Source: Candidatus Hydrogenedentota bacterium (GTDB lineage Bacteria; Hydrogenedentota; Hydrogenedentia; Hydrogenedentales; SLHB01). Taken from it: DNA of 64,000 bases. The number at the start of each line of letters is the position of its first letter. Position 1 is the first letter of the stretch. The stretch covers positions 256,001 through 320,000 of the forward strand of contig CAVUWV010000018.1 in the NCBI GenBank assembly GCA_963745075.1. Direction: 5' to 3'. Under the pieces are notes generated by a model. That model saw only the letters and a program-made list of their open reading frames with translations. It ran no database searches and was not told where the DNA came from. Shown here one piece after another: positions 1 through 64,000 of the stretch. Position numbers and translations under genes: made by a program.

Positions 1-22
1 CGCAATGCGAATCGTTGCGAAG

Positions 23-60
23 AATTCCCCCTTTGAAGGGGGATCAAGGGGGATGTTCTT
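23..60. repeat. REP-like palindromic repeat (CCCCCTTTGAAGGGGG family), copy 1
   Basis: aattccccctttgaagggggatcaagggggatgttctt; near-identical copies at 37531-37568 (inverted) and 37657-37691. Confidence 0.85.
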
Positions 61-119
61 CTCGGTCTGGCAGGGTTCCGAGAATGAACTCTAATTCTCA
101 GGATAATGCAATAAACGCG

Positions 120-843
120 TTACGGCGCCGCTTTGAATGCGTAAAGCTTGATGTTCCGGACGGCGGAAGCGGTACGCCACGTTGCAATACCCAGAGGCAC
201 TGAGGGCTGGACCTCCCACCGGATGCCGATCTCGCGGCCCTTGGTTTCCACATCCACCAACTTCTCGTCGTCGATCCACGCTTCGATCTTCTCCGGCGTA
301 ACGCGTACCCGAATATGGTACCAGCGGTCCATCTCAAAATCGCGGAACCGCGCCGTCTCGTTGTTGTAGGCGTCGTAGAAATCAAGCGATGAGATGCCGA
401 CGCAGGTGCCGCCCCAGCCGCCGACGATGAACGAGCACGGGTCGTCTCCGTAAGGAAAGGTGAGCCCGCAAAAGAAATCGCTGCCTTCGGTGCGTTTGGC
501 GTCGAGGGAAATCTCGTAGTTCATCCGGACAAGCGGGCCGTGCCACGTGATACCGGTCATGTCGTTGCCGACGCCGAGATTGCAGGTGCCGTCCTTGGCC
601 GTCACGTCACCGCCGTAGGTGAAATCCGAGACTTTCCATCCTTTGGAGTCATGGAACTCGGTCTTGTGGTTCCCCGTTCTCGCCTATATTGTTCGTGAGC
701 ACGAGATCCACGTCGGGAAGATCCTTGTCTTTGGCCTTGGCGCTCTTGCCCTCTTGACCGGTGCTGGCGCAAGCGCCTAAGGTCAGCACGATTAAAAGAG
801 CACAGCCATACCTCATCGCATTGAAGCGATCCCGCGTTATCAT
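120..843 (-). CDS. DUF1080 / 3-keto-disaccharide hydrolase-like lipoprotein, split by a one-base frameshift
   Basis: GGAGG SD before ATG 843; lipobox LGAC; removing one G from the GGGG run near 672-675 joins the N-terminus to HKTEFHDSKGWKVSDFTYGGDVTAKDG...NYEISLDAKRTEGSDFFCGLTFP...WYHIRVRV, a DUF1080-like pattern. Confidence 0.7.
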
Positions 844-984
844 TCCAAATCCTCCAGGCGAAACGTTTCTATTGGGATTTCTTCCGGTGCCGGTTTGGTG
901 TCAACAGGCGGCACGAACACTATCGTATGCGCAACCGGACGTAGCAATCCAGTCGGCGACTCTTACGCATTTGTGAACTCCGGA

Positions 985-2703
985 TCACACACGGCTCAAC
1001 ACCTGATACCGAAGTGCCAGGCGCACAAAGGCGTACATGGCGAAAAAGAGGACCACGGAATACACGACCCCGATCTTGGACGGCCAGATCGAGAAGGCGC
1101 CCACAATCCCCACGAGCATGATCATGTTGCCGATGTGCACCGAGAGACGATCCATCGGAAGACTCACGAGCGTTGCGCGCGATATCTTGCCAATGTGATA
1201 AAGCGTGACCGCAACCGTTGCTATGACAAAGGGCATCAACAGCCATATCCGTTCGGGCGGGAATTGGTATTGGTCCACGGCACTATCGTCGTAGAGTTCC
1301 AGAATCACGCCCATCCGGTTGGTGACCCCGTGAAACGCGAAGAACAGGAAATAGAACACGCAGAAGTGGAGCGCCAAACTCTGCTGCCGGTCGCGGATGA
1401 ATGACGGATCATGCCTCCGCGTGCCCACGATGCAGATCCAAGTTACGGCCGCCACGTAGAACGCGCCGACAGGCCAACCCGCAACCCTTCCGTCCTCGTA
1501 GTAGATATACAAGAACACCAAGAGGACGCCGGCAGCCGACGCGAGCGGCCTGCACCACGCATCCACGAAGGTCCACGACTTGGCGGGGCGATCGAGGGGC
1601 GTACCCGCGCGGCGAAGGGCCCAGCACATCGCAAGTACGTAGACAATGCCCAGGTTAAACCCGGCGTTGAGTTCCCACATTTTCCACCAATCGATGTACT
1701 GCGGGTTTACCCCGTACCCGAGGCACCAGAGTGCGCTGAGGACCATGCCGACGCCGAATCCGAAGCCAAGCAGAGAGCCCATGACTAACGTTGTCTTGTC
1801 CCGCTGCAGCGCGGCTACGAGCAGCGCACCAACCCACCACGCAATGACGATGGCGTTCTGCGCGTTCGTGTAGACGGTGCGGCCAAGGTGCTTGCCCAGT
1901 TCGCCGGTAAATAAGCCGAGGCTGTCGTTCGGGAAGAACAGCCACAGTCCCATCCAATACAGGAGACCTGCCGTGTAGGCGACGCTCAATATGGAAAGTA
2001 TCCAACCAACGACGCGGGCCACTCCGGCCCTACGGCTCACGATCCAACTGACGGCAATAAGCGCCATCGCCACGCACCACGCGCCGATCATGAACGTCGA
2101 GGTATGAATGAACGAGACGGGCGGAAGCTCGGTCCCTGGTTGCGGCACGTAGATTCCCAGACTGTAGTTGGGGAAGAACCAGCCGGGCTGAATCTGGATG
2201 AGCATTCGGCCCAACAGGGCCACGCCCAAGGGTGCGACAATGCGCGTCAACCAGCGATGTAGCGATTCCGTGCCGCCGAGGAGCCATCCGAGCGCGATGC
2301 CGCCCGGCGCGGCCCAGGCGACTCCGATCAGAACGAACCAAAAATAGCCGTGCGCCGACGCCACGTGAATGGTCTCGTCGCCAACTTCGAAGATACCGCG
2401 AATCCATCCGACGTATTGACCGTAGCCCCACTCACCGCCGATGGAGACCCCCATTCCCAACCATAGCCCGATGCCGCGCGCGTCGACCCCCCGGCATCGG
2501 CACACCCAGTACCAGAGGATGCCCCAGGCCATTCCCGGCACGATGACGCCATCAATCCCGCCCCAGCCGGAGGTTCCGCGAATGGCCCAGGCGATCGCCC
2601 CGACGCAACCAAACAAAAGCGCCAGCAGAATAAACTCCGCATTCGCGCCGACACGCAACGGTGTGTGCCGCGCATGAAGCGACTCATCGGAAATGGCGAG
2701 CAT
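985..2703 (-). CDS. Multi-pass integral membrane protein of unknown function
   Basis: 572-aa ORF with many hydrophobic Gly/Trp-rich segments. Confidence 0.75.
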   Translation of the reverse strand: MLAISDESLHARHTPLRVGANAEFILLALLFGCVGAIAWAIRGTSGWGGIDGVIVPGMAWGILWYWVCRCRGVDARGIGLWLGMGVSIGGEWGYGQYVGWIRGIFEVGDETIHVASAHGYFWFVLIGVAWAAPGGIALGWLLGGTESLHRWLTRIVAPLGVALLGRMLIQIQPGWFFPNYSLGIYVPQPGTELPPVSFIHTSTFMIGAWCVAMALIAVSWIVSRRAGVARVVGWILSILSVAYTAGLLYWMGLWLFFPNDSLGLFTGELGKHLGRTVYTNAQNAIVIAWWVGALLVAALQRDKTTLVMGSLLGFGFGVGMVLSALWCLGYGVNPQYIDWWKMWELNAGFNLGIVYVLAMCWALRRAGTPLDRPAKSWTFVDAWCRPLASAAGVLLVFLYIYYEDGRVAGWPVGAFYVAAVTWICIVGTRRHDPSFIRDRQQSLALHFCVFYFLFFAFHGVTNRMGVILELYDDSAVDQYQFPPERIWLLMPFVIATVAVTLYHIGKISRATLVSLPMDRLSVHIGNMIMLVGIVGAFSIWPSKIGVVYSVVLFFAMYAFVRLALRYQVLSRV

Positions 2704-2810
2704 GAACGTCCCCCGTTTACCCCAATTTCAGGCCCGATTGCTTTCGGTGGGCGGTAGTGTCCCATGGTTTGGCCGAGATATCAAGACTGCCGGGAAAGTA
2801 GCGGCAAAAC

Positions 2811-2843
2811 AAAAAAAAGAGGCCAACCCATACCGGTTGGCCC
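2811..2843 (-). terminator. Intrinsic terminator of tRNA-Leu
   Basis: Minus strand GGCCAACC-loop-GGTTGGCC followed by TCTTTTTTTT just 3' of the tRNA. Confidence 0.85.
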
Positions 2844-2855
2844 CGAGTTTTCAGA

Positions 2856-2942
2856 TGGTGCCGGGGAAGGGAATCGAACCCCCACTCCCTTGCGGGAACC
2901 GGATTTTGAGTCCGGCGCGTCTGCCAGTTTCGCCACCCCGGC
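2856..2942 (-). tRNA. tRNA-Leu(CAA)
   Basis: GCCGGGGTGGCGAAACTGGCAGACGCGCCGGACTCAAAATCCGG...GGTTCGATTCCCTTCCCCGGCACCA; anticodon CAA, long variable arm, encoded CCA, 87 nt. Confidence 0.97.
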
Positions 2943-2952
2943 AAGAAGCGGG

Positions 2953-2982
2953 AGTATAGCGAATAGACCAGAGGCGATGCAA
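2953..2982 (-). promoter_or_regulatory. Putative sigma70 promoter of tRNA-Leu
   Basis: TTGCAT-N18-TATACT ending 10 nt upstream of the tRNA 5' end. Confidence 0.55.
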
Positions 2983-3140
2983 TCTGGGGTCGGGTCGGTT
3001 GCCATTTTGTCCATTAATGGTCCAGCCATCGAGAGGAGCCGATTCGGATCATTGGAATATCGAGCATGATCAACATCGGTCGACGCGGAAGGAATCTGCT
3101 ACACTGAACTCCGGCCCGGGCACGCACGAGGAGAACTGTC

Positions 3141-3704
3141 TTGGAACTGGACCGAATCACGGATGCCTGGACGGTGTACGAGGACGAGAAGGGTCGTACA
3201 CACGTCACTCGACATAAGATTCCGGAACCGGACCACTACGCTTCGAATGGGTCCTCTCAAATCGAAGCCTATGTGACGAAGGTGGTTCACTCGACAGAGA
3301 GTTTCTCCTCGCTCATTGTTTCCACACCCGATGGAGAGGTCGCTCTCCTTCTTCTGAAACAAGATAGCAACCTACAGATCACGCTATCGATAGATGTCAC
3401 GAGTAAACCTGATGAAGAACAGGCACTGAGGAGATTCTTTGCGTGCCGAGGAATCGGACCCATCGACGACTACCTTGCTCAGAACGGGGATGTCCCTGAC
3501 GCCACTCGAATGCTGAGTTTCCCCTTACCGTCTGACATAGAATTCGTGACGGTCCTTAGCAAGGAACTGCTTGTACAAGTCTACGGGGTGAATGAGCGCG
3601 CGGCGTTAGATTTCAGCTTTGAAGAATCGACTACGCGACCTCGTATGTCGCTACGTTCGCGGATATTGGGCATTATCTTCGGATGGTTCGTTGGAGGGGC
3701 TTAA
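3141..3704 (+). CDS. Hypothetical protein
   Basis: 187-aa ORF with protein-like composition; start uncertain; no family recognised. Confidence 0.55.
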   Translation: MELDRITDAWTVYEDEKGRTHVTRHKIPEPDHYASNGSSQIEAYVTKVVHSTESFSSLIVSTPDGEVALLLLKQDSNLQITLSIDVTSKPDEEQALRRFFACRGIGPIDDYLAQNGDVPDATRMLSFPLPSDIEFVTVLSKELLVQVYGVNERAALDFSFEESTTRPRMSLRSRILGIIFGWFVGGA

Positions 3705-3791
3705 GGTCCCATTGAGCGCGGGAGAATAACAGGGAACCCAGCGAACCTAAGAACCCGATCAGACCGAAAACAAGCGCGGTGGCTCAAAGAC

Positions 3792-4016
3792 CTACGTTGT
3801 CGAAAGGGGACGGAGTTCGAAGATGCGCCCGAAGTGGGCAGCCGCTTTCGGGTCGCCACGCCGAAGGGCTTCACGGGCATCGTCCAATCGATGGGCGTCT
3901 TCCACGCTCAAGCAAGGCGACCATCCACTTTCCTTGTCCAGAAGTTCCACTTCCACATCTGCTACATAGGACCCTTCATGCACGTATTTGGTCTTCTTTC
4001 GCCTTTGCATGGACAT
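3792..4016 (-). CDS. Small conserved hypothetical protein (possible orphan toxin-antitoxin partner)
   Basis: KTKYVHEGSYVADVEVEL...WSPCLSVEDAHRLDDAREALRRGD...IFELRP resembles a widespread ~70-aa family (from recall, not searched). Confidence 0.6.
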   Translation of the reverse strand: MSMQRRKKTKYVHEGSYVADVEVELLDKESGWSPCLSVEDAHRLDDAREALRRGDPKAAAHFGRIFELRPLSTT

Positions 4017-4025
4017 CGCTTTTCG

Positions 4026-5232
4026 CTAAAATCGGTCAAACATCCACACATACGGCGCACGCTTTGGGAAGATGGTGGTAAACAAAGCCCGCGCTTCGGG
4101 GGAAATCAGGCAGCGGCGTTCGTCGAGCAGGTCTTCGGCGTAACGGTAGCCGGTGACGAGATGCATGAGATCGCCGTGGGTGAGGCTAATCTTGGAGGCG
4201 CCCACTCCGGTTGCGATATCGACGGCGCCGTGATTGGAACGGATACGGTAGGCGCTTCCATTTACGAGCAGCGTGAATTCGGTGCGCAATTCCCTGACCG
4301 CGCTGCGGCCGATCAATGACTCCCACTCCGGAATCATGGATTCAAGTGTCTCGCCGACGTTCGACAAAGGCCATCATGCCGCCGCCGTCGCGATCGACGC
4401 GCATTTCGTGCACGGAACGGAACTGCGAGAGGAAACGTCCGAAGGCGTTGGACGGCGGCACGTGGAACCGCACCCGCGCCAATCCTTCCTGCTCGGCGAA
4501 ATGTCCGGCGGCGGACACCACGGCGGCGCAGATTCCGGGATGATCCACCCCCACTTCACAGATTTGCAAGGACTCGCCATCCGGCCGGGCCAGGTAGTAG
4601 GCGACGAGTTTGCCGCGTTCGTCTTTCAACACGCGCCACTCGCTCCATCGGCTCCACTTGTTGCGGATGTGCCCGGCGGAACGAATGAGCGAGCAGACAG
4701 ATGTGCGGTCGTTGGCATTATGGATCTTTTGGATCGCGGCCACGTCGCCCGGCTTGGCGGGGTGTTCGCGGAACGGGTTCTCAAAGGACAAGGCCTCCAT
4801 CGTATCGAGCCAGACCGAATAGTCAGCAAGCGTCGTCACGTAGCCGAATCGTTGATAGAAGTCGACGATGCCGAACAGCATGGACACGTGATACCCGTGT
4901 TCACGCATGTAGTGCATGGTGTCTTCGATGAGTTGGCGACTGACACCCCGCCGCTGGTAATGCGCGGCGGTCGCGACCCACCCAAGTCCGCCCATTTTCA
5001 GACGGGCTTCCCCAAGTCGAATGGTGTCCGTGGTGAGGCGCAATGCGCCCAGAACTTCGTGCTTGCGGACGGCGATACGCGTGTGTTCGCGACGGTAACC
5101 CGGGTACTGAGCGGCACAGGATTCCAGCCACCGGGTAGCGAGATCATCGCCTTCGGTGTGCGCCTTGGCCATCAAGTCGATGGCCATGCGCAGTTCGTCG
5201 CTGGATTCCACCGGTTTTACTGCAATCTCCAT
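4026..5232 (-). CDS. Eis-like GNAT acetyltransferase with C-terminal SCP2-like domain, one-base frameshift near 4360
   Basis: GGLGWVATAAHYQRRGVSRQL acetyl-CoA motif, SMLFGIVDFYQRFGY; C-terminal frame ends LFTTIFPKRAPYVWMFDRF as in the Eis family. Confidence 0.8.
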
Positions 5233-5354
5233 CGTTCACACGTCCGTTAGGATTCCCCAATTCTGGGTGAATTGTACCACAGAACATGCGGGGGACATGG
5301 AGCGGGAATACGAAAATGCACGGGGATTTCGCCCGCCGGGAATTCGGCGGGAAC

Positions 5355-6707
5355 CTACTCGTGCCGCAGGGCTTCCACGGGATCCATATTGGCGGCGCGC
5401 ATGGCGGGATAGATGCCGAAAACGATCCCCACGATGGCCGATATACTGAAGGCAATCATGGGCGACCACGGGGTTACGATCGTTTTGAGGTCCGCGAAGT
5501 ACTGGATGAAATAGGGTATCGCCAGTCCCAGCGCGACCCCGATAATCCCGCCCGTGGCGGAGAGCAGTACGGTCTCGATCAGAAATTGAAGCACGATGTC
5601 CTTTTTCTTGGCGCCGAGCGCGCGCCGGATACCGATTTCGCGGGTTCGTTCCGTGACGGTCGCCAACATAATATTCATGATTCCGATACCGCCAACGAGG
5701 AGGGAAATCGCGGCGATCGCACCCAACACAATGTTGAAGATGCGCTTGGTCCGTTCCGCTTGGCGTAGCAGATCGAGGGGAACGATGATCTCGTAGTCTA
5801 TCTTCTTATGGGTAGAGGCCAGAAGGTCGGCGATGATGTGCCACGTCTCGACGACGTCATCGATATTGTCTACCTTTACCGTCGCTTCGTGCAGTTGCAC
5901 GCGTTCGGCATTAAAGCTGCCGCTGCTCCGCTGGACGATCAGCTCGCCGAATCGGTTTTTCGATGCCGTCAGCGGAATGTACATTTCAAACGGAGCGCCG
6001 GTCGAGTGGCCGCCGTTTCCCAGGCCGCCGTTGGTGGGCGAAGCCATGGTGTTCCGCTCCGACTCCGGTTCCATCATTCCGATAACCTGATAGTAGTCGC
6101 CGTCCACCCGCACCATCTTGCCGATGGGATCGTCGATGGGAAACAACCGCGGGGCCATGCCATCGCCGAGCACACAAACGTTCACATTGTTTTCCAGTTC
6201 CTCTTCCGTGAAAAAGCGGCCGCTCGACACGTAGTGGTTGCGCATTGCAGGGTATTCGGGAACGGTGCCGATGATGTCGCAATCGATCCGGTTCGGCCCG
6301 TTCCACACGTCCTTCCGAACGATTCGGGAAGGGATGATGGTATCCACGGTAGGGATGGTGGCTTCCATGCGGTCAACGTCGTCGTAGGTGACACCGTACT
6401 CGACGACAAAGTTCCGTTCCGCAGTGCTGCTCCGATCTTCGGGAGGTTTGACGCTGCGGATGATTATGTTGTTGCTGCCAAGGCGGCGAATCTGTTGCTG
6501 GGCTTCAAAGCTCAACCCTTCGCCGATGGCGAGCATGGCGATCACGGAACATACGCCGAAGACGATACCGAGACCGGTCAGCAACGAGCGCAGACGATGC
6601 AGCCACAGACTTTTCAGACCCAGGCGTATGGAACGCCGGATACGCTCGGCGTCGCCCGCCCAGCGGGACCAGGAGAATCCGGATGCCTGGCTAGTTGCGG
6701 CGGTCAT
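5355..6707 (-). CDS. MacB/FtsX-family ABC transporter permease
   Basis: RSLLTGLGIVFGV; VGGIGIMNIMLATVTERTREIGIRRALGA; FGIYPAMRAANMDPVEALRHE. Confidence 0.95.
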   Translation of the reverse strand: MTAATSQASGFSWSRWAGDAERIRRSIRLGLKSLWLHRLRSLLTGLGIVFGVCSVIAMLAIGEGLSFEAQQQIRRLGSNNIIIRSVKPPEDRSSTAERNFVVEYGVTYDDVDRMEATIPTVDTIIPSRIVRKDVWNGPNRIDCDIIGTVPEYPAMRNHYVSSGRFFTEEELENNVNVCVLGDGMAPRLFPIDDPIGKMVRVDGDYYQVIGMMEPESERNTMASPTNGGLGNGGHSTGAPFEMYIPLTASKNRFGELIVQRSSGSFNAERVQLHEATVKVDNIDDVVETWHIIADLLASTHKKIDYEIIVPLDLLRQAERTKRIFNIVLGAIAAISLLVGGIGIMNIMLATVTERTREIGIRRALGAKKKDIVLQFLIETVLLSATGGIIGVALGLAIPYFIQYFADLKTIVTPWSPMIAFSISAIVGIVFGIYPAMRAANMDPVEALRHE

Positions 6708-7380
6708 CGCTCTCCACCTGTCCATCGCGCAGACGAATGACACGGCCAGCACGCTCGGAGATCTCGTCGGAGTGGGTCACCATGATGATGGTCTTGCCCT
6801 GATTGTGCAAGTCGTCAAACACGCCGAGTATGTCCGAGCCGGACGATGAATCGAGGTTACCGGTGGGTTCGTCGGCCAGGATGATCAGCGGATCGTTGGC
6901 CAGGGCCCGCGCCACGGCAACACGTTGCTGCTGTCCGCCGGACAACTCGAACGGTTTGTGATCCATGCGGTCACCCAGCCCCACGCGTTCCGCCAATTGC
7001 ATCGAGACGATATGACTTTCGTGCTGGGGGCGACCCTGGTAATACAACGGAACCTCGATGTTTTCGAGCACGTTCAGTTGCTGGATGAGATTGTAGGACT
7101 GAAAGACGAAACCAATCCGGGTACCCCGAATGGTCGACAGTTCGTCATCGTCAAGTGTCGAGACATCATCGGTGCCGAGGATGTAGGTGCCTTTGCTCGG
7201 ACGATCGAGGCACCCCAGGATATTCAACAAGGTCGACTTGCCGCACCCGGAGGGGCCCATGATCGTAATGTATTCACCGGGGAAGAAGTCCAGCGATACG
7301 CCGCGCAGGGCTTCCACCATGATCGAACCCATCAGATATTGCTTGCGAACCTCATCTATTTTTGCGATGGCGTCTTGCAC
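6691..7380 (-). CDS. ABC transporter ATP-binding protein (LolD/MacB type)
   Basis: Walker [10 protein letters not shown], signature [19 protein letters not shown]. Confidence 0.95.
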
Positions 7381-7389
7381 TGTTCCATG

Positions 7390-9411
7390 TCAACCTTGCT
7401 GCGGACCGCGTCCTGCGCCGGAATCATCACCGCCTCGTTGTCCGCCACCTTGGTCGTCGCCTCCGTCCGGTTGCTGCTTCTTCTCTTCACCGCCGGGTCC
7501 GGACTTCTCCGTGGTTGAGTGTCCCTGGGGGGCGCGCAACAACACGCGCTCACCCTCTTTCAAGCCATTGTTGATGGCGATGAACTCCCTGTTGAAGTCT
7601 CCAGTTTCGACGATCCGCCGTTCCGTGCGCCCACTCGACGTTTCTACGTAGCAAACGCGCTGGTCTTTTTCCGCCTGCACGGCCTGAATCGGCACGTATA
7701 CCACATCGGCAAGCTGCGCGACTTCGATTTCTACCTGGGCGCTCATTCCCGGCTTCAACCAATCGTAGGTGCCACCGATGCTCACCATCGTGGGGTAGAG
7801 TTTCAAGTCCGGATTCATCCATCGCGACGTGGAGTCCGGAATCACGCTCACCTTGATGACCTCTCCCGTCAATTCCTCATCTTTGTACGTATCCAAATGG
7901 ATGCGCGCCCTTTGCCCCTTCTTGATCTTCTTGATCGACGATTCGTGAATCTTGACCTTCACGGCCATCTGGGTCATATCGGGAATGGTAATGATCTCTT
8001 GCCGTTCGTAGACCGCCGCGCCTTCTTCGATCTGATCGCGGTTTCGCCAAGGCTCGTCGCTACCCGCGTAAACTACGAGTCCGGGTCGTTCCGCACGGAT
8101 GGTGCACGCGTCCAACTGGTCCTGCAACTCTTTCATGCGGGCTTCGCGCAGCTTGAAATTGGCTTCGCTCGATTTCCATTTGGCTTCCGCTTGCGCTTCG
8201 GTGGCGACGCCCTTCTTGATGGTCCGTTCGAGTTTGCGAATCGCCTCCTCGTAATCGGAGAGGAGCTTTTCCGCCTGCTTGGGAAATTCGTACTTGATGA
8301 AAAGTTCTTCGGCCGTCTCGGCCGATTCAAGGCTGATCGTGTTCTTTTTGACACTCATTTCGTCGCCGTCCAATTCCTGCTTGGTGACGAAATTCTTCTC
8401 GGCCAGCCGGCGCGTCCCTTCCAGTTTCACTTTGGCGAGGGCGAGTTCCTCTTCCGAGATCAACCGATCGCTCTGCAACGTGCGCAAGGTTTGCTCGGCT
8501 TCGCCATCACCCAGCTTTTCGGGCGACGCATATTGGGAGAAATCCACATCGGGCCGGTTCAAGTCCGTCACCGATGAGCTGGCCATTTGTACCGCTTCGT
8601 CTGAACCCGGCTCGACGACGGTCGCCGGATCGACTTCGGGCGGATCGCTGGAGGTGCCGGTCGTTGCGACGGGTACCTTGTCGCCAGCCATTTCGGCGGG
8701 AAGGTCGCCACCCTCCAAGTCCGATTCGGCTTTCGACCCATCGAGTTCGATCGAGGCGGCATCAGGGTTCTCCTCGACCGTGACGGTGGCATCCGCGGCA
8801 ATGCTTTCTTCCGATGCCTCGCGCGTCTCCTCGACCATGGCATCGATGTCGACCGCAAGATCGAGATTGTCCACGATGTCGTCAGCCAACTGGTCGCCCA
8901 TATACTTCTTGAAATCCATCAACGCGAATTTCACTTCGAGTTCCGACGCCTTGATATCGCTTTCATTCTGCTTGACCTGGATCTCGTACTGTTCGCGGGC
9001 GTCCGTAAAGTTGGCGTATGCGCTCTGAAACTCGATGGTCTGCTGGGTGATCTTCTCGAGCAGTTCGGAGTCGTCCAAGGTGACGAGGATTTTGCCTTCG
9101 TCCACGTCCTGCTGGGTCACGAGGTACCCTTCTTCCACGATGGAGAGGATTTTGGTCTCGCCCTTAATCTCCGACTTAATCGTCTGCGATTCCCGGGCTT
9201 CTACATTGCCTCCCTCCACCACGGAGATGGTAAGGGGTCCCCGCCGCGCGGCAAAGGTGGTGCGCAGTCCGCTCTCCTCTCCCCCTCCTCGGAAGTACAG
9301 AACAATCGCCGCCAATATGACCACCGCAGCGGCAATTCGCACGTAGCGATTGCGCAGGAGCGCACGGAACTTACTTTTCCGCGGTTTGGTCTGAGGTCTC
9401 TGTTGGGACAT
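7390..9411 (-). CDS. MacA/HlyD-like periplasmic adaptor subunit, unusually long
   Basis: N-terminal TM, lipoyl-like halves, long coiled coil, LKPGMSAQVEI and VVYVPIQAV...GLKEGERV motifs. Confidence 0.9.
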   Translation of the reverse strand: MSQQRPQTKPRKSKFRALLRNRYVRIAAAVVILAAIVLYFRGGGEESGLRTTFAARRGPLTISVVEGGNVEARESQTIKSEIKGETKILSIVEEGYLVTQQDVDEGKILVTLDDSELLEKITQQTIEFQSAYANFTDAREQYEIQVKQNESDIKASELEVKFALMDFKKYMGDQLADDIVDNLDLAVDIDAMVEETREASEESIAADATVTVEENPDAASIELDGSKAESDLEGGDLPAEMAGDKVPVATTGTSSDPPEVDPATVVEPGSDEAVQMASSSVTDLNRPDVDFSQYASPEKLGDGEAEQTLRTLQSDRLISEEELALAKVKLEGTRRLAEKNFVTKQELDGDEMSVKKNTISLESAETAEELFIKYEFPKQAEKLLSDYEEAIRKLERTIKKGVATEAQAEAKWKSSEANFKLREARMKELQDQLDACTIRAERPGLVVYAGSDEPWRNRDQIEEGAAVYERQEIITIPDMTQMAVKVKIHESSIKKIKKGQRARIHLDTYKDEELTGEVIKVSVIPDSTSRWMNPDLKLYPTMVSIGGTYDWLKPGMSAQVEIEVAQLADVVYVPIQAVQAEKDQRVCYVETSSGRTERRIVETGDFNREFIAINNGLKEGERVLLRAPQGHSTTEKSGPGGEEKKQQPDGGDDQGGGQRGGDDSGAGRGPQQG

Positions 9412-11320
9412 CAGAAATGTCCTCCCACTGTCCGTTCTCCTTAATAAATAGGATCCCCATATCGCGCCAGAATTGAAGGCGTGAGATCGTGTGTCGAATC
9501 AATGCGTCCGTCAACTCGTTCTGGGCATCCGTATAGGCGTTTTGCGCGTCGATCTGGTCGAGCGGAATCGCGATGCCGAGTTCGGAACGAAGGTCTTGCT
9601 CCTCGACGCGCCGTTTCGCGAGATCCAGGGCCAGTTTGCGGTTTTCGTAGTCCCAGCGCGCCTGATCCAAATCGCGCCACGCATTGCGCACGTCCAGTGT
9701 AACATTATCCTCTGCAAGCGACAATTCCCGGAACGCCCGCTCGTAGGAAATCAGACTGGTCCGGTAGGTATTCCGTTCGGACTTGCGATCCAGGGGCAAA
9801 TCCACGTCAAACCCCGCGCTCCACCGGGCGCGCTGAAAGTCCAACGTATTGAACGTGTCCTGACCGGGATCGCTGTCCACATTGCCGGAAACGACCAGAT
9901 CGAGGTCCGGTTTCAGGTTGTTCGCGGCGACCTTGATCTTGCGTTCGGCGTCATCAACTTCGTCTCGTACGTTGTACAAATCCAACCGCGCGACGCGGGC
10001 CACGGCGACGGCGTCTTCACTGGCGATATCGGGGTGGATGATCCCCCGAGCCATCAGCCGGGTAAGTTCCTCGTCATCCAACACGATCGGCGTTTCGGTG
10101 GAGAGACCGAGCAGAATCTTGAATTGGTCGAGACTTTGCTTGTAGGCACGTACCGAATTCACCCAGGTGTTCTCAGCGTTCAATTCCGATTGCTCGATTC
10201 GTCCGAGACCGGCCTGGGTCGTGCGCCCCTCGTCTGCAAGGGCCCGCGTCAATTCGGCTTGGCGGCGAAACGCCTGATAGCCTTGCCAGTTGTTGCGCAC
10301 GGCGTCCCGCCGTTGCAGGACTTCGTAGTAGTTAGAAGCCACCTGCACGGCGAATTCCTTGCGGTACCGTGTGAAGGACCGCAATTGGTACAGCACGTCC
10401 CGCTCGGACTGGGTCAACACTTCCGCCGCCACGTCACTTCCACGTCCCCGGAGAAGCGGCTGCGTAATGCTGCCGACAAGTGCTGACGACGTGGAAACGT
10501 CGGGATTCCCGGTCAAGAAACGAAGGAAGTTCGAGGTCAGGCCGATGGCAATCTGGCCGCCCCCCTTGAGCAACATCCCCACGCCGATTCTGGATTGACC
10601 GGATACGCTGCGTTCGTTGCGGATTTCGTTGTCCGGCTGATTGGCCCCGGAAACGGTGAAAGCCTCATCGACGACGTTCGCATAGGAGTTGAGCAACTGA
10701 GCGGGCGTGCCGGAGAGGGCCGCGATGCCTTCCAGCGTCGCGATGGAGACGTTATTCGGCGCCACGCCGAACAACTCCAGATACCCGGCCGCCGTCGAGG
10801 CGTTGCCCAAGCTGGTGGACGCATTGTTTCCGGCCTGGCTCAGCCACCCCGGAATCGCCTGCGCGAGTTCTGCCGAGCCGGAGAGCTTGGAGACATCCGT
10901 CGTGGAACGATTGTACTCCGATGATCCTTGCGCGGAGAAGATGGGTGCATATCGATGACGGTCGAGTGTCAACGAAAGAGCCTGAAGGTACAGTAATTCC
11001 TTCTGATTCTGGTAGGTGCGGTTGTGATTCACAGCGATCCGAAGTGCATCTTCGAGTGAAATAATGTGGGCGCCGATTTCAAACGATCCCGCGTCGCCCA
11101 AATAATCGTCGGTTTCGCTGGATACGGGCAAGCTTTCCAGGGGGTCCGTCTTTACTTCGTCAATGGTGAAGTCCAACGTCATGCCCGGAACGGCGGGACT
11201 CTTCTGGTCGATGATCTTGTACGCCTCGCGGTCCGCGCTTTCGCGATAGTGGGTGGTCGTACAGCCCACGGCAAAGATTAATCCCAGCGAGAGAATCAGT
11301 GTGATACGAGAAGCATTCAT
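9371..11320 (-). CDS. TolC-family outer membrane efflux lipoprotein
   Basis: Lipobox FAVGC; ISLEDALRIAVNHN; ITQPLLRG; two OEP-like helical repeats; first gene of the exporter operon. Confidence 0.88.
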   Translation of the reverse strand: MNASRITLILSLGLIFAVGCTTTHYRESADREAYKIIDQKSPAVPGMTLDFTIDEVKTDPLESLPVSSETDDYLGDAGSFEIGAHIISLEDALRIAVNHNRTYQNQKELLYLQALSLTLDRHRYAPIFSAQGSSEYNRSTTDVSKLSGSAELAQAIPGWLSQAGNNASTSLGNASTAAGYLELFGVAPNNVSIATLEGIAALSGTPAQLLNSYANVVDEAFTVSGANQPDNEIRNERSVSGQSRIGVGMLLKGGGQIAIGLTSNFLRFLTGNPDVSTSSALVGSITQPLLRGRGSDVAAEVLTQSERDVLYQLRSFTRYRKEFAVQVASNYYEVLQRRDAVRNNWQGYQAFRRQAELTRALADEGRTTQAGLGRIEQSELNAENTWVNSVRAYKQSLDQFKILLGLSTETPIVLDDEELTRLMARGIIHPDIASEDAVAVARVARLDLYNVRDEVDDAERKIKVAANNLKPDLDLVVSGNVDSDPGQDTFNTLDFQRARWSAGFDVDLPLDRKSERNTYRTSLISYERAFRELSLAEDNVTLDVRNAWRDLDQARWDYENRKLALDLAKRRVEEQDLRSELGIAIPLDQIDAQNAYTDAQNELTDALIRHTISRLQFWRDMGILFIKENGQWEDISDVPTETSDQTAEK

Positions 11321-11636
11321 GGAGTAACTGCGTGGCCCCGGCCCAACGAACCCGTTCGGCTTTAACAACTTACCAACAATTCGAACATTAACAATTGACA
11401 TCAAAAGACATACTCTATCACAAGATGGAACCCGAAAGGACGCAAAAAGTTCCACGAGCCGGATTCGCGCCGCGACTGCCCACCCCACCCATCGCCGGGA
11501 GAACGCAGTAGTAATAACCCACCGAGTCTATTTCGTGTCTTCAGTTCTATGCACCCGATCGCCGGTATCGATCACGAGGACGGCTCGATCAAGGCCAGAA
11601 ATGGGAAGAGGACTCGGTGGCAGAGCAAGGCCGAAT

Positions 11637-12572
11637 TCACAAGGGATGTGTGTCAAAGAATGCCCGAACTTCCTCCACGTCGCGGCCGATCTGGGCAATC
11701 AATTCGGTAACGGAGGGAAACTTGAGTTCAGACCGGAGCCGGCGAAGAAAGGTAATTTCGATTTCGTGCCCTTCTAAGTCGCCCTCAAAATCCAGGAGAA
11801 AGGCCTCGATCGCCACATCTTCATTACGGATGGTCGGCGCTACCCCGATGTTCACGGCTGCCGGGTAGGCGGCATCGTCGACGTCCGCGCGGGCGACATA
11901 GACGCCCTGCGCGGGGATCGCACTATGGTGCGGCTCGATGTTGGCGGTCGGAAACCCGAGTGTTGTGCCCACTTTGCGCCCCGACACGACCTCGCCCACG
12001 ATGGAGTAGGGCCGGCCCAGAAAGGTCTCCGCCTTTTCCAGGTCGCCCAGGAGCAATCGCTCCCGGATGAGCGTGCTGCTGACGCGTTCCCCGTCACGGA
12101 GAAGGGGCGGAACCTGGGTGACCGAAAACCCGTATTCTGGTGCGAGTTCTTTGAGAAGTTCGAAATCGCCACGGGCGTCGTGGCCAAACCGGAAGTCGTG
12201 ACCGACGACGATGGCCTGCACGTTGCAGCGATCCACGAGAATCGTCTTTACAAAGTCTTCGGGTTCGAGTGCCGCCACACTGGCGTCGAACGGGAGAATG
12301 AAAACTGCGTCAATCCCGGCTTCGGCAAACAGACGCCATTTCTTACTTTCGTTTGTGAGGAGACTGGGCGCGTGCTCCGGGGCAAAGAATTCGCGGGGAT
12401 GGGGTTTCAATGTGAGCACGGCGCCGGCGCCGCCCCGCGCCATCGCCTGGTCGTTCACGGCACTGAGAATCTTGCGATGTCCCAGATGAACGCCGTCAAA
12501 ACTGCCGACCGTCAACACAAGATTCGGGAAGTGGCAGTCCGAAACGAGAATATTCTCAATAACCTCAATCAC
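11637..12572 (-). CDS. ribF: Bifunctional riboflavin kinase/FAD synthetase
   Basis: GSFDGVHLGH, VGHDFRFG, VSSTLIR, LGFPTAN; GTG start overlaps truB stop (GTGA). Confidence 0.96.
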   Translation of the reverse strand: MIEVIENILVSDCHFPNLVLTVGSFDGVHLGHRKILSAVNDQAMARGGAGAVLTLKPHPREFFAPEHAPSLLTNESKKWRLFAEAGIDAVFILPFDASVAALEPEDFVKTILVDRCNVQAIVVGHDFRFGHDARGDFELLKELAPEYGFSVTQVPPLLRDGERVSSTLIRERLLLGDLEKAETFLGRPYSIVGEVVSGRKVGTTLGFPTANIEPHHSAIPAQGVYVARADVDDAAYPAAVNIGVAPTIRNEDVAIEAFLLDFEGDLEGHEIEITFLRRLRSELKFPSVTELIAQIGRDVEEVRAFFDTHPL

Positions 12573-13462
12573 CGTCCGCACAACACCCGCTTCGGCAGGA
12601 TTCTCCGAACCCCCATGTTCGACTCGACGAGTCCCAGTGCCAGTAGCTCCCCGTCCTCCGACTTCACCTGGATCCATCCGTGATCCACCGGACAGACTTG
12701 CCGCAGATCCGGCGCTTCAATTGTACCGCCAGCGGCAACGACTTTTCGAGATGCGCTGCGCACGACCACCTCGGGAAGATCCAGCGCCTGGCCGAGCGGA
12801 AGAAGTCGCGAGGATACGGTTTCCAGGGACGTAAAGCCGTCCACGGCGAGGGCATCTGCAACGGTATACTTGCCGACGGCCGTCCGCCGAAGTCCCGAAA
12901 GGCAGGCGCCGCACCCCATCTTCTGGCCAACGTCGTGGCATAGACTCCGCGCGTATGTCCCCCGCGTGCAGCACAAACGAAACGTCGCCGTCGGCGGCGT
13001 GCAGTCCAGAATACGGAACTCCTTGACGGTGACCGGCCGGGATTCCCGATGCACGGTTTCACCCTTGCGCGCGCGCTTATACAAACGCTCCCCCCCGACT
13101 TTGACGGCGCTGACCATGGGGGGAACTTGCATGATCGTGCCCACGAAAGCGTCGCAAACCGACTGCAATTCCGCTTGGGACACCAACGGGACTTCTCGCT
13201 CCTCCAAAACGGCGCCATCCAGGTCGTAGGAGTCGGTCGTCGTTCCCAGAAGAATGGCGCCTTCGTACGTCTTGTCGAGGCCGGTGAGAAACTCGGACAG
13301 GCGCGTCGCCGACCCAAGGCAGAGCACCAGCAATCCGGTGGCAGCGGGATCCAGGGTACCCGTATGCCCGATCCGGCGCATGCCTGCCGCCCGGCGGATA
13401 TGGTCCACCACGTCGTGGGACGTCATCCCCGCGGGCTTATCGACCAGCAAGAGTCCGTTCAC
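12569..13462 (-). CDS. truB: tRNA pseudouridine(55) synthase
   Basis: GLLLVDKPAGMTSHDVV, GHTGTLDPAATG, QVPPMVSAVK, GTYARSL. Confidence 0.96.
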   Translation of the reverse strand: MNGLLLVDKPAGMTSHDVVDHIRRAAGMRRIGHTGTLDPAATGLLVLCLGSATRLSEFLTGLDKTYEGAILLGTTTDSYDLDGAVLEEREVPLVSQAELQSVCDAFVGTIMQVPPMVSAVKVGGERLYKRARKGETVHRESRPVTVKEFRILDCTPPTATFRLCCTRGTYARSLCHDVGQKMGCGACLSGLRRTAVGKYTVADALAVDGFTSLETVSSRLLPLGQALDLPEVVVRSASRKVVAAGGTIEAPDLRQVCPVDHGWIQVKSEDGELLALGLVESNMGVRRILPKRVLCGR

Positions 13463-14440
13463 AGATCGACTCGCAAGGTATCGCGCAGATACTGGAAAAG
13501 GTGCTCCCGGGCCTCGTCGAGGGGCCAGGGCAGCGAGGCGCCCGCGGCCATCGCGTGTCCTCCGCCACCAAAATGCTGCGCGATTTCGGCGGAGTTGATG
13601 GCGGGTTGCGACCGGAAACTGACCTTGGTCACCTGCGGCTCGGTCTGCCGGAACAGCATGGCCAAGTGCACGCCCTCGAGATTGCGCAGGTAGTTGATTA
13701 GTCCGTCCACGTCCTCCGGGAGTGCCCCCGTTTCGCGCAAATCTTCCTGGGTGATGTAGCCGTGGGCGATGCGGCCGCCGTCGCACATCGCAGCCCGTTC
13801 CAGCAACCGCCGGAGTAGATGAAACTTCCCGACGGACATGGTGTCGATAACGCGCGAGGTAATTTCGCGGAACGTTGATCCCGGTCTCGATGAGCCGGGC
13901 CGCCACCCGGTGCGAATGGGAGGTTGTATTCGCGTAACGGAAATTTCCGGTGTCGGTCGACAATGCCACGTAAAGGCATTCCGCGACGAGCCGGTCCAGG
14001 GGCACTTCGGCCGCGTCAAACAGGTCGACGACGATCTCTCCGGTCGCCGCGTAGCTGGGCGCGATGAAATGCACGGTGCCGTTGCGCTCGTCGGTAATGT
14101 GATGATCCACGATGGCGATCGGCGTATCGGGGGGAATCGACGCGGATACGGCCCCGACCCGTTCGAGGGAGTTCGCGTCGGCGATCAGCACCAGGTCGAA
14201 GGGTCCTTCGATGCGGTCGGCCGCGACGATATCGCCGGCTCCCGGGAGCCAGTCGTATACGCGGGGGACGGGATCGTGAAGGCACGTCGTGACCGCTTCA
14301 ACGCCGAGTGACCGCGCCAAAGACGCCAGCGCAAGAATGGACCCCACGGCGTCGCCATCGGGGTTGACATGGCTGGTAATCAGTACTCGGGAAGCGCCTC
14401 GAATGGCGTCAACGATGGAGGCTGCATTACTCTTGGGCAT
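13459..14440 (-). CDS. nrnA: DHH/DHHA1 oligoribonuclease / pAp phosphatase, one-base frameshift near 13870
   Basis: SHVNPDGDAVGS, IVDHH, STDTGNF in the first frame; KVSFRS and FGGGGHAMAAG in the second; canonical position between rbfA and truB. Confidence 0.88.
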
Positions 14441-14801
14441 TGTCGTCTTGTTCTTGTTCCGCATGGATTTCCCTGAAACGGTCTTCGAGACTGTAGACAT
14501 CGTCCAGCGTGGTGTCCTCAAAAAAGCGAATCTCCGGTGTGACCCGGAGCCGAAGCCGTCTCCCGATTTCACGCCGGATCCATCCGGCCGATTGCTGAAG
14601 TCCGATGAGCGAACTCTTCCGTTCCGCCTCCGAACCGAACACGCTGACGTACACGTTGGCGTAGTGGAGGTCGGGCGACATTTTTACACTCATAACGGAT
14701 ACGAACCCGATACGTGGATCTTTCACGTCCTTGGCGAGAAGATCGGCGACCTCCTTGCGAACTTGCTCGCCTACGCGTTTGGGTCTGGCTTTTTCCATCA
14801 C
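14427..14801 (-). CDS. rbfA: Ribosome-binding factor A
   Basis: RPKRVGEQVRKEV...VKDPRI...MSPDLHYANVY...RLRVTPEIRF. Confidence 0.96.
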   Translation of the reverse strand: MMEKARPKRVGEQVRKEVADLLAKDVKDPRIGFVSVMSVKMSPDLHYANVYVSVFGSEAERKSSLIGLQQSAGWIRREIGRRLRLRVTPEIRFFEDTTLDDVYSLEDRFREIHAEQEQDDNAQE

Positions 14802-15079
14802 ATCATCTCAATGCGGTAATCGACCACCTCGGCGCCCCCTTTGTTGCAGGCGAATCGGGCGATCTCGTTGAGTTGGGTATTCACGAAGCGGCTGTCATCA
14901 CCCACGACGCAGGCCGCGAGACGCGCGCGGCTCCAGTGATCTTTGGGTTCGACCTCCGCAATCGAACAGTTGTACCGGCTGCGCAATTGTTCTTTCAGGC
15001 TCTTAACGACCCGGCGCTTGTCCTTGAGAGACCGGGAACCGGAAACGAGCAGATCGATCGTAAGCAGACCGATGGTCAT
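14798..15079 (-). CDS. DUF503 (YlxP-like) protein
   Basis: SRSLKDKRRVVKSLKEQLRSRYNCSIAEV; typical position between infB and rbfA. Confidence 0.9.
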   Translation of the reverse strand: MTIGLLTIDLLVSGSRSLKDKRRVVKSLKEQLRSRYNCSIAEVEPKDHWSRARLAACVVGDDSRFVNTQLNEIARFACNKGGAEVVDYRIEMM

Positions 15080-15234
15080 TCCGCACGTCCTATCCCGGAA
15101 TTCTCGCACGCACGAGACGCTGGATCGGCAATCCCAATTCGCGCTGAGCTATTACGTTTTCTCGGGAGCATTTCTCACCGCCTCCTGAGACACCGGTCCG
15201 CGAGGGAAGGTCTTCAAGCCGTGCGAAATGTGGG

Positions 15235-18060
15235 CTATGCCAAGGTCTTGGCTACCGATTCGATTCGATAGGTTTCAATGATATCGCCAACCTTGATGTC
15301 CTCGAAGGAATCCAACTTGATACCGCATTCGTATCCGGTGGCGACCGTCCGTGCGTCGTCCTTTTCCCGGCGCAAGGTGGCGACCTTCCCTTCGTAAACG
15401 ATGGCGTCGTCGCGCAGGATCCGGGCGAGCGATCCGCGCTGGACCTCGCCGTCCAACACGTAGCACCCGGCAATGTTGCCGAGCGACGAGGACCGGAATA
15501 CCTGGCGGATTTCGACGTGCCCGGAAACGACTTCCTTCGACTCGGGCGTCAACATCCCTTCCAGCGCCAGGCGGACGTCTTCGATCGCCTCGTAGATGAC
15601 GCGGTAGGTCCGGATATCCACCCCTTCCTGTTCCGCGAGCTTCTGGGCACGCGGACTGGCGCTCACGTGGAACCCCATGATCACGGCGTCGCTCGCGCTC
15701 GCCAGCAGGATGTCGGACTCGTTGATTCCGCCCACGCCGGTGTGAACCAGTTTGACTTCCACTTCCTGGTTGCCCAATTTGGAGAGGCTCGACTCGAGCA
15801 CGTCCACCGAACCTTGCACGTCGGCTTTGACCAGCACGTTCAAGATGTTCTTTTCGCCGGCCATCATCTGCTCGTGGAAGTCTTCGAGCGTGACACGGCG
15901 CAGGGCCCGCCCTTGCTTTTGCTTCGACAAGTCCGCGCGTTTCTCCGCGATGGCCCGCGCCGCGCGCTCTTCTTCAACCGCAGCGAATTGATCGCCCGCA
16001 GCCGGTGGCGCACTGAACCCGGTCACCACGATTGGCGTAGCGGGTCCGGCTTCGGTCAATGACTCGCCGCGGGCATTGTGCATCGTACGCACCCGCCCGA
16101 AGGTCTCCCCGGCGAGGAAGACATCGCCCGCGCGCAACGTCCCTTTCTGGACTAGAATCCACGCCACGGGGCCTTGACCGCGGGAAATCTCGGATTCGAT
16201 GACCACGCCACGCGCGCGCCGGTCGGGGTTCGCTTTCAGTTCGAGCAGTTCCGCCTGCAGCACCAGGAGTTCGAGGAGTTCGTCGATGCCCTCGCCGGTC
16301 TTCGCGGAAATGTTCCGCATGATCGTTTTCCCGCCCCAGGCTTCGTCGACCAATTCGAACCGGGTCAATTCCTGGCGAATGCGGTCGGGCTGCGCATCGG
16401 GTTTGTCGCATTTGTTCACCGCGACCACAATGGGGACCTCGGCGGCCTTGGCGTGATCGATAGCCTCGATCGTTTGCGGCATGACGCCGTCATCGGCCGC
16501 AACCACCAATACCACGATGTCGGTGGCCTGGGCGCCGCGCGAACGCATTTGCGTGAAGGCTTCGTGACCGGGCGTATCGAGGAAGACTACGCGCCCGTCG
16601 CCGATGGGAACGTCGTACGCCGCAATGTGCTGCGTGATACCGCCCGCCTCGCCTTCGGCGACGTTGGCCGCGCGAACGCGGTCCAGGAAGGTGGTCTTCC
16701 CGTGGTCGACGTGCCCCATCACGGTGATGACGGGCGCGCGCGGCTTCAGCGATTCGGGGGCGTCCGGTTCCTGGGCGAGGATTTGGTCCTCTTCCGGGAT
16801 GACGGAACGGACCTCCATTCCCTTGGGCTCGGCGATTTTGCGGATCAAGTCCATCCCGAGCGTCTGGTTCTTCGTAGCCAGGACTTCAAGATCCATCAAG
16901 TCCAGGATAATGTCGTTCACCGAAACATCCATCTGCGACGCCAGCTCCTCGACGGTCATCGTGTCTTCGACTTCGATGACCTTGGGCGACGCATACTGTT
17001 CAATAGCCTCCATATCTCCGCCTTCATCGCGACCTTTCCGCCGCTTTTTCTTGCGCCCCCCGGGACCCATAAGACCACCGCCGGCGTATTCGCGAACGGT
17101 GGCCGCGGCGTCGCGGCGTAGATTCTCTTCAGCGCGCAACCGTTCCGCGCGTTTTTGACGCTTGCGTGCGGTTTTTCCAGTGCCGCCCTTCCGCTGATCG
17201 ATCACGCGTTGGGCCTGGAGTTTCTTCATGCGTTCGGCGGCTTTGCGCTGCACTTCCGCCACAACGGCAGGGTCGGGCTTCACCGCGGGCCGACCCGAAG
17301 TCTTCACGCGGCGGGCTTCTTCCTCTTCCTGCCGCTGTTCGGCTTCCTTCAACAACGGCGAGGACTCGTCCTCCTCCGTCTCGGCGGCCTCGTCGGATTC
17401 GACGATCTCCAGCTCTTTCGCTTCGACGTGGGTGCCATCGGCGCGTACAACTTCAACGGCGGGCTCCGCCTTTTCAACGGCGGCACCGATAATGATGCCG
17501 GGCTCCTTACGCTCTTCCTTCGCTTTCTTGGCTGTCTCCGCTTTCTTCTTCTTCTTCGGCTTGGCCTCGACTGGTTCAGCCTGGAGAACTTCACCCGAAA
17601 CTACCGACTCCGCGGTCTCGCCTCGAATGATCTCGACTACCGGCGCGGATTCTTCGGATTCGGCAGCCTCGGCAGCGGGCGCCATCGGCTCTTCTACTTC
17701 CTCGGCGTCCGTTTCGGCAGTCTTCTTCTTGGCGGGCGCCTTCTTCTTGGCGGCGGGCTTCTTTTTCGCTGCGGCCGCTTTCTTCTTGGCAGCGGCCTTC
17801 TTTCGCGTTTCCGCGCTCTTTTTGGCGGCCTGCCGGAGCTTTTCCTTCTTCTTCTTTTCTTTTTCGATCTCTTTCAATTTCTCATCACGAACCCGCTCGG
17901 CGACGGAAGGATCGTCTGCCACTTCGATAAGCAAGTCACACGCCTCGTCGCCAATGACGGATTCCACGTCATGGACGTCGATAAACATGTAGCGCAGCCG
18001 CTCGATCGCCCATTCGGGCTTGACGTCAAGACGATCGGCTAAGCTGGAAACAGTCTGCAT
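15235..18060 (-). CDS. infB: Translation initiation factor IF-2
   Basis: [39 protein letters not shown]. Confidence 0.98.
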
Positions 18061-18116
18061 GTACTCGTACTCCCGGGTTCCCGTAGTTCCTGAAATTCAG
18101 ATCAAAACATGCGCAG

Positions 18117-19344
18117 TTACTCCGCGCTTTCTTCCTGGTTGGTCGGTACTTCCTCTGCGGAATCGGCATCCGCCGACTCCGGCGTATCCAATTCCTCCGA
18201 CAGTTTCTCCGGCGCGTCGCCGGCGCTCGTTGGATCGGCCTCTTCGCTCGCGGTGTCCGCGCCCTCGACAGGTGCATCGGCCGCTGCCTGTGGCGGTCCG
18301 CCGGCCAATTCCACATCGCTCTTGATGTCGATATTCCACCCCATGAGCTTAGACGCGAGCCGGGCGTTCTGGCCCCGCTTGCCAATCGCCAGCGACAACT
18401 GATCGTGCGGAACGATCACAAGAATGGACTTTGCCGACTCGTCGACGGTAATGTCCAGAATGTCGGCCGGGTTCAAGGCATTTCCGCACAGCTCGACGGG
18501 GTCGTCACTCCACCGCACAATATCGATTTTCTCGCCGCAGAGTTCTTCCACGACGGCGCGTACGCGCGACCCTTTCATGCCGACGCAGGCGCCAACGGCG
18601 TCCACGTTCGGGTCGTTCGACAACACGGCAATCTTCGTTCGGCTTCCGGGCTCGCGTGCGATTCCGCGTATGACGATCGTGCCGTCGTAGATTTCCGGAA
18701 CCTCTCAGATCGAACAGCGCCCGGACCAGTTCCGGCGACGTGCGGGACAGGACGATCTGTGGTCCTCGCGGGCTCTTCTCGACTTCGAGCAAATGCGCGC
18801 GAATGCGGTCGCCGGGCTTGAAGTTCTCGCGCGGAGACTGCTCGCGGATGGGCAGAATGGCTTCCGCCCGCCCCACGGACACAATCAGGTTCCCGTGACT
18901 ACCGCGCTTCACGACGCCGGTCACGAGTTCGCCCTCGCGTTTTTTGAATTCGTCGTAGACGTTTTCGCGCTCGGCATCCTTGATCTTCTGGATAATGACT
19001 TGTTTGGCGGTCTGTGCGGCGATGCGGCCGAAATCCTTGGGCTCGGTCGGCAGTTTGAGCATGTCCCCGACCTGGGCTTCGGGATTCAGCGTTTTGGCTT
19101 CGTCGAGTGCCATCTCTTTGCTCTTGTCCGCGACTTCCTCAACTACCGTTCGAATCTCGAATACTTGAAACGCCAAGGTGCGGGGATCCATGTCGACCGT
19201 GATCGTGGCTGTAACCGGAAAGCTTTTTCGTGCGGCGGTTTCGATGGCAGTCCGGATAGCCTCCAGTAACGTATTGCGATCGATGCTCTTTTCGGCCTGA
19301 AGCTGCTGCAAGATAACTTGCAAATTCGGGTCCTTTGGCTCCAC
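18117..19344 (-). CDS. nusA: Transcription elongation factor NusA, one-base frameshift near 18705
   Basis: FGRIAAQTAKQVIIQKI, S1 domain, LFDL/EVPEI junction, GACVGMKGSRV, LSLAIGKRGQNARLA. Confidence 0.95.
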
Positions 19345-19369
19345 GTGTTCACCTCGTTTCCCAAACCGG

Positions 19370-19825
19370 CTATCGGTCCAGGTTGGCCCGTTGAATATTG
19401 TCGATACAAATGTCGAAGTGCTCGCCGTCGCAGTCTACCGTCACCATATCTTCCACAATGCCCGTGAGGACGCCCGTAAACCGTTTGCGTCCCTGGACCG
19501 GAAGATGCGCGCGAATCTTAATGCGCTCGCCGGCAAACCGTCTAAAGTCTTCGGGCTTTCGAACCGGCCGTTCGAATCCCGGCGACGAAACCTCCAGCAT
19601 GTAGCTGCCGTCGATAAGGTCGGAGGCATCCAGCAGCGGGTTCAGCAACTGCGAAACCGCGGTGCAGTCGTCCAGGGTGATGCCGCCTTCCCGATCTACG
19701 AAAATGCGGAGAATCCAGTGATGACCGTGCTGACCGAACTCGACCTCGACCAACTCGTAACCCTGTTCTTCGAGATGTGGCTCAAGTTCGCGCCAAGCGC
19801 GCTGAATTACTTGTTCTTTAGCCAC
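19370..19825 (-). CDS. rimP: Ribosome maturation factor RimP
   Basis: LRIFVDREGGITLDDC, YMLEVSSPGFERP; GTG start with AGAGGA SD. Confidence 0.95.
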   Translation of the reverse strand: MAKEQVIQRAWRELEPHLEEQGYELVEVEFGQHGHHWILRIFVDREGGITLDDCTAVSQLLNPLLDASDLIDGSYMLEVSSPGFERPVRKPEDFRRFAGERIKIRAHLPVQGRKRFTGVLTGIVEDMVTVDCDGEHFDICIDNIQRANLDR

Positions 19826-19847
19826 TGGAATCCTCTCGCATACAACC

Positions 19848-19874
19848 AAAAAGAGTGGGTGCTAACCCACTCTT
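19848..19874 (-). promoter_or_regulatory. rimP leader hairpin (attenuator/terminator-like)
   Basis: AAGAGTGGGT-TAGC-ACCCACTCTT-TTT directly upstream of rimP; resembles the GAGTGGG...CCCACTC leader hairpins known upstream of rimP. Confidence 0.75.
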
Positions 19875-20106
19875 CCGTCAAATCGCACATTGACGAGCAA
19901 CAGTTTAGCACAAAGCCGCTTCCAGGTGCAACCGACGGACGGAGCGCAAACGCGGCGGGTGCAATCAGTCGAGGTTTTCCAGTTTTCCGTACTCACCGCG
20001 CAATGGTAAACTGCATTAACGGTAATTGAAAGGTTTCGCAGAAGTCTCACGGCTATGACCTACCGCTACGAGAACCCGGTCGACACCAGACCGCGAGGAG
20101 GCGATT

Positions 20107-21000
20107 TTGGACGTTTTACGGACCCCGGATGAACGGTTTAACCAACTGGAATCATTCAGCTTTGAGCCACAGTACACCCGCGTGAACGGGCTTCGGGTTC
20201 ATTATATTGATGAGGGACCCATCACGAGTGCCCCGGTTCTCATGCTGCATGGAGAACCCACATGGTCCTATCTCTACCGCCGGATGGTTCCGATTCTGGC
20301 GGCAGCCGGGCACCGCGTGATCGTCCCGGACCTGGTCGGTTTCGGCCGGTCGGACAAGCCCGTGCGGCAGGAAGAGTACACCTATCAGCGCCATGTCGAC
20401 TGGATTCTGGGCGTGGTTGAGAACCTGGACCTCCAGGCGATCACGCTCGTTTGCCAGGATTGGGGCGGGCTGATCGGGTTGCGAATCGCGGCGGAACACG
20501 CTGCAAGATTCGCACGAATCGTTGCCGCGAACACGTTTCTGCCAACCGGCGACCAGGACCTGGGCGAGGCGTTCCACCGGTGGCGCGCGTACTCCCAGGA
20601 CGTGCCCGAATTCCCCATCGGCCGAATTCTGCAACGCGGAACCGTCCGCGACCTGGAATCCGCTGTTGTCGCGGCCTACGAAGCTCCGTTCCCGGACGAG
20701 TCATACAAAGCCGGCGCCCGCATCTTCCCCATGCTGGTACCGTGCACGCCAGAGGATCCTGCCTGCCGCCCAAACCGGGCGGCGTGGGACGTTCTGAGTC
20801 GTTGGGACAAGCCATTCCTGACGGCATTCAGCGACCAGGACCCGATCACTCGCGGAGGGGACAAGGTGTTCCAAGCGGTGGTACCCGGGGCTGCCGGCCG
20901 ACCCCACGCTACGATTGCCGGTGCGGGTCACTTCCTGCAGGAAGACAAAGGGACAGAGTTGGCAGCGATCGTGGCGCGTTTCATCCAGACTACCGCCTGA
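20107..21000 (+). CDS. Haloalkane dehalogenase (HLD-I / DhlA-DhmA-like)
   Basis: LRTPDERF, LHGEPTWSYLYR, CQDWGG nucleophile, AAYEAPFPD, GAGHFLQEDKG; GAGGAG SD. Confidence 0.92.
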   Translation: MDVLRTPDERFNQLESFSFEPQYTRVNGLRVHYIDEGPITSAPVLMLHGEPTWSYLYRRMVPILAAAGHRVIVPDLVGFGRSDKPVRQEEYTYQRHVDWILGVVENLDLQAITLVCQDWGGLIGLRIAAEHAARFARIVAANTFLPTGDQDLGEAFHRWRAYSQDVPEFPIGRILQRGTVRDLESAVVAAYEAPFPDESYKAGARIFPMLVPCTPEDPACRPNRAAWDVLSRWDKPFLTAFSDQDPITRGGDKVFQAVVPGAAGRPHATIAGAGHFLQEDKGTELAAIVARFIQTTA

Positions 21001-21030
21001 ATGACGGGAGACCACGCCGTTGGAATGGCG

Positions 21031-22302
21031 TCAGAAGCCCACAGCTACATCGACGTGATTGTCGGTATACACGAAGCTCTCGACGCGAAGGTCTTCTTCT
21101 TCAATTAGATTTCGCATTTCCGGCGCCGAACGGCATTGCCCTTGCGGATTCACCAGTACACTGACCACGGGCCGATCGAAGGCGTCGCCGTTGGTATGGA
21201 CGACTTTGCCAATCTCGCCGGTGGTCAGACGCACAAAACTCCCGACGGGGAAGAGGGATAAGTAGCGCAAGAGGCCGCGGACGATTTCGCTATTGAAGAG
21301 GCCGCGGTTCGCTTGTTTGATCACCGATTCCATAGCCAGGTACGGCGCGCAGGCCTTGCGCCAGGGACGGGTCGAGGTCAAGGCATCGTACACATCCGCG
21401 ACGGCGGAAATCTGCGCGAACTTGTGGATCCAAAGGCGTTCCCGGCGCTGCGTGTATCCGGAACCATCCGCGCGCTCGTGATGCTGGTACATGGCCAGCC
21501 GAACCGTTGCTGGCAAGCTCTTAATCTGCTCCAGCACGTACAGACCAAGCATCGTGTGCTTCTGGATGTCGATGAATTCCACGGAATCGAGCCGGCGCGG
21601 CGCCCGCACCAATTCCTGCGGCACCATCGCCATTCCCAGATCCTGGAACAACGCGGCAATGCCCACTTCCTGGACCTGCTCCACGTTATATCCCATGGCG
21701 GTGGCAATATTGATGGCGAGAACTGCCGTATTGAATGCGTGTTGGTGGTGGTACTCGGACGCGAGACGCAGATTCGTCAGATTGGTCAATAGGCTTCGGT
21801 CTTTGGCGAAGATTTCGACGATCCGCGCCACCAAAGCGACCGCTGCATCCGCAGTTGCATCCGATTCGACCTCGCCGCGAACCAAATTCTCCACGAACGA
21901 AACGCCCTCGTGGCAAATGGCACGCCACTCCCGCAGTCGCGTGCTGGGCCGGCGATATTGCACCGAGTCGTCGATTGAAGAGGCAAAAGGCTTGCCGACG
22001 GGCAACACATTCAGGGAATCCAGGGATTCGACCCTCGAATCGAGTTCCGCAGACAGGGCATCCATGACCGACACGGCTTCGTGGCGGTAGTCCATGACGG
22101 CCCGGGCGCTCTCCATCTCCTCGACTTCGTCCGGGTCCCATTCCCCCACATAGGCAAAGCGCGTCCCGCTGTTTAGAAGGGAAGAAATCATGTCCCGCGT
22201 GAGCACATTCCGTGCGGCGAGCAGCAGCCGCCCCCTTCTATCGAAGAGGGGGCCATCCAAGACCTTGCCGGGGATGAGCGCTTTGACGGCGACTCGTTCC
22301 AT
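21031..22302 (-). CDS. HD-GYP family protein with degenerate motifs
   Basis: ALFQDLG, IQKHT, QHHERADGSGYT, AVADVYDALTSTRPWR, LFPVGSFVRLTTGEIGKV. Confidence 0.88.
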   Translation of the reverse strand: MERVAVKALIPGKVLDGPLFDRRGRLLLAARNVLTRDMISSLLNSGTRFAYVGEWDPDEVEEMESARAVMDYRHEAVSVMDALSAELDSRVESLDSLNVLPVGKPFASSIDDSVQYRRPSTRLREWRAICHEGVSFVENLVRGEVESDATADAAVALVARIVEIFAKDRSLLTNLTNLRLASEYHHQHAFNTAVLAINIATAMGYNVEQVQEVGIAALFQDLGMAMVPQELVRAPRRLDSVEFIDIQKHTMLGLYVLEQIKSLPATVRLAMYQHHERADGSGYTQRRERLWIHKFAQISAVADVYDALTSTRPWRKACAPYLAMESVIKQANRGLFNSEIVRGLLRYLSLFPVGSFVRLTTGEIGKVVHTNGDAFDRPVVSVLVNPQGQCRSAPEMRNLIEEEDLRVESFVYTDNHVDVAVGF

Positions 22303-22599
22303 AGCTTATCCGCGACGGCTCAGGGCAACAAACACATGGGCCGCCCCTACGAATCGCCCACAACTCTCCCACATCTGGAAATCACTCCTTGGCATCGGCC
22401 CCCGTACTCGACTGCAGCATCGATAGGTTTCGATTCCCCTGAAACGGGTCGACACCCGTACTACCCCAGTTCGAACGAACGCTATTATACAGCATACGAC
22501 TCATTAGTCCGGAATTCTAACGACCTCTAAACATTTGGGTGAGAAATGCGGATTGGAAGAGCGCGCATTCAACGAGGCGACCCGACCTATTCCACGCGG

Positions 22600-24114
22600 T
22601 TATCGGGTCCGATCGGCCGGAGCCGCCAAATCCCAAATATAAACGTCCCATCGTCCGGGATAATGATAGCGCTTTGCCGGCAGACCATTTTCCTTCAGCG
22701 CCGCGTCGACCTGGCGGGCCTCGTAGAGGTCAGGTACTTCGAAGAATGCGATTGCCGTTGGCTGGCCCGAACGGGCATTTTCCACAGCCTCTTCAATGAA
22801 TTGCTCGGAATGTTCGAGCCGGGATTGGTCCACCCCGCCATAGAATACGAGAGTCGGCTCGAAATTGTTCGGGGGAGAATAAACGGTAGCGTCCTTGTCA
22901 GCCAGTTCCGCGAGTACGGGCCGTGCCGACTTCCAGTCCGGCCGCATGGGTCGCCACAAATCCACCAGGTTTCCCGCCATGAGTAATAGTAGGAGCGCCA
23001 GAGCACTGTTGCGCCACGCCGCACTCGGGAGCTTGGCCACGCCCGCCCCCACCAACAGGTAAAGCGCGAAACACGAATAGAGTGTGTACCGTTCCACGAA
23101 GCACGGTTTGACGGTGTACGTGAGAAAGAACAACGTGAACGGTGGAAGAATCAGCCAAAACAGGACAAACAAGGTGCGATCGTCGACCATCGGAATCACG
23201 TGGCTTCCGACCTTCCAGCGGTTCGAGATAACGTTCCGGAGGACAAAAAACGCGGCAACCGCGAGCAGAAACCCACCGAGCAGATAATGAACCGGAATTC
23301 CCAAGGGCAAGTGGCGAACTAGGTCCAACGCATCCAGTTTGCTTCCGGCATAGACGAAATAATAGGCATCAAACAGACGCTTCAAGCCGGGTTTGTAGAT
23401 CCATGCCACGTGATCTTCGAGGGTTTTGAAGTCCGTGGTTAAGAACCAGGCCATCGCAAACCCGCCGACAATCGCATGGGCCAGAGCCCAAGAGCCGAGA
23501 AGACGGAACTTTCGCGGCCGGGTCACGAGAAGAAAGACGAATTGCATGCCAATGAAGAGAACGGCAAACAGATGCGTCGACATCGCAAGGGCGTTGGCGA
23601 TGAAATTGCAGATCCACCACCGCTTCTTGTTGGTGTCAAGGGCATTGACGAACCCATACGCGGACACGACGGCAAACAAGAGCACGAAGGCATACATCCG
23701 AATCTCTTGCGATTGGTAAATCAGGAGTTTAGAGAACGCAACACAGAGCGCCGCCGTGCAGCCGGCCCAGTGCCCGTACAAGCGGCGTCCGAGAAGGTAC
23801 ATGACGAGGATCGTGGCCATCCCGGACAATAAGGACAGCAACCGGACGGCAAGAACGGAATCGCCGACCAATCGAGCCCAGTAGTATTCGGTGGTGAAGT
23901 AGACGGGCAGCATGGCCGAATCGAGTTGCCGTTCAAGTTGGAAAAACTGTTGAATCGTAGGCGAATCCAGGAACTCGAAGCTCGAAATCTCGTCGTACCA
24001 GACCGGCTCATAGTCTATTCGATAAATCCGCAGCGCAAATCCGACAAGCAGAATGGCGCAAATGGCGGCGACCTGTCGATAGGTCCATTCCTGTTTGACG
24101 TCATCCAGATTCAT
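22600..24114 (-). CDS. Glycosyltransferase family 39/83 (PMT_2/ArnT-like) membrane protein
   Basis: ALRIYRIDYEPVWYDE, PVYF, VRLLSLLSG, IYQSQEIRMYA; many TM segments. Confidence 0.85.
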   Translation of the reverse strand: MNLDDVKQEWTYRQVAAICAILLVGFALRIYRIDYEPVWYDEISSFEFLDSPTIQQFFQLERQLDSAMLPVYFTTEYYWARLVGDSVLAVRLLSLLSGMATILVMYLLGRRLYGHWAGCTAALCVAFSKLLIYQSQEIRMYAFVLLFAVVSAYGFVNALDTNKKRWWICNFIANALAMSTHLFAVLFIGMQFVFLLVTRPRKFRLLGSWALAHAIVGGFAMAWFLTTDFKTLEDHVAWIYKPGLKRLFDAYYFVYAGSKLDALDLVRHLPLGIPVHYLLGGFLLAVAAFFVLRNVISNRWKVGSHVIPMVDDRTLFVLFWLILPPFTLFFLTYTVKPCFVERYTLYSCFALYLLVGAGVAKLPSAAWRNSALALLLLLMAGNLVDLWRPMRPDWKSARPVLAELADKDATVYSPPNNFEPTLVFYGGVDQSRLEHSEQFIEEAVENARSGQPTAIAFFEVPDLYEARQVDAALKENGLPAKRYHYPGRWDVYIWDLAAPADRTR

Positions 24115-24438
24115 CGTATACTCCGAGTCTTGAATGCGCTCCCCATGAGGACGAACGTCACAGCAATTCTCGCCATGCAAAAGCGCGCTAGTCCGCGTTT
24201 CTACCCGCCCCGGAAGTCGTCGTTTTGCCGACCGGTACCTTGGGCGCGGGGAGAAATGCTTTCGAGAAAAACCGAAGGCTTACAGTCGAGAAGTTCTCGC
24301 ACACACTCTATGAACCCAATAAGCTCGGACAGACACGCGAAGCTCCGGAAGCTTCGAGTTACAAATTCGACGTTTGGTGCGTGTGAGAATTCCCGGCTAG
24401 TGTAGCGGATCGCACGCAGCATTTAACAGAAAAATCCG

Positions 24439-24467
24439 TTGACAAACCCACGTCCCGAAGGTAGGTT
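24439..24467 (+). promoter_or_regulatory. Putative sigma70 promoter of the leader/DUF1559 unit
   Basis: TTGACA-N17-TAGGTT. Confidence 0.6.
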
Positions 24468-24564
24468 AAATGTATGGCGTTCGGTGATGGTTTTGTTCCA
24501 GGCGGAAAACATTTACCTACGCCAATACCGTGAGACCAAGGCGTTCTTGGGGAACCTCGATTTC

Positions 24565-24903
24565 ATGAATCGAAAATGGTTAAGACTCGGCGCGTGCGCC
24601 GCGCTGGTGCTTTTCGCGTGTGCGGAATTGCACACGGTGGTGCCGTTTGTCTTTTCCGAATTCCATCACGATAGCCCCGAAAACGCGCCATTCGACGGAT
24701 CGACCGGCAATGACTCCCGTCAGCCCTGTGCGCTGTGCCTGCTAATCCACTCGGCAACACTCGTCCCTTCTGCGGATGCTGTTCAAGGTCCGCCTGATGT
24801 CACCCCGGAACAACCCGTTCCAGAAGACAACGCCATCGTCTGGTGCGATACCTCCTGGAGACCCGAGTCCCGCCGGGGTCCTCCCTCCTTACACACTTCC
24901 TAA
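24565..24903 (+). CDS. DUF2946/CruR-like exported leader protein with CxxC and C-terminal RGPP motif
   Basis: 112 aa: basic/hydrophobic signal-like N-terminus, His residues, CALC (24727-24738), 45-aa Pro-rich spacer, RGPP (24874-24885), stop 5 codons later. Confidence 0.75.
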   Translation: MNRKWLRLGACAALVLFACAELHTVVPFVFSEFHHDSPENAPFDGSTGNDSRQPCALCLLIHSATLVPSADAVQGPPDVTPEQPVPEDNAIVWCDTSWRPESRRGPPSLHTS

Positions 24904-25002
24904 TCGCAGAACTCCCCGTGTGAATCGTCGAGCGTAAAGACGTTTATCGCTTACGCACGACGCCGTGTTGTGACGTGTGTAAACCAATAAGGAGTTATCC
25001 CT

Positions 25003-25908
25003 ATGCGTACCAAGGGTTTTACATTGATCGAACTGTTGGTGGTCATCGCCATCATTGGCATTCTCGCGGCAATCCTGCTCCCGGCGCTCGCACGGGCAAG
25101 GGAAGCAGCCCGTCGCGCGAGCTGCCAGAACAATCTGAAGCAAATGGGTCTCGTGTTGAAGATGTACAGCAACGAGAGCGCGGGGGAGAAATACCCTCCG
25201 ATGAAGTCCGTCGATTGCAACGGAAATCCGGCGCCGGGCGCCACGATATTCCGCGTGGAGTCCATGGATCCCGAGTATCTGACGGACCTGAATGTGCTGG
25301 TGTGCCCGAGTGCGTCTTCGGGCTCGACCGCCCTGGAACTTTGGGACCAAGGCGAAACAACGTCGACCCTGTGGGGCGGGAATGGCGCCATCGTTCAGCC
25401 CTTTGCGAACAACGGAATCGTTGAGCCGTGTGAAGTCTACGAACACCCTTATATCTACCTGGGCTGGGTGATTGAGAAACGGTTGTCCGCCGACCAGACC
25501 GCGCTGGACGCGTTGGCGGTCAACGTGGACGATCTGTTCGCCGCATTGAACACCACGGCCGCGGATGCGGAACAGGTCGCCGACAGCGACTGGGACGTCG
25601 TGGACGGAACCGGAAACGGCGGCGGCGACAAGATCAATCGGATGCGCGAGGGTATCGAGCGTTTCCTGATCACGGATATCAACAATCCGGCGGGAAGCGC
25701 GATGAGCCAAACCGAACTTCCGGTCATGTGGGACGAGATTTCCGGTGACAACGCAACACACTTCAACCACGTTCCCGGCGGCTGCAATGTGTTGTACATG
25801 GACGGCCACGTCAAGTTCTTGAAGTACGACGGCCCTTTCGGTTCGGACTTTCCGGTTAACGGCGGCGGCCTCGTGTTCCACGAGATGAGTCACCTCCTGT
25901 ACCCGTAA
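25003..25908 (+). CDS. DUF1559 prepilin-type N-terminal cleavage/methylation protein with H-X9-DG motif
   Basis: [73 protein letters not shown]. Confidence 0.93.
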
Positions 25909-25936
25909 GTCGTGTATTCGTAGGTTTTGCATGGAA

Positions 25937-25961
25937 GCGGGGCGGCCACGTGCCGCCCCGC
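25937..25961 (+). terminator. GC-rich hairpin after the DUF1559 gene
   Basis: GCGGGGCGGC-CACGT-GCCGCCCCGC perfect 10-bp stem; no U tract. Confidence 0.5.
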
Positions 25962-26104
25962 ACGTGATCCGCCGTCCGGTCGCAATTCTTGAGTGCTTCT
26001 GGTATAGTCGTGGGAGGCTGGAATTGGGTGTCACCGCTCAATCCACCTCGACTGCACGTCGCACGTGCGGTTCGATCAAGTATGGCTGTCCGGAGGTTAT
26101 CTCA

Positions 26105-27541
26105 ATGAAGAGTCACCGTTCCCAGTTTCTGGGTCTGTTTTTCTTTCTCGCCGCGACGTTGCTCGTTCTCTCCAATGGCTTTGTTGGGCGAATCTTCGCT
26201 CAGGAGAATGGCGCCCAAATTGTCACAAAAATCGAGCCCATCGCCGTCGTGCTGGACGAGATCATGAAGCACTACGTCGAGACTCCCAATGCCGACAAAG
26301 TAATCGAGGGCGCGCTCGTTGGAATGATGAATTCGCTGGACGATCATAGTTCCTACGTTCCACCGCAGGCGTATCAGACGATCACGGAGGAAACGGAGGG
26401 CGAGTTCGACGGCATCGGCGTGCAGATCAAACTGGATGACGACAAGAATATCGTGATTTTCCATCCGCTTCCCGGATCGCCGGCGGCCAAGGCCGGGCTC
26501 GTGGGCAATGACGTAATCGTGAAGATCGATGACATCGCGACGCAGGGCATGAGCCTGGACGAAGCCAAAGACTTGATCCGCGGCGCCCGGGGCACGGACG
26601 TTCATCTTACCGTGTTTCGCGAGTACCCCAATACGGATAAACGCCCGGAATTGCTGGAGTTCGACGTAACACGCGGCCGTATTCCGTTGGAAAGCGTCAT
26701 GGAATCCCGGGTTTTGGACGGCGGCATCGGATATATCCGGATCAGCGACTTCAAAAAGACTACGGCAAGCGAAATCGCCTCGCATTTGAAGGAACTGGAA
26801 AAGGAAGGGATGCGGTCCCTCATTCTCGACCTGCGCTGGAATCCCGGAGGTTTGTTGACGGCGGCGAAGGACGTGTCCGAGTTGTTCCTGCCCAAAGGCA
26901 CCAAGGTCACCTACACCAAGGGCCGGCACCAATCGGACGGGACGATCAGTGAAGAAATCACGCTGTACACGGAGCGGGATCCGGTGTTGCCGGAAAGTTT
27001 CCCGATGGTGTTGCTGGTCAACGAACAGACGGCCAGTTCGTCGGAAATCGTCACGGGGGCACTGCAATTCTACAAGCGCGCGATCGTCGTGGGCATGAAG
27101 ACCTACGGCAAAGGCAGCGTGCAGACGATCATTCCCTTGCGGCGACCCAAGGACGCGGCGCTGCGACTCACCACCGCGCTGTATTACACGCCGGCCGACG
27201 TGACGATTAACAAGCATGGAATTCTCCCGGATGTGGAAGTCCCATTTCCGATGGAGAAGTGGCGCGACCTTTTCCTGCAAATGCGCGAATCGTGGGAAGA
27301 AGACCCCGGCATGCAGAATCAACAGAATCACGGCAGCGTCACCGACGACAAGGTAGGTGAGAACACGGTGGAAGACGTGCAGTTGCAGCGGGCCGTGAAA
27401 ATACTGAACGAGGACCCGGTCTGGGAAGACCTCGTCAAGCAGTATCACAAAGACACCGCAGAGACGCAGGTTGCCGCGGCGGATTCACTCAGCGGCGATC
27501 GCCACGAGGAATCCGGAAACGTGGAGGCGGCTTCCCAGTAA
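26105..27541 (+). CDS. ctpA: S41 carboxyl-terminal processing protease with PDZ domain
   Basis: [46 protein letters not shown]. Confidence 0.93.
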
Positions 27542-28251
27542 TGCGGCCGGACGGTCGACTCCCTGACGCGTTACGCCCCATCGAGATCGTACGCAACTAC
27601 ACGCAGTATGCCGAAGGCTCGGTTTTGGTCAGCTTCGGCAACACCCGCGTATTGTGCACGGCTTCCCTCGATGAGCGCGTCCCTCCCTTTTTGCGCGAAA
27701 CCGGCACGGGGTGGGTAACGGCCGAATACGCCATGCTCCCGGGCTCGGCACATGGGCGTATTTCCCGCGATGCCGCCAAGAAAGGGCGCGCGCTGGAAAT
27801 CAGCCGTCTGATTGGGCGGTCGCTCCGATGTGTCGTCGACCTCGCCGCGATGGGCGAGCGGCAAATCATTCTGGATTGCGACGTGCTTCAAGCCGACGGA
27901 GGTACGCGCACCGCTGCCATTACGGGCGCCTATGTCGCCCTCCACGACGCGTGTAGCTGGCTTGTTGGCGAGGGCATTTTGGAAAGGTCGCCACTTATAA
28001 GCGGTTGCGCAGCCGTAAGTGTCGGCATCGTTAATGGCGAACCGCGGCTCGACCTCTGTTACGACGAAGACTCCGTCGCGGAAGTTGACATGAATGTGGT
28101 GATGCAGTCGGACGGGCGGCTCATCGAGATTCAGGGATCCGCCGAGGGCGAAGCGTTCACCCGGAAAATGATGAACGAATTACTGGACCAAGGCGAGAAA
28201 GGAATCCGGGAACTTCTTGCGCTGCAGAAGAAAGCACTCGATGAAAGCTGA
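27541..28251 (+). CDS. rph: Ribonuclease PH
   Basis: [44 protein letters not shown]. Confidence 0.97.
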
Positions 28252-28840
28252 GTCGCTGGTCATTGCCACGGGCAACGCGCATAAGTTCACGGAGATCGCC
28301 AGGTTCCTGGACGGTATATCGAGACCCCTCGTGAGCCTCTCGGACTGTTCGCCGGTTGACCCGCCCGAAGAAACGGGCGTCACCTTTGAAGAAAATGCGC
28401 TTTTGAAAGCGCGGTATTACTGCGACCGCTTGGGCGCCTCGTGTATCGCGGACGATTCCGGTCTGGTGATTGATGCGCTCAATGGCGGGCCCGGCGTGTT
28501 TTCGGCGCGATACGCTGGCGATGGGTGTGCCGACGCGGACAACAACGCCAAAGTGTTGGCGGCGCTCCACGATGTCCCCGAGCCGGATCGGACGGCGCGC
28601 TTTGTGTGCGTTGCCGCGATCGCAGACCCCGATGGCCGAGAACACAGCGTGGCGGGAACCGTTGAAGGCCGGATCGCTTTCGAACTTCGCGGGCGCAATG
28701 GTTTTGGATACGACCCGATGTTCATACCCGATGGGCATACGAAAACCTTCGGAGAACTGGACCCTGCGGTCAAAGCCGGGATCAGCCACCGTTCCCGCGC
28801 GTTCACGAAGCTCCGCGACTTCTTGGAGTCGATGACATGA
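28241..28840 (+). CDS. rdgB: dITP/XTP pyrophosphatase (Ham1)
   Basis: [46 protein letters not shown]. Confidence 0.96.
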
Positions 28841-29439
28841 GGGTGGTTCCCGCGACAACGGAAGGTATCGCCGAGGCGGCGGACGCGATTCGGGAAGGGC
28901 TCGTGGTCGCATACCCCACCGACACGGTGTACGGATTGGGCGCCGATCCCTTTTCCGTAGTGGCATTGGAGCGGCTATACGTGTGCAAGGGAAGACCTCA
29001 GAACGCGCCGCTGCTCCTGGTAGCGGCGGATCTGGATCAGGTCGCGGAAGTCGTGGAAGTGATGGACCCCGCCGCCCGGCGGTATGCCGAGCAATTCTGG
29101 CCCGGGCCGCTGAGCCTGCTGCTGCCCAAGTCCGGCAAGGTGCCGGCCATGGTGACCGCCGGAAATCCTAAAGTATGCGTGCGTGTTCCCGATCATGCGA
29201 CTACGCGCGCGCTATGTACAGCGGTCGGGCATCCCATAGTCTCTACGTCGGCAAACGTCAGCGGGGCGCCGCCCGCACGTTCGCTGGACGACTTGGCGCT
29301 GCCGGGTATCGCGCTAGGTATAGACGGTGGGGCGCTTCCGGACCAACCGCCTTCGACGATTTTCGACCCCGAATCGGGCGCCGTACTCCGGGAAGGCTCG
29401 ATCACGGCGGACATGCTCACCGATGCGGCTGCGGACTAA
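28837..29439 (+). CDS. tsaC: L-threonylcarbamoyladenylate synthase (TsaC/Sua5 short form)
   Basis: AYPTDTVYGL, KGRP, FWPGPL, STSANVSG. Confidence 0.92.
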   Translation: MRVVPATTEGIAEAADAIREGLVVAYPTDTVYGLGADPFSVVALERLYVCKGRPQNAPLLLVAADLDQVAEVVEVMDPAARRYAEQFWPGPLSLLLPKSGKVPAMVTAGNPKVCVRVPDHATTRALCTAVGHPIVSTSANVSGAPPARSLDDLALPGIALGIDGGALPDQPPSTIFDPESGAVLREGSITADMLTDAAAD

Positions 29440-29509
29440 GCGCTTGTTCGAGCGGCGGTAAGAACCTACAATACGTATTCCACGAAATGAAGATATAGGG
29501 ACTTTACAC

Positions 29510-29953
29510 ATGAAGATTGCAGTCGGCAGCGACCATGCCGGATTTGAAGGACCTCCCCCCCACTATAAACCGGCGATCGTAGACCACGTGAAAGCGCTGG
29601 GACACGAAGTCCTGGATTGCGGCACAAACGGTCCGGAATCGGTGGATTATCCGGATTTTGCGGGCCGCGTCTGCAACGCGATTCAATCGGGTGAAGCCGA
29701 ACGAGGCGTGCTGATTTGCGGCACCGGCATCGGGATCTGCATGGCCGCCAACCGGTACAAGGGCATTCGCGGCGCCCCCTGCGCGACGCCGGAAATGGCG
29801 CGCTTGAGCCGAACCCACAACAATTCCAACGTTATCTGCGTCGGCACACGGATTCTCTCGCTGGAAACGTGCCTCCAACTTATCGACATCTGGTTGGACA
29901 CGCCCTTCAGCGAGGGAGAACGGCACATCCGACGCATCCAAAAGATGGGCTGA
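29510..29953 (+). CDS. rpiB: Ribose 5-phosphate isomerase B
   Basis: [32 protein letters not shown]. Confidence 0.95.
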
Positions 29954-30000
29954 CCGCTGGGATTTCCGCACGATTCAGTCCACGCAGGAGTATTTTATCC

Positions 30001-31394
30001 ATGAGCGTGTTGACTCCACGACAAATCGTAGACGAACTCGACAAGTACATCATCGGACAACACAGTGCCAAGCGAAAGGTTGCCGTGGCGTTGCGCAACC
30101 GCTGGCGCAGGCAACAGTTATCCGACGAGATGCGCGACGAAGTCATGCCGAAGAACATCATCATGATCGGTCCGACCGGCGTTGGAAAGACGGAGATTGC
30201 ACGCCGTCTCGCCAAGCTCGCCGACGCGCCCTTCGTAAAGGTGGAAGCCTCCAAGTTCACGGAAGTGGGTTACGTGGGCCGGGACTGCGAGTCGATGATT
30301 CGAGAACTGACCGAGGTTGCCCTGTCCATGGTGCGCGGCGAGATGGAAAAGGAACTCGAAGAACCCGCCAAGCGAGCCGCAGAGAACCGGCTTCTGGATC
30401 TTCTGCTCCCCCCCAGTCCGCGCAACGCGGACCCGAACGGGTGTACCGGCCCGGCGATCCGAGAGCCGGCGATGAAGCTCCCGCACCGACGCAAGAAGAC
30501 CAAGGTGAGGCACGGACTCGCGAAATCCTGCGTAAGAAGCTCGAAGCCGGGGATTTGGACGATCGGCAGATCGAGGTCGACGTTCGGGAGGCCGGAAAAA
30601 CGTCCATGATGCAGGTATTCTCGAACTCGGGCCTGGAAGAAATGGGCGTCAACATTCAGGAAATGTTCGGGCGGCTCATGCCTCAAAAGACGAAGCGCCG
30701 CAAGACAACGGTCGCCGAGGCACGCAAACTGCTTGAAGCGGAAGAACTCGACAACCTCATCGACATGGATGTGGTCGTCAAGCGGGCGGTGGAGCGCACG
30801 GAAAACTCGGGCATCGTGTTCCTGGACGAGATCGACAAGATCGCGGGCCGGGGTTCCGGCGGCCACGGCCCGGATGTTTCGCGGGAAGGCGTGCAGCGCG
30901 ACATCCTGCCCATCGTCGAAGGCAGCACGGTCACAACCAAGTACGGGCCGGTGAAGACGGACCATATCCTGTTCATTGCGGCCGGCGCGTTTCATATGAC
31001 CAAGGTGTCCGATCTGATTCCCGAACTGCAGGGCCGCTTCCCGATTCGCGTGGAACTCGACAGTCTCTTGGCGGGCGATTTCGTCCGCATTCTGCGCGAG
31101 CCGAAGAACTCGCTGGTCAAACAATACGAAGCCATGCTGGCCACGGAAGGCATCACCCTCGATTTTACGGACGACGCCGTGGAAGCGATCGCCCGCATCG
31201 CGGAGCAGGCGAATCTCGAAACGGAGAATATCGGCGCGCGCCGCTTGCACACCATCATGGAGTATCTCCTCGAGGAGCTCTCTTTTGAAGCCCCCGAGTC
31301 GCAGGACGGCCCGGTGCGGCTCGATGCAAAGCTGGTTGAAGATCGTTTGAAAGAAATCATCGAGAATCGCGACCTCAGCAAATACATCATATGA
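30001..31394 (+). CDS. hslU: ATP-dependent protease ATPase subunit HslU, one-base frameshift near 30435
   Basis: [42 protein letters not shown]; second frame [44 protein letters not shown]. Confidence 0.95.
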
Positions 31395-32095
31395 TCCACA
31401 TTCCGGAACTGGAGCGACTCGGTCTCGCAGTCGCGGCCATGTCGGACCGTAGCGACGGCGACTGCCGAAACCACGATCCGGCGGGAGATGCCGGCCGCCA
31501 AGCTTTTTGCGAGTCCCTTGGTATCCGCGCCGACGATCTCGTGTGCGCGCGGCAGGTTCACGGCGTAACAGTTGCACGTGCGACATCCTCGGATCGCGGC
31601 CGCGGCATTCTTCCCGACACGTCTGCCTTTCCCGAGACGGACGCTATCGTCACGGACGTGGCGGGGCTTCCCCTTGGCGTAACGGTTGCCGACTGCGTTC
31701 CGGTGTGGTTGTTCGATCCGGTTACGCGCAGCGCGGGTATCGTTCATGCGGGACGCGTGGGGACCTACCGGAATATCGTACGGGCAGCGATCGATGAACT
31801 GCGGTCGGCTTACGGGGTCAAACCGGAAGACGTTTACGCGGGGATTGGTCCATCGGCCGGGCCGGATTCGTACGAGGTGTCCGAGGAGATCGCGCAAGAG
31901 TTCGCGGCGGCGGGCTTGCCCACTCGAGGGAGGCGTCTTGACCTCTGGGAAGCGAATGTTCAGCAACTGGAGCAAATCGGCCTCCTGCGAAAGAACATTT
32001 ATGTAAGCGGGATTTGCACGATTCGGGATGGGCGATTCCACTCCCACCGCGCCCACCGCAACGGGATGCGGAACCTGGCCGCGATCGTGCTGTAA
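31391..32095 (+). CDS. pgeF: YfiH/PgeF-family (laccase-domain) protein
   Basis: [32 protein letters not shown]...FHSHR. Confidence 0.9.
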
Positions 32096-32198
32096 CCTCC
32101 CGGAATGCTCTCCGCCATTTCTGCGTTTCTTCTTGTAGACACTCGCCGTCTGCTCGTATCCTATTCAGTAGATATACTTCCCATCGAGATTACAGACT

Positions 32199-32591
32199 AT
32201 GCGTGACCTAAACGATATGTTGAACCACATGCAGGGCATCATGCGCGGCCTGGAAGGCGCGGCGCGACTGGAGCAGGTCCGGTCGTCGACCTGGCAACCT
32301 TTGGTGGATATCTACGAACGACCGAACAGTGTCGTCATCCTGGTTGAACTGCCGGGCGTGCGGAAAGAAGACATCCAAGTCACCGTTACGGATGGCGTGC
32401 TCCAGATTACCGGGGTGCGCAGCAAGCGGATGCCGGATCAAACGCGGCACGTGCATTTGATGGAGATTCCGTACGGCCCATTCGCGCGGTTTCTCCGCCT
32501 GCCCGAATGCGCAAACGTTGAACGGATCCAGGCGGATTTTGCGGACGGGTATCTGACGATTGAAGTACACAGAAAGGCTTGTAATGAGTGA
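32199..32591 (+). CDS. Hsp20/alpha-crystallin small heat shock protein
   Basis: WQPLVDIYE, ELPGV, GVLQITG, EIPYGPFAR, ADFADGYLTI. Confidence 0.92.
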   Translation: MRDLNDMLNHMQGIMRGLEGAARLEQVRSSTWQPLVDIYERPNSVVILVELPGVRKEDIQVTVTDGVLQITGVRSKRMPDQTRHVHLMEIPYGPFARFLRLPECANVERIQADFADGYLTIEVHRKACNE

Positions 32592-35013
32592 AGACTCGAA
32601 TGCCGTAATCGAGGCCATCGCCGAACCCGGTGGCGAGATCCCGGAAAAGCTGCCGGTCCTCATCCTGACCAGCCAGGTGGCGTTCCCCATGACCGTGCTG
32701 CCGTTTCGCGTCAGCGGCCAGGGCGATACGCAGCTTATCGACGACGCGTTGATGGCATCGCGGTTTGTCGGATTGCTGATGCGCCGCAATGGACAAAGCG
32801 ATGCCAAGACCATCGACAACGCGTATGAGGTCGGGTGCGCCGCGCGCATTCTCCAGATGCAACGGGTCGCGGACGGTTCGATGAATGTCGTGATTCAGGC
32901 GCTTCGCCGGTTCCGCGTGGCCGGTGTAGAGCAGCGCGAACCGTATCCGGTTGTCCGGGTCGACTTGCTTTCGGATTCCACGGGCGACGACAAGTCCCTG
33001 GTACCGTTGGCAACCGCAGTCCGAATGCAGATGTCGCGTTTGATAACACTCTCCCCCGATATCCCGGACGCGGCCGGCCAGGTGTTGGACAACATCGACG
33101 ATCCCGGTTTCCTCGCGGACTTGGTCGCAGGCAACCTGAATATCGCGGTTGAGGAAAAACAGAAGATCCTCGAGATGACCGACCGAAAGAAGCGGTTGGA
33201 ACGCCTGACCTTTCTGCTGGCCCGAGAAGTCGAAATGATGGAATTGTCGGACAAGATTCGCAACGACGTGCGCAGTTCCATCGACAAGAGCCAGCGCGAA
33301 TACTTCCTCCGGCAACAGTTGAAGGCGATTCAGGACGAACTGGGCGAATCGGAACAGGCCTCACCGGAGGTCGGCGACTACCGGCAGAAGATCGAAGCGC
33401 TGACGTTGAAGGACGAGGTCAAGAAGGAAGCCTTGCGCGAGTTGAATCGTCTTAGCCAGATGAATGAGGCCAGTGCCGAGTATCATGTCATCACTTCCTA
33501 CCTCGACTGGATCGTCGAGCTGCCATGGAACACCGCGACGGAAGACAATCTGGACACGCAGCGCGCCGAAAGTATTCTGAATGAGGATCACTACGGTCTC
33601 GAAAAAGTGAAGCGGCGCATTGTCGAGTATCTGGCCGTGCGAAAACTGAAGCCGGACGCCCATGGTCCCATCCTGTGTTTCGTTGGGCCCCCGGGCGTAG
33701 GCAAAACGTCGCTCGGACAATCCATCGCGCGGGCCTTGGGACGAAAGTTCGTTCGCATGTCCCTCGGCGGGATGCGGGACGAGGCCGAGATCCGGGGTCA
33801 CCGAAAGACCTACGTGGGCGCGCTACCGGGCCGGATCATTCAGAACATCCGCAAGGCCCAGTCGAACAATCCCGTCTTCATGCTGGATGAGATCGACAAA
33901 CTGGGATCGGACTTTCGCGGCGATCCCTCGTCCGCCCTGCTCGAAGTATTGGATCCGGCGCAAAACAACACGTTTTCGGATCTGTATCTGAACGTTCCGT
34001 TTGACCTGTCGAGCGTGATGTTCATCGCCACGGCAAACATGCTGGATACTATTCCATGGGCGCTGCGGGACCGGATGGAGATCATCGACATCCCGGGCTA
34101 CACGCTTGAAGAGAAATTGCATATTGCGCGGAAATATCTCGTGCCGCGTCAATTGGAAGCGCACGGACTCAACAAAAAGCGTTTGAAGTTCTCCGCCGCC
34201 GCGCTTCGACTCATCATCAACGGGTACACGCGTGAAGCCGGCGTCCGCAATCTCGAGCGGGAAATTGCGAACGTGTGCCGGGGGTGTGCGCGTTCTTTTG
34301 CCGAGGGCCGGCGGAAACCCATCAAAATCGAGGTCGGCGACATCCCCAAATTCCTGGGCAACCAAAAGGTCTATCGCGAGGTAGCGGAGCGCACCCGTAT
34401 TCCGGGAGTCGCGACCGGGCTGGCCTGGACCGCAACCGGCGGCGATATCCTGTTCATCGAGGCGACGCGCATGCCGGGCAAGGGCGGGCTCGTGCTGACG
34501 GGCCAGCTCGGCGACGTGATGAAGGAATCCGCGCAGGCGGTCATGAGCTACGTGCGCGCCAATGCCACGGATCTCGGCATCGACCCCGAGGAATTCAGCA
34601 AGTTCGACGTCCACATCCACGTGCCCGCCGGCGCCGTGCCCAAGGATGGACCCAGCGCCGGCGTAACGATTCTTACTGCCGTGACGTCCCTCTTGACGGG
34701 CACGACCGTGAAGAATGGCCTTGCCATGACGGGCGAGATTACGTTGCGCGGGTTGGTGCTGCCGGTGGGCGGCATCAAGGAAAAGGTGCTCGCGGCATCG
34801 CGGGCCGGCATCAAGGAACTCGTTCTTCCGGAGCGGTGCAAAAACGATCTCGCGGACGTGCCGGAAAGCGCCAAGAAGAAACTGAACATACACTTCGTGA
34901 CGCACATGAGTGACGTGCTTTCGATCGCGCTCGGTCTGGGGGGTACCAGGACCGATGGGAAGGTCACTTCGAAGAAGCCAAAGGCAACGTCGCGATCCAA
35001 AACGCGCAAGTAG
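32584..35013 (+). CDS. lon: Lon protease
   Basis: QREYFLRQQLKAI, DHYGL, GPPGVGKTS, PKDGPSAG, PVGGIKEK. Confidence 0.98.
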   Translation: MSEDSNAVIEAIAEPGGEIPEKLPVLILTSQVAFPMTVLPFRVSGQGDTQLIDDALMASRFVGLLMRRNGQSDAKTIDNAYEVGCAARILQMQRVADGSMNVVIQALRRFRVAGVEQREPYPVVRVDLLSDSTGDDKSLVPLATAVRMQMSRLITLSPDIPDAAGQVLDNIDDPGFLADLVAGNLNIAVEEKQKILEMTDRKKRLERLTFLLAREVEMMELSDKIRNDVRSSIDKSQREYFLRQQLKAIQDELGESEQASPEVGDYRQKIEALTLKDEVKKEALRELNRLSQMNEASAEYHVITSYLDWIVELPWNTATEDNLDTQRAESILNEDHYGLEKVKRRIVEYLAVRKLKPDAHGPILCFVGPPGVGKTSLGQSIARALGRKFVRMSLGGMRDEAEIRGHRKTYVGALPGRIIQNIRKAQSNNPVFMLDEIDKLGSDFRGDPSSALLEVLDPAQNNTFSDLYLNVPFDLSSVMFIATANMLDTIPWALRDRMEIIDIPGYTLEEKLHIARKYLVPRQLEAHGLNKKRLKFSAAALRLIINGYTREAGVRNLEREIANVCRGCARSFAEGRRKPIKIEVGDIPKFLGNQKVYREVAERTRIPGVATGLAWTATGGDILFIEATRMPGKGGLVLTGQLGDVMKESAQAVMSYVRANATDLGIDPEEFSKFDVHIHVPAGAVPKDGPSAGVTILTAVTSLLTGTTVKNGLAMTGEITLRGLVLPVGGIKEKVLAASRAGIKELVLPERCKNDLADVPESAKKKLNIHFVTHMSDVLSIALGLGGTRTDGKVTSKKPKATSRSKTRK

Positions 35014-35031
35014 TCCGTACGCCCGCGGACG

Positions 35032-35649
35032 TTAAAGAATGTTCAGTGACGCGTACGCGTCCACATCGATCTGTGCATCCCACGTGATGGCGTTTTCGGG
35101 GACCGACCCGGTGACCCGCACGCGGAGCGTCGGGCACCCCTGACCCGGCATGGTGTCGTTTTCCTGGATCAGTTTGAGGAGGTCGACATCTTTCGGTGGT
35201 TCAATCTCGATGGTGTCGCCAAACCCGGTCAAGGAGTAGGCGCCGCCCAGGTTCACGGTATTAAAAATGCTTCCGTTTCGAGGGACGAAATAGACCTGGA
35301 TGGCCTTCACGTCTCGAAAATCGCCATTCGCCGCATGGAGGACCGTGCGTTGCAGTTGGACCCGGCTCAGTTTGACGACGCTACTCAGATCGATACTCCC
35401 CGCCTGACGAAATACGTCGGTCAAGTCGTTCTCCGTAGGCAGCGAACAAAGATCCTGCTCGATCACGCCCGAAACCAGGGGCAATCCTTGCGCCTGAGGA
35501 TACGTCGAAGTGTCCAAAACACCGGACGCTACCGGCAACGAGAACGAGACGGGGCCAATTTCGAGCCCGCCGTTCTTCAACCCGCACCCAGTGCCAAGAA
35601 CGACGCCAAACACAACAACCAACACCGCCAACCCATGATTCCAGCGCAT
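35032..35649 (-). CDS. Putative lipoprotein
   Basis: Hydrophobic signal ending LGTGC; beta-rich mature part. Confidence 0.7.
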   Translation of the reverse strand: MRWNHGLAVLVVVFGVVLGTGCGLKNGGLEIGPVSFSLPVASGVLDTSTYPQAQGLPLVSGVIEQDLCSLPTENDLTDVFRQAGSIDLSSVVKLSRVQLQRTVLHAANGDFRDVKAIQVYFVPRNGSIFNTVNLGGAYSLTGFGDTIEIEPPKDVDLLKLIQENDTMPGQGCPTLRVRVTGSVPENAITWDAQIDVDAYASLNIL

Positions 35650-35823
35650 ACTGCGAATACTCCACACTGCTTACCATTTACCCGCACCAACTTGACCGCC
35701 CGTTCAGGCACTTGGTTTTCACGAAGGCCTTGGGGTAGATTCGACACGGTCTAACGATCACAGTACCGGTCGGCGATTCGGGCATTACATCGATCTGCAA
35801 GCACAGGCGTACACGAGAAACTC

Positions 35824-37524
35824 ATGAACAAGAAAGACGTTGCCAAGATCCTTGAAGAAATCGCGATTCTCCTCGAACTGTCGGGAGAGAACCCTTTTAA
35901 GTCGCGTTCCTACGAAAACGTGGCGCGGGCGCTCGAACAGCACGAGGAAGATATCGAGACCCTCGTTAAGGAGAAACGCCTCCGGGAGATCAAAGGCGTC
36001 GGCGATGCCCTCGAACAGAAGATCGAAGAGTTGGTCACCACAGGCACGCTGGAGTACCACCAGGAGCTACGCTCCAAGTTCCCGGAGACCTTGTTCGAAC
36101 TGTTCGGCATCCCCGGGCTGGGTGCGAAACGTATCAAACAGTTGTACGAGGAACTCGGCATCAAGTCGCTGGCCGAATTGGAGGCCGCGTGCAACGGCGA
36201 CGAGATGACCAACCTGAAAGGGTTCGGCGACAAAATGCGCCAGAAGATCCTGGACGGTATTTCGTTGGTCAAGAAACACCGGGGTTTGTATCTCCTCAAT
36301 CGGGCTTGGACCGAGGCAACGATGCTGCGCGACTACCTCGCAAAGGACAAATCCGTTATCCGCATCGAGATCGCGGGCAGTCTGCGGCGACGCAAGGAAG
36401 TCATCAAGGACATCGACATTCTGGCGTCGTCCAAGAATCCCAAGAAACTGATGGAGCGATTCGTCGAAGCCGAGCGCGTCGATCGTGTCACGGGCCATGG
36501 CGACACCAAATCCAGCGTTATCTTGAAATCCGGCATCGCGGCCGACTTGCGGGTCGTGACGGACGAAGAGTTTCCCTATGCCCTCCACCATTTCACGGGC
36601 AGCAAGGAACACAACGTCGCCATGCGGCAACGCGCGAAAGATATGGACCTGAAAATGAACGAGTACGGCCTGTTCCGCGGCGATAAGAATGTGAAGTGCA
36701 AGGACGAAGCGGCCATCTTCAAGGAACTCGATCTGCCCTTCATACCGCCGGAACTGCGGGAGGACATGGGCGAACTCGACGTAAAGAAAATCCCGAAACT
36801 GGTCGAACGCGACGACCTCGTCGGCCTGATCCACTGTCATTCCACGTACAGCGACGGCCGGGACACCATCGAACACATGGCCGAAGCGGCAACAGAGCGC
36901 GGCTATAAGTACCTGATTCTCGCCGACCACAGCCAGTCCGCAGCCTACGCGGGCGGCCTTACGCCGGACAAGGTGAAGAAGCAGCATGGCGAGATCGACA
37001 AGCTCAACAAGAAACTCAAGGGATTCCGCATCTTCAAAGGCATCGAGTCGGACATCCGGACCGACGGTTCGCTGGACTACGAGGAAGACGTATTAAAATC
37101 CTTCGACTTCATCATCGCCTCCGTTCACAGCAAACTGGAGATGAGCCAAGACGAAGCGACGAAACGGGTGGTCAAAGCCATTGAGAACCCGTATACCAGT
37201 ATCCTGGGCCATCCAACCGGCCGGTTGTTGCTGTCACGCGACGGGTATCCGCTCGATTACGAAAAGGTCTTCGACGCCTGCCGCGCGAACAACGTCGCCA
37301 TCGAAATTAACGCCAATCCCCATCGACTGGATCTGGATTGGCGCTATATCAAACGCGCGAAGGACAAGGGCCTTTGGTTCAGCATCGGCCCCGACGCCCA
37401 CGAAGTCGCCGGCATCGACAACGTCGAGTACGGCGTCGGTATCGCGCGTAAGGGTTGGATTGAGCCGAAGAATCTGATCAACTGCCTGAGCGCCGAAAAA
37501 TTGCTGAAGTGGCGGACAAGATAG
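35824..37524 (+). CDS. polX: DNA polymerase X / PHP 3'-5' exonuclease
   Basis: GENPFK, HhH motifs, AGSLRR, DIDIL, HFTGSKEHN, HCHSTYSDG, GHPTGR, PDAH. Confidence 0.96.
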   Translation: MNKKDVAKILEEIAILLELSGENPFKSRSYENVARALEQHEEDIETLVKEKRLREIKGVGDALEQKIEELVTTGTLEYHQELRSKFPETLFELFGIPGLGAKRIKQLYEELGIKSLAELEAACNGDEMTNLKGFGDKMRQKILDGISLVKKHRGLYLLNRAWTEATMLRDYLAKDKSVIRIEIAGSLRRRKEVIKDIDILASSKNPKKLMERFVEAERVDRVTGHGDTKSSVILKSGIAADLRVVTDEEFPYALHHFTGSKEHNVAMRQRAKDMDLKMNEYGLFRGDKNVKCKDEAAIFKELDLPFIPPELREDMGELDVKKIPKLVERDDLVGLIHCHSTYSDGRDTIEHMAEAATERGYKYLILADHSQSAAYAGGLTPDKVKKQHGEIDKLNKKLKGFRIFKGIESDIRTDGSLDYEEDVLKSFDFIIASVHSKLEMSQDEATKRVVKAIENPYTSILGHPTGRLLLSRDGYPLDYEKVFDACRANNVAIEINANPHRLDLDWRYIKRAKDKGLWFSIGPDAHEVAGIDNVEYGVGIARKGWIEPKNLINCLSAEKLLKWRTR

Positions 37525-37530
37525 TAAACC

Positions 37531-37691
37531 AAGAACATCCCCCTTAGTCCCCCTTCAAAGGGGGAGTTCACCACAACGCTTTGCGTTGTGGTAAGGGCAA
37601 CCGAAGGCCTATCCCAAAGCGCGGGGCCAATCAAATGCCAAGAGACGTGGCCGTGCAATTTCCCCCTTTGAAGGGGGATCAAGGGGGATGT
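37531..37691. repeat. Inverted pair of REP-like repeats (copies 2 and 3)
   Basis: aagaacatcccccttagtcccccttcaaagggggagtt (37531-37568) and aatttccccctttgaagggggatcaagggggatgt (37657-37691), same family as 23-60. Confidence 0.85.
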
Positions 37692-37739
37692 AGGCCTGCG
37701 TCATACAACGACGTTGCCGGCCAGATAGGAGAATCTTCA

Positions 37740-38417
37740 ATGCCCACGTTCAAGAAAACGATCGCGGCACAGAAGGAGCGCGCGCTGGACGTAGTGCAAC
37801 GTCTGGAGGCGGAGTATCCGAACGCGACGTGCTCGCTGGACTACAAGAACCCGGTACAACTCATGGTGGCGACCATCCTCGCCGCGCAGTGTACGGACGA
37901 ACGCGTCAACATCGTGACGAAGTCGTTGTTCAAGCAGTACAAGTCCGCCAAAGCCTTTGCGAATGCACCTGACGGCGAACTCGAAGAGGCCATCCGCACC
38001 TGCGGATTCTACCGGCAAAAGTCGAAGAGCATCCGCGAAGCCTGCCGCGACATTGTCGAGAAACACGGCGGCAAAATCCCAAACTCCATGGAGGACTTGG
38101 TGAAGCTGCGCGGCGTCGGACGCAAGACAGCGAACGTCCTCATGGCCGAATGCTTCGAGCCCGTTGGCGTCATTGTCGACACCCACTGCAAACGCCTCAG
38201 CAACCGTCTCGGTTTCACGACGAAATCCGACCCCGACAAGATCGAGCAGGACATCATGAAGCTTCTCCCGCAAGAACACTGGCGGATGTATTCCCATTGC
38301 CTCGTGTTCCACGGGCGCGCCGTGTGCAACGCACGAAGCCCGAAGTGTTCCGAGTGCGTCGTGCGGAATCTGTGTCCGTTCCCGGAGACCAAGGAGGGGA
38401 AGAAGATCGCGAAGTAA
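37740..38417 (+). CDS. nth: Endonuclease III
   Basis: ILAAQCTDERVN, HhH LRGVGRKTANV, VDTH, C-X6-C-X2-C-X5-C Fe-S motif. Confidence 0.96.
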   Translation: MPTFKKTIAAQKERALDVVQRLEAEYPNATCSLDYKNPVQLMVATILAAQCTDERVNIVTKSLFKQYKSAKAFANAPDGELEEAIRTCGFYRQKSKSIREACRDIVEKHGGKIPNSMEDLVKLRGVGRKTANVLMAECFEPVGVIVDTHCKRLSNRLGFTTKSDPDKIEQDIMKLLPQEHWRMYSHCLVFHGRAVCNARSPKCSECVVRNLCPFPETKEGKKIAK

Positions 38418-38422
38418 TTGGG

Positions 38423-38528
38423 AAAAAGAGACCGCAGGGACATTAGGGACAACAGAGACTCCGGAAACGCTACCCCGGCTGATGCTGACCGTCCTTGCTG
38501 TCGCTGTTGTCGCTGCTGTCCCTCTTTT
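38423..38528. repeat. Two opposed arrays of a 9-bp unit (AG[GCA]GACNNN) between convergent genes
   Basis: agagaccgc agggacatt agggacaac agagac, then the inverted array gtccttgct gtcgctgtt gtcgctgct gtccctc. Confidence 0.65.
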
Positions 38529-39255
38529 ACCTCGGCCCCACGAAGAACCGATCCAGAAACGCCGTCATCTCCGGAATATACCGATCCTTATTAATCCCCG
38601 TGTCGTAGTGATCGCCGTGCGTTTCGACGAACGCCTTGGGCTCGTTGGCGCGCTCGTACAGGCCGCGGCCGTGCCGGATGGGGAACAACGTATCGTCCTT
38701 GCTGTGAATGATCATAACGGGATAGCGCACGGTGCCGATCTTGTCCTTGTTCGAGAGGTGATACCGAATAAGCAAGCCCCACGGTCCCCATGGCGTGTGG
38801 TCGCTCGCGGCTTCGGGAATGGACAGGTAGGTGCTCTCGAGCACCAGCGCGCCCGCGTCGACCTCCGTCGGCTGTCCCGTGCTGCGGCCGAAACCGCCAT
38901 AGTCGAAGATCAGCGTCGAGAATCCCAGCGCCCGGTGCATTCCCGTCGCAGGGAAGTGCATGGACAAGTTTCCGCCGTTCCCGTGGCAATAGAGGACCAC
39001 GCCTTTCGCATTCTCGACGGGAAGATACCAGCCATAGGTGGTCTCCTTCCCGACGGGGACGGTAACCTCTTCGAGCGGCCAGTCATGCACCTTTGGCGTG
39101 ATCGTGATACCGGGTTCCCCTTGCGCAATGAGCAACGTCTGGGCGAAGTAGAAGACCACGTAGAACCCGACAAGCGAGACAATGAGTAGTATCCCCAGTC
39201 GTCGCAACCGTCGCCATATTCCAAGTGCGTTGGACTTCTTCGGTGCATTCACCAT
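38527..39255 (-). pseudogene. ABHD-type alpha/beta hydrolase lacking the nucleophile segment
   Basis: VLYCHGNGGN, FDYGGFGRSTGQPTE joined directly to VDAGALVLESTY; IIHSKDD present; no GxSxG anywhere. Confidence 0.7.
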
Positions 39256-39280
39256 ATTATGATTACAGTAAGGTTTTCAC

Positions 39281-40558
39281 ATGGCAAGGTGCAAGCTAAC
39301 GCACCCGGGAATCGCAATCGTGGCCACGAGTCTCGAAAAACTGCCCTATAAGAAGAACTTTTCCCCGCCGATAACACCGCTCATGCGTTCCATCTGGCTC
39401 ACGTATCTCGGTCTCGCAGGCTCGCTCATGATCGCGGCATTCCTGTCCCGCCTTTCGTTATTCGACTGGGACACATTTCAGCGAATGTCCGAAAAGACCG
39501 GGGAAGCGATGGTCGTCCCCATGACGGCACGACTGACGATATGGGCGTTTGCCTCGGACCCATGGCTTGGGATCTTATGGGGTGCATTTGTCGGTACGCT
39601 GTTGATGCTTCAACTGAATGCGGATCAGCATAGACATCTCGATTACTACGCGGAGCGGATGGTTCGCCAAAACCGCATTTCATTTCGGGGTTTCTCCGAT
39701 CGGAGAATTTGGACCGTCTTAGGGTGGGTCACCGGATTCGTGCTTCTGGACGTCGTCGGCGCGTATGTCCTGAACGTGTCCCCGAAGACGTCGTTGCCCG
39801 CGATGCTAATTCCCGCGTTCCTGTCCTATCGCGTCGATAAGAGCATCTACGAGCTCGCCAAACAGAACTACGCTGTTGCGCTGGACCAAGGTCTGATTCC
39901 AAACGGCTCGCTTCATCCCAGCCGCGGACAGTATTTCAATCTCGTTTTTGCATTGGTAGGAAGTATTGCGATTACCGTCTGTTTCTCGATATTCCTCGCA
40001 TCGGTCTGGAGCGAACTCGGTAGTTTTCGCGACCATAATCTGGAAATGACCGGAATGACCCGCACACCGGAGGAGGCCCAGGCGCTGGAAAAGCAACTGG
40101 AACGCAACCCCGACAACCGGGACGCACACGTGATTCTCGCCGCGTACTACGGAGGCGCTCGATTCGAAGTTCCCGAGGGCGATCAAGACGCGATGCGGCA
40201 GGCGTACTACCGCCACACGCTCTGGCTTATTGAGCATGCGCCGGAGAATTTTGCGGCGATACTGCTATTTCCGCGTGACGGGGAAGCGTACAAAGAGGCA
40301 CGGCGCCTGTGGCAGCGGAATATCGAGACCAAGGCAGACGATCCGAGAGTGTTGATAAACGCGGCCAGCTTCTTCGACGATACCGATCCAGCGTTGGCCG
40401 AAGAAATCCTCCGAAAGGGTCAAGCGCTTGAACCGGATAATCCGGAGTGGAAAGAGGAAATAACCAAACTTCATCTGCAGACACTGAAACGTGCCGAACG
40501 CGACCTGGATCGCAAAGACGTACTCGAGCGCATTCCCTATAACGACGAGGACGACTAG
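39281..40558 (+). CDS. Membrane protein with C-terminal TPR-like helical domain
   Basis: About five TM segments then EEAQALEKQLERNPDN...AEEILRKGQALEPDNPEW. Confidence 0.7.
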   Translation: MARCKLTHPGIAIVATSLEKLPYKKNFSPPITPLMRSIWLTYLGLAGSLMIAAFLSRLSLFDWDTFQRMSEKTGEAMVVPMTARLTIWAFASDPWLGILWGAFVGTLLMLQLNADQHRHLDYYAERMVRQNRISFRGFSDRRIWTVLGWVTGFVLLDVVGAYVLNVSPKTSLPAMLIPAFLSYRVDKSIYELAKQNYAVALDQGLIPNGSLHPSRGQYFNLVFALVGSIAITVCFSIFLASVWSELGSFRDHNLEMTGMTRTPEEAQALEKQLERNPDNRDAHVILAAYYGGARFEVPEGDQDAMRQAYYRHTLWLIEHAPENFAAILLFPRDGEAYKEARRLWQRNIETKADDPRVLINAASFFDDTDPALAEEILRKGQALEPDNPEWKEEITKLHLQTLKRAERDLDRKDVLERIPYNDEDD

Positions 40559-40624
40559 TCGGGTCCGGATTTCCAGTGTCTTTTCAAGATCCGCACGAAG
40601 TCTTCAGAAGAATGAGTGGCACAA

Positions 40625-40713
40625 TGTAGACGCGGCTTCCAGCCGCGTTGAGTCTTCTCTTGCCTGGCGTGACTTACCGGGAAGAGCTAACGCGGCTGGA
40701 AGCCGCGTCTACA
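40625..40713. repeat. REPIN-like doublet of GTAG-class REP
   Basis: Perfect 25-bp inverted repeat tgtagacgcggcttccagccgcgtt / aacgcggctggaagccgcgtctaca, each arm with an internal palindrome. Confidence 0.88.
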
Positions 40714-40787
40714 CAGGTCGCCGCCCTTGCAGCGCATGTTGTGCTTACCGCACAATCCCTTCGACGACACGAAACCTGGGTGCGATA

Positions 40788-41465
40788 GTGAGCACGAACC
40801 GAACAAATAGAAAGACCTCCCCCCTTGTACTCAGCCTCGTCGCGGCGTACGTATTCGTCGTGCTGCTGGTGGACACACTCGCGGCGTTGGGGGTCCGCGA
40901 GCCGATTGACTGGCGAATCTTTCGCTGGCAATCGGCGAACGGGTTCGACTGGTTCAAATTCATCACCTGGTTCGTCGTGCCGTTTATCCTGAGCCTGCGC
41001 GGGATGGATTGGGGGTTCTTCGGATTCAAACGCTGGAAACGGCGGGACTGGGCGCTGTTGGCCGCGCTCGGCGTGCTGGGCTTGGTCGCCGTGCTCGCCA
41101 TCAACGTGTTCCCGAGTCTGCGCGAGTATTACCCGTCGTATCGCAACGCACCCTGGCCGCAGAAATGGGACGTGATCGCACGCGGTTTGTTGTGGACCTT
41201 CTCGTGGCTCGTGGGTTGGGAATTCCTGCACCGGTACTTTCTGCTGCGGCCCTTCGCGGCCCGGTGGCCGCGTTACGGGTGGCTGATCGTGCCGTTCTCG
41301 GAAGGGGTGTACCACTTGCAGAAAGCACCGTTGGAAATGACGGCAATGGTCGTGTTTTCCCTCGTCCTCACGTCGTGGGCCCTGCGGCGCCGGAACGCCC
41401 TGCTCCCCTTCCTGGCGCATCTGATGGTGGAGGTCGAGCTGGTGCTGTTCATGGTGCTGGCGTAG
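40788..41465 (+). CDS. CPBP/Abi (CAAX protease-like) intramembrane metalloprotease
   Basis: Multiple TM segments; WEFLHR, EGVYHL, AHLMVE motifs. Confidence 0.75.
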   Translation: MSTNRTNRKTSPLVLSLVAAYVFVVLLVDTLAALGVREPIDWRIFRWQSANGFDWFKFITWFVVPFILSLRGMDWGFFGFKRWKRRDWALLAALGVLGLVAVLAINVFPSLREYYPSYRNAPWPQKWDVIARGLLWTFSWLVGWEFLHRYFLLRPFAARWPRYGWLIVPFSEGVYHLQKAPLEMTAMVVFSLVLTSWALRRRNALLPFLAHLMVEVELVLFMVLA

Positions 41466-41479
41466 AGCGCACTCTTCCT

Positions 41480-41513
41480 TCGTAATCGTTATCGTGCTCG
41501 TAATCGTAATCGA
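41480..41513. repeat. 6-bp tandem repeat (TCGTAA-like)
   Basis: tcgtaa tcgtta tcgtgc tcgtaa tcgtaa tcga between convergent genes. Confidence 0.7.
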
Positions 41514-41554
41514 GCGGCTTTGTCGAGCGGGAGGCAGCAGAAAGTTGAGCCGCT

Positions 41555-41875
41555 CTACTCCTCGATCGGCGTCAGCGTAATAAAGATGTCCTCCCCTTCG
41601 ACTTTCAACCCGTATTTCCTCAGCCGCGTCGAGTCGTGCGTGAGGCAATCGCCGGTACGGATGTTGTACACCCACTGATGGCGGGGGCAGGTGACGATAT
41701 CTCCTTTGAAGGTGCCGGTCGTGAGGTCCCAGTTCTGGTGTTTGCAGCTAATCTCCGTGGCGAAAAAGGTGCCGTCCGGGTCTTTGAAAATAGCGACATT
41801 GCGGGCCAGCAGTTTGATCTTTTTGAAGCGTTGCTTCTCGAACTCGGACACTTTGGCGATCTTGACGTATTGCAT
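41555..41875 (-). CDS. Rieske [2Fe-2S] ferredoxin (NirD/dioxygenase ferredoxin-like)
   Basis: CKH...CPRHQWVYNIRTG ligands; 106 aa. Confidence 0.9.
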   Translation of the reverse strand: MQYVKIAKVSEFEKQRFKKIKLLARNVAIFKDPDGTFFATEISCKHQNWDLTTGTFKGDIVTCPRHQWVYNIRTGDCLTHDSTRLRKYGLKVEGEDIFITLTPIEE

Positions 41876-41996
41876 GGTGAAGACATTAGCGGGAGGGGCC
41901 GGGGTGATGCAAAACAATCCGCCCATCCAAAATCCGCAATTGCGTACCCCGCGCGTCCTTGATATCATTACACTCGAATCCGTGGACGCAAGGCAC

Positions 41997-42911
41997 ATGG
42001 CTGGCGAAAAAAAACAAGACGGCGACACGACCAAACTCATCCTCGCGGAGGAGTTGGAAGCGGTCCGTGCGATGCACGAAGGGCAGCGCGCGAGCCTCAT
42101 CGTGCTTGCGGGATGGGAAATCGGTCGGGAATTCCCCATTCAGGAAACCCAGGTGACCATTGGCCGCTCGCCGGAGGCGACGGTATCGGTCGGGCTGGCG
42201 TCCGTATCCCGGCAGCACGCGAGCATCACGTTCACGAAATGCGACGAAGGCGAATACTACGAAATCGCCGATCTCAACAGCATGAACGGCACGCGGGTCA
42301 ACAATCAGCCCGTACAGACGGTACGCCTGAACAACAACGACAAAATCCAGTTGGGCGATCTCGTGCTGAAGTTCATGGTGCAGGACAACGTGGACGCCCA
42401 GTTCCATCAGGAAGTTCATCGCCGGATTCACTACAACGACTTGACGGGGCTTCTCGCGCTGGCATCCTTCAAGCCGCACGTGCAAGACGAAATTGCAAAG
42501 AGCAAAACACCCTTCACATTGGCCATGACGGATCTGGATGGGTTGAAGAAAGTCAACGACACGTTCGGGCACCTGCAAGGAAGCCGGGTGATCCAGGAGA
42601 TGGGCGGCGCCATCCGATCGATTCTCCGCCCCCGGGATCGGGCAGGTCTTTATGGCGGCGACGAAGCGATCATTCTATATCCAAACTCGCCGATCGACGA
42701 GGCGTCGGAACGGGCGGAACTGCTGCGCCAACAGATTGCCGGGCTGCAGTTCGAGCAGAACGGGGTGCCGTTCAGCGTCACGATCAGCCAGGGGCTCGCC
42801 GAGTGGCCGACCCATGGGCGCACCATTGAACAGATCATCGCGGCCGCCGATGGCGCCTTGTACGCGGCCAAGGGCGCGGGCAGAAACTGTACCCGCTGCG
42901 CCGGGAACTAG
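41997..42911 (+). CDS. FHA-GGDEF diguanylate cyclase-like protein
   Basis: FHA IGRS...VSRQHA...DLNSMNGTRVN; DLTGL, DLDGLKKVNDTFGH, YGGDEA, ADGALYAAKGAGRN. Confidence 0.92.
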   Translation: MAGEKKQDGDTTKLILAEELEAVRAMHEGQRASLIVLAGWEIGREFPIQETQVTIGRSPEATVSVGLASVSRQHASITFTKCDEGEYYEIADLNSMNGTRVNNQPVQTVRLNNNDKIQLGDLVLKFMVQDNVDAQFHQEVHRRIHYNDLTGLLALASFKPHVQDEIAKSKTPFTLAMTDLDGLKKVNDTFGHLQGSRVIQEMGGAIRSILRPRDRAGLYGGDEAIILYPNSPIDEASERAELLRQQIAGLQFEQNGVPFSVTISQGLAEWPTHGRTIEQIIAAADGALYAAKGAGRNCTRCAGN

Positions 42912-43049
42912 ACGTCAACCGGCCAGACGTATCCATCCTCATGCGTCACCATCTCTATGACTGCCTGCATGTGCGGGGAGAATTGTTACCGAGTGTGCAT
43001 GACAGCTATGATTACAATATAAGCACGGGGGCGCTGGGAAGGTACCACC

Positions 43050-43829
43050 ATGCCAAACCTGATAACACTTACGACGGATTTCGGCACGCGCGACGCTTAC
43101 GTTTCCGCGATGAAAGGCGTTATCCTGAGCCGCTGCCCGGATGCCTGCGTGGTCGACCTGACCCACGACATTCCGCCGCAGGACGTATTCGAGGGCGCGC
43201 TGTTTTTGGCAGATGCGGCGCCGCTCTTTCCAGAGGGCACCATCCACTGCGTTGTGGTGGACCCGGGCGTGGGTACGTCGCGATTGCCCATCGTCGCATC
43301 GGCGGGGAAACAACGGTTCGTGCTCCCTGACAACGGACTCTTGACTCTATTCTCGCGGCAACACGCCATCGAGGAGGCGCGGATTATTACGAATCCGGAG
43401 TTCATGCGCGAAACCATTAGCGCGACATTTCACGGTCGCGATATGTTTGCGCCGGCCGCGGCGTGTCTGGCAAAGGGCATGGCCATGGAATCCGCGGGCG
43501 AGAAACTAACGACGTTGACCATGCTCGACATTCCTCACGTCAAGACGGAAGCCGAAGAGACACTCGCGGGCGTGGTCATGCACGTCGACCGGTTCGGAAA
43601 CGCGATTACCAACATTCACCGGTCCGATTTACAGGATCGAACGATCGCTGAACTGCGGGCCGGGCAACAGCGGTTTACGGAATTGCAGGAAACTTACGGC
43701 GACGTGCCGCCCGGAAGAGCATTGGTTTTGTTTGGGAGCAACGACTACCTGGAGATCGCGGTCCATCGTGGTAACGCACGCGAGCAACTGGACCTACCGC
43801 GAGGTACCCGGGTTGAGGTTCGATTTTAG
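43050..43829 (+). CDS. SAM hydroxide adenosyltransferase (DUF62, halogenase superfamily)
   Basis: ITLTTDFG, VVDPGVGTSR, PDNGLL, TFHGRD, VDRFGNAITN. Confidence 0.93.
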   Translation: MPNLITLTTDFGTRDAYVSAMKGVILSRCPDACVVDLTHDIPPQDVFEGALFLADAAPLFPEGTIHCVVVDPGVGTSRLPIVASAGKQRFVLPDNGLLTLFSRQHAIEEARIITNPEFMRETISATFHGRDMFAPAAACLAKGMAMESAGEKLTTLTMLDIPHVKTEAEETLAGVVMHVDRFGNAITNIHRSDLQDRTIAELRAGQQRFTELQETYGDVPPGRALVLFGSNDYLEIAVHRGNAREQLDLPRGTRVEVRF

Positions 43830-43833
43830 CATT

Positions 43834-45084
43834 ATGAAAGAGATTTCCATCACGCCCCGGTCCAACCTCGATGCGACCGTTACCATTCCCGGTTCGAAGA
43901 GCTGCACGGCCCGCGCCTTGGTCATGGCGGGTCTGACGCACGGCACGACCGTTCTGAACGATCCCGCCGACTGCGACGATTCCAACTACATGATGAACGG
44001 TCTCCGCGCCCTCGGCGTGGACGTCGCGTGTGACGGCGCCACAGCTAAAGTGAACAGCACGGGACTCCAGCCGCCCCATGAACCATTGTTCCTGGGGAAT
44101 TCCGGAACGGCGGTGCGATTCCTGGCCGCCGCCTGCGCCACGGTGGAGGGGGACGTCGTCATCGACGGCACCACCCGAATGCGGGAACGTCCCATCGTGG
44201 ACCTCATCGAAGCCCTCGGCGCCTGGGGCGTTCATGCCGTGACAGAAACGGGGTGCCCCCCCATTCGCGTCGTGGGACGCGGCAGTTTCGGCGGGTACTC
44301 GACCGTGAAGGGAACGGCAAGCAGCCAGTACTTGTCGGGACTGTTGATGGTAGCGCCGTATGCAACGGAGAACGCACGGATCGGAATCGAGGGCGACCTC
44401 GTATCTAAGCCTTACATCGACCTGACCCTCGCCATGATGGCGGAGCGCGGCGTCACAGCGTCGAACGACGCCTACCGCGAATTCACTTGCACGGCGGGAC
44501 AACGTTACCGGCCCGGCACCTACGCCATCGAGGCGGACGCGTCGGGGGCGTCGTACTTTCTCGCCGCAGCAGCGATTGCGGGCGGTCGGGTCCGCGTGCG
44601 CAACCTCACCAGTCAATCCCACCAGGGCGACGCGAAGTTCGCCTACGTGCTGGAACAGATGGGCTGCTCAGTACAGGAAGGGCCGGACTGGATCGAGGTC
44701 ACGTCCGGCGCACCGTTGCAGGGCATCGACATCAACTTGAACGCCATGCCAGACATGGCCCAGACCCTGGCGGTCACGGCGCTGTTTGCCGAAGGGGAAA
44801 CGCGTATCCGAGACGTGGCGAACCTGCGCATCAAGGAAACGGACCGCATCGCCGCGACGGTCGCCGAACTACGCAAGCTCGGCGCCGAGGCGGAAGAGTT
44901 CGACGACGGGTTCTCGATCCGGCCCGGCGCGCTGCACGGCGCGGCCATCGACACCTACGACGATCATCGTATGGCCATGAGCTTCGCCATGGCGGGATTG
45001 AAGATTACCGGCGTCGTCATCAAAGACCCGGGCTGCGTGTCGAAAACCTTCCCGGATTTCTTCGAGCGATTCAGCAAGCTGTAG
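43834..45084 (+). CDS. aroA: 3-phosphoshikimate 1-carboxyvinyltransferase
   Basis: PGSKS, LGNSGTAVR, SSQYLS, RIKETDRI, DDHRMAM, VSKTFPDF. Confidence 0.97.
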   Translation: MKEISITPRSNLDATVTIPGSKSCTARALVMAGLTHGTTVLNDPADCDDSNYMMNGLRALGVDVACDGATAKVNSTGLQPPHEPLFLGNSGTAVRFLAAACATVEGDVVIDGTTRMRERPIVDLIEALGAWGVHAVTETGCPPIRVVGRGSFGGYSTVKGTASSQYLSGLLMVAPYATENARIGIEGDLVSKPYIDLTLAMMAERGVTASNDAYREFTCTAGQRYRPGTYAIEADASGASYFLAAAAIAGGRVRVRNLTSQSHQGDAKFAYVLEQMGCSVQEGPDWIEVTSGAPLQGIDINLNAMPDMAQTLAVTALFAEGETRIRDVANLRIKETDRIAATVAELRKLGAEAEEFDDGFSIRPGALHGAAIDTYDDHRMAMSFAMAGLKITGVVIKDPGCVSKTFPDFFERFSKL

Positions 45085-46313
45085 GCCCGTGGCTTGGGCA
45101 CGGATGTCCAAGCCACGAGATGCGCTGCACGGTATTTTGCCTCCATCGCCCGATGCGCATACTCGATGAGGCCCTCGGGCCAGTAACCGGGTTCTGGACG
45201 GAATATACTGTGCGTCGCGCCGTCGACGATGACGATTTCGGCGTCGCTTCCCAGGATATCCAGGTCCGTTTTCAGCAACTCGACCGCCTCGTTCAAACGG
45301 AAATTGTCGAGGGTCCCCACATAGATGTGCAGTTTTCCCGCTAATTTTGGCCCCAGCTCATCCCAATTCGATCGGAGAACGATCGAGATATCGTACTTCT
45401 TCCACGCCTCGGCGACGTCCCGGTTGATCGCTCCCGTTTCCCAATTGAAGAGCCGCACGGGCAACCCATCCGGGCCACGCGGACTGAAGACATCGTCGAA
45501 ACTGGCGAACTGCCCGGCGAAGGGGCCTTTCTCAGCCTCGGACTGGGTGATCTCGCGGAAAGACTCCAACCATCCCTTGCGGCTGCGCACGAGCATACGC
45601 TCCTTGCCGTCATCGTCGACAAAGGCGTTCGCATCGGTGTAGATGTCTACGCCCGTGAAGGACCGGAAGTCGACGGGGTCCGGGGCCATGGCCCACGCGC
45701 CGCCGAAGAATTCGGGGTACGTGATCTGCAACCACAAGGCGCTCCATGCGCCGGACGAATGCCCCGCGAGAAACCGGCCCGACGCCTCCCCCACGCCGCC
45801 GTATTCGGCCTCGATGGCCGGAATGAACTCCTTGATGAAGGCCTCGCCCCAGGGACCGTTATTCACCGAATCGGCGAACTCGTGATGTCCGAGACCGAAC
45901 TGGGCGTTGGGAAAAACGTAGATCATGCGCGGGTAATCGCGGTCCGGAGCAGTAAGGTCGGCGATCAGCCCGTCGCTGAAATGAAAGGCCCACAGTTCCC
46001 AATTGGTGAATCCATGAATGAAATAACAAACTGGTAAGCGCTCCCCGGGCTTGCGGTCCGGCGGCAGGATGACCTCCGCTTCAAGAAACATGTCAATGCC
46101 CCAGAATTCACTGAGTAGTTCCGAGCGCATCTGGAAATGGCGGCGATACTCCGTGTCAGGCGGAATCAGCGCCCGGTGCAATTCCCAGGTAGCGATGGCG
46201 TCGACCATGACCTTGGGAGGCGGTTCTGCATGGATAGCCACCGCGATAAGACAAAAACCGAACGCGAGCAACCGCCCGGCGACCCGTCGAGGTCGTGAAG
46301 TGCAATCTACCAT
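44964..46313 (-). CDS. Secreted esterase / alpha-beta hydrolase (Fes-like)
   Basis: Signal-like N-terminus, ADSVNNGPWG, GHSSG nucleophile, APDPVDF; true 3' end uncertain because of overlap with aroA. Confidence 0.82.
   Translation of the reverse strand: MVDCTSRPRRVAGRLLAFGFCLIAVAIHAEPPPKVMVDAIATWELHRALIPPDTEYRRHFQMRSELLSEFWGIDMFLEAEVILPPDRKPGERLPVCYFIHGFTNWELWAFHFSDGLIADLTAPDRDYPRMIYVFPNAQFGLGHHEFADSVNNGPWGEAFIKEFIPAIEAEYGGVGEASGRFLAGHSSGAWSALWLQITYPEFFGGAWAMAPDPVDFRSFTGVDIYTDANAFVDDDGKERMLVRSRKGWLESFREITQSEAEKGPFAGQFASFDDVFSPRGPDGLPVRLFNWETGAINRDVAEAWKKYDISIVLRSNWDELGPKLAGKLHIYVGTLDNFRLNEAVELLKTDLDILGSDAEIVIVDGATHSIFRPEPGYWPEGLIEYAHRAMEAKYRAAHLVAWTSVPKPRAYSLLNRSKKSGKVFDTQPGSLMTTPVIFNPAMAKLMAIR
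45088..45117. repeat. Hairpin/REP-like element just after the aroA stop
   Basis: cgtggcttgggca-cgga-tgtccaagccacg 13-bp stem with one G-U pair. Confidence 0.65.
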
Positions 46314-46553
46314 CGGCAAGCAGAATAGCACATCACCTCCCCGTGAACCGTTGGAACCAATCCGTCCGATTCCCAATTCGCTATGCGGACCTTCCTGGCA
46401 AACTTGGAATTTGTTAGCCCCGTGTTATAATGCCGGTGCCTTGCCAGCCGTATCGCCTGCCTTGCCGGGCTGGGTCGAAGGTGCATCGGCGGCAACGCTT
46501 GCGGGAATTGTCCCGGCAGAATCGCGATTGTTGTACCACTTGGGAGGTCGCGA

Positions 46554-46823
46554 ATGTTCGAACAACGTCCAATCCGTTCGGAGCCGTGGCAGTACACCCT
46601 GTCCCCGAAAGAGAGCCGGTCGTGGAACACGGCGGACCAGGATCAGCGGCGTGAGTTGCTGGAAGACCTGGCGGGCCGGGTGATGTGTGACGCAGTCGAA
46701 AACGGCTGCAATCGCTTCATCATCTACGACACCGATGGGGGCCTGGTGGCCAAAGGAAAACTCCGCCCCGGAGACATTGAACAGGCTATCGAATCGTACC
46801 GCGCTCAGAATCGCTTGAACTGA
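46554..46823 (+). CDS. Small hypothetical protein
   Basis: 89 aa, GGAGG SD, protein-like composition. Confidence 0.65.
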   Translation: MFEQRPIRSEPWQYTLSPKESRSWNTADQDQRRELLEDLAGRVMCDAVENGCNRFIIYDTDGGLVAKGKLRPGDIEQAIESYRAQNRLN

Positions 46824-46911
46824 GCCCGGAACGCAGCCGGTTCGATAGCGGGGGCGACTGAACTGCCGAATCAAATGGGGGGATCCGGCAGACAGGTGAG
46901 TACTGCGCCGT

Positions 46912-47850
46912 TCACTCCGAGAACTCGGTCCCCTTCCAATCCGGACGAATCGTCATCACGGGACACCGTGCCAGCCGAACCACCTTCTCCGCAACGCTTC
47001 CGAAAAGAATGTGCCCGAGGCCCGACCGGCCGTGGGTCGGCATGACGACCATGTCGACAGCCTGTTCCTCGACGAATTTGCAGATTTCCGTGTGCGGCAC
47101 GCCGGTGACCGACACGCCCTCCACGTCGATGCCCTGAATCTCTGCCTTCTTCTGGGCCAAAGTTTCGCGGGCGGCGAGTTCCATCTCGGGACCCACCGAA
47201 ACCACGGAATCGGGCATAAACTCTGGTAGCACGATGGGAATCTCCGTGGCATGGAGCAGCGAAAGCTTCGCGGAAAACTCCCGGCACAGCGACACGGCGA
47301 AAGGCAGCGCCTTATCCGAAAAGTCCGAGAAGTCCGTCGGAAACAGTACGTGTTTGACCTCGATAGAGAGATCGTCGTCCTTCACGAACTCATGCTCCGG
47401 GTGCTTGATGGCTAGTACGGGCACCGGCGACTGACGGACGACCTTCTCGGCCACGCTTCCGAAAACGATGTGGTCAAACCCGGAGCGGCCGTGGGTGGCC
47501 ACAACGATCAACGTACACTGGGTTTCGAGCGTCAACCGCAGGATTTCGTGAGGCGCGCTGCCCGTGACGATATGCTGTTCACAGTTCACACCCATTTCGG
47601 AAGCTTGCTCCACGAGGGTGGTCAGACGGCTCGACGCGTGCTCCCGCATGGAATCGAGCAAGGTAGAGGCGTCCGCCTGGTCCAGCCACATGCCATGGCC
47701 CCGGACGCCGGAGATGGGGCCGGCATCGAGAACATGGAGAAAATGCACCGTACCGCCGTACTTCTTGGCGATGGACACCCCATACTTCGTCGCGAAATTG
47801 GCATAATGGGAGAAGTCCGTTGGCACCAGGATGTTGCTATTGCTGAACAT
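46912..47850 (-). CDS. Universal stress protein, tandem Usp domains
   Basis: ILVPTDFS / VLFPTDFS and THGRSG...FGSVAEKVVR, each twice; GAGGAGG SD. Confidence 0.95.
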   Translation of the reverse strand: MFSNSNILVPTDFSHYANFATKYGVSIAKKYGGTVHFLHVLDAGPISGVRGHGMWLDQADASTLLDSMREHASSRLTTLVEQASEMGVNCEQHIVTGSAPHEILRLTLETQCTLIVVATHGRSGFDHIVFGSVAEKVVRQSPVPVLAIKHPEHEFVKDDDLSIEVKHVLFPTDFSDFSDKALPFAVSLCREFSAKLSLLHATEIPIVLPEFMPDSVVSVGPEMELAARETLAQKKAEIQGIDVEGVSVTGVPHTEICKFVEEQAVDMVVMPTHGRSGLGHILFGSVAEKVVRLARCPVMTIRPDWKGTEFSE

Positions 47851-48042
47851 AGGGTCCTCCTCCTCTGTGGGTTTGGCAGTTCCATCATACGCAGAGGACA
47901 CGGGAATGCGCAAGAGTTTGCCGCTGTTGACTCTAGGTTGGATCCCACAGGGTCTCAGCCGATTTGAACTGGGTCCCAGGGTTCTGGTAAAGTTCGGCGC
48001 TGCTTAAGTGCTGTTTGTACCATTAATTGGAGATTTGTTGAC

Positions 48043-48309
48043 ATGCCAAATACGAAGACGGCGAAAGCCCGTGACCTGACGAACGAACGGGATCGCCACC
48101 GAAACATGGCGGTCAAGTCGAAAATGAAGACCTGCATCAAGGCCGCAGCCGCGGCGATAGACGCTAAGAACGCTGACGAGATTAAGAAAACCCTTCCCGT
48201 AGCCTTGGCCGAAATCGACATGGCCGCAACCAAGGGCGTGATCCACGCCAACGCCGCCGCACGCAAGAAGTCGACCCTTCAGCGCCGGGCGGCCCAGATC
48301 TCAGCGTAA
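48043..48309 (+). CDS. rpsT: 30S ribosomal protein S20
   Basis: MPNTKTAK...RNMAVKSKMKT...KGVIHANAAARKKS. Confidence 0.96.
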   Translation: MPNTKTAKARDLTNERDRHRNMAVKSKMKTCIKAAAAAIDAKNADEIKKTLPVALAEIDMAATKGVIHANAAARKKSTLQRRAAQISA

Positions 48310-48317
48310 GCAAGCGC

Positions 48318-50225
48318 TCACGGCGCTTCGCGACGCAGACTCTTGACCAGCTCTAAAAGGCGTCCTTCGACATCATAGAATCGGAGGACGCCTTTCTTAT
48401 CGATCAGCACAACTTGCGGGACCGCCGCGATGTCGTAAGCATCGAAGGTTTCCGCGTCCTTGTCACGTCCAACGGGATAGCGAACATCCAGATCCTGGAT
48501 GTACTCCTGCATTTCATATTCTTCGGTCCCCGCATCGTGAACGCTCACCAGGTCTACGTCGTCCATCGACTGGAAGATCGGATAAAGGGCGTTTAGCGCG
48601 CGAATGTGAGCCATGCCTCTTTCACTCCGGTCGAAACCTCCCCAGAAACTCAGCACGATGACGTGCCCGCGGAGTTCTTCCGGCGTGGGCGCGATGGGAT
48701 GACCTTCCGTGTCCGACGGCACGTTGACCCAAATATCGCACTCGACCGGCGGCGCTTCCTTTCCCCGCAGGCCCTCCAACTCGTTGTTGCGAACGTTCTC
48801 CACCTTGCCCGGCGAAAGGTCTGGGTCAAACGGCTTCAGTGAGACCTCGATCGGTTTCAGGTCCGTGAGCGGAATGACCACGTCGGTTCGCAAGTATCGT
48901 CGTGGATGCTCGAATTGAAGGATCGCCGCCGCGTTCTCCGGGACCTTGGGAAGCTGTATTGCGAATCGCCCGTTCGCGTCGCTCAGAGTGAATTGCGCGG
49001 GTTCAAATCCGACCGTGGAAATGAACGTCTGCGGAACCGGTGCTCCGGCCTCATCGAGGACGGTGCCCACGATCTCGGGCAAAACCTGCAACCGGATCGG
49101 TTCGTCCAGGGTTACGTCCGACTTGCCCATGGTCACGTCAATATCCGTCCCCCGGCCGGTCATGTACCCATCGGGCGCTTCGACGTGGAGATGCCCTTCG
49201 CTGGGTGCGACCTTGAGGGTAAACCGGCCCGCATTGTCTGTCAGCGTCTGTTCGTAGACGACATTGTCGACGCGATACTGGATCTGAACGCCGCCGACCG
49301 GCTTGTCGTCCGTGCCGACTACCCGTCCCGCGAGAGCAAAAGCCGTCGGCAACACCAAATCGCAGGTGGCATCGGTATCCCGGGGTTGTAAGGTGCCGGA
49401 CACCGGCGCCGCGGTCGCGTACTCCGGATGTTTGGCGGTTACGTTGTATTGCCCGGGCGGCAGCATGGCACTGTAGAACCCGTCCGGGCCGGTTACGGCT
49501 TCCTCGAACTCGCGCAACGTGGCGTCGTTCTCGCTGGATCGGAAGATGGAAACGCGGGCATGTTCGATCCCTTCGCCGGCCTCGTTCGTGACACGCCCCC
49601 GCAACGTCACGCCGGGACGCATCTGGACCGTGATTTCCCGTTGCCCCACGGGATAGTGAATGTAGGCATCGCAGAAATCTCGATGGCTTACGCGAAATGC
49701 GACATGGCCCCCCTTGGGCACGTAGTCCAACGTAAGTCTTCCGTCCGCGTCGCTGCGCTCGGACGGAAATCCGAGGTCCACCAAATCATCCACGGCCACG
49801 GTGAACGCATCGTTGACCAGCATCGCTTCGACGCGGGCGCCCTCGACCGGTTGAGGCTGCATCTCCTCGCCTGTTTCCGGGTTGCGGTCGTGGCTGATCA
49901 GCACGGCGCTGAGCGTTCCCGCTTCGCTCAAGGCCACCGCGACTTCGGCCGAGCCGACGACACTCGCGTCGCGGCCGCCAATTGCAAAACCGTTCTTCCA
50001 CGCAACGATCTCGACCGGCCCGACGTTAACCTCCTGAAACCGGCATTTGCCCTCATTGTCGGTGGTCTGAAGCTTGGGGATACGATCTTGGGTGAGCCAT
50101 ACAGACGCATCGGGGACTGGTTGTCCCTGCGGACCGAAGACGAGCACGGAGATCTCGTACGCAGACGCGGCTTGGGCGAGAATGTATACCAGCAGGACGA
50201 CGGACACGGTTCGTACTACGCCCAT
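48318..50225 (-). CDS. Secreted carboxypeptidase-regulatory-like repeat protein with C-terminal thioredoxin-like domain
   Basis: Signal peptide; repeated GRVTNEAGEGIEHARV / TDNAGRF units; C-terminal LRGHVIVLSFW...VPQVVLIDKKG. Confidence 0.8.
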   Translation of the reverse strand: MGVVRTVSVVLLVYILAQAASAYEISVLVFGPQGQPVPDASVWLTQDRIPKLQTTDNEGKCRFQEVNVGPVEIVAWKNGFAIGGRDASVVGSAEVAVALSEAGTLSAVLISHDRNPETGEEMQPQPVEGARVEAMLVNDAFTVAVDDLVDLGFPSERSDADGRLTLDYVPKGGHVAFRVSHRDFCDAYIHYPVGQREITVQMRPGVTLRGRVTNEAGEGIEHARVSIFRSSENDATLREFEEAVTGPDGFYSAMLPPGQYNVTAKHPEYATAAPVSGTLQPRDTDATCDLVLPTAFALAGRVVGTDDKPVGGVQIQYRVDNVVYEQTLTDNAGRFTLKVAPSEGHLHVEAPDGYMTGRGTDIDVTMGKSDVTLDEPIRLQVLPEIVGTVLDEAGAPVPQTFISTVGFEPAQFTLSDANGRFAIQLPKVPENAAAILQFEHPRRYLRTDVVIPLTDLKPIEVSLKPFDPDLSPGKVENVRNNELEGLRGKEAPPVECDIWVNVPSDTEGHPIAPTPEELRGHVIVLSFWGGFDRSERGMAHIRALNALYPIFQSMDDVDLVSVHDAGTEEYEMQEYIQDLDVRYPVGRDKDAETFDAYDIAAVPQVVLIDKKGVLRFYDVEGRLLELVKSLRREAP

Positions 50226-50229
50226 CCGC

Positions 50230-52260
50230 CTACGCTCCCTGCTTGCCGCCGACGAGGGACGAAACCGGCGGCAGCCCCCACGTTTCCAGCGAAACCGTTC
50301 CATTACCGTCAACGACGTAGGTCTGCGCGGAACCCGGAGCGACCCCTTGCAGAATGGGTACGAAACCACCGTCAAGCGATACCGGACCGTCGGCAACCAG
50401 GATAAACGCAGCGCCCGACCCCTCCAGCGCGGAGCCGGCGTCCTTCAATAATCGTAAATAGCGTGGGGCTTCCACGGCTGTCGCGTACAAGATTACGGCA
50501 GGATTCCCGGAAGCCACAGCGGGCGGAGAACCCGAAAGGACGGGGTAATTCGACCAATCCAGACGCTTGCCCTGGAGCGTTTGTTCTTTGCCCTTCTTGG
50601 CCGCGTCCCCAGGTTCCGAGATGACGACGTTGCCAACGCTCTGGGCGCCCCCTGCTTTCAGATTGAAGGGCATGGAGCGGCCAAACCCGTCGGGACCCGT
50701 GGCCGCAAGACAGGCCATGGGCACGAAGGGGATAACAGCTTTCCAAGAAAAGTTCCCGTCTGGCCCGGATACCGTTCGCCACAACTGGAGGGGTTCGTCA
50801 TCGTCGTCACTCTGGAACAATCCCCCGACGACGGCCCCTTCGATGGGTTTTCCCTTCGCGTTCACGATCGTACCGGTCACGGTACCCACCGGGAATAACT
50901 TGACGCGCGCACTTTCGAGAGCCGTCGCCTCGGTCGTGAACAGTGCGGCCAACGGCTGTTTCGGGTGCTCCGCCAGTCCGATGATCGTGCCATTTTCCGG
51001 AGCGGAAGCGACCTCGAAGTCGGCCCACCCTTTCGCATCCGTCACGTACACGCCATACTGAACGGGTCGAATCAAATGAATGAGCGCCCCAGGCACGGGC
51101 GCTCCGGACTCGTCAACGACTTGTATGCGATGCGCCGGCAATGGCCGCAGCCAAAACGTCGGCAGAGCAAGCGTCTCTCCCTGCGTAGCCTCCTGTACGC
51201 TGAGATAAGGCTTATCGGGCGGAGCGTATCCGGAAACCGGCTCCAGCCGAATCTCGTTGGCGCCTTCTACGCCCGTAAACGCGTAGGCCCCTGACGGACC
51301 GGTGGTCACCACGGCCACCGGACTGCCGAAAGCGGCAAGCGCCAGCCGGGCGCCGGCAATGGGCTCTCCGGTCACGGCATCGCGCACGTCGCCCGTGAGT
51401 TTGGCCGTACCCGCAACGCGCAGCGTAACGCGCTTGCCGGGTTCGCGTCCGGAAACGGTCAGTTTCTCCCATCCGGGACTGCGCAATTCCTGACCAGCCG
51501 CCTGATAGAGGTAGTAGCCCGGATTCAAGCGGATCGCAAATTCACCGGAAAGGTCCGTGGTCGTGACCGACGTGTCATGGGGCGGTGTTGCGCTTCGAAT
51601 GATGATGGTAGCGTTGGCAACCGCCCGGTCGCCGCCGCGAGACAACACGTTCCCCTGAACCAGAACTCCGGGACTGAGTTGAACGCGCACGTCCTTGTCT
51701 CCGACGGTGATGCCTTGAACTCCCGCTTGCGCAAATTTCGGATGGCCGACTTTGAGCGCGATCGTCGCGCCTTGCGGCAAGTTGGATATCGAGAAGCGGC
51801 CATTGCCGTCTGTTTCCGGTTCCTCAAAGCCGTATGCGGTGAGTTTGGCAAGTGGAATGCCGACCGGCGAGCCCCCCATGATAAGTAAACGCGTGACGTG
51901 GGCGCCGTCGATTGGCTCGCCTTTCATGTCGCTTACTTTGCCGGCGATGCCCCCACTCGCCTCGAGTGAGATTTTCAGCTCGGACAGGGAGTCGTCGACG
52001 GGAATCGTTCCGCTCAGTCCGCCAAACCCGTACCCATCGGCGATCGCGAAAACCCCCACCAGCCCGGACGCCACGGAATCAAATTGGAATCGTCCGTCCG
52101 GATCGGCTTTCGTTTCGGACAATGCGCCTCCGAGGCCGGGCTCGAGAAAGACCCGTGCACCTGCCACCGGTTGCCCGCTGTTGCCGGTGACCGTCCCGGA
52201 AACACTTGCGGCTCCCGGTACAAGCGCACTCACCAGCAGGATAAACCCTAATGCTCCCAA
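50230..52260 (-). CDS. Secreted carboxypeptidase-regulatory-like repeat protein (paralog of neighbour)
   Basis: TTG start with GGAGG SD; repeated G.V....G.P..GA.V / TDGNGRF units. Confidence 0.8.
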   Translation of the reverse strand: MGALGFILLVSALVPGAASVSGTVTGNSGQPVAGARVFLEPGLGGALSETKADPDGRFQFDSVASGLVGVFAIADGYGFGGLSGTIPVDDSLSELKISLEASGGIAGKVSDMKGEPIDGAHVTRLLIMGGSPVGIPLAKLTAYGFEEPETDGNGRFSISNLPQGATIALKVGHPKFAQAGVQGITVGDKDVRVQLSPGVLVQGNVLSRGGDRAVANATIIIRSATPPHDTSVTTTDLSGEFAIRLNPGYYLYQAAGQELRSPGWEKLTVSGREPGKRVTLRVAGTAKLTGDVRDAVTGEPIAGARLALAAFGSPVAVVTTGPSGAYAFTGVEGANEIRLEPVSGYAPPDKPYLSVQEATQGETLALPTFWLRPLPAHRIQVVDESGAPVPGALIHLIRPVQYGVYVTDAKGWADFEVASAPENGTIIGLAEHPKQPLAALFTTEATALESARVKLFPVGTVTGTIVNAKGKPIEGAVVGGLFQSDDDDEPLQLWRTVSGPDGNFSWKAVIPFVPMACLAATGPDGFGRSMPFNLKAGGAQSVGNVVISEPGDAAKKGKEQTLQGKRLDWSNYPVLSGSPPAVASGNPAVILYATAVEAPRYLRLLKDAGSALEGSGAAFILVADGPVSLDGGFVPILQGVAPGSAQTYVVDGNGTVSLETWGLPPVSSLVGGKQGA

Positions 52261-52542
52261 TTCAACCTCCCGTTCGCACGCCGTTTCGGCGGGGTAAGAC
52301 AATCCGGTACATCGCGCAACGGCCTGAGCTTACGCACAACCGGGAATTCCTCGCTGCCATGCGTCCGACCGCGTCGACGCACAAGTCGCGATCTTATCCG
52401 GGGTGAATCGCTCGTGCAAGCCGGTCCAGCGACCGAAGCAACGAGCAGGCACATTCGGTGCAATTTCCGGCGAAAAAACGAGATTGGGGAGTCATAAAAT
52501 GAGCAGTCTTGTGCAGCACACCGGCATCGGGGAATCCACCCT

Positions 52543-52571
52543 TTGACAGACCACGCCAAGGTACGTACAAT
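52543..52571 (+). promoter_or_regulatory. Sigma70 promoter
   Basis: TTGACA-N17-TACAAT followed by AGGAGG SD and GTG at 52601. Confidence 0.8.
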
Positions 52572-52600
52572 TCCGACGTAGTCCGCAGGAGGAACATTAC

Positions 52601-52918
52601 GTGTATCTCGTTAGTGTTGGGGAACTTGAACCCGGACAAGTCGTGGCCAAGGCGGTAACCAACGCCAGTGGCGCCGTGCTGTGCCCGCCGGGTTTGGAGT
52701 TGACACAAGCGATCATCGATCGGCTGGTCAACGCCGGAATCGACCACGTCGCGATTGAAGGGGGCGCGACGGATGTCGCGCGCGTTCAAGAGCGCATTGA
52801 TTCCCTCAATACCCGTTTCAGCGGTGTCACCGACTCCCTCCTGATCAAACTGAAGGAAGCGATGGAGACCCGATTGCGCACGCTGATTACCGATTCTGAC
52901 GCCAAGGCAGCGGAATAA
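52601..52918 (+). CDS. Stand-alone HD-GYP N-terminal-like (DUF3391-like) domain protein
   Basis: VSVGELEPGQVVAKAV...GAVL...LT...IDRL.NAGI; aligns by eye with the N-terminus of the 21031-22302 protein. Confidence 0.75.
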   Translation: MYLVSVGELEPGQVVAKAVTNASGAVLCPPGLELTQAIIDRLVNAGIDHVAIEGGATDVARVQERIDSLNTRFSGVTDSLLIKLKEAMETRLRTLITDSDAKAAE

Positions 52919-53062
52919 CAAGACATCGTGTGACGCGCTTGTTTTTCCGATGTATGTGCATCGTACCTACTGTCAGTTAGGCCGTTGCCTGGGGGCGTTG
53001 ATGAACCCGTCCGCTGTCTCGCGATGTAACGCGCACTGGATGCGTCAGTGAGGAGTACGTAG

Positions 53063-53908
53063 TTGCCATTAGCATTGGAGCAATTGGAGAAGCGCGTCGT
53101 CGCCATGGCGAACCTCCCCACGCTGCCCGGAATCCTCACCAAGATCACCCAAATGACCGAGGGGCAGGAATCCGGGGCGTCGGACGTTGCGCAACTTATT
53201 TCCACCGATCAAGTGCTTTCCGCAAAAGTGCTGCGGCTCGTGAATTCTCCCATCTATGGATTCCCCGGTCGCATCTCGTCGATCACGCATGCGGTCGTGC
53301 TACTCGGTTTCAGTGTGATAAAGGGGTTGGTGCTCGGCACGGCGGTGTTCGATACCTTGGGCGAAGAAGGCAAGGAATTGTGGAATCACAGCCTGGGTTG
53401 CGCGGTACTGAGCCGGCGCCTCGCCATGACCGCAAATCTTGCGGATCCCGAAGAAGTCATGGTGGCGGGTCTGCTGCACGATCTGGGCAAAGTCGCCCTC
53501 GCTTACGTAGCTCCGGGGCAGTACAGCAAAGCGGTACAGACGGCCAAGAAGGACCGGTTATACATTGGCGACGCGGAGCAGGACGTATTCGGCGTATCGC
53601 ATTCGCGGGTCGGCGGGTGGCTGTGTGAAGAGTGGCATTTCCCTGCGCGGCTGACGGAACCTCTCATTCATCACCACAGTCCCGAGCGCGCCAAAGCGGG
53701 TGAAGATATCGCGGCCGTGATACACATTGCGGACATCTTGGCGCGCGGCATGGGATATGGAGATGCCGGGGACAACGCATTACCCCCGCTGAGCCACGCC
53801 GCATTTGACTCCCTCGGCTTTTCGCTCGAAGATCTGGACGACGTGTTGCAGGAGGCGGAGATGGAATACCAGGCCGGCGCGCAAACGCTGGACAGTGGCA
53901 GCGAATGA
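53063..53908 (+). CDS. HDOD domain protein
   Basis: LPTLP, DQVLSAKVLRLVNSPIYG, LWNHS, AGLLHDLGK, EWHFP, HHH. Confidence 0.93.
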   Translation: MPLALEQLEKRVVAMANLPTLPGILTKITQMTEGQESGASDVAQLISTDQVLSAKVLRLVNSPIYGFPGRISSITHAVVLLGFSVIKGLVLGTAVFDTLGEEGKELWNHSLGCAVLSRRLAMTANLADPEEVMVAGLLHDLGKVALAYVAPGQYSKAVQTAKKDRLYIGDAEQDVFGVSHSRVGGWLCEEWHFPARLTEPLIHHHSPERAKAGEDIAAVIHIADILARGMGYGDAGDNALPPLSHAAFDSLGFSLEDLDDVLQEAEMEYQAGAQTLDSGSE

Positions 53909-54843
53909 CCACGCCCACCAGACGTGTCGTGTTGATTGCGGACACCGAACCCGAGAAACGCGCACCGGTTGTCGAGGTATTGAAAACGGCGGGGTATGAG
54001 GTTACCCTCACCAGTTCCCCGCAAGAAGCGCAGCGGGCGTTCTACGCCGACCCGCCCCACTGCATGATCATCCCCTATTCCATGACGTCGGACGCCGGCG
54101 ACAACCTCCTCAAGGAACTCAAGAGCGACAACGTGTACGGCCACCTGCCCGCCATCGTGACATTAACGGAGAAGGATATTGCTTCCGGTATCGATTGGCT
54201 CACGGTGCCGGCCGACGATTTTGTCATGGACCCGATCAAAGGGGACGCGCTGCTGGCCCGAATCCAGTTGTGCTGGTCGCGCGCGCTCCGCGACGTGAAT
54301 GCAAATCCGCTCACGGGCCTGCCGGGCAATCTTGTGATCGGGCGCGAGGCCGAGCGCCGTCTGGGCGCGGGAGAGGCGTTCGCGTTCGCGTATATGGACC
54401 TGGATGGGTTCAAGTCGTTCAACGACAGCTACGGGTTTGCGCGGGGCGACGAAATCCTGCGAATGACGGCCCGCGTGCTGGTCAACACGGTGCGTTCTGT
54501 CGACCGTCAGAAGACTCATGTCGGCCACGTTGGCGGCGACGATTTTGTGTTCATCACGCCGTCCGGGCTGATGAGCAAGACGTGCGAACGCGTCATTGCG
54601 GCCTTTGATTCGATCATCCCCGATTTCTACGATGACGCGGATCGGAAGAGCGGCGGCATTGATTCCACCGACCGCCAAGGCAATCCGAAATGGTGTCCCA
54701 TCGTCACGTGCACCATTGGCGCCGTAGACACGACCGTGTCCCACGTCAAACACATCGCCGACCTGTTCGGCCGCGTCTCCGAAGTCAAAAACGTCGCGAA
54801 AAAATTGCCGGGGTCACGCTTCGTCATGGATCGCCGGCAGTAG
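53905..54843 (+). CDS. Pseudo-receiver + GGDEF (GGDDF) protein
   Basis: REC-like N-terminus; ANPLTGLPGN, DLDGFKSFNDSYG, GHVGGDDF; ATGA overlap with the HDOD gene. Confidence 0.9.
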   Translation: MTTPTRRVVLIADTEPEKRAPVVEVLKTAGYEVTLTSSPQEAQRAFYADPPHCMIIPYSMTSDAGDNLLKELKSDNVYGHLPAIVTLTEKDIASGIDWLTVPADDFVMDPIKGDALLARIQLCWSRALRDVNANPLTGLPGNLVIGREAERRLGAGEAFAFAYMDLDGFKSFNDSYGFARGDEILRMTARVLVNTVRSVDRQKTHVGHVGGDDFVFITPSGLMSKTCERVIAAFDSIIPDFYDDADRKSGGIDSTDRQGNPKWCPIVTCTIGAVDTTVSHVKHIADLFGRVSEVKNVAKKLPGSRFVMDRRQ

Positions 54844-54906
54844 GTTCGCAGGCAGCAAACGTTCCACAACGCATTCCGTCCCGCCTCACGAATTCCGTTA
54901 CCGAAA

Positions 54907-56187
54907 CTACCGTTGCGAGAGGGTTCGCCCCAGGCTTTTGATGACTTCTCGCTGGAGGGATGCATAGTCAAGGCGGCAGGATGCGATGAGGGCGTCCTCG
55001 GGGGCGGCGCCCTCGGCGAGATTCTGCATCAGACCGGCGATACCGCGGTGCCCATACCGATTCCAGAGAAAGTTGGCCGTGGCATGAGCCTGCCGATAGG
55101 CGAGTTGCAGCGAGTCCGGATCAAGTTTCTTGAGTTGACTCTCTTCCATGTCGTTCAGGGCGAAAAGCGCACCCGCAACGTTGGCCTCATAAAGAATACT
55201 GCTGTCGGTACTGGACAGGTCGTTGGAGAAGGTCTCGGCCAGCCCCTCATTGAGCCACCAGGGAACGTTGTCGCCGGCCCAGAAGCGGATGACCACGTGA
55301 GTGTACTCATGGTAGAGACGCCGCCACAGTTCATCTTGCGGCAAGACCTGCCCCGTCCGATCCCCAATCGGGACCCGGATCTTGCCGTCGTATACGGCCC
55401 CCACATGTTCTCCCAATAACGTGGCCCGCCTGAAATCGTCGGCGGTGTAAACGATTACTTGTATGGGGGTCGGTGGATAGGCGCCACCGAACTTGCGGCC
55501 GATATCGCGGTAGGCCCGTTCAAGAATCTGGAGTACGCGGCTGAGGTCTCCACCGTTGGTTCCCGGAGCAAATTTTACGCGAAAATGCGCGGACTGAGTC
55601 TGCCGAAAGCTGGACTCGACCGCTTCTTCCCGGTAGGCCTTGTCGAGTTTTTCGGCCAGTCCGGACCGGTTGGGATTCATCTCCTGCACGAGTTCCCACT
55701 GGGCGAGCGCCGCAGCCAGATCGTTGTTCTTGTAGTAGGCGTCGCCGAGCAATTCCTCAACGTCGATGCTCGCCGGATCCAACTCGACCGATTCTTCGAG
55801 GCGATAGATGGCCTCGGGCACCATGTCGACCCGCAGGTAGTAGGAGCCCAACTGCGCCAGCGGAGACGGGTTTTCCGGTTCGACGCTGATCGCCAGTCGC
55901 AAGACATCGATGGCCGTCGAGAAATCCCCGCCCCGTGCCAATTCGTTGGCTTGCGCCTGATACGCGTTGCAGAGGTTTCGGCGAACGGTCTCGTTCTGAG
56001 GCGCCAGGTTATAGGCCGAAGCAAAGCTCTGGATGGCATCGTCCCACCGGCCCGCGCTGTAGAATTTGACACCGTCCGCGTTGAATTCGACAGCATTCTG
56101 CGCCCATGCGGACCCGAGCAGAACGCACGAAACCAGCATCAGGCATACACCGCGTACGCCCAGGCGATACCTATCGGATGTGACCAT
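54907..56187 (-). CDS. Secreted TPR protein with peptidase MA (gluzincin) domain
   Basis: Signal peptide, TPR repeats, HEYTH...PWWLNEGLAE. Confidence 0.88.
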   Translation of the reverse strand: MVTSDRYRLGVRGVCLMLVSCVLLGSAWAQNAVEFNADGVKFYSAGRWDDAIQSFASAYNLAPQNETVRRNLCNAYQAQANELARGGDFSTAIDVLRLAISVEPENPSPLAQLGSYYLRVDMVPEAIYRLEESVELDPASIDVEELLGDAYYKNNDLAAALAQWELVQEMNPNRSGLAEKLDKAYREEAVESSFRQTQSAHFRVKFAPGTNGGDLSRVLQILERAYRDIGRKFGGAYPPTPIQVIVYTADDFRRATLLGEHVGAVYDGKIRVPIGDRTGQVLPQDELWRRLYHEYTHVVIRFWAGDNVPWWLNEGLAETFSNDLSSTDSSILYEANVAGALFALNDMEESQLKKLDPDSLQLAYRQAHATANFLWNRYGHRGIAGLMQNLAEGAAPEDALIASCRLDYASLQREVIKSLGRTLSQR

Positions 56188-56192
56188 GCAGC

Positions 56193-56579
56193 TTACTCTG
56201 AAAGTAGGGCTATTGCTTCAATCTCGACGCGAAAATCCAATGGAAGCCGGCCCGCCTGAATCGTCGTGCGCGCAGGCGGTTCCTCGGCGAAGTACTCTTT
56301 GTAAATGGCATTCATCTCACCAAAATCGTTCATATCGGCGAGATAAACCGTCGTTTTGACCACCCGTTCCATGCTGGACCCGGCATCCTCGATAATAGCT
56401 TTCAGATTGTCCAGCGTCTGACGAACCTCTTGTTCCAACGACTCGTTCCGCCGACCGCTACCGTCCGGCGCCAGCGCTGCCTGGCCTGACACAAACAGCA
56501 GATTTCCAACGGCGACGGCGTGGGAATAGGGACCCGCTGCCGGCGGGCCGTTCGGAGCAGTAATGCAGCGTTTCTTCAT
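56193..56579 (-). CDS. ridA: RidA-family enamine/imine deaminase
   Basis: AAGPYSHAV, LFVSGQ, VVKTTVYL, PPARTT, VEIEAIA. Confidence 0.92.
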   Translation of the reverse strand: MKKRCITAPNGPPAAGPYSHAVAVGNLLFVSGQAALAPDGSGRRNESLEQEVRQTLDNLKAIIEDAGSSMERVVKTTVYLADMNDFGEMNAIYKEYFAEEPPARTTIQAGRLPLDFRVEIEAIALLSE

Positions 56580-56709
56580 CGCGATTCCTCTGCGTTGCCG
56601 CGGACAACTTCACGCGAATCGTCCGTCTAGGCGTTGCGCCGCCACGTTCGCACCCAAGTTCCCCGTCGGAGGCGCGCGGCGGGTTAAACTCTTTACAACA
56701 ACCTACGAA

Positions 56710-56738
56710 AAGGTATCACAGGGCCGGTCAATCGTCAA
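56710..56738 (-). promoter_or_regulatory. Putative promoter of ridA
   Basis: Minus strand TTGACG-N17-TACCTT with TG extension. Confidence 0.45.
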
Positions 56739-56752
56739 ACTGGCGAGGTGGG

Positions 56753-59700
56753 TCAAATGGGGTTCGACGGCCCCGTCTCGGAATGGTCGTTCTGGACCGG
56801 TTCAGATTCGGACCGGGACCTTGCGAGGCATTGGCGAAGGTGCTCGGCACAGTGCCGGATTCCCTGCCCCAGGATTTCCGCGTGATACCCGGGAATCACG
56901 TGCACATCGGTACCCCGCCCGGCCACCTGCCCCCAGCCCAGGGTGTGGTTTCCAACCAGTTCGGGCGGCTGGACTTCCGCACGAAACAAGGTGACGACGC
57001 CGTCGAATGGCTTCGCCACGTATTGCTTCCAGATCTCGCCGTTGGCGTGCAGCACCTTGAAGATCCGACGAAAAGCGGGGAGCTTCATCATCAGCAAATT
57101 GTCTTTTGACACGACATTTGCAATGCCGGCATGTTTGAAGACGACGTTGGTGAAGGCCCAGCGGAAATAGTCTCGGAGGGAGACCGGACCGTGGCCCGCA
57201 GTCTTGCGCCCGCGTCGAAAGACCAGATAGAGTCCGTCGATGATGTACGGCTTGAGATGGTACGTATTCAAAATGAAGATGCGGGCGCGCCGCAGCCAGA
57301 TCCGAAGAAACTTGCCAATCCCCCCCTTTACGGAAAGATCGGGCGGCGCCTGCATGGCATCTATGATGACCAGGAGTGCGACTTCTTCGTTGCGTTCGCG
57401 CAGTTGACGCGCCATCTCGAAGGCAACCGTACCGCCGAAAGACCAACCGCAGAGGTAATACGGGCCCTCGGGCTGACGGCTTTGCATAACGTCTACATAG
57501 TGGGTGGCCAGGTCCTCGACGGATTCAAAGTTGGGCCGGGTCCCTTCCAGCGCTGGATCCTGCAAACCGAACAAGGGCTGGTCCGGGCCGAGAAGCGGGG
57601 CAAGATTGTAGTATGGGAACAAGACGCCCCCGGCCGTCGCAACGCAGAATAACGGGGGCAAAGTGCCATGGGATTGAATCGGCACGAGGGTGAACGGGGT
57701 ATCGTCCGGCGCAACGGGTTCTTCCCCGCGCTCCCCTTGAATTAAGGCTGCCATGCCCGCAACAGTCGGGTTTTGAAAGAATCGAGTGAGCGGAACATCC
57801 ACGCCATACCGATCGCGAACCGCCGCCATAATGCGAACCGCGAGAAGGGAATGACCTCCGATGGCGAAGAACCGATCTTCCACGCCGACTCGCGGCAGAT
57901 GCAAGACTTCGGCCCAAAGCGCAGCGACTTCATCTTCCAACGGTGTACGTGGCGCGACGAAGGCCGCTGAAACCGATGTGGCGTCCGGCGCGGGCAAGGC
58001 ACGACGGTCAACTTTCCCGTTTGGGTCCAGCGGGATCGCTTCCACGGAAACAAATACGGACGGAATCATGTAATCGGGAAGCGTGCGTTGCAGAAATCCG
58101 CGAAGCGTACCACTGTCCGGCATGGGTCCATCCCCCGTCACAAGGTATGCGACGAGACGCTTTTCCCCTGGTTCATCTTCACGCAACAGAACGACTGAAT
58201 CCCGGACATCCTCGTGCGCGTTCAGTGCCGCCTGGATTTCACCCAATTCGATGCGGAATCCACGAAGTTTTACCTGGCCATCGATGCGTCCCACAAACTC
58301 GATGGCGCCGTCATCAAGATACCGCGCGAGATCTCCCGATCGATACAGTCTCGCTCCGCTCCGGTATGGATCCGGCACGAATGCCGCAGCAGTGAGTTCC
58401 GGCTGGTTGTGGTATCCGAGGGCAAGCCCCGGACCGCCGATATAGAGTTCCCCAGGCACGCCCGCCGGCGCGGGCAAGCGGTCGTCGCTCAGAATGTGCG
58501 CGTAACTGTTCGAGATGGGCTTGCCTATTGGTACCGTTCGCGCATCCTTTGCAACCTCGTTCACTTCGTAGTATGTCGTGAAGGTCGTGTTTTCCGTTGG
58601 ACCGTACACGTGCAACAAATGATGAGGCTTGCCGTGCTCGACCACCCGCCGGATCGCACCCGGGTCGCAGGCTTCGCCCCCGAAGAGCAGTACCCGAAGC
58701 GCCCGAAACGCGTCGGGCTGGATGCGAACGATCTGATTGAACAGGGCCGTCGTGAGAAACAGGACGGAGATCTCGCCGGCCGCAATCGTTTCGGCGAGCG
58801 CCGTGGGCATCAATGCAATGTCTTGCGGAATGCCCACCAACTCCGCGCCATTCAACAAGGCGCCCCAGACTTCAAAGGTGGCCGCGTCAAAAGACGCGTT
58901 CGAGGCTTGCGCGACGCGATCCGCCGAATCGATCGTGATGTAGTTTGTATGCCGCGCCAACCGTACGACCGCGCGATGCGGAACTGCAACCGCTTTCGGA
59001 ACGCCGGTGCTCCCCGACGTATACATCAGGTACGCCAAGCTGTCCGGCCCCGCTGGACAGGTTAGCGGCGTATCGTCTTTGCACGCGATCGAATTCCAGT
59101 CGCGGTCCAGGCATAGCACGTGGCCTTCAAACGGCGGCAGCCCTGAAACACACGACACCTGCGTAACCAACACGGTGAACGCGGCATCTCGGGCCATCAT
59201 CTCCAGCCGTTCGGCGGGATAGGAAGCGTCGAGTGGCACGTACGCGCCGCCGGCTTTGAGAATCCCCAACATGCCGACGATCAGATTGGGCGACCGTTCA
59301 AGGCACAGGCCAACGGGCACATTCGCACCGATTCCGCAATCTCTTAGATAACGCCCCAATTGATTCGCGCGCCGATCCAACTGGGCGTACGTAAGCCGGT
59401 CCTCGCCATAACGGACCGCCGGCGCATTGGGACTTTGACAAGCCTGTTCCTCGAACAGTTCCGGGAGTAACGCCGGTTGAGGCAGAGGGATTTCCGGCGG
59501 GTTGAAGTCGTTCAGAATGTGGCGCGTGTCCGCGTCGGTCAGTACATGAAGCGCCGAAACCGAAGTCTCGGGTTCATCCAGCACGCAGTCCAAAAGCCGA
59601 AGAAAATGTTGAACCGCCAAGTCGCGCCGCGCTGCGTCAAACACGTCGGCATCAAAATCGAAATAAAGCGAAATCTCGCCGGACTGGGTGAAATCGTGGG

Positions 59701-60817
59701 CCTGCAACACAAGCCGTTCGGTCCCATATCCTGGATTGATCCACTCCTGCTCGGCGGGCAAACCGTTAAAGGACGAGAACTGTGCGATCTGATAATTGAA
59801 CAAAACGTCAAATGTCTGGGTTCCCACGCCTTCCAATCCGGCGAAAGGACGGTGTTTCACACTTTCGGACGCTTCACGGCCGATTGCAGCGACGAGGTCG
59901 GGAAAGGTTGCGCCGGAACCGACCGCGATGGGTAGCGGGACGATGTCGATAAACAACCCCGCGGTCGAGCGATCCGTGTCCGATTCGCGGCCGTGGTGCG
60001 GCATTCCAATCACAAACCGCCGTTCCCCGGTAATACGAAGAAGAAAGACGGACAGCATCGCCGCGATGATGTTGAACAATGTGATGCGTTCGGTCCGGCA
60101 TTGAAATGTTTGCGACTGCGCGAGGGTGCGCAAACGATTCGACCGTTCGATCCCGAGCGGCCGCGACATGCGAAGAACCCGCGCCGGCATCGACGTGCCG
60201 GCTACCCCATAGAAACTGGGGGCGTCCGGTGCATCACGGAGCCGGTCCCGCCAGTACTCTGCACGCTCTTCCACGTTGGACGGTGACTCCGCGGTCCGGC
60301 GGCAAACGTATTCCCGGAAGAGCGGGCCGGGCTTGGAGGTCTCGGTAGCGTACGCTTGCGCAACGTGTTGAAACACGATGGCCGTAGACGTCGCGTCACA
60401 AATGATGTGGTGCTGATTCAAAAACCAGATGTAGAGATCTTCCGCAAGCCGCAACAATCCGGCATCAAAACAACAGCGCTCGATGTCCATGCAGCGCGAC
60501 ACGCGCTCGCCCACCCATTCCCGGGCGCATCGCTCGGGATCGGATTCGCCGGAGAAATCCACGACCGCGACGGCATAGGGGAACCGATCCAGCACGCGCT
60601 GAACCGGCGCACCGTCTCGCAGGGTAAAAACCGTGCGCAGCGCGTCACAATTGTCCACGGCCCGTTGAAACGCGTGTTGAAACCGCATGGCATCCACACG
60701 TTTGCGTAACGTGAACGTATGCGCCATATTGTAAAGGGGAGTGCCTTCGTGCAGCCGGTGGCCGGCCCAGAACAGCGCCTGCAACGGTGTCAGCGGATAT
60801 GCGTTTACAGATTCCAT
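56753..60817 (-). CDS. Single-module non-ribosomal peptide synthetase (C-A-T-TE)
   Basis: C: YPLTPLQ, HHIICDA; A: YTSGSTGVPK, YGPTE, LYRSGD, GFRIELGEI, NGKVDR; T: FFAIGGHSL; TE: GPYYLCGWSFG, IPGYH. Confidence 0.96.
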   Translation of the reverse strand: MESVNAYPLTPLQALFWAGHRLHEGTPLYNMAHTFTLRKRVDAMRFQHAFQRAVDNCDALRTVFTLRDGAPVQRVLDRFPYAVAVVDFSGESDPERCAREWVGERVSRCMDIERCCFDAGLLRLAEDLYIWFLNQHHIICDATSTAIVFQHVAQAYATETSKPGPLFREYVCRRTAESPSNVEERAEYWRDRLRDAPDAPSFYGVAGTSMPARVLRMSRPLGIERSNRLRTLAQSQTFQCRTERITLFNIIAAMLSVFLLRITGERRFVIGMPHHGRESDTDRSTAGLFIDIVPLPIAVGSGATFPDLVAAIGREASESVKHRPFAGLEGVGTQTFDVLFNYQIAQFSSFNGLPAEQEWINPGYGTERLVLQAHDFTQSGEISLYFDFDADVFDAARRDLAVQHFLRLLDCVLDEPETSVSALHVLTDADTRHILNDFNPPEIPLPQPALLPELFEEQACQSPNAPAVRYGEDRLTYAQLDRRANQLGRYLRDCGIGANVPVGLCLERSPNLIVGMLGILKAGGAYVPLDASYPAERLEMMARDAAFTVLVTQVSCVSGLPPFEGHVLCLDRDWNSIACKDDTPLTCPAGPDSLAYLMYTSGSTGVPKAVAVPHRAVVRLARHTNYITIDSADRVAQASNASFDAATFEVWGALLNGAELVGIPQDIALMPTALAETIAAGEISVLFLTTALFNQIVRIQPDAFRALRVLLFGGEACDPGAIRRVVEHGKPHHLLHVYGPTENTTFTTYYEVNEVAKDARTVPIGKPISNSYAHILSDDRLPAPAGVPGELYIGGPGLALGYHNQPELTAAAFVPDPYRSGARLYRSGDLARYLDDGAIEFVGRIDGQVKLRGFRIELGEIQAALNAHEDVRDSVVLLREDEPGEKRLVAYLVTGDGPMPDSGTLRGFLQRTLPDYMIPSVFVSVEAIPLDPNGKVDRRALPAPDATSVSAAFVAPRTPLEDEVAALWAEVLHLPRVGVEDRFFAIGGHSLLAVRIMAAVRDRYGVDVPLTRFFQNPTVAGMAALIQGERGEEPVAPDDTPFTLVPIQSHGTLPPLFCVATAGGVLFPYYNLAPLLGPDQPLFGLQDPALEGTRPNFESVEDLATHYVDVMQSRQPEGPYYLCGWSFGGTVAFEMARQLRERNEEVALLVIIDAMQAPPDLSVKGGIGKFLRIWLRRARIFILNTYHLKPYIIDGLYLVFRRGRKTAGHGPVSLRDYFRWAFTNVVFKHAGIANVVSKDNLLMMKLPAFRRIFKVLHANGEIWKQYVAKPFDGVVTLFRAEVQPPELVGNHTLGWGQVAGRGTDVHVIPGYHAEILGQGIRHCAEHLRQCLARSRSESEPVQNDHSETGPSNPI

Positions 60818-60962
60818 TTGAACTCGGAAATAACGACGAATTATGCCCCTGTGAAGCTCAGACCCATAGGCGCAAAGTATCCCGACGATTCACCAGCTTG
60901 TCAACTTTTCGTCGCGCGGGAGCCGGCGCGGCACGTTACGTAAAACCCATGGTCTATTGACG

Positions 60963-60991
60963 TTGTTCGGGATAGGACGGGATGTTATACT
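60963..60991 (+). promoter_or_regulatory. Putative extended -10 promoter of the PfkB gene
   Basis: TTGTTC-N17-TATACT with TGn extension. Confidence 0.5.
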
Positions 60992-61041
60992 CGCAGACGA
61001 CAGGTTGGAAGGAGGACTACGGTTGCAGGAAAGGTCCGTTC

Positions 61042-61998
61042 ATGGAGCTTGAACTAGTGTCGGTGGGCTTGGCCTGTGCGGAACGTCGTGGCCCGGCCTG
61101 TTGACGCCCTTCCCGAACGCGGAAAGTTGTCGTTGATACCCCAGTTAGAAATCCACCTCGGGGGCTTGGCCGGAGTGACGGCCGCCGTCTATTCGGCTCT
61201 CGGCGGCCGGGCCGCTTTCGTCGGAGCGTTGGGGTCGGATGGTTTTGGCGACTACGTGAGCGGTTCGCTGTCCAGTCGCGGGGTTGACGTTAGTCATGTG
61301 AAACGCGTCTCCGAACACGGTACGGCCGCGACGGTCGTACTCGTGAGCGACGATGGAGAACGGTCCTTCCTGCATCACGCGGGATGCAGTCAGTCGTTGG
61401 TCGAAGGGGACATTGATTTTGAGTTCGTCCGCCATGCCCGCCATATTCACTGGGGGGACCGGCGGTCACCGCCGGATTGGATGGCGCCCCGATGGCGCGC
61501 GTTTTGAAGAAGGCCAAGGATCTGGGTTTGACGACCTCGATGGACACGTGTTACGACGGTTCCGGCACGTGGCTCCCACGGATCGAACCGTCACTTCCGT
61601 TTTTAGATATTGTCATGTCAAGCCTGGAAGAGGCCCAGATGTATACCGGACGCGAGGAACCCGAAAACATTGCGGATTTCTATCGGGACTTCGGTCCGGA
61701 AACTGCAATGATCAAATTGGGCGAACAGGGGATGTTCGTCAAGGACAGCAACGGCGTGGTACGGCTGCCTGCGCACAACGTCGATGTCCGCGACACGACG
61801 GGAGCGGGCGACGCGTCGTGCAGTGGTTTTTTGTACGGATTCCTGCGGGGTTGGGACACCCAACGCAGCGCAGTCTTCGCGAACGCGATCGGGGGAATGA
61901 CTGTCCAGGCCATGGGCGGCTCCGAGGGGGTCCATTCATTGGATGATGTGCTCGCTTTCATGAAAACCAGCCGGGTCGAAGTTGAGGTAAGGTCTTGA
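61042..61998 (+). CDS. PfkB-family carbohydrate kinase, frameshifts near 61082 and 61455
   Basis: MELELVSVGLACA/DVV; VGALGSDGFG; DGERSF; IKLGEQG; DTTGAGDA. Confidence 0.88.
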
Positions 61999-62043
61999 AT
62001 GTTGTCGACCGCTTTCCGACGATAGCGGCGGATTGCAGGGGAG

Positions 62044-62337
62044 ATGATTTTGATGAAGAACATGGTGTGGGTCGCCGTGCTCGCGGCGTTTTCACTGGCG
62101 TGGTACGCGCAGGGTCAAGTATCACAATCGGAACTCGGGAATCCGGGCGCGCAGCCGCCTCGGCAAGCGCAGCCTGCTCCTCCCCAACCGGTTGTCGCGC
62201 CTCCGCCGCAACAACCGGCGCCCAAAGCCGCGCCAAGCACGCCTGAACCGGCGCCGGCGCACGAGGTGCACGATCGAAACCGGGTCCAGTCCGACAAACC
62301 CGTCGCGGCCTTCTGGACGGTCTTACCGGGGAGGTAA
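62044..62337 (+). CDS. Small secreted Pro/Gln-rich protein
   Basis: Signal peptide ending AQG, low-complexity body, C-terminal KPVAAFWTVLPGR. Confidence 0.7.
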   Translation: MILMKNMVWVAVLAAFSLAWYAQGQVSQSELGNPGAQPPRQAQPAPPQPVVAPPPQQPAPKAAPSTPEPAPAHEVHDRNRVQSDKPVAAFWTVLPGR

Positions 62338-62346
62338 TCGCGGGAT

Positions 62347-64000
62347 ATGAACTTTTTAGTCGGTCACCGGTATGCGCTTCTGGCAGGTATTGCCCTTGCC
62401 GTCGTTGCCGCAAGCTACGGACAGACCCCTTTTGAAAAACACGATGCCGATGCCGTGCTGCGGGACGCCGCGATCGATCGCACGCACGGTGTCCTCTACG
62501 CCACCGCATACGACCGCAGCGAAGTGTGGAAGATCGACCTGACGACCGGTACCCGCGTGGGTACTGTCTCAGTCGAGAAAGGCCCAACGGCGTTGGCTTT
62601 GTCTAGCGACGGAACCGTCCTGGCTTGCGTGAACCGGAGTGCCGGGTCTGTGTCGCTGATTCGAACGTCCGATTTCGGCATCGCGGCAGTCGTGCCATGC
62701 ACGGGAAGCGCGGATGACGTGAGTGCGCTCCCCGGGGGCGGGTTCGCGGTAGCCAATAGTTTCAACGACTCCGTCACGTTGATCGATCCCAAACATCCCG
62801 AATCCGTATCGGTTATCGAGGGAGTGTCCAGCGTTCCGAGTAGTGTCGCCGCATCCGAAGGATTTCTCGGCGTCACAACCCGGACCCCCGCGCAGTTGTT
62901 GCTGTATACGGGTGGATCCAAGACACCGGCCGCACACGTGGCGTTGCCGGCAAGCCCATTTGCGTTGTGTGCACTGCCGAACGATCGGTTCCTTGTTGCA
63001 ATGCGATCGGGAGTTACGATCGTCGAGGCGTCTGACGCGTCAACGGCCGCCCACCGGGGCTTGGACGTCTACGACGTCGCGTCCGATGGCGATCGCATTT
63101 ACATCCTAACGACCGGAGCCGTTCAGATCTGCGATAGGTCGCTGGCAATGAATCAGAGCGTCCCCGTCGGTGACGCGGCGCGAACGCTCGCCGCCGCACC
63201 GGGACTGGTGATCGCGCTGGCGCCGAAAGATCGTGCGTGGTTCTCGTCCGGCCAGGTTGCGATGCCCGAAAAGAAGGTGGCGGCCGTTGAGACACCAAAG
63301 CCGGAGCCGATGCCCGTTGCGCCCAAGGAAAACGTTGCACCACCTGCAGAACCTGCGGCGAAAACGCAGCCTGAAGTTGTAGAGGCGACGCCGGCGCCGG
63401 CGCCCGAGGTCAAACCCGGGCAGGCAAAATCACCCGAGCAACCGAAGCCCGAAATGACTCCCACGGCCCCTCAAGCGGAAGCCACGGAATCCAGGGTACC
63501 GAAGGCCGAGTCGACTACGCCGATGGCTACGCCCCGCGAGCCGCGGAAGAGCCGGATTCGCCGTGCCGAACCGGTAGCAACCGCGCAGCCGGAAACCGAG
63601 TCGCCTGAATCGCCGCGCCGGCCAGCCGCATCGCCGCTGGAAAGTGCAATCAATGAACCTACCGTCGGTGGCGCCACTACGGAAGGATTGGATCTGGGCA
63701 CAAGCGAAGGCGGCTTCACGCCCCCGGACTGGACGCAACCCTATCGTGACGTTCAGGCTGACAATGTTGAACTCCTCGATAACGGTAACATTACCATCGC
63801 AACCGGCAACGCGCGCCTGACCCTGGACACCATTCAATTCGCGGCGGACAAGGTCTTTATCGATCGGCGAACGGGACAGGTGGAGGCGACCGGCAACGTG
63901 GAGGTCGTTCAAGGCGAGTCGACGGCGTGGGCGGATTCCGTACTGTACACGGTTCCACTGGACGCCGAACTTGAGAATCCCCCCCCTCTCATGCCCGCCG
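62347..64000 (+). CDS. Secreted YncE/YVTN-like beta-propeller + Pro-rich linker + OstA/LptD-N domain protein (truncated by window end)
   Basis: Own translation of an open frame from ATG 62347: MNFLVGHRYALLAGIALAVVAASYG...VSVEKGPTALALSSDG...VANSFNDSVTLID; PEPMPVAP linker; QADNVELL...ATGNARL...ADKVFIDRRTGQVEATGNVEV. Confidence 0.8.
   Translation, partial: MNFLVGHRYALLAGIALAVVAASYGQTPFEKHDADAVLRDAAIDRTHGVLYATAYDRSEVWKIDLTTGTRVGTVSVEKGPTALALSSDGTVLACVNRSAGSVSLIRTSDFGIAAVVPCTGSADDVSALPGGGFAVANSFNDSVTLIDPKHPESVSVIEGVSSVPSSVAASEGFLGVTTRTPAQLLLYTGGSKTPAAHVALPASPFALCALPNDRFLVAMRSGVTIVEASDASTAAHRGLDVYDVASDGDRIYILTTGAVQICDRSLAMNQSVPVGDAARTLAAAPGLVIALAPKDRAWFSSGQVAMPEKKVAAVETPKPEPMPVAPKENVAPPAEPAAKTQPEVVEATPAPAPEVKPGQAKSPEQPKPEMTPTAPQAEATESRVPKAESTTPMATPREPRKSRIRRAEPVATAQPETESPESPRRPAASPLESAINEPTVGGATTEGLDLGTSEGGFTPPDWTQPYRDVQADNVELLDNGNITIATGNARLTLDTIQFAADKVFIDRRTGQVEATGNVEVVQGESTAWADSVLYTVPLDAELENPPPLMPA

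Follow-up and report, generated by a model that had tools for sequence, protein, structure and literature searches.

A conserved CruR-like leader ahead of a His-tailed DUF1559 pilin-like gene in Candidatus Hydrogenedentota: a candidate metal-released arrest peptide with zinc as the most likely metal

Introduction

In a 64,000-nucleotide stretch of a Candidatus Hydrogenedentota genome (GCA_963745075.1, CAVUWV010000018.1:256001-320000; here called the window), a small open reading frame with a CxxC motif and an RGPP motif near its stop codon precedes a gene for a prepilin-type DUF1559 protein. The locus raises the question of whether the small frame is a leader that controls its neighbor by stalling the ribosome and, if so, which signal it reads. 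A preliminary description proposed a metal sensor, perhaps for copper, that would give a metal-related role to one member of the DUF1559 family, in the place that a TonB receptor has in Proteobacteria. Genomes encode many DUF1559/H-X9-DG proteins (22 in this one), which have no known function and are rarely named in the full-text literature. The switch type itself is already known from CruR and CutF; RGPP and RAPP are demonstrated arrest cores, among which RGPP gives the most robust arrest, and CruR arrest has been obtained in vitro (PMC12992588).

The leader gene and its surroundings

The 112-residue frame was found where it had been described, ends in TAA, carries RGPP five codons ahead of the stop (residues 104-107), and is separated from the DUF1559 gene by the 99 nt reported earlier (Table 1). 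Its signal-like N-terminus was recovered by hydropathy as a basic start followed by a hydrophobic stretch (19-residue Kyte-Doolittle maximum of 1.83) and is regarded as a candidate export signal. Histidines occupy residues 23, 34, 35, 62, and 110, and His23 (24631-24633), near the end of the hydrophobic segment, is shared by 90% or more of the 27 leaders that were aligned. The spacer from CALC to RGPP does have 45 residues; calling it Pro-rich overstates a Pro content that is just moderate (7 of 45). Among 282,980 stop-to-stop frames of the genome, 15 fit the pattern of CxxC followed by [RH][AGS]PP near the stop, and this is the only one that precedes a prepilin gene.

Table 1. Features of the leader-cargo unit, in coordinates of the window
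Feature	Position	Strand	Basis or remark
Probable sigma-70-type promoter	24439..24467	+	-35 TTGACA 24439-24444, 17 nt, -10 TAGGTT 24462-24467
Leader ORF, 112 aa, putative divergent DUF2946/CruR-like arrest-peptide gene	24565..24903	+	Profile matches, alignment
Hydrophobic signal/anchor segment, residues ~7-31	24583..24657	+	Hydropathy
CxxC (CALC), Cys55/Cys58, candidate metal site	24727..24738	+	Invariant in 27-leader alignment
RGPP arrest motif (putative), Arg104-Pro107	24874..24885	+	R, P, P invariant in 27-leader alignment
Anti-Shine-Dalgarno zone (predicted), last leader codons	24885..24899	+	CTCCTTA 24885-24891 complements cargo SD
Intergenic hairpin	24926..24962	+	Arms 24926-24937 and 24951-24962; predicted fold
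Cargo Shine-Dalgarno (SD) TAAGGAG, 8 nt ahead of ATG	24988..24994	+	Predicted unpaired probability 0.19 in free mRNA
Cargo, 301-aa prepilin-type DUF1559/H-X9-DG protein of His-tailed clade	25003..25908	+	Profile searches
G+C-rich 10-bp hairpin after cargo	25937..25961	+	No U tract; z -2.5 for 25905-25990

The promoter TTGACA-N17-TAGGTT is present as described, and its layout makes it a probable sigma-70-type promoter. A consensus promoter scan did not pick it up (the -10 element matches 3 of 6 positions); a TTG(5 of 6)-N16-18-TAnnnT layout was found in 48 of 102 leader upstream regions compared with a mean of 2.8 in shuffles, and TTGACA-N18-TAGGGT occurs in two same-genus leader loci. Short inverted repeats at 24420-24427, 24461-24472, and 24512-24520, with arms of 8-9 bp that are 37-42 nt apart, flank and overlap the promoter and could be the operator of another regulator or chance. 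Hairpins in the same intergenic position are also seen by eye in relatives, where the sequence is not conserved, and the one described here may be a pause site or a spacer helix. The hairpin after the cargo is the probable end of a two-gene unit; no conserved gene follows the cargo among relatives. The unit is bordered by an opposite-strand glycosyltransferase-like gene on one side and an S41 peptidase gene on the other. Further along the window (30050-31394), an hslU-like gene seems split across two frames near 30441-30609 by a frameshift or a sequencing error.

The relationship to DUF2946 suggested earlier holds in part. The layout is CruR-like and several relatives pass the Pfam threshold, but the leader itself scores 16.2 bits (E 0.018, profile positions 40-117), under the cut-off of 23.7 bits for PF11162. 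The cut-off is reached by 7 of 26 relatives, one of which is 43% identical to the leader, and by 8 of the best 40 among 150 listed profile matches; 23 of 27 leaders match DUF2946 at E<=1, far more than match any other family. No NCBIfam model was found for the leader. Its ESM Atlas neighbors form clusters mostly from Acidobacteriota and Gemmatimonadota, one of which has DUF2946 in 13% of its members. Because the score is under the Pfam cut-off, the leader is described as a divergent DUF2946 relative; the profile and alignment matches indicate that it is probably homologous to CruR/CutF-type leaders, though no formal member of DUF2946.

Conservation and distribution of the leader

The cargo was searched for in 135 genomes of Candidatus Hydrogenedentota, and 29 best non-self loci were inspected. 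A CxxC..RxPP leader stands ahead of 26 of them, one has none, and two have too little upstream DNA, which bears out the expectation that CxxC-R[AG]PP frames would recur upstream of related DUF1559 genes (26 of 27 testable closest orthologues). The leader is thus conserved in front of orthologous genes, and the proposal withstands the objection of non-conservation. The 27 aligned leaders have a mean column identity of 26%, with CxxC, spacer length, and RxPP (together with His23) as the conserved elements.

A profile built from this alignment matches 117 places in 91 of the 135 genomes, and loci were retrieved for all places save four at contig edges. In the retrieved loci, 101 of 117 matches directly precede a prepilin gene. 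The remaining 16 comprise five first members of tandem leader pairs before a prepilin gene, one frameshifted leader that also precedes a prepilin gene, leaders ahead of other cargos (two CzcC-like, two ABC ATPase, and one each of catalase, hemA, and porin-like), and three unresolved cases. One of the two CzcC-like outer-membrane efflux genes was checked and belongs to a CusA/CzcA-family operon. Such other cargos are under-counted because the profile came from pilin-linked leaders. As a check on this bias, 60 listed cargo matches that the leader profile had not flagged were retrieved; among the 62 genes they hold, chosen on cargo similarity alone, 34 have a strict leader and 8 a variant (42 of 62 in total), 18 have none, and 2 are tandem or too near a contig end.

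The search for strict leaders allowed CxxC-RxPP spacers of 38-50 residues, and in the 122 loci recovered the in-frame pair is conserved at a fixed spacing of 42-47 residues in every case (mode 44). The motif is RGPP in 58, RAPP in 46, RDPP in 9, RSPP in 8, and RPPP in 1. Of the 122, 99 have two or more His within the 35 residues that lead up to CxxC; Met is scarce in these leaders, and the stretch from CxxC onward is hydrophobic in 69. An intact CxxC is absent, with one or both Cys missing, in 12 of 134 leaders, and some of these variants retain His while lacking a Cys. The leader is almost certainly a real conserved gene.

Several unusual arrangements were recorded. Variant leaders with GPFR instead of CxxC or with one Cys and a His run, in which the distance to RGPP/RAPP is unchanged, occur in L130, L136, L138, and L147 and in L140, L163, L167, L178, L184, L204, and L208; one heads hemA, and such Cys-poor forms may sense something else. 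Tandem pairs of complete CxxC-RxPP leaders before a single DUF1559 gene (L110, L116, L127, L131, L134) might work as gates with two inputs. In L213 (G101:C8), a single 7-2-7 operator (described below) lies in the promoter region common to two divergent leader-cargo units. Leaders stand before a catalase (L117), an ABC ATPase with an FtsX-like permease (L083, L084), and a porin-like gene (L141), and L103 has an ABC ATPase of this type after a cargo. In L077 (G092:C22), the CxxC and the RGPP of one leader fall in different frames; this leader precedes a His-tailed cargo and is followed by an intact second pair.

The His-tailed DUF1559 cargo

The identification of the cargo as a prepilin-type DUF1559 gene was upheld by Pfam DUF1559 (57.2 bits, cut-off 23.3), N_methyl (33.7 bits), and TIGR04294 (29.9 bits, cut-off 19). 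Its closest relatives are mostly from Candidatus Hydrogenedentota, both in database records and in the nearest Atlas clusters. An AlphaFold2 model (pLDDT 83.8) has an N-terminal helix of about 50 residues (8-58), and each of its 20 top structural matches is a type IV pilin or a pseudopilin, with weak scores (Z up to 4.1, rmsd 3.7-3.9, 104-121 aligned residues); a Foldseek search of the model against the PDB gave nothing at E<=0.001. Seven PilB/GspE/PilT-like ATPase motifs are found in the genome.

The leader accompanies one part of the family. In this genome, it stands ahead of 2 of the 22 DUF1559/H-X9-DG genes, the second pair (L150, G000:C8 ~69795-71235) having CAFC, 44 residues, RDPP, a longer gap, and a cargo that ends in a His/Met-rich tail. 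A tree of 179 cargos places most leaders in one clade of 148 (FastTree support 0.90), with 11 scattered among other paralogues; among 40 further genes, leaders precede 5 of 8 in the His-motif group and 2 of 28 testable ones beyond it. Leaders thus mark one His-tailed clade and a few scattered others and not DUF1559 in general. Of 134 cargos with a leader, 111 have at least two His residues in the last 15 positions, as do 16 of 41 without one and 2 of 20 leaderless paralogues of this genome. The residues specific to the clade are Cys72, Cys143, Glu144, His253, His293, Glu294, and His297, in a comparison that is partly circular because the group was defined by its C-terminal His motif; five close leaderless relatives are also changed at His293 or Glu294. 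The chance that the cargo handles metal is judged to be about even.

Coupling of the leader end to cargo translation

The last leader codons can pair with the cargo SD as given in Table 1 and also, through 24889-24899, with 24972-24982. Intergenic regions of relatives align too poorly for column-wise covariation, so a duplex swap test was used, in which duplex energies with the own and with other cargos' SD were compared after removal of row and column effects in 84 de-duplicated loci (of 117). A 24-nt window from Arg+6 pairs 2.0 kcal/mol better with the SD region of its own cargo than with others (p<0.0002; permutation sd 0.22; 0 of 5000 permutations as low), and control windows at Arg-50, -30, +24, and +36 give 0.04, 0.01, 0.27, and 0.08 kcal/mol. 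The cognate excess spans Arg+0 to +36 over the 84 loci and is weaker at the 24565-24903 locus alone. The same peak was obtained after window shuffling; a wider control window has a small effect (-0.56, p 0.03), so that composition explains a minor part of the pairing. The first Pro codon of RxPP is CCT in 49 of 122 leaders vs. 12% of cargo Pro codons.

With a ribosome of usual footprint size holding the RxPP Pro codons in its P and A sites, the stretch under the ribosome would be the anti-SD zone; a second anti-SD-like stretch near 24910 falls outside the footprint. This stall position follows the toeprints of CruR (PMC12992588). A stalled ribosome increases the modelled mean SD accessibility from 0.24 to 0.39 across 101 loci whose gaps do not exceed 200 nt, with a gain above 0.2 in 40 and a drop in 2; the opening is modest at the 24565-24903 locus (0.19 to 0.34), and single-sequence folding of 24850-25030 has no significance (z -1.4). 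Since the codons at the leader end pair with the ribosome-binding site (RBS) of their own cargo, stalling should open translation. The leader very probably controls the cargo by stalling, and the anti-SD is fairly likely to be the main route of control.

G is scarce in the 20 nt that follow the leader stop (0.14 vs. 0.29), and no more than two G are present there in 59 of 122 leaders vs. 91 of 2064 controls. A rho gene is encoded in the genome (696.8 bits). The G-poor zone and the presence of rho suggest that termination of the CruR type may add to SD control; we infer that stalling means cargo on, whether by SD opening or by a block to Rho.

Operators and regulators in leader promoters

Two palindromes, TGATAAT-NN-ATTATCA (7-2-7) and GTAWTAC-N3-GTAWTAC, emerged from a de novo motif search of the 102 leader upstream regions that de-duplication left of 115, and they overlap the -10 region in several leader loci. 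A 7-1-7 Fur-box seed was tried and gave a far poorer fit than 7-2-7. The 7-2-7 box also separates znuA-like operons from a divergent Fur-family gene that is accompanied by a ZntA-like ATPase, and the second box precedes znuA-like operons headed by a gene of about 90 codons for a ribbon-helix-helix (RHH) protein with a Cys/His zinc ribbon, a candidate non-Zur zinc repressor (L338:1572-1847 (+), L339, L340, L251, L352, L357-L359, L361, L363, and L365). Its RHH and zinc-ribbon matches are weak and all below cut-off, no Pfam or NCBIfam model scores above cut-off for it, and no literature on such a regulator was found. The binding proteins are called ZnuA-like for their best NCBIfam matches, AztC and ZnuA, which are all below cut-off, and for a His-rich loop motif. 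The Zur label is assigned by gene position, as practised in earlier work (PMC545781).

Matrices trained on the leader boxes match 11 of 19 znuA-type loci and none of 13 loci of the Mn type, against a background of 16 among 597 random genes; one intermediate locus, kept out of the comparison, is also negative. In the reverse direction, matrices trained solely on znuA-locus sites gave scores of 13 bits or more for 31 of the 102 leader promoters; such scores were reached by 3 of 41 promoters without a leader, by 12 of 800 random ones, and by a mean of 5.7 in shuffles. Box type tracks the regulator: all 12 second-type boxes lie in genomes with the RHH gene, which is found in 31 of 135 genomes, and all 19 first-type boxes lie in genomes without an RHH match. 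Kinship among genomes inflates this agreement, but both operator types are present in the family to which the source genome belongs, and three RHH-gene genomes that are 96-97% complete gave no Fur-family match. For one genome that is 95% complete and carries the 7-2-7 box, a search with the Pfam Fur model was empty and tblastn gave a Fur-like match at the znuA locus.

As predicted sites, these operators place the leader-cargo unit of roughly one relative in three in the zinc-starvation response; they bear on transcription, and the ligand of the peptide is a separate matter. The leader promoter described here has neither operator (6.9 and 1.0 bits; threshold 13), nor do the same-genus leader loci, and 71 of 102 leader promoters are without one; genome-wide operator matches in the source genome form no clear regulon. 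In contig C7 of this genome (G000:C7 ~2118-2183, L250), all that is seen of a zur-like gene is its last ~22 codons, flanked by znuA and by a ZntA-like ATPase with a likewise broken frame, through decay or through an error in the assembly, which is 90% complete. Another contig, G000:C36, has A+T-rich stretches, Bacteroidota-looking genes (by eye), and one of two TonB-receptor matches; it is possibly foreign to the bin and was excluded from the background samples.

Copper, the metal proposed in the preliminary description, fares less well: znuABC-type operators stand in leader promoters of about a third of relatives, which points to zinc starvation rather than copper, and no copper chaperone, oxidase, or CopA-type gene was found among the 14 non-pilin cargos or the 23 downstream neighbors scanned. 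The signal is probably a metal. Zinc is favored because the leader-cargo unit of relatives is also under a zinc-uptake repressor, and we give it an even chance of being that metal.

Proposed mechanism and alternative explanations

The reading preferred here, with a probability of roughly 0.6, is that the leader is a cis-acting arrest peptide of the CruR/CutF type that is released by a metal, most likely zinc, and turns its cargo on in starvation. The ribosome would pause at RGPP, as the motif suggests, with the His/CxxC site, some 45 residues away, just beyond the exit tunnel. The paused ribosome would mask the last leader codons, which otherwise would pair with the cargo RBS, a pairing supported by covariation, so that cargo translation would be on; the G-poor tract would also be masked, and Rho perhaps blocked. 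Metal bound at CxxC/His would end the pause, the helix would re-form, and the cargo would go off, if the polarity is as proposed; a leader of an efflux operon would require the opposite polarity. The cargo would be a membrane-anchored pseudopilin-like protein whose His-rich tail probably captures scarce metal.

A copper ligand, either with the cargo off in copper as in CruR or on in copper as in CutF, is improbable. It would leave the zinc operators as a separate transcriptional layer, which agrees with their absence from the 24565-24903 locus, and CxxC, a spacer of 42-47 residues, and RAPP reproduce the layout of CruR, whose copper response needs CxxC (PMC9426467), while CusC/CzcC-type cargos are common among CutF-like leaders (PMC9973294). 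Against it stand the lack of copper-specific genes among cargos and neighbors noted above, the match of the operators to znuA-type loci, and the His-rich, Met-poor leaders, variants of which lose a Cys yet keep His. Monitoring of export or of oxidative folding is unlikelier still. In that case, pulling by Sec/YidC or a disulfide in CxxC would free the stall as in SecM, ApdA, or ApdP, and the hydrophobic N-terminal segment, the second hydrophobic stretch in 69 of 122 leaders, the Cys72/Cys143 pair of the cargo clade, the 12 leaders without an intact CxxC, and the dsbA and sec genes known as RAPP/RGPP cargos (PMC12992588) would all fit. No sec, yidC, or dsb cargo occurs among the 117 matches, however, and the conserved His cluster, the zinc-regulon operators, and the His-rich cargo tails argue for a metal.

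The output of the switch may also be viewed differently. Rho-dependent termination as the main output, with the stalled ribosome covering a C-rich, G-poor rut site and SD pairing being secondary, would be CruR-like and in line with the G-poor 20 nt past the stop, the hairpin that follows, and the rho gene; it is nevertheless rather doubtful, because the skew is limited to about Arg-50 to stop+20 and the swap and shuffle tests indicate cognate-specific pairing that does not arise from composition alone. The SD and Rho routes can coexist. It is very improbable that the leader works in trans, supplying metal to the cargo as a chaperone in the membrane, with RGPP being incidental. A predicted exported, His/Cys-rich protein co-transcribed with the cargo and sometimes found in tandem would suit this role, but protein conservation is restricted to CxxC, spacer length, and RxPP, nucleotide pairing with the cargo SD covaries, and RAPP/RGPP is counter-selected in ordinary proteins (PMC12992588).

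A metal-released, SD-opening leader remains the preferred reading, and a bolder extension of it is offered tentatively: the leader would be a zinc-sensing arrest peptide, the His-tailed clade would be zinc-scavenging pseudopilins that use a pilus or type II secretion system for capture, the unit would have stayed in the zinc-starvation regulon as its repressor was swapped from Zur to the RHH zinc-ribbon protein, and the leader would perhaps be the sole zinc control here, as only a zur-like remnant was seen in the source genome. TonB receptors are few, with 0-2 matches in each of five genomes.

Significance

New here are the phylum-wide survey, the anti-SD swap test, and the operator switch that follows the regulator. 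The leader and two independent operator systems single out one clade of a family without known function, and give experiments two points of entry, zinc starvation as the condition and metal binding by the His tail as the property; for the leader, E. coli or the PURE system would serve without growth of the source organism. If the proposal is true, metal sensing by arrest peptides would extend from copper to zinc, and a CruR sensor would be joined to CutF-like SD control.

No report of a leader-DUF1559 pairing was found in the literature covered, and no zinc-sensing ribosome-arrest peptide is described in it. A DUF1559 or prepilin cargo is absent from the text and supplements of PMC9426467 and from the readable parts, figures excepted, of PMC12992588 and PMC9973294; a DUF1559 class may be listed in Fig. 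4 of PMC12992588, and a PILIN class appears in the Fig. 7B legend of PMC9973294.

Comparison with known systems

In the RAPP/RGPP group of ApdA, ApdP, SecM variants, and the Streptomyces SLIV leaders, a C-terminal RGPP stands in a small exported frame upstream of a regulated gene, the layout proposed here; the cargos named in the available text are sec, TonB, YcnI, PCuAC, PepSY, and DsbA, and the DUF1559/pilin cargo of the present unit is not named there (PMC12992588). In Caulobacter, CC2720, a DUF2946 protein, heads the Zur-activated czrCBA-zntA operon (PMC4176598); standing first behind a Zur operator, it sets a precedent for DUF2946 in a zinc regulon. Its cargo is an efflux system and Zur is an activator there, whereas the cargo here is pilin-like and the boxes found in relatives overlap the -10 region in several loci, a repressor position.

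CutF-cutO of Rhodobacter capsulatus (PMC9973294; bioRxiv 10.1101/2025.02.05.636593) resembles the present unit in its gap near 100 nt; its leader is exported and contains Cys, as is predicted for the present one, and on stalling melts a structure hiding the next SD, as the present one would. CutF carries CxxxC and PPP, stalls with copper, and serves a detoxifying multicopper oxidase; here the motifs are CxxC and RGPP, the cargo is a DUF1559 protein, the anti-SD lies inside the last leader codons, and the polarity would be on in starvation.

The closest likeness is to CruR (Bp2923)-bfrG of Bordetella pertussis, the prototype of DUF2946/PF11162 (PMC9426467). Both leaders have an export-like N-terminus, a CxxC, about 45 residues (CxxC-RAPP spacing of 45 in CruR), a RAPP-type motif just before the stop, a position as first gene of the unit, a long gap, and a C-rich, G-poor tract at the leader end, and in both a stall would turn the downstream gene on. 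DUF2946/CruR leaders are recognized by copper-homeostasis genes downstream; the present leader is first in its unit, but no copper-specific cargo occurs among the 14 others. The CruR cargo is a TonB receptor, in contrast to the prepilin-type protein here, and the leaders described here differ further in that RGPP is commoner than RAPP, a covarying anti-SD would act instead of, or beside, Rho, the context points to zinc, the Pfam score is below cut-off, and the host belongs to a different phylum.

What the first reader, a model, noticed from the sequence alone, without database searches (positions are those of the whole stretch)
24885..24996. Anti-Shine-Dalgarno helix positioned under the predicted stalled ribosome
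Seen: CTCCTTA (24885-24891, end of the last Pro codon plus the next two codons) is the exact complement of TAAGGAG (24988-24994), the SD of the DUF1559 gene. TTACACAC (24889-24896) complements GTGTGTAA (24975-24982), so a 12-bp helix with an 8-nt bulge can form. An inner hairpin TCGT..GCGTAA/TTACGC-ACGA (24925-24960) shortens the loop, and AACTCC (24910-24915) is a second possible partner for GGAGTT. Inference: a ribosome arrested at RGPP would cover the 5' arm and free the SD, as in secM-secA and cutF-cutO. This is support for the leader model independent of the protein motifs.
Basis: partly seen in the sequence, partly recalled or inferred. Interest (0 to 1): 0.82.

Follow-up and report, generated by a model that had tools for sequence, protein, structure and literature searches.

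The report
RNA lock under a stalling ribosome
An mRNA helix hides the start signal of a pilin-like gene. Its blocking arm sits, across dozens of related bacterial genera, where a ribosome stalled on an upstream copper-sensor-like peptide would cover it: a known kind of switch, on an unstudied and probably metal-binding target.

Summary
The letters are as described. The 5' arm pairs with the SD region (core helix P 0.98). It belongs to a DUF2946/CruR-like leader (CxxC, 45 aa, RGPP) upstream of a DUF1559 pilin-like gene.

Across 45 genera, the 15-18 nt after the Pro-Pro codons pair with their own downstream ribosome-binding site far better than with other loci's (z -7.4; windows away from the peak no lower than -1.8). 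The arm is pinned to RxPP, not to the stop codon. Masking the stall footprint lowers SD opening cost from 8.7 to 5.8 kcal/mol on average.

Against: in this locus masking frees little (6.4 to 5.3; no change in a shorter window), because AACUCC takes over the SD. A Rho-type C-rich tract is also present.

The SD lock is real family-wide; release here, the metal and the direction of control are inferred. The leader-DUF1559 pairing is in a 2025 survey's data (PMC12992588) and was found earlier by this scan on other DNA. I did not find the RxPP-anchored co-variation in print. New variant of a known kind.

The parts
24439..24467 (+). Candidate sigma70-type promoter TTGACA-N17-TAGGTT
   Evidence: Read by eye; not called by the consensus scan (0 found). 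TTGACA occurs in 8 of 22 homologous upstream stretches. Inferred.
24565..24903 (+). Leader ORF, 112 aa, DUF2946/CruR-like: hydrophobic N-terminal segment, His, CxxC, RGPP, 5-aa tail
   Evidence: Pfam DUF2946 16.2 bits, below the cut-off of 23.7; 28 of 35 aligned leaders match DUF2946 at E<=0.1, best 1.2e-6; C55, C58, R104, P106, P107 invariant
24727..24738 (+). CxxC (CALC), 45 residues before the Arg of RGPP
   Evidence: spacing 42-47 in 129 leaders, 43-45 in 122 (the search rule allowed 38-52)
24847..24856 (+). Additional upstream anti-SD in the leader codons D-T-S-W
   Evidence: SD partner P 0.86 in fold 24840-25030, 0.26 in 24814-25027; no family-wide signal at this offset
24874..24885 (+). 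RGPP arrest-type motif; predicted P site 24880-82, A site 24883-85; its Pro codons CCT CCC also form an anti-SD
   Evidence: Stall register by analogy to CruR toeprinting (PMC12992588) and RQH peptides (PMC10987492); pairing; codon bias
24885..24900 (+). 5' arm of the SD-locking helix (tail codons S-L-H-T-S), under or at the edge of the predicted stalled ribosome
   Evidence: family-wide cognate signal at the same offset
24840..24917 (+). C-rich, G-poor tract (C 0.42, G 0.21), possible Rho utilisation site
   Evidence: rho present in the genome; function inferred
24910..24915 (+). Back-up anti-SD AACTCC, outside the stall footprint, inside the footprint of a ribosome at the stop codon
   Evidence: P 0.88-0.95 once 24865-24895 is masked; 15 of 45 genera have a back-up of P>0.3 in R+21..+50
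24917..24962 (+). Inner hairpin domain with two competing forms; shortens the loop
24975..24996 (+). 3' arm (GTGTGTAA 24975-82) and SD (TAAGGAG 24988-94) of the target gene
25003..25908 (+). Target gene, 301 aa: prepilin N-methyl motif, DUF1559, H-X9-DG domain; clade-specific C72/C143, H253, H293, H297
   Evidence: model pLDDT 91, weak pilin-like matches only

Best explanation
A stall-ON translational switch. By default the mRNA just after the leader's RGPP codons pairs with the ribosome-binding region of the DUF1559 gene about 100 nt downstream, the intergenic sequence folding into inner hairpins, and the gene is off (helix: shown by folding and co-variation). A ribosome arrested with Pro106 in the P site covers the arm to about 24895, breaks the helix and lets the target be translated (position matches; arrest and release inferred). 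In this locus a weaker 6-bp back-up helix remains, so release is partial or also needs the ribosome to reach the stop codon. The CxxC 45 residues upstream has CruR geometry. So I favour metal binding (Cu most likely, about 55%) pulling the chain and relieving arrest, making the His-rich pilin-like protein a product of metal shortage (about 65% for this direction; inferred).
For: Cognate against non-cognate duplex energy, one locus per genus (n=45): R+12..27 z -7.4, 0 of 5000 permutations; 15-nt windows that start at R-45..R+3 or R+24..R+63 give -1.8 to +1.9; the partner peaks at ATG-20..-5, z -7.9. 20 random one-per-genus draws: z -4.9 to -8.2. The first 36 loci gave z -10.1, with a null CDS control. 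No-leader pilin-like genes (70 of 78 used): z -2.3 to +0.7. Arm position against tail length: slope -0.7 nt/codon (CI -1.6 to 0.3), where stop-anchoring predicts 3; short- and long-tail groups both peak at R+15. Genus-mean SD opening cost: free 8.7, upstream-only mask 8.3, stall mask 5.8 kcal/mol; lowered by 2 or more in 57 of 108 loci against 11 of 108 for the upstream mask. CCT at the first Pro: 19 of 45 against 7 of 95 in target genes. RGPP gave the most robust arrest in the contexts tested, and CruR arrests at PP (PMC12992588).
Against: This locus: opening cost 6.4 to 5.3, 5.76 to 5.75 in a shorter window; an upstream-only mask gave 4.4, lower than the stall mask. Three same-genus loci change by -0.9, +1.5 and -2.9, and their conserved helix covers only half of the SD core. 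51 of 108 loci fall by less than 2 kcal/mol; only 60 of 108 show a strong arm in the ensemble. A terminating-ribosome mask opens as much (5.5). RNAalifold on MAFFT alignments did not recover the arm helix: no long-range helix in 7 sequences; in 8 others only a Gly-Pro-Pro-codon:SD helix with 1 of 8 pairs co-varying. Genera are related, so z values overstate. No experiment shows arrest, metal binding or expression.
Confidence: 0.66

Rival explanations
1. CruR-type output: the stalled ribosome mainly masks a C-rich rut site, and control is by Rho-dependent termination. The helix is real but secondary: it keeps the SD shut so that transcription and translation uncouple.
For: rho present; C>1.5xG over R-30..R+48 in 42 of 45 genera; post-stop 25 nt have C-G>0.1 in 38 of 45 against 155 of 606 ordinary genes; CruR has the same CxxC-45-RAPP geometry and uses Rho (PMC9426467); weak SD release in this locus.
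Against: Rho needs no sequence-specific pairing, yet the arm co-varies with its own RBS. Part of the C richness is forced by Pro codons and by anti-SD composition. The two outputs can act together.
Confidence: 0.17
2. Translational coupling: any ribosome that finishes the leader and dwells at the stop codon opens the SD (covering the arm and the back-up), so completed translation turns the target on and arrest at RGPP would not.
For: In this locus only masks reaching 24912-15 open the SD well (2.3-2.6 kcal/mol); family-wide the terminating mask opens as much as the stall mask.
Against: Arm position tracks RxPP, not the stop: stop-anchored peaks differ between tail classes (-6 against -12) while R-anchored peaks coincide; the post-stop zone R+27..+50 has no cognate signal.
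Confidence: 0.09
3. No regulation by structure: chance complementarity of a pyrimidine-rich tail with a GGAG-type SD.
For: CTCC occurs 5 times in 24565-25002; 19% of synonymous recodings pair as well; the SD is paired in nearly any fold here.
Against: Non-cognate controls keep composition and SD yet pair 2.5 kcal/mol worse (-8.7 against -11.2), only in one 20-nt window; no such peak before no-leader genes.
Confidence: 0.05
4. Same RNA switch, but the input is secretion or disulfide stress (SecM-like monitoring, or oxidation of CxxC), not a metal.
For: Hydrophobic N-terminal segment; the target is an exported protein with a conserved Cys pair (85 of 85); one leader precedes a catalase.
Against: Fixed CxxC-RxPP spacing as in CruR; His-rich tails on the targets; other targets include cation-efflux and outer-membrane efflux proteins. 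This rival concerns the input only and overlaps with the best explanation.
Confidence: 0.15

Closest known systems
CruR (Bp2923)-bfrG, Bordetella pertussis, DUF2946 (PMC9426467: search listing, passages, text search of 3 supplements; PMC12992588: passages on CruR arrest)
   Same: uORF with CxxC 45 residues before a C-terminal RAPP-type motif, short tail, long intergenic region, C>G bubble; stall = ON
   Different: CruR output is Rho-dependent termination (0 hits for Shine, RBS, ribosome binding in its main text); target is a TonB-dependent transporter. Here an RxPP-anchored SD-locking helix is evident and the target is a DUF1559 pilin-like protein.
CutF-cutO, Rhodobacter capsulatus (PMC9973294: passages, sections 10-12, text search of 3 supplements; bioRxiv 10.1101/2025.02.05.636593: abstract, introduction, passages)
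   Same: DUF2946 leader whose stalling melts a stem-loop that shields the downstream SD
   Different: CutF has CxxxC and a PPP motif, is EF-P sensitive and stalls when Cu is present; its stem-loop is described as intergenic. Here CxxC/RGPP, and the arm begins in the leader's last codons.
SecM-secA and RQH/RAPP monitoring substrates (PMC10987492: passages)
   Same: Arrest at the third motif residue; the stalled ribosome disrupts an SD-sequestering stem; shown with stem mutants for a uDF_RQH leader
   Different: Those precede sec/yidC genes and sense translocation force; no CxxC sensor is described in the passages seen
RAPP/RGPP uORF survey (PMC12992588: section 13, passages, supplementary file 8 rows; file 8 is cut as stored, file 10 not searched)
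   Same: Lists DUF1559 genes as enriched downstream of RAPP uORFs (112 against 68 AAPP, 6.5-fold); 2 of 29 list rows seen are annotated DUF2946
   Different: Main text has 0 hits for DUF1559, pilin, stem-loop, Shine, hairpin, secondary structure, anti-SD and names the downstream mechanism as an open question

Membership tests
DUF2946 / CruR-CutF leaders | Pfam PF11162 score above the gathering cut-off (23.7 bits) | tested here: not met
   16.2 bits, E 0.018; 28 of 35 relatives match at E<=0.1, best 1.2e-6: divergent relative, not a formal member
DUF2946 / CruR-CutF leaders | CxxC and C-terminal RAPP-like motif at conserved spacing (45 in CruR) | tested here: met
   45 here; 43-45 in 122 of 129
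DUF2946 / CruR-CutF leaders | Small ORF, PP within the last 15 residues, same-strand downstream gene | tested here: met
   112 aa, tail 5, intergenic 99 nt
DUF2946 / CruR-CutF leaders | N-terminal Sec signal peptide | tested here: inconclusive
   Basic start plus hydrophobic stretch seen in the alignment; no predictor was run
DUF2946 / CruR-CutF leaders | Copper-dependent control of the downstream gene | not testable with these tools
   Needs reporter assays
Stall-opened SD switches (secM-secA, cutF-cutO) | Helix that sequesters the downstream SD | tested here: met
   family co-variation
Stall-opened SD switches (secM-secA, cutF-cutO) | 5' arm within reach of the stalled ribosome | tested here: met
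   Arm R+12..+30, anchored to RxPP; footprint edge near R+21 is recalled, not measured
Stall-opened SD switches (secM-secA, cutF-cutO) | SD becomes accessible when the arm is covered | tested here: inconclusive
   Family mean yes; this locus little or no change
Stall-opened SD switches (secM-secA, cutF-cutO) | Demonstrated ribosome arrest | not testable with these tools
   Needs toeprinting or PURE translation
CruR-type Rho attenuator | C>G bubble over the leader end, and Rho in the genome | tested here: met
CruR-type Rho attenuator | Rho-dependent termination in the intergenic region | not testable with these tools
   Needs in vitro transcription or bicyclomycin

The most novel reading that the evidence does not exclude
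A phylum-wide metal-starvation switch that joins a CruR-type sensor to a double lock (SD helix in fixed register to RxPP plus a Rho site) and turns on a His-rich pilin-like metal-capture protein. In some genomes two leaders stand in series like a two-input gate. DUF1559 paralogues would then be ligand-specific capture subunits of a pilus-type uptake device, this clade for a transition metal.
Probability: 0.22. Interest if true: 0.78.

Novelty: new variant of a known kind. Interest (0 to 1): 0.47.

Why it matters
Many RAPP/RGPP leaders have been catalogued, and the 2025 survey names how arrest controls the downstream gene as an open question. Here sequence evidence from 45 genera points to SD sequestration by an arm fixed 12-30 nt after the Arg codon. 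That register can serve as a screen to sort other leader classes into SD-type and Rho-type, and it tells where to mutate. It also ties a His-rich clade of the large, uncharacterised DUF1559 family to metal sensing. The mechanism class itself is established (SecM, CutF), which caps the interest.

Tried and rejected
RNAalifold on plain MAFFT alignments (7 and 8 hand-picked loci): intergenic regions are too divergent, and the arm helix was not recovered; replaced by the alignment-free cognate/non-cognate test. Promoter and terminator scan: no promoter called, no terminator between leader and target. Shared operator upstream of the leaders: a 6-mer count over 22 of 45 upstream stretches showed only GC-rich words and TTGACA. 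RNA data: no RNA holder listed. Structure of the target: no Foldseek match at E<=0.001; best VIA Z 4.2 (rmsd 4.0, 122 aligned) to a type IV pilin; a metal site could not be measured on the model. Non-pilin targets (12 of 18 tested): z -2.3 at R+12, weak. The upstream anti-SD at 24847-56 is rejected as a family feature. Two pair indices for the inner hairpin were mis-chosen and redone. Literature searches: 0 papers hold both DUF1559 and copper; none of the listed titles or abstract starts reports RxPP-anchored co-variation; subscription papers are not covered. Supplements of PMC9973294 and PMC9426467 held as text gave 0 hits for DUF1559/N_methyl terms; the neighbour table of PMC9973294 may not be among them, and its Fig. 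7 legend has a 'PILIN' class. bioRxiv supplements were not seen.

Full report
1. Observation. CTCCTTA:TAAGGAG and TTACACAC:GTGTGTAA share TTA, so they are alternative registers; the 12-bp helix with an 8-nt bulge is within 1 kcal/mol of the MFE (-39.4 against -40.4). In the free ensemble the core helix has P 0.98, and the SD is paired to CUCC at 24885-88 (0.60) or to CUCC in the Pro codons at 24881-84 (0.32). A third partner, 24847-56, takes 0.26-0.86 in longer folds. The inner hairpin GCGUAA:UUACGC is favoured (0.76), with a different closing stem than stated. Alone, the locus is only suggestive: 7 of 5000 arm shuffles pair as well, but so do 1145 of 5000 shuffles upstream of a fixed SD and 3983 of 20736 synonymous recodings.

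2. Context. The arm is the tail of a 112-aa ORF (24565-24903) with CALC 45 residues before RGPP and a sub-threshold DUF2946 match. The gene 99 nt downstream is a prepilin-type DUF1559/H-X9-DG protein. Of the 30 best target homologues fetched from 135 genomes of the phylum, 27 carry such a leader; two of the other three lie at contig ends. A profile of 35 leaders matched 97 of 135 genomes; I fetched 100 further regions. A rule (CxxC, 38-52 aa, RxPP, stop within 14) found 129 distinct leaders in 91 genomes and 48 genera; 30 of 186 loci gave none. 111 precede pilin-like genes, a share biased by how the profile was built. Motifs: RGPP 57, RAPP 52, RDPP 10, RSPP 8, other 2. Most near-full-length relatives among named records are labelled Ca. 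Hydrogenedentota, so that is the probable phylum (inference).

3. Test of conservation. Intergenic regions cannot be aligned well: RNAalifold found no long-range helix in one hand-picked set and only a Gly-Pro-Pro-codon:SD helix in another. I therefore compared each leader's arm with its own RBS region (ATG-45..-1) and with those of other loci. Two of the 111 loci were dropped for uncertain starts. With one locus per genus (n=45), 15-nt windows starting at R+9, +12, +15 and +18 (R = first base of the Arg codon, 24874 here) gave z -5.8, -7.4, -7.3 and -5.7, each 0 of 5000 permutations. The flanking windows at R+6 and R+21 gave -2.5 and -2.2, and all others from R-45 to R+63 lay between -1.8 and +1.9. 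The partner peaks at ATG-20..-5 (z -7.9). Twenty random one-per-genus draws gave -4.9 to -8.2; this locus ranks fourth of 45 partners for its own arm. Pilin-like genes without a leader (70 of 78 used) show no peak below -2.3. The helices use different letters in each genus; the best duplex covers 3-4 of the 4 SD core bases in 36 of 45, a count with no null. Genera are related, so the z values overstate, though shared ancestry should strengthen non-cognate pairs too.

4. Register. Tails vary from 1 to 8 codons. Among the 60 of 108 loci with a strong arm, its position does not move with tail length (slope -0.7 nt/codon, CI -1.6 to 0.3; 3 expected if tied to the stop). Short-tail (24 genera) and long-tail (20 genera) sets both peak at R+15, while stop-anchored peaks differ. 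CruR and RQH peptides arrest with the first Pro in the P site (PMC12992588; PMC10987492). A ribosome there covers about R-9 to R+21 (recalled footprint), that is the first half or more of the arm. The first Pro codon is CCT in 19 of 45 genera, against 7 of 95 comparable Pro codons in the targets and 44 of 262 elsewhere in the leaders. This makes CCUCC a second anti-SD, although slow decoding could also explain it. So the RNA evidence is mostly, not wholly, independent of the motif.

5. Does masking open the SD? On average yes: the genus-mean cost of opening ATG-18..-5 is 8.7 kcal/mol free, 8.3 with only upstream sequence masked, 5.8 with the mask to R+21 and 5.5 with a terminating ribosome. 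33 of 45 genera fall by more than 0.5 against the upstream mask; 57 of 108 loci fall by 2 or more (one long locus was left out). The masks are not length-matched. In this locus no, or barely: 6.4 free, 5.3 stalled, 4.4 upstream mask, 2.3 terminating; 5.76 against 5.75 in a shorter window, and 3.9 if AACUCC is also kept open. AACUCC captures the SD with P 0.88-0.95, and only masks reaching 24912-15 open it well. Three same-genus loci are also unswitched in silico, two others switch by 5-6.5, and 15 of 45 genera have some back-up. A 6-bp helix closing a multiloop is within model error and may be labile, but release here is not shown.

6. Rho. The genome has rho. The leader end is C-rich and G-poor here (0.42/0.21) and in 42 of 45 genera, and the 25 nt after the stop are skewed in 38 of 45 against 155 of 606 ordinary genes. 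This is the CruR output (PMC9426467). It does not explain cognate pairing but may act with it.

7. Input and target. The 45-residue CxxC-RxPP spacing is that of CruR, where Cu relieves arrest; CutF (CxxxC, PPP) does the reverse. In a quick tree (careful search unfinished), 85 of 98 leader-linked targets fall in one supported branch with 1 of 19 leaderless paralogues of this genome. That clade has C72 and C143 in 85 of 85, H293 in 81, H253 in 78, H297 in 68, often followed by His-rich tails; the leaderless paralogues mostly lack these. The model is confident (pLDDT 91) but has only weak pilin-like matches. Other targets are an outer-membrane efflux protein, a cation-efflux protein, an ABC ATPase, a catalase, or a second leader. 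I read this as a metal-shortage switch, Cu first, but efflux targets would fit metal excess; metal and direction are inferred.

8. What is known. Stall-opened SD helices are established for SecM, CutF and an RQH leader (passages). The leader-DUF1559 pairing is in the source data of PMC12992588 (112 RAPP against 68 AAPP), a lead that came from earlier scan notes, and this scan has reported the pairing on other DNA at least 8 times. The main text of that paper has no mRNA-structure terms. My searches found no report of the fixed-register co-variation; papers outside the library and unseen supplements may hold one.

9. Verdict. Observation confirmed; interpretation supported for the family and unproven for this copy. 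It works like secM-secA and cutF-cutO with a CruR-like sensor; the leader is a divergent DUF2946 relative below the Pfam cut-off. New variant of a known kind; interest 0.47.

Noticed in passing
L186 (G000:C8:69792-70058, +): Second leader in the same genome (CxxC, 44 aa, RDPP) 256 nt before another DUF1559 gene with a His/Met tail; stall mask lowers SD opening from 9.1 to 5.8 kcal/mol.
   Followed up: partly
L115, L118, L134, L147 (possibly L148): Two CxxC/RxPP leaders in tandem before one DUF1559 gene; the second leader of L118 and L134 matches DUF2946 weakly. Possible cascade or two-input control.
   Followed up: partly
L116, L094, L146, L099: The same leader type precedes a catalase, an outer-membrane efflux protein, a cation-efflux/SPFH fusion and an ABC ATPase.
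   Followed up: partly
L014, L085, L089: Leader-target units stand close together or back to back: divergent leaders in L014 and L085; in L089 the profile hit two leader-like ORFs about 1.5 kb apart, of which the rule kept one.
   Followed up: no
G000:C11 near 46241 (+): A DUF1559 paralogue inside the leader-linked clade has no recognisable leader in 900 nt upstream and lacks the His tail beyond H293: possible joint loss.
   Followed up: partly
L192, L223, L260: RGPP-stop ORFs before DUF1559 genes outside the studied set: a Cys-free one (L192) and CxxC/His-rich ones in planctomycete records.
   Followed up: no
L047: Intergenic region of 319 nt with a long repeated hairpin insert, unlike the usual 90-130 nt.
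   Followed up: no
window 18097-19344 (-): The nusA-like gene appears split over two overlapping frames (ORFs 18505-19344 and 18117-18626): frameshift or assembly error. The label is recalled from the sequence; no family search was run.
   Followed up: no
window 29950-31394 (+): The hslU-like gene appears split over two frames (ORFs 29716-30609 and 30441-31394). The label is recalled; no family search was run.
   Followed up: no
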